In this document: positions 1 through 8,443 of the stretch, piece by piece
How the letters are laid out: every line of letters begins with the position of its first letter
Position numbering within the stretch: the first letter of the stretch is position 1
Source: Bugula neritina
Lineage: Eukaryota; Animalia; Bryozoa
NCBI GenBank assembly: GCA_964035545.1
Contig: CAXIUT010000139.1
Location: 1-8,443 of the forward strand
Direction: 5' to 3'
Length of the DNA stretch: 8,443 nt
The notes under the pieces: generated by a model
Database searches by the model: none
The model's input: the letters and a program-made list of their open reading frames with translations, nothing else
What the model was told of the DNA's origin: nothing
Made by a program: the position numbers and the translations under genes

Positions 1-70
1 CCCAACCCCAACCCCAACCCCAACCCCAACCCCAACCCCAACCCCAACCCCAACCCCAACCCCAACCCCA
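1..70 (+). repeat. Left telomere, (CCCCAA)n
   Basis: Perfect tandem C4A2 repeats from base 1; same unit as the Tetrahymena telomere. Confidence 0.98.
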
Positions 71-351
71 TAGTAAAATAATAATGAAATGTAACTTCTT
101 TTTCTATTAACAATTAATAATCATCTGATATTTAATTTCAATCATAATTATTGAATTTTGAATATTTTATTTTAGCTATGATATATTTAAATTATGCAAA
201 TAAATAATAATTGTTTTGTTGCGAATATTTAGAATGACAACTTTTTATTTTTTGACAGATTTCATTTTATATTTATATTCCATAAATATCATACAAATAA
301 GAATAAAATCATTAGATATAATAGAACAAATGTGTAATATTAATAAATTTT

Positions 352-1218
352 ATGATAATAAATACTAATGATCATGAAAAATAGCCAGAAACCATCTAAT
401 ACATCCGAGAATTAGTGAATAATCTCTATAAACCAGAAGAACGAATCCTAGATTAAGATTCACTTGTAGTCAGTTCCTCTTAATCATCAAGTTTACAAAC
501 AGAACCTATAATATCTAAACCTAAAAAAAAAAGAACCATCAAAACACCTAAAAAATAATAAAGATATGTATCTCCTTATAGGCAATCAAGTTTATCTATG
601 AGAAAAATAATGAATTCAAAAGGAAATAACAAAACTCAATTAATTCCTTTTACTAATCCAAATATACATGATTCGGTTAATAAGTCATCATTTTAGAGAA
701 GGTCTCTTAAGACAGTATCAGCTAGTAAATATAAACAGATTCCTTCTCTTTTAGAAAAATTATAGAAAAACTAACTTGATAAAATGAAAGATTAAGCTAA
801 ATTTATCTTTGATAAAAAAATCAAAGAGAAAAGAAATATGAATAATTAGTAAAAGAATAATCGATGGGCTGATTTTTTACTAAGATAGAGAAGATGGGAA
901 TAATAAAAATAGATAAAGAAAATGGATGCTCTTCAGAAATAAATAGCTAAAGATTATGCTTTTTAAACAAATTTTACAGCAAAATAATATCCTAAAATGA
1001 ATGTCTAGGAACATATTAAGATAGTAAAAAGAAAGAAAAATAGATTAGAATAAGAACTTCAAAAATATTCATTGAATTATTATTCTCATCAAAATGTATC
1101 ACCTCAAAGAAAACGATCTAAATCTCCCTTAGGCGATAAAATAAAAGTTGAAGCATAATAAAAGTTGGTAAGAGTTTCAAATGAAAAAGAAGCCAAGTTT
1201 TTAGTGGCTAATGATTGA
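352..1218 (+). CDS. Hypothetical protein, 288 aa, basic/Ser-rich with a probable coiled-coil segment (TAR=Glu)
   Basis: ATG 352 to TGA 1216-1218 with no internal TGA over 288 codons: MIINTNDHEKEPETIEYIRELVNNLYKP...RWADFLLRERRWEEEKEIKKMDALQKEIAKDY...KFLVAND*. No family recognised. Confidence 0.85.
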
Positions 1219-1267
1219 TAAATACCTTTATTTATATTATGATATAAATATAACTTTGAAAAATATA

Positions 1268-2473
1268 TCATTATACATGACTAATGATCGATGACACAAG
1301 ATTTCCTTCAAATGAGTAATGATTTTTTTTATTTTTATGATTATTTTTCAATGAATTTGATTCTATCGTTTGAGCTTGAGTTAATAATAATCTTAGAAGT
1401 TAATCTTTTTTAATTTATGATTTATTTTTCTACAATTGTTAATTTAGTCTTGAATGAATAAGTTCTTCAAAGGAATGTCTGTTGGTAGAATCGATATTTT
1501 CTTTATTAAAACTTAAAATATCACTAAAACAACTTTTATCTTTCAACTATGTATAAGGAGAAATAGATGAACATTTTATTATTCCAGCATTTTGTTTAAG
1601 ATATTTCATAAAACTTTAACTACCATCCACATATGATTAGTCAAATGAATGCTAATTTCCTTATTTTTAGGATATAGAACTAAAATGATTATTTTTGTAG
1701 TTCAAAGATTCTTTGTAAATCATATCGAGATCAAATTTTTTAACAAAAAGATCTTATTTTATTATTTTAATTGAATTTGGTAAGTCTTAATATGTTTTTT
1801 AGAAAAGAGTGCTCCAGTGAATCATCGATTTGGTTTGTTAGATAAAAGCTGTAAGAAAATGATTGAAAAATCTATTTTAGTCTTGATATTTTTTAATACT
1901 ATCAAAATATTTCATGATATCGTCTTCACATAGATCTAATCTGTGTTTTAACTCTTCAATTATATTCTAGCAATCTACTATTTTATGATTTCTTCTTTAT
2001 ATTTATGCTAAAAGTTAATAGTATTTGTTATTTAGTATGATAAATTAATTTTACTTTGATAGATATTTTTTTTATACCTGAAGATAGTTTTATTTATTCA
2101 AAGTAATTTCTTCTTAAAAACTCATTTTAATGAATTTTATCTACTTATTATGCTACATCTTTAACTATTAACATTTACAACATAGACTCACTATACTTTT
2201 CTCATTAGTCTGGAAAGGCTAAATTGTCTACTACTGATGTATGATTGGCCTTGATAGTGAAGCTTTCATCATACGCTGGTCAGTGCCAATTTTATTTTTA
2301 TTATTAAGATCTATTGACTTAACTAATGCCCTTGTTTAGGATTTTAGTCCTTTTGAATATTTGATAGGGTTGATATTTATACTGTGTTGAATTTATTTTC
2401 GAGGTTTGTGCTTTGTTGTTGATCTACGACTTTTGTATTAGTTCGATATCTATCGATAGAATTCTGATTTCAT
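1268..2473 (-). CDS. Hypothetical protein, 401 aa, with a probable central coiled coil (TAR=Glu)
   Basis: ATG at 2473 to TGA at 1270-1268 with no internal TGA over 401 codons: MKSEFYREISNEYKSRRSTTKHKP...CCKCEELKMEHNKEIKFIKMSFEEEI...ENIIEELKHRLDLCEDDIMKYF...SIISHVE*. Convergent with the previous gene, 49 bp apart. Confidence 0.88.
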
Positions 2474-2554
2474 ATGAACGTTAATTGTTATTAAAAATAA
2501 TAGAAGTAAGATTATTGAAAAATAATCAATCAATCACCTTTTTGAATCTTTCTA

Positions 2555-3221
2555 ATGCAATTATTTCTTAATAGACATTTTTCTAATTATTTTTTTTTCA
2601 ATAAAGATGATTATCTTCAAAGAAGTCTTGAGTAGCTGAACTCTATTCAATATTAATAACGATAAAAACAATAATTTGATTCTAATAGTAATATTTTTTA
2701 GTTTGATATTGAGTCTTTGATAACTTAAGGTTGAAAGTTGAATAATATCATACTTACTGAACCTACTTGAAAGTAAATACAGAGTAATAGTTCAATATTT
2801 TTCATCAATATCAGACAGAAATTACACTGTTTATTAATTTAAAACTCCTATAACAAATCAGAATAATATCTTTGAAGAAAATCATGATTAAGATAATTAT
2901 TAAAGTGAACAGTAGTAGTTCAAATTACTTCCCTTATCAACTTTTACATTTAAGCAACTACTTCTTTTCTATTTTTGGTAGTTTTTTCAGCCATTCTTTC
3001 AGGTAATCATTTAATTTCCTCAATTATAAAACGTTTTACAAGTAAAAAACAATAGTATAAAGGGTCTAATTAACTATATAATTAAAAATCTCATGACAGA
3101 TAATGAAAAAAGATGGTAGTAATAGGTTTAGTCTGCAACTTTGCTTTGTTTGGGGATTTTTTCTTTTAAACGGAAGAGCGTCAGTAGTTTATACCTTATG
3201 TTCGAATAGTTTTATAGTTGA
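2555..3221 (+). CDS. Probable hypothetical gene (or pseudogene), exon structure unresolved
   Basis: ATG 2555 opens a 59-codon acidic frame (...SLEELNSIQYEEREKQEFD...ESLITEG, TGA 2732). A different frame is open from 2742 to TGA 3219-3221 (...FEENHDEDNYESEQEEFK...). No 20-21 nt GTA..AG intron joins the two. Confidence 0.4.
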
Positions 3222-3243
3222 TATAATTAAATTATCTGAGTGA

Positions 3244-3945
3244 ATGAATTCGTCTAATGCTGAATATTCTTAATCTGGAAATATGAACAGTCCTAGAGAC
3301 TAATAAATGACCAAAAAAGTGAGCGGTTACGTTCAAGGAGAGAGAATAGGAAAATGGAGCGATGAAGAACATTTAAAATACATTGTATTTATTGACTACA
3401 ACAAATAAAAGATGAGATCTAAGTAGAAGCGAAGGTAGTTTGATAATTTATGTAGATCTAACAAGTTTTACGAACAAATGTCCAATTTTATTTCGACTCG
3501 AAACGCTTTACAATGTAGGAGCCATCACCAGAAGTTGGAAGAAAAATATACTCATACAAATAAGATTATCTCCTTATTCAAGGGTCACTTTCACAAATCA
3601 CTCTTCAAGAATTACACAGAATAGCTTGAAAAAATGATACTGGAACAAAACATAGATAACGTTCCTCAACAATAACCCAACGGAAGTCAAATGGTCAGTG
3701 TAGAAGTTCAAACTGATATTAAAGACCTCAGGTGTGAATTTGTCTTCGCTAACCCCAATTTAATAGTTATTCAAAACAAAAACAATCCCATGGAACATCA
3801 ACCTTTTAGTTTTCCACCTCCTCCAATCTACTACCCTGAACCCATACTCAACAGAAATATAGCACCTACTTCTATGGGACCTCCAGTTCCATACCCAACA
3901 GGGTCGTTCGGATGGTGGGGTGGATACTCAAATCGCAGCTTTTGA
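3244..3945 (+). CDS. Single-repeat Myb/SANT-domain protein (SHAQKY-like), 226 aa; join(3244..3434,3456..3945)
   Basis: GKWSDEEHLKYIVF...RRSNKFYEQMSNFISTRNALQCRSHHQKLEEKY matches the Myb helix-turn-helix pattern. Pro-rich C-terminus (track ORF 3691-3945). Ends TGA TGA. Confidence 0.9.
3435..3455 (+). other. Putative 21-nt spliceosomal intron
   Basis: GTAGTTTGATAATTTATGTAG. It is frame-neutral, so it is inferred from its ends, its size class and Myb helix spacing. Confidence 0.7.
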
Positions 3946-4117
3946 TGATTATAACTAAGCTTTATTATACTATTTTTTTGAATAATATAAAAGAATAAAG
4001 AATTCAAGTTAAATAATGAAGATAGAACTCAGATATTCTGGTTTTAAATTGATTAAGAGCATTATGATCTTATTATTATTTATAATTTAATTTAGGACCT
4101 TCGAAATTATAATTTCT

Positions 4118-5898
4118 ATGTCGTAGTAGTGCATAAAGGTCTTCGTTCGAGTCCGTCCTCTATCCCATAGATAGGTTCAAAAATGTACTTTCTTAGTAAT
4201 TAAGCAAATTCTGAATGTCTTACTTCAGATTAGACAGAAAAACAACTGATCTTAAGAGATCAACATCGACATCGTTGCAACTAAAAAGTATTTACCTTCG
4301 ATGACATCTTCATCAGTAATAGCTAACAATCTACTATCTTCGATAGGACATGCAAATCACTCACAAAATAAGTTCTTCAAGGATATAATGGAACTGTCTT
4401 TGCTTACGGTCAAACTGGTTCAGGCAAAAGTTACACAATGATGGGAGATTATCAAGGATAATAGTAAAGCGGTCTTATTCCTCGTTGTTTTGATTCGATT
4501 CTTTAAGCAGCTAAAACAGATAATTCCAAAGACTATCTTATCATGTGTTCTTATATTGAACTATACAATGAATAGCTCAGGGATTTACTTCAAACATGTG
4601 AAAAAGGAAAATTATAGCTAAGATAGTCTCCAGAAAAGGGTGTATTTATAAAGGATTTGAAAAAATGGCCAGTAACATCGCAAAAATAAATGATGAAGTA
4701 TATGAAAATAGGTAATCAGAATAGAGCTACTGCCTAAACTCAAATGAATAATTAATCGTCACGCTCTCATTCTATTTTTACTATCTATGTCTAATCTTTA
4801 TAGAAAAGATAAGGAAAAATGTAAAAGTTAATTGGTTCTAAATTTAACCTCATAGATTTAGCTGGTTCAGAAAGACAAAGTAAAACATCTGCAGTCGGAT
4901 AACGATTCATAGAAGCAACTAAAATCAACTTATCTCTAACTGCTCTTGGCAAAGTTATCTCATCTTTGGTGTAAGGTAAAGGAGGACATATTCCATATAG
5001 AGATTCTAAATTGACAAGATTATTACAAGATTCTTTGGGTGGTAATTCCAAAACAGTTATGATTGCGAATGTATCTCCTTGGAGCTACAACTATGAAGAA
5101 ACTTTATCTACTTTGAAATATGCTTCAAGAGCTAAATACATCACAAACATTCCTCATATCAATTTGGATCCAAAAGATGCTTTATTGAAAGAATACTAGT
5201 TATAAATAGTGAAGTTAAGAGGATTATTGACTGATATTCAGAAAGATGATCAACCTGTTCTTGATTAATTGATAGAATAAAACAGAAGAATTACAAAATA
5301 GGCATAATCTGATAAAAGAAATTTGATAAATAAGATAAAAAAACTATAGTAGCAATTTATTTCAGCTCCTTATTAGTTATCAAAGTAATACAAGAAATAA
5401 AGAAACATTAGAGAACAAAAATTAAGTTTTATGTCTAAAAACTACTCTAATTTATAAGAATAAGTAAAAGATATGAGAGAACAGTTGATCGAATTGAGAA
5501 GAAAGTATAAAAACGCATCGAAATAGATCTTTCAAATGTAAAACTAACATGAAAAAGAAAGATAAATAGTTCAATAGTAATTCGATTAAATAAAAAAAGA
5601 AAACATAATGTTAAAAAGTGTTCTAAATGTATTATTTACATAAAAACAACTTAAAAATATCGTAACTCTTGGAAATTGGTAGAGCTCATCTCGTTTTAAA
5701 CTACCTAAGTTTTATTTTAAAGACAGACACACCTTAGCATTTCCTTCATAGTAGGATCAAAATGATGAACCATTCAAGAGCAAGGGTGATAGCCGTGAAT
5801 GTTCAATGGATAAGTATCAGAAGACGGCAACTTCTTTTGGAGCAAAGTTAAGTGCAAACAATATAAATCGAGGAGGAGTGGTATTTCGTCGTAAATGA
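4118..5898 (+). CDS. Kinesin motor protein, kinesin-2 (KIF3/KIF17/OSM-3) type, 586 aa; join(4118..4184,4205..5898)
   Basis: Motifs: [32 protein letters not shown] (P-loop), SSRSH (switch I), [11 protein letters not shown] (switch II), [45 protein letters not shown], the kinesin-2-type neck [12 protein letters not shown], then a coiled-coil stalk. TGA 5896-5898. Confidence 0.95.
4185..4204 (+). other. 20-nt intron
   Basis: GTACTTTCTTAGTAATTAAG; needed to join the RVRP exon to the motor frame. Confidence 0.85.
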
Positions 5899-5992
5899 TA
5901 ATTTTAAAATAAGTATGATATAAGTTGAATTATTATAAGATCAGAAATAGTGAATGTAACAAAACTTACCTCAAATAAAGGTGATAGTAGTA

Positions 5993-6037
5993 GGGGTTGG
6001 GGTTGGGGTTGGGGTTGGGGTTGGGGTTGGGGTTGGG
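5993..6037 (+). repeat. Internal telomeric tract (GGGGTT)7GGG, right telomere of the first molecule
   Basis: 45 bp of perfect G4T2 repeats 94 bp after the kinesin stop, in right-end orientation. Confidence 0.97.
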
Positions 6038-6671
6038 AACGATTAATTTAACTAATTCAGCTAAGCTACTCTAGGAGCAGCTTTCGTATCTAAAGTACAT
6101 ACCTATTCTGGTGATAAATCTATCAGATTTCAAGTATTAAATGATTAATAATAGATCTGGGATACTGCAGGTCAATAAAAATACAAATCAATTGCACCTA
6201 TATACTATCGAGGTATTTACTAATCAATTTAGATTCTCAAATAGCTTTATGTGTCTATGATATCACTAAGAAGTAATCATTTGCTGTATTGAAAAGTTGG
6301 GTCGATTAACTCAAATCAAAAGGACCATAAAATATATGTACTTTTATTATTAGTTAGTACTTGTCGTTGTTGGTAATAAAATAGATAAAGCTTAAGAAGA
6401 AATGATAGGGTATAACTAAGCTAAAGATTATGCTTAATCAGTCGGAGCCATGCTCAAGTTAACGAGTGCTAAAGATGGAAAAGGAATAAATGTAATCTTT
6501 TAATTATTTTAGTAACTTTTTACGGCAGTAGCATAAAAATTATAAGAAAGAAAGCAAGCCCAAATAGTAAATAGTGGAGGTCGTAAAGTACCTCTTGGCG
6601 GTTCAGGAAAGTCATAGAAGACAAAATGTTGCGGGGGATAATAAAAGAAATAAAAGAGATAAAAGAAATGA
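6038..6671 (+). CDS. Rab GTPase, Rab5/Rab22-like, 5'-truncated (183 aa present); join(<6038..6133,6155..6212,6233..6337,6358..6491,6513..6671)
   Basis: Motifs: ATLGAAF (switch I), [21 protein letters not shown] (G3/switch II), YDIT, WVDELKSKGPENI, VGNKID (G4), TSAK (G5), and a CC near the end. Start codon and G1 P-loop are absent; the frame begins immediately after the telomeric tract. Confidence 0.93.
6134..6154 (+). other. 21-nt intron
   Basis: GTATTAAATGATTAATAATAG; removal restores FQ|IWDTAGQ. Confidence 0.9.
6213..6232 (+). other. 20-nt intron
   Basis: GTATTTACTAATCAATTTAG; frame-restoring. Confidence 0.92.
6338..6357 (+). other. 20-nt intron
   Basis: GTACTTTTATTATTAGTTAG; frame-restoring. 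Confidence 0.92.
6492..6512 (+). other. 21-nt intron
   Basis: GTAATCTTTTAATTATTTTAG; removal restores the Rab GIN|ELF motif. Confidence 0.85.
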
Positions 6672-6770
6672 ATGTGTATGGTTATTTTTAATACATTTAA
6701 TAGCTAAATAAAGATCTTAGACTATGTTTCTTTTATTTAATACCAGATGATAATATAATTATATTAATAG

Positions 6771-8316
6771 ATGAGTGAATATTTTAGACGATACATAAAG
6801 CGAGAACACTACCCCAATGCCCCGTACTTTAATAATCACAAAGCACAAATATCAAATTCAAAACTTCCTTCAAAAATTGTGTATACGACTCCTTCATTTC
6901 CAGAGAATGGAAACAAACTTGGGACGATGACTGGAATGTCATCTGGTGCTAAAAGTAACAAGTCGACTGGGTTTTTTAAAGACACAGAATACTGCCACAT
7001 ATGAAAGTCAACCACTTCAGAGGATGGCACTAACTATGTAGAAAAGATATGTTAAATAAAAATCTAAAAAAGTATAAACGAGGACTAGACAAACAAAATA
7101 ACAAATAATAATCAGATTAGTATGACTTTTTGCCATCGACCTATCTCCTTCCCAGCGAATACGTCATCTTCTATTAATAATTCAAAAGAACTCAACACGA
7201 TTCCAAATCTCTATGGATTATGAAACCTGTACTCTAAGCCTTATCTAGACTTCAAAATGCCAAGGAAAAGGCATATTCATCTTCAACAAAATAAGCTAGG
7301 TTTCAAGATGGAAATCATTCAATCGAGACAACCCACCAGAACCATACGTAGCCCAACGATATCTCCTAAACCCTCTTTTATTTGGAGGAAGAAAATTCGA
7401 TATGAGAATCTACGCTTTATGCGTATCATATCAACCTTTAACAATCTATCTCTATCGAGCAGGATTCGCCAGATTTACCCATTAACGATACGACAACTCA
7501 GACTACTAAAATCTATGTAAATATCAATAAATAAAGATAAACATCTAACCAATGTGGCAATCAACATAAATTCTCCTAATTATGTGAAATGGATCGGTGG
7601 GAAATGGTTTCTCTAAGAGTTGAAGAAATTTATGTTGAGCAAGGTAGGTGTATAGAAGACAAATAGTGCATTTTATGATATTCAGAGATGCATAATAAAA
7701 TCAATGCTAGCTGTACAAAAACTAGTAACTAATAGTCCTGTTTCATTCTAATTATATGGTTTTGATTTCATATTCGATAATAATGGAAAAGCATGGCTCC
7801 TAGAAGTCAACGGAGGTCCATCGATGACATCCAACACTAAATAAGATTCATAACTCAAAACTGGATTAATCGATGATGTCATGACCATCATCAATATCTA
7901 AGGAATGTATTTGATTTGTTATTTAGTCTCAAAGGAGATGAAGAAGTGGTTGGAGGATTTGATCAGATTTATAAAGGGAAATAAATTGGTATAGGATCAT
8001 CGACAAGCTATACCACTATGCTTGGATGCAAAAATAATAGAATTGATAATTTGAAAAAGTTGGCAAGAGCCACTGCTTTCAGATTGGCAAAGTAATATCA
8101 AGAAAAGAACAGAGTGATCGATTCTAACAAAAAGATAGAAAATAGATTTACTATAAAAACAAATCCTAAAATAGAGAAGAAAGGACCTCAAAAAGCAATC
8201 ACTATCGAATCCAAGAAAAGTAATTATGACATAAAGTAGATGTTGGTTCAGTAAATGTAAAGAACAATGTGGTAAAAGTCAGTCAAAATACTAAGAGGAA
8301 ATAAGAGTAAGAATGA
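6771..8316 (+). CDS. TTLL9: Tubulin polyglutamylase, TTLL9-like, 481 aa; join(6771..6823,6844..7228,7249..7516,7537..7906,7927..8219,8240..8316)
   Basis: TTL-domain motifs: [92 protein letters not shown], and [21 protein letters not shown]...VGGFD (the last segment resembles TTLL9 from memory). Upstream in-frame ATGs at 6672, 6678 and 6747 make the start slightly uncertain. Confidence 0.9.
6824..6843 (+). other. 20-nt intron
   Basis: GTACTTTAATAATCACAAAG; joins the ATG exon to the conserved frame. Confidence 0.8.
7229..7248 (+). other. 20-nt intron
   Basis: GTACTCTAAGCCTTATCTAG; restores WIMKP|[10 protein letters not shown]. Confidence 0.92.
7517..7536 (+). other. 20-nt intron
   Basis: GTAAATATCAATAAATAAAG; restores the frame before HLTN. 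Confidence 0.92.
7907..7926 (+). other. 20-nt intron
   Basis: GTATTTGATTTGTTATTTAG; frame-restoring. Confidence 0.92.
8220..8239 (+). other. 20-nt intron
   Basis: GTAATTATGACATAAAGTAG. Without it the frame runs into the telomere with no TGA; with it the frame stops at 8314-8316. Confidence 0.85.
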
Positions 8317-8368
8317 TAGATATTTATTTTTCGAATAGGTTATTCATCATATTTTATCAACAAATAAT

Positions 8369-8443
8369 GGGGTTGGGGTTGGGGTTGGGGTTGGGGTTGG
8401 GGTTGGGGTTGGGGTTGGGGTTGGGGTTGGGGTTGGGTTGGGG
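8369..8443 (+). repeat. Right telomere, (GGGGTT)n
   Basis: G4T2 repeats to the end of the window, with one 3-G unit near the tip. Confidence 0.98.

Follow-up and report, generated by a model that had tools for sequence, protein, structure and literature searches.

Where does a chromosome end when its sequence carries three telomeric tracts? Macronuclear chromosomes of Tetrahymena and Paramecium are far larger than 8.4 kb, and the window analysed here, a contig of 8,443 nt (positions 1-8443), carries telomere repeats not only at both of its ends but also at an internal position. The earlier note had taken positions 1-6037 to be a complete, telomere-to-telomere multigene chromosome of a ciliate, with the internal tract as its right-hand end. 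All three tracts on which that reading was built are present, C4A2 at 1-70 and G4T2 at 5993-6037 and 8369-8443, and the first two face each other as it described; a 12-mer of the telomere repeat matched 28 times, with 0 matches expected from 200 shuffles. The features of the window, in order of position, are as follows.

1..70, no strand: left terminal telomere, (C4A2)n, assigned by repeat count
352..1218, + strand: gene 1, function unknown; 288 codons, TGA stop, many in-frame TAA/TAG
1268..2475, - strand: gene 2, conserved protein of unknown function; 401 codons
3244..3945, + strand: putative Myb/SANT-like gene; 233 codons, TGA stop
4118..5898, + strand: kinesin-2 (KIF3/17-like); 586 codons, one 20-nt intron (4185-4204), TGA at 5896-5898
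5954..6671, + strand: Rab5-group GTPase; 211 codons, introns 6134-6154, 6213-6232, 6338-6357 and 6492-6512, TGA at 6669-6671
5993..6037, no strand: internal (G4T2)7.5 tract, inside the Rab coding sequence
6771..8316, + strand: TTLL (tubulin tyrosine ligase-like); 481 codons, five 20-nt introns (6824-6843, 7229-7248, 7517-7536, 7907-7926 and 8220-8239), TGA at 8314-8316
8369..8443, no strand: right terminal telomere, (G4T2)n, 52 nt after the TTLL stop, assigned by repeat count and contig ends

The internal tract falls within a gene that continues on its other side. From the ATG at 5954, the Rab frame reads MEQNLPQIKVIVVG, then (VG)7, then NDEFNEFSEATLGAAF, all in one open frame. At the same place, five orthologous loci of related ciliates (L001, L007, L008, L009 and L011) read MxQxLPQIKVIVVG-DSGVGKSSIL[YF]RFV-NDEFNEFSEATLGAAF. 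The window has the flanks of the orthologs unchanged with (VG)7 between them, so that the repeat stands in for 14 codons, those of the P-loop and helix 1, each matched by one codon and without any indel; bases 5996-6037 are exactly the 14-codon slot that DSGVGKSSIL[YF]RFV fills in all five. In blastn searches against the relatives, 4370-6541 aligned as a single segment, tract included. As written, the window's Rab lacks the P-loop motif GxxxxGK[ST] and has (VG)7 in its stead, whereas GDSGVGKS is found in 5 of 5 orthologs. The Rab5-group features TLGAAF, WDTAGQE and a C-terminal ...KCCGG double cysteine are present in the window. The window's Rab pieces were too short for profile and PDB searches, so we used the first exon of an ortholog, which is free of stops, as the query; it matched Rab5A/B/C, RABF2b and Ypt51 without gaps, and Rab11 about equally well. 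We read the missing P-loop as an error of assembly; the gene itself would be intact.

We then compared the window with contigs from other studies. Short-read contigs from at least two of them continue across 5980-6045 without a telomere. Record 7 of run X1 was placed on 5074-5979 and 6046-8361, and record 10 of run X2 on 5337-5979 and 6046-6977; in both records, 66 letters face the 66 masked letters of the window, a comparison of letter number and not of the letters themselves, 5980-6045 having been masked during placement. Record 19 of run X3 extends 161 letters beyond 5979. The bridging runs carry two organism labels and may differ from the assembled strain; of the words in 5300-6800, X1 and X2 contain about 0.85. 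The fifteen 31-mers of the tract collapse to 6 words, which are common to both chromosome ends, and contigs made of 31-letter words would for this reason be unable to traverse 45 bases of pure repeat. Two words that span the junction of the tract with its right flank were sampled, and neither was found in any listed run. From the k=31 argument and only these two sampled words, we infer that the bridging contigs carry the native P-loop. Exact-protein look-ups of the window's proteins gave no match in public records, and a scan of JGI metagenomes with the exact DNA of the left and right flanks gave none either.

The tract at 8369 behaves as a true end. Contigs from each of X1, X2 and X3 go 27-33 letters past 8361 and then end, a length that falls inside the 35-letter limit for unique 31-mers at the terminal tract. 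Contig placement covered 2500-8443, and the left end was judged by its repeats. The window has C-strand repeats at its 5' end and G-strand ones at its 3' end, and contigs stop at the right end: the whole of 1-8443 is one telomere-to-telomere ciliate macronuclear chromosome of ~8.4 kb with six genes. The same does not hold for 1-6037, as most molecules do not physically end at the tract at 5993-6037. Because both flanks of the tract belong to one Rab gene and independent contigs read on, the unit is this six-gene chromosome of 8.4 kb and not one of 6 kb. The claim of a complete chromosome at 1-6037 fails by the refuting condition that the earlier note itself had set: in the contigs of at least two other studies, the DNA runs past 5993 without a telomere. 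The tract also lies inside the Rab gene, the two halves of which are colinear with five orthologs. The earlier interpretation survives in two respects: the DNA comes from a ciliate that has C4A2 telomeres and reads UAR as Glu, and the chromosome is very small, gene-dense and has two telomeres.

We consider the internal tract to be the assembly's trace of a rare alternative telomere addition site, overlying an intact Rab gene within one 8.4-kb chromosome, and give this reading a probability of roughly 0.8. The Rab gene would be intact in most copies of the chromosome. At least one sequenced molecule, however, would have terminated within the Rab coding sequence, about 40 nt from the start codon and some 95 nt past the kinesin stop, and its end would have been capped by a telomere added de novo, either at a site of programmed alternative fragmentation or at a healed break. 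The telomeric tail of the shortened molecule may then have been retained in the assembly layout or consensus, which would have picked up the sequence of full-length molecules again at the matching coordinate. Such a course of events would leave 42-45 nt of G4T2 substituted, base for base, for the codons of the P-loop and helix 1. Read-through is observed in the contigs; a telomere-bearing minority is suggested solely by the tract in the assembly. The 6-kb form would thus be, at most, a minor nested isoform.

It is possible, though unlikely, that 1-6037 is after all a complete, regular 6-kb chromosome, or an abundant programmed isoform that exists beside the 8.4-kb form. The orientation of the tract fits a right-hand end, its distance of 95 nt from the kinesin stop is comparable to the 52 nt that separate the last telomere from the TTLL stop, and alternative fragmentation is known in Oxytricha (PMC3558436). 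A break at this position, however, would cut Rab after codon 14, the orthologous block is uninterrupted in five relatives, and the contigs of X1, X2 and X3 cross the site unbroken. Nor is there an excess of the left part in X1, in which contig depth, a crude measure of copy number, was 48.9 for a contig wholly to the left of the tract and 50.1 for the bridging contig.

We regard a true interstitial telomeric sequence, such as a healed break that was later rejoined and left a dead Rab allele, as highly improbable. This would account for the presence of the tract in the assembled contig and for a frame that stays open through it, but a rejoined break would need to have lost precisely the number of bases that the telomere had added, there being no indel relative to the five orthologs. 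Contigs built at k=31 cross the site, which would be impossible through 45 nt of pure repeat, and the words that would join the tract to its right flank were not found (two sampled, in the listed runs). A chimera, in which ligation or a mis-join linked a 6-kb chromosome to 2.4 kb of an unrelated molecule, would explain why the sequence after the tract begins mid-gene but is already contradicted by two flanks that belong to one Rab gene and share its frame, correctly spaced, by the order of kinesin, Rab and TTLL in relatives and by the independent contigs that bridge the site.

The packed genes that the earlier note had seen to the left of the tract number four, all complete. The region of gene 1 has a TGA-free frame at 256-1215, much longer than expected by chance in AT-rich DNA; its longest piece had no Pfam match, and no homolog was found among the relatives' loci that we fetched. 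Gene 2 matched L009 327-1448 with 39% identity over 376 aa (tblastn, E 1e-68). The Myb/SANT-like gene is so called from motif inspection only, and a Pfam search with its pieces gave no match; its orthologs in L001, L007, L009 and L011 are 45-51% identical and lie upstream of kinesin. PF00225 matched pieces of kinesin-2 at 4372-4458 and 4975-5196, and the counterparts in relatives are annotated by JGI as "kinesin family protein 3/17". PF03133 matched pieces of TTLL at 7300-7482 and 7752-7841, and the TTLL orthologs are 60-73% identical. We also considered a TTLL gene without a stop that runs into the telomere; this was ruled out by a canonical 20-nt intron at 8220-8239 (GTA...TAG), which puts the TGA at 8314-8316 in frame. 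The 52-nt gap between that stop and the third telomere, which had been proposed before, is obtained once this intron is removed, and the resulting tail ends in KRKEEEE, compared with HRPEEE in relatives. A candidate 23-nt TTLL intron at 7644-7666 was rejected, as it breaks the frame in a region that is open without it.

Codon use confirms the reassignment of UAR to glutamate that had been put forward for this DNA. In alignments with the orthologs, TAA stands opposite GAA or GAG at 34 of the 59 positions that face a standard sense codon, and TAG does so at 12 of 24. In Rab, the conserved DTAGQE motif is spelled DTAGQ-TAA, with the TAA at 6176-6178. UGA is the sole stop, with all four well-modelled genes (Myb-like, kinesin, Rab and TTLL) ending in TGA. 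We tried TAA as a context-dependent stop after ...KCCGG in Rab and rejected it, as the relatives end in CCGGKEK, CCGGK(TAA)K or CCGSK, followed by TGA; among these relatives, the TAA two codons ahead of the Rab stop corresponds to GAA. Judged from codon alignment, the window satisfies the predictions of NCBI table 30, the peritrich nuclear code, in which UAA and UAG encode Glu and UGA is the stop (PMC10553269; PMC4967479); its use of TAA and TAG and its TGA stops match that code, and we saw no difference. Three features alone would point toward Peritrichia: this code, the C4A2 repeat and introns of ~20 nt.

The order Myb, kinesin-2, Rab, TTLL is kept in four relatives, and in the fifth kinesin-2 is followed by Rab. 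The relatives' contigs that carry this block are 10-47 kb long and extend past both ends of the window, and no telomere repeats were found in the parts that we read. These contigs count in favour of a lineage-wide extreme fragmentation, a possibility for which one window was examined here. Telomeres and chromosome lengths were not treated in the peritrich genome papers that we found. A more tentative proposal, which we hold to be rather doubtful, is that the somatic genome of this organism consists of multigene chromosomes of a few kb with frequent, partly intragenic alternative telomere addition, while relatives keep the block on molecules of tens of kb. If true, this would be a recent and independent origin of near-nanochromosomal fragmentation within Oligohymenophorea, and a chromosome of 8.4 kb, if typical of the genome, would offer a young and tractable case for the evolution of extreme somatic fragmentation. 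For users of this assembly, internal telomere tracts should not be taken as chromosome boundaries or as gene truncations. In this case, 14 codons of an essential motif were overwritten; genes predicted across tracts of this kind will therefore be erroneous, and chromosome counts built on such tracts will be inflated. Internal tracts are probably the marks of alternative chromosome ends that are real but minor, and may therefore offer a map of telomere addition sites.

Several known systems resemble the arrangement that we propose. The nanochromosomes of Oxytricha trifallax (PMC3558436) are likewise two-telomere chromosomes of kb size, with nested isoforms that share genes; Oxytricha, however, is a spirotrich with C4A4 telomeres, UAR=Gln and mostly single-gene chromosomes, whereas the chromosome in the window has six genes, UAR=Glu and an alternative end inside a coding sequence. 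Paramecium bursaria, the macronuclear genome of which is described as minichromosomal (PMC7702705, as related in PMC9942806), is an oligohymenophorean in which fragmentation of the somatic genome goes further than in its model relatives; the window, by comparison, is a single 8.4-kb molecule. In Paramecium, intragenic neotelomeres arise from telomere healing (Subtle-seq, PMC13076228), and the likeness would extend to an oligohymenophorean host, de novo telomeres within gene bodies of polyploid somatic chromosomes and weak selection against genic sites, but Paramecium chromosomes are hundreds of kb long and their neotelomeres accumulate with clonal age (PMC13076228). The macronuclear genome of Blepharisma stoltei has minority internal alternative telomere addition sites (ATAS), mostly seen in single reads (PMC9942806). 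Its repeat is CCCTAACA and its molecules average ~130 kb, compared with C4A2 and a whole chromosome of 8.4 kb here, and its ATAS were counted in reads, whereas the window's alternative site is known as a tract fixed in an assembly. In both cases, telomere repeats are joined to internal somatic positions in what would be a minority of molecules, giving nested, telomere-capped isoforms.

The telomere-repeat 12-mer had 28 matches in the window and none in shuffled sequence (200 shuffles), and the three telomeric tracts described in an earlier note on this DNA are therefore real. It is the full 8443-base contig that runs from telomere to telomere, with the 6-kb unit, which that note had taken for a complete chromosome, nested within it. 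At its extreme end (8427-8443) the right terminal tract closes ...GGGGTTGGGTTGGGG, with a G missing from one repeat, suggesting an error in a read or a variant repeat. With TGA taken as the sole stop, six genes were modelled across the window.

Features of the window (coordinates, strand of genes, description)
1-70, left terminal telomere, (C4A2)n
352-1218, + strand, gene 1, unknown function
1268-2475, - strand, gene 2, conserved, unknown function (39% identity, 376 aa, to a gene in locus L009 of a related ciliate)
3244-3945, + strand, Myb/SANT-like gene, named by motif inspection only
4118-5898, + strand, kinesin-2 (Pfam PF00225 on its pieces; relatives are kinesin family protein 3/17, JGI)
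4185-4204, kinesin intron
5954-6671, + strand, Rab GTPase
5993-6037, internal tract, (G4T2)7.5
6134-6154, 6213-6232, 6338-6357 and 6492-6512, Rab introns
6771-8316, + strand, tubulin tyrosine ligase-like (TTLL) gene (Pfam PF03133 on its pieces)
6824-6843, 7229-7248, 7517-7536, 7907-7926 and 8220-8239, TTLL introns
8369-8443, right terminal telomere, (G4T2)n

Comparison with orthologs upheld the reading of UAR as Glu. Among positions with a standard sense codon in the partner, TAA in the window stood opposite GAA or GAG at 34 of 59 and TAG at 12 of 24, and the conserved switch II motif DTAGQE is spelled DTAGQ-TAA in the window Rab. All four well-modelled genes stop at TGA. The same code has been reported for peritrichs (PMC10553269). 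The Rab C terminus (6627-6671) reads ...KCCGG, ten Glu/Lys codons (EEKKEKREKK) and TGA; prenylated Rabs do not usually carry their double cysteine at such a distance from the C-terminal end. We rejected TAA as the stop after the CCGG motif, as relatives have CCGGKEK, CCGGK(TAA)K or CCGSK and then TGA.

The internal tract lies inside the Rab gene. From the ATG at 5954 the frame reads MEQNLPQIKVIVVG, then (VG)7 across the tract and then NDEFNEFSEATLGAAFVSK, the last of which is the switch I region of a Rab. All five distinct orthologs instead share the N terminus MxQxLPQIKVIVVG-DSGVGKSSIL[YF]RFV-NDEFNEFSEATLGAAF, and codon-by-codon alignment with them revealed that 5996-6037 coincides exactly, and without any indel, with the 14 codons encoding the P-loop (GxxxxGK[ST]) and helix 1. 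In blastn, 4370-6541 matched the relatives' loci as one segment spanning the tract. The ortholog Rab exon aligned gap-free to Rab5A and other Rab5-group proteins (PDB), with Rab11 about equally good. If the tract were a break that had been healed and later rejoined, the deletion would have had to equal the length of the added telomere exactly. The contig cannot be explained as a chimeric join of unrelated molecules, because both flanks belong to one Rab gene and 14 codons replace 14 without an indel.

Contigs from other samples run through this position. Ten runs from three studies held part of the window, four of them at least half of the sampled words, and their contigs were aligned to 2500-8443 with 5980-6045 (66 letters) masked as repeat. 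Record 7 of run X1 (3315 nt) was placed on 5074-5979 and 6046-8361, and record 10 of run X2 (1641 nt) on 5337-5979 and 6046-6977, each with 66 letters opposite the 66 masked ones; record 19 of run X3 extends 161 letters past 5979. At the terminal tract, contigs of X1, X2 and X3 halt 27, 33 and 29 letters past 8361, and unique 31-mers extend at most 35 letters past that point. The fifteen 31-mers of the internal tract reduce to six words common to both chromosome ends, so contigs built from 31-letter words stop in the real telomere (8369) and cannot cross 45 nt of pure repeat. By this argument the bridging contigs, whose letters here were masked, must hold non-repeat sequence of equal length at the tract. 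Exact protein look-ups, and exact scans of metagenome DNA with the left and right flanks, turned up no public contig of the organism itself. The 60 bases joining the tract to its right flank were in no run searched (two words sampled), which counts weakly against the tract as real sequence. In X1, depth was 48.9 for a contig wholly left of the tract versus 50.1 for the bridging contig, which indicates no surplus of the left part. With X1, X2 and X3 contigs continuing past 5993 without telomere addition, and the tract inside one gene, 1-6037 is not supported as a complete chromosome. X1 contigs also fragment at 4968-5103 into several short alternative pieces, with differences clustered at 5013-5025, suggesting that the kinesin motor region exists in allelic or paralogous copies.

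The genes are tightly packed. Only 55 nt (5899-5953) separate the kinesin stop from the Rab ATG and 99 nt (6672-6770) the Rab stop from the TTLL ATG, leaving so little room that each downstream promoter and the 3' end of the gene before it must be minimal or overlapping. The Rab-TTLL spacer of relatives is 1.3-3.3 kb and holds additional ORFs. Between gene 2 and the Myb-like gene, a stretch of about 700 nt (2540-3240) lacks a convincing reading frame; the matching interval in L009 is ~6 kb and carries other genes, a second Rab-like ORF among them. The ten modelled introns (one in kinesin, four in Rab, five in the TTLL gene) are all 20-21 nt, starting with GTA and ending in TAG or AAG. The 21-nt Rab intron at 6134-6154, if retained, mimics an in-frame seven-codon insert in the beta-3 strand. 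A TTLL gene reading stopless into the telomere was rejected, as the 20-nt intron 8220-8239 puts TGA 8314-8316 in frame; this bears out the 52 nt noted earlier between that gene and the telomere. With the intron removed, the tail reads KRKEEEE and resembles HRPEEE of relatives.

The kinesin fragment 4975-5196 found stop-broken relatives at ~89% identity, whose contigs are syntenic loci (L001-L006, L007, L008 and L009-L011) that come from related ciliates in metagenomes (lake and other) and in one Logan run. In them, the block of Myb, kinesin-2, Rab and TTLL genes (with gene 2 in one) lies on contigs of 10-47 kb that extend 2.9-5.7 kb beyond the TTLL stop, and the parts examined contain neither C4A2 nor G4T2. 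These longer contigs are compatible with lineage-specific fragmentation, although in metagenome contigs built from short reads such ends, if carried by a minority of molecules, can go unseen. Two scaffolds start with N runs (L001 1-40, L005 1-40), so the block flanks there are scaffolded, not contiguous. The proposal of a very small multigene chromosome in a C4A2, Glu-code ciliate stands, at 8.4 kb (the whole contig) rather than 6 kb; as evidence from one window, it says nothing of the size distribution. The peritrich genome literature searched yielded no treatment of telomeres or chromosome sizes.

The internal tract does not close a complete 6-kb chromosome and is probably the assembly trace of a minor alternative chromosome end. 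The Rab gene would be intact in most copies of the 8.4-kb chromosome, and at least one sequenced molecule would have stopped ~40 nt into the Rab reading frame, capped by a de novo telomere, so that the position would count as an alternative telomere addition site. The telomeric tail may then have been retained by the assembler, which picked up again from full-length molecules where the coordinates matched, and 42-45 nt of native sequence would have been overwritten in this way. Both this event in the assembly and the rarity of the 6-kb molecule are inferred. The kinesin 3' flank at the internal site would be ~95 nt, versus 52 nt at the TTLL end, which fits a usable alternative end and also a sporadic healed break. 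For annotators of this assembly, the tract is a practical warning. Blepharisma has minority internal telomere addition sites, mostly in single reads (PMC9942806), Paramecium has intragenic neotelomeres (PMC13076228), and Oxytricha has alternative fragmentation (PMC3558436). Telomere addition at alternative sites on the small somatic chromosomes of ciliates is an already known kind of event, to which this window would add an instance.
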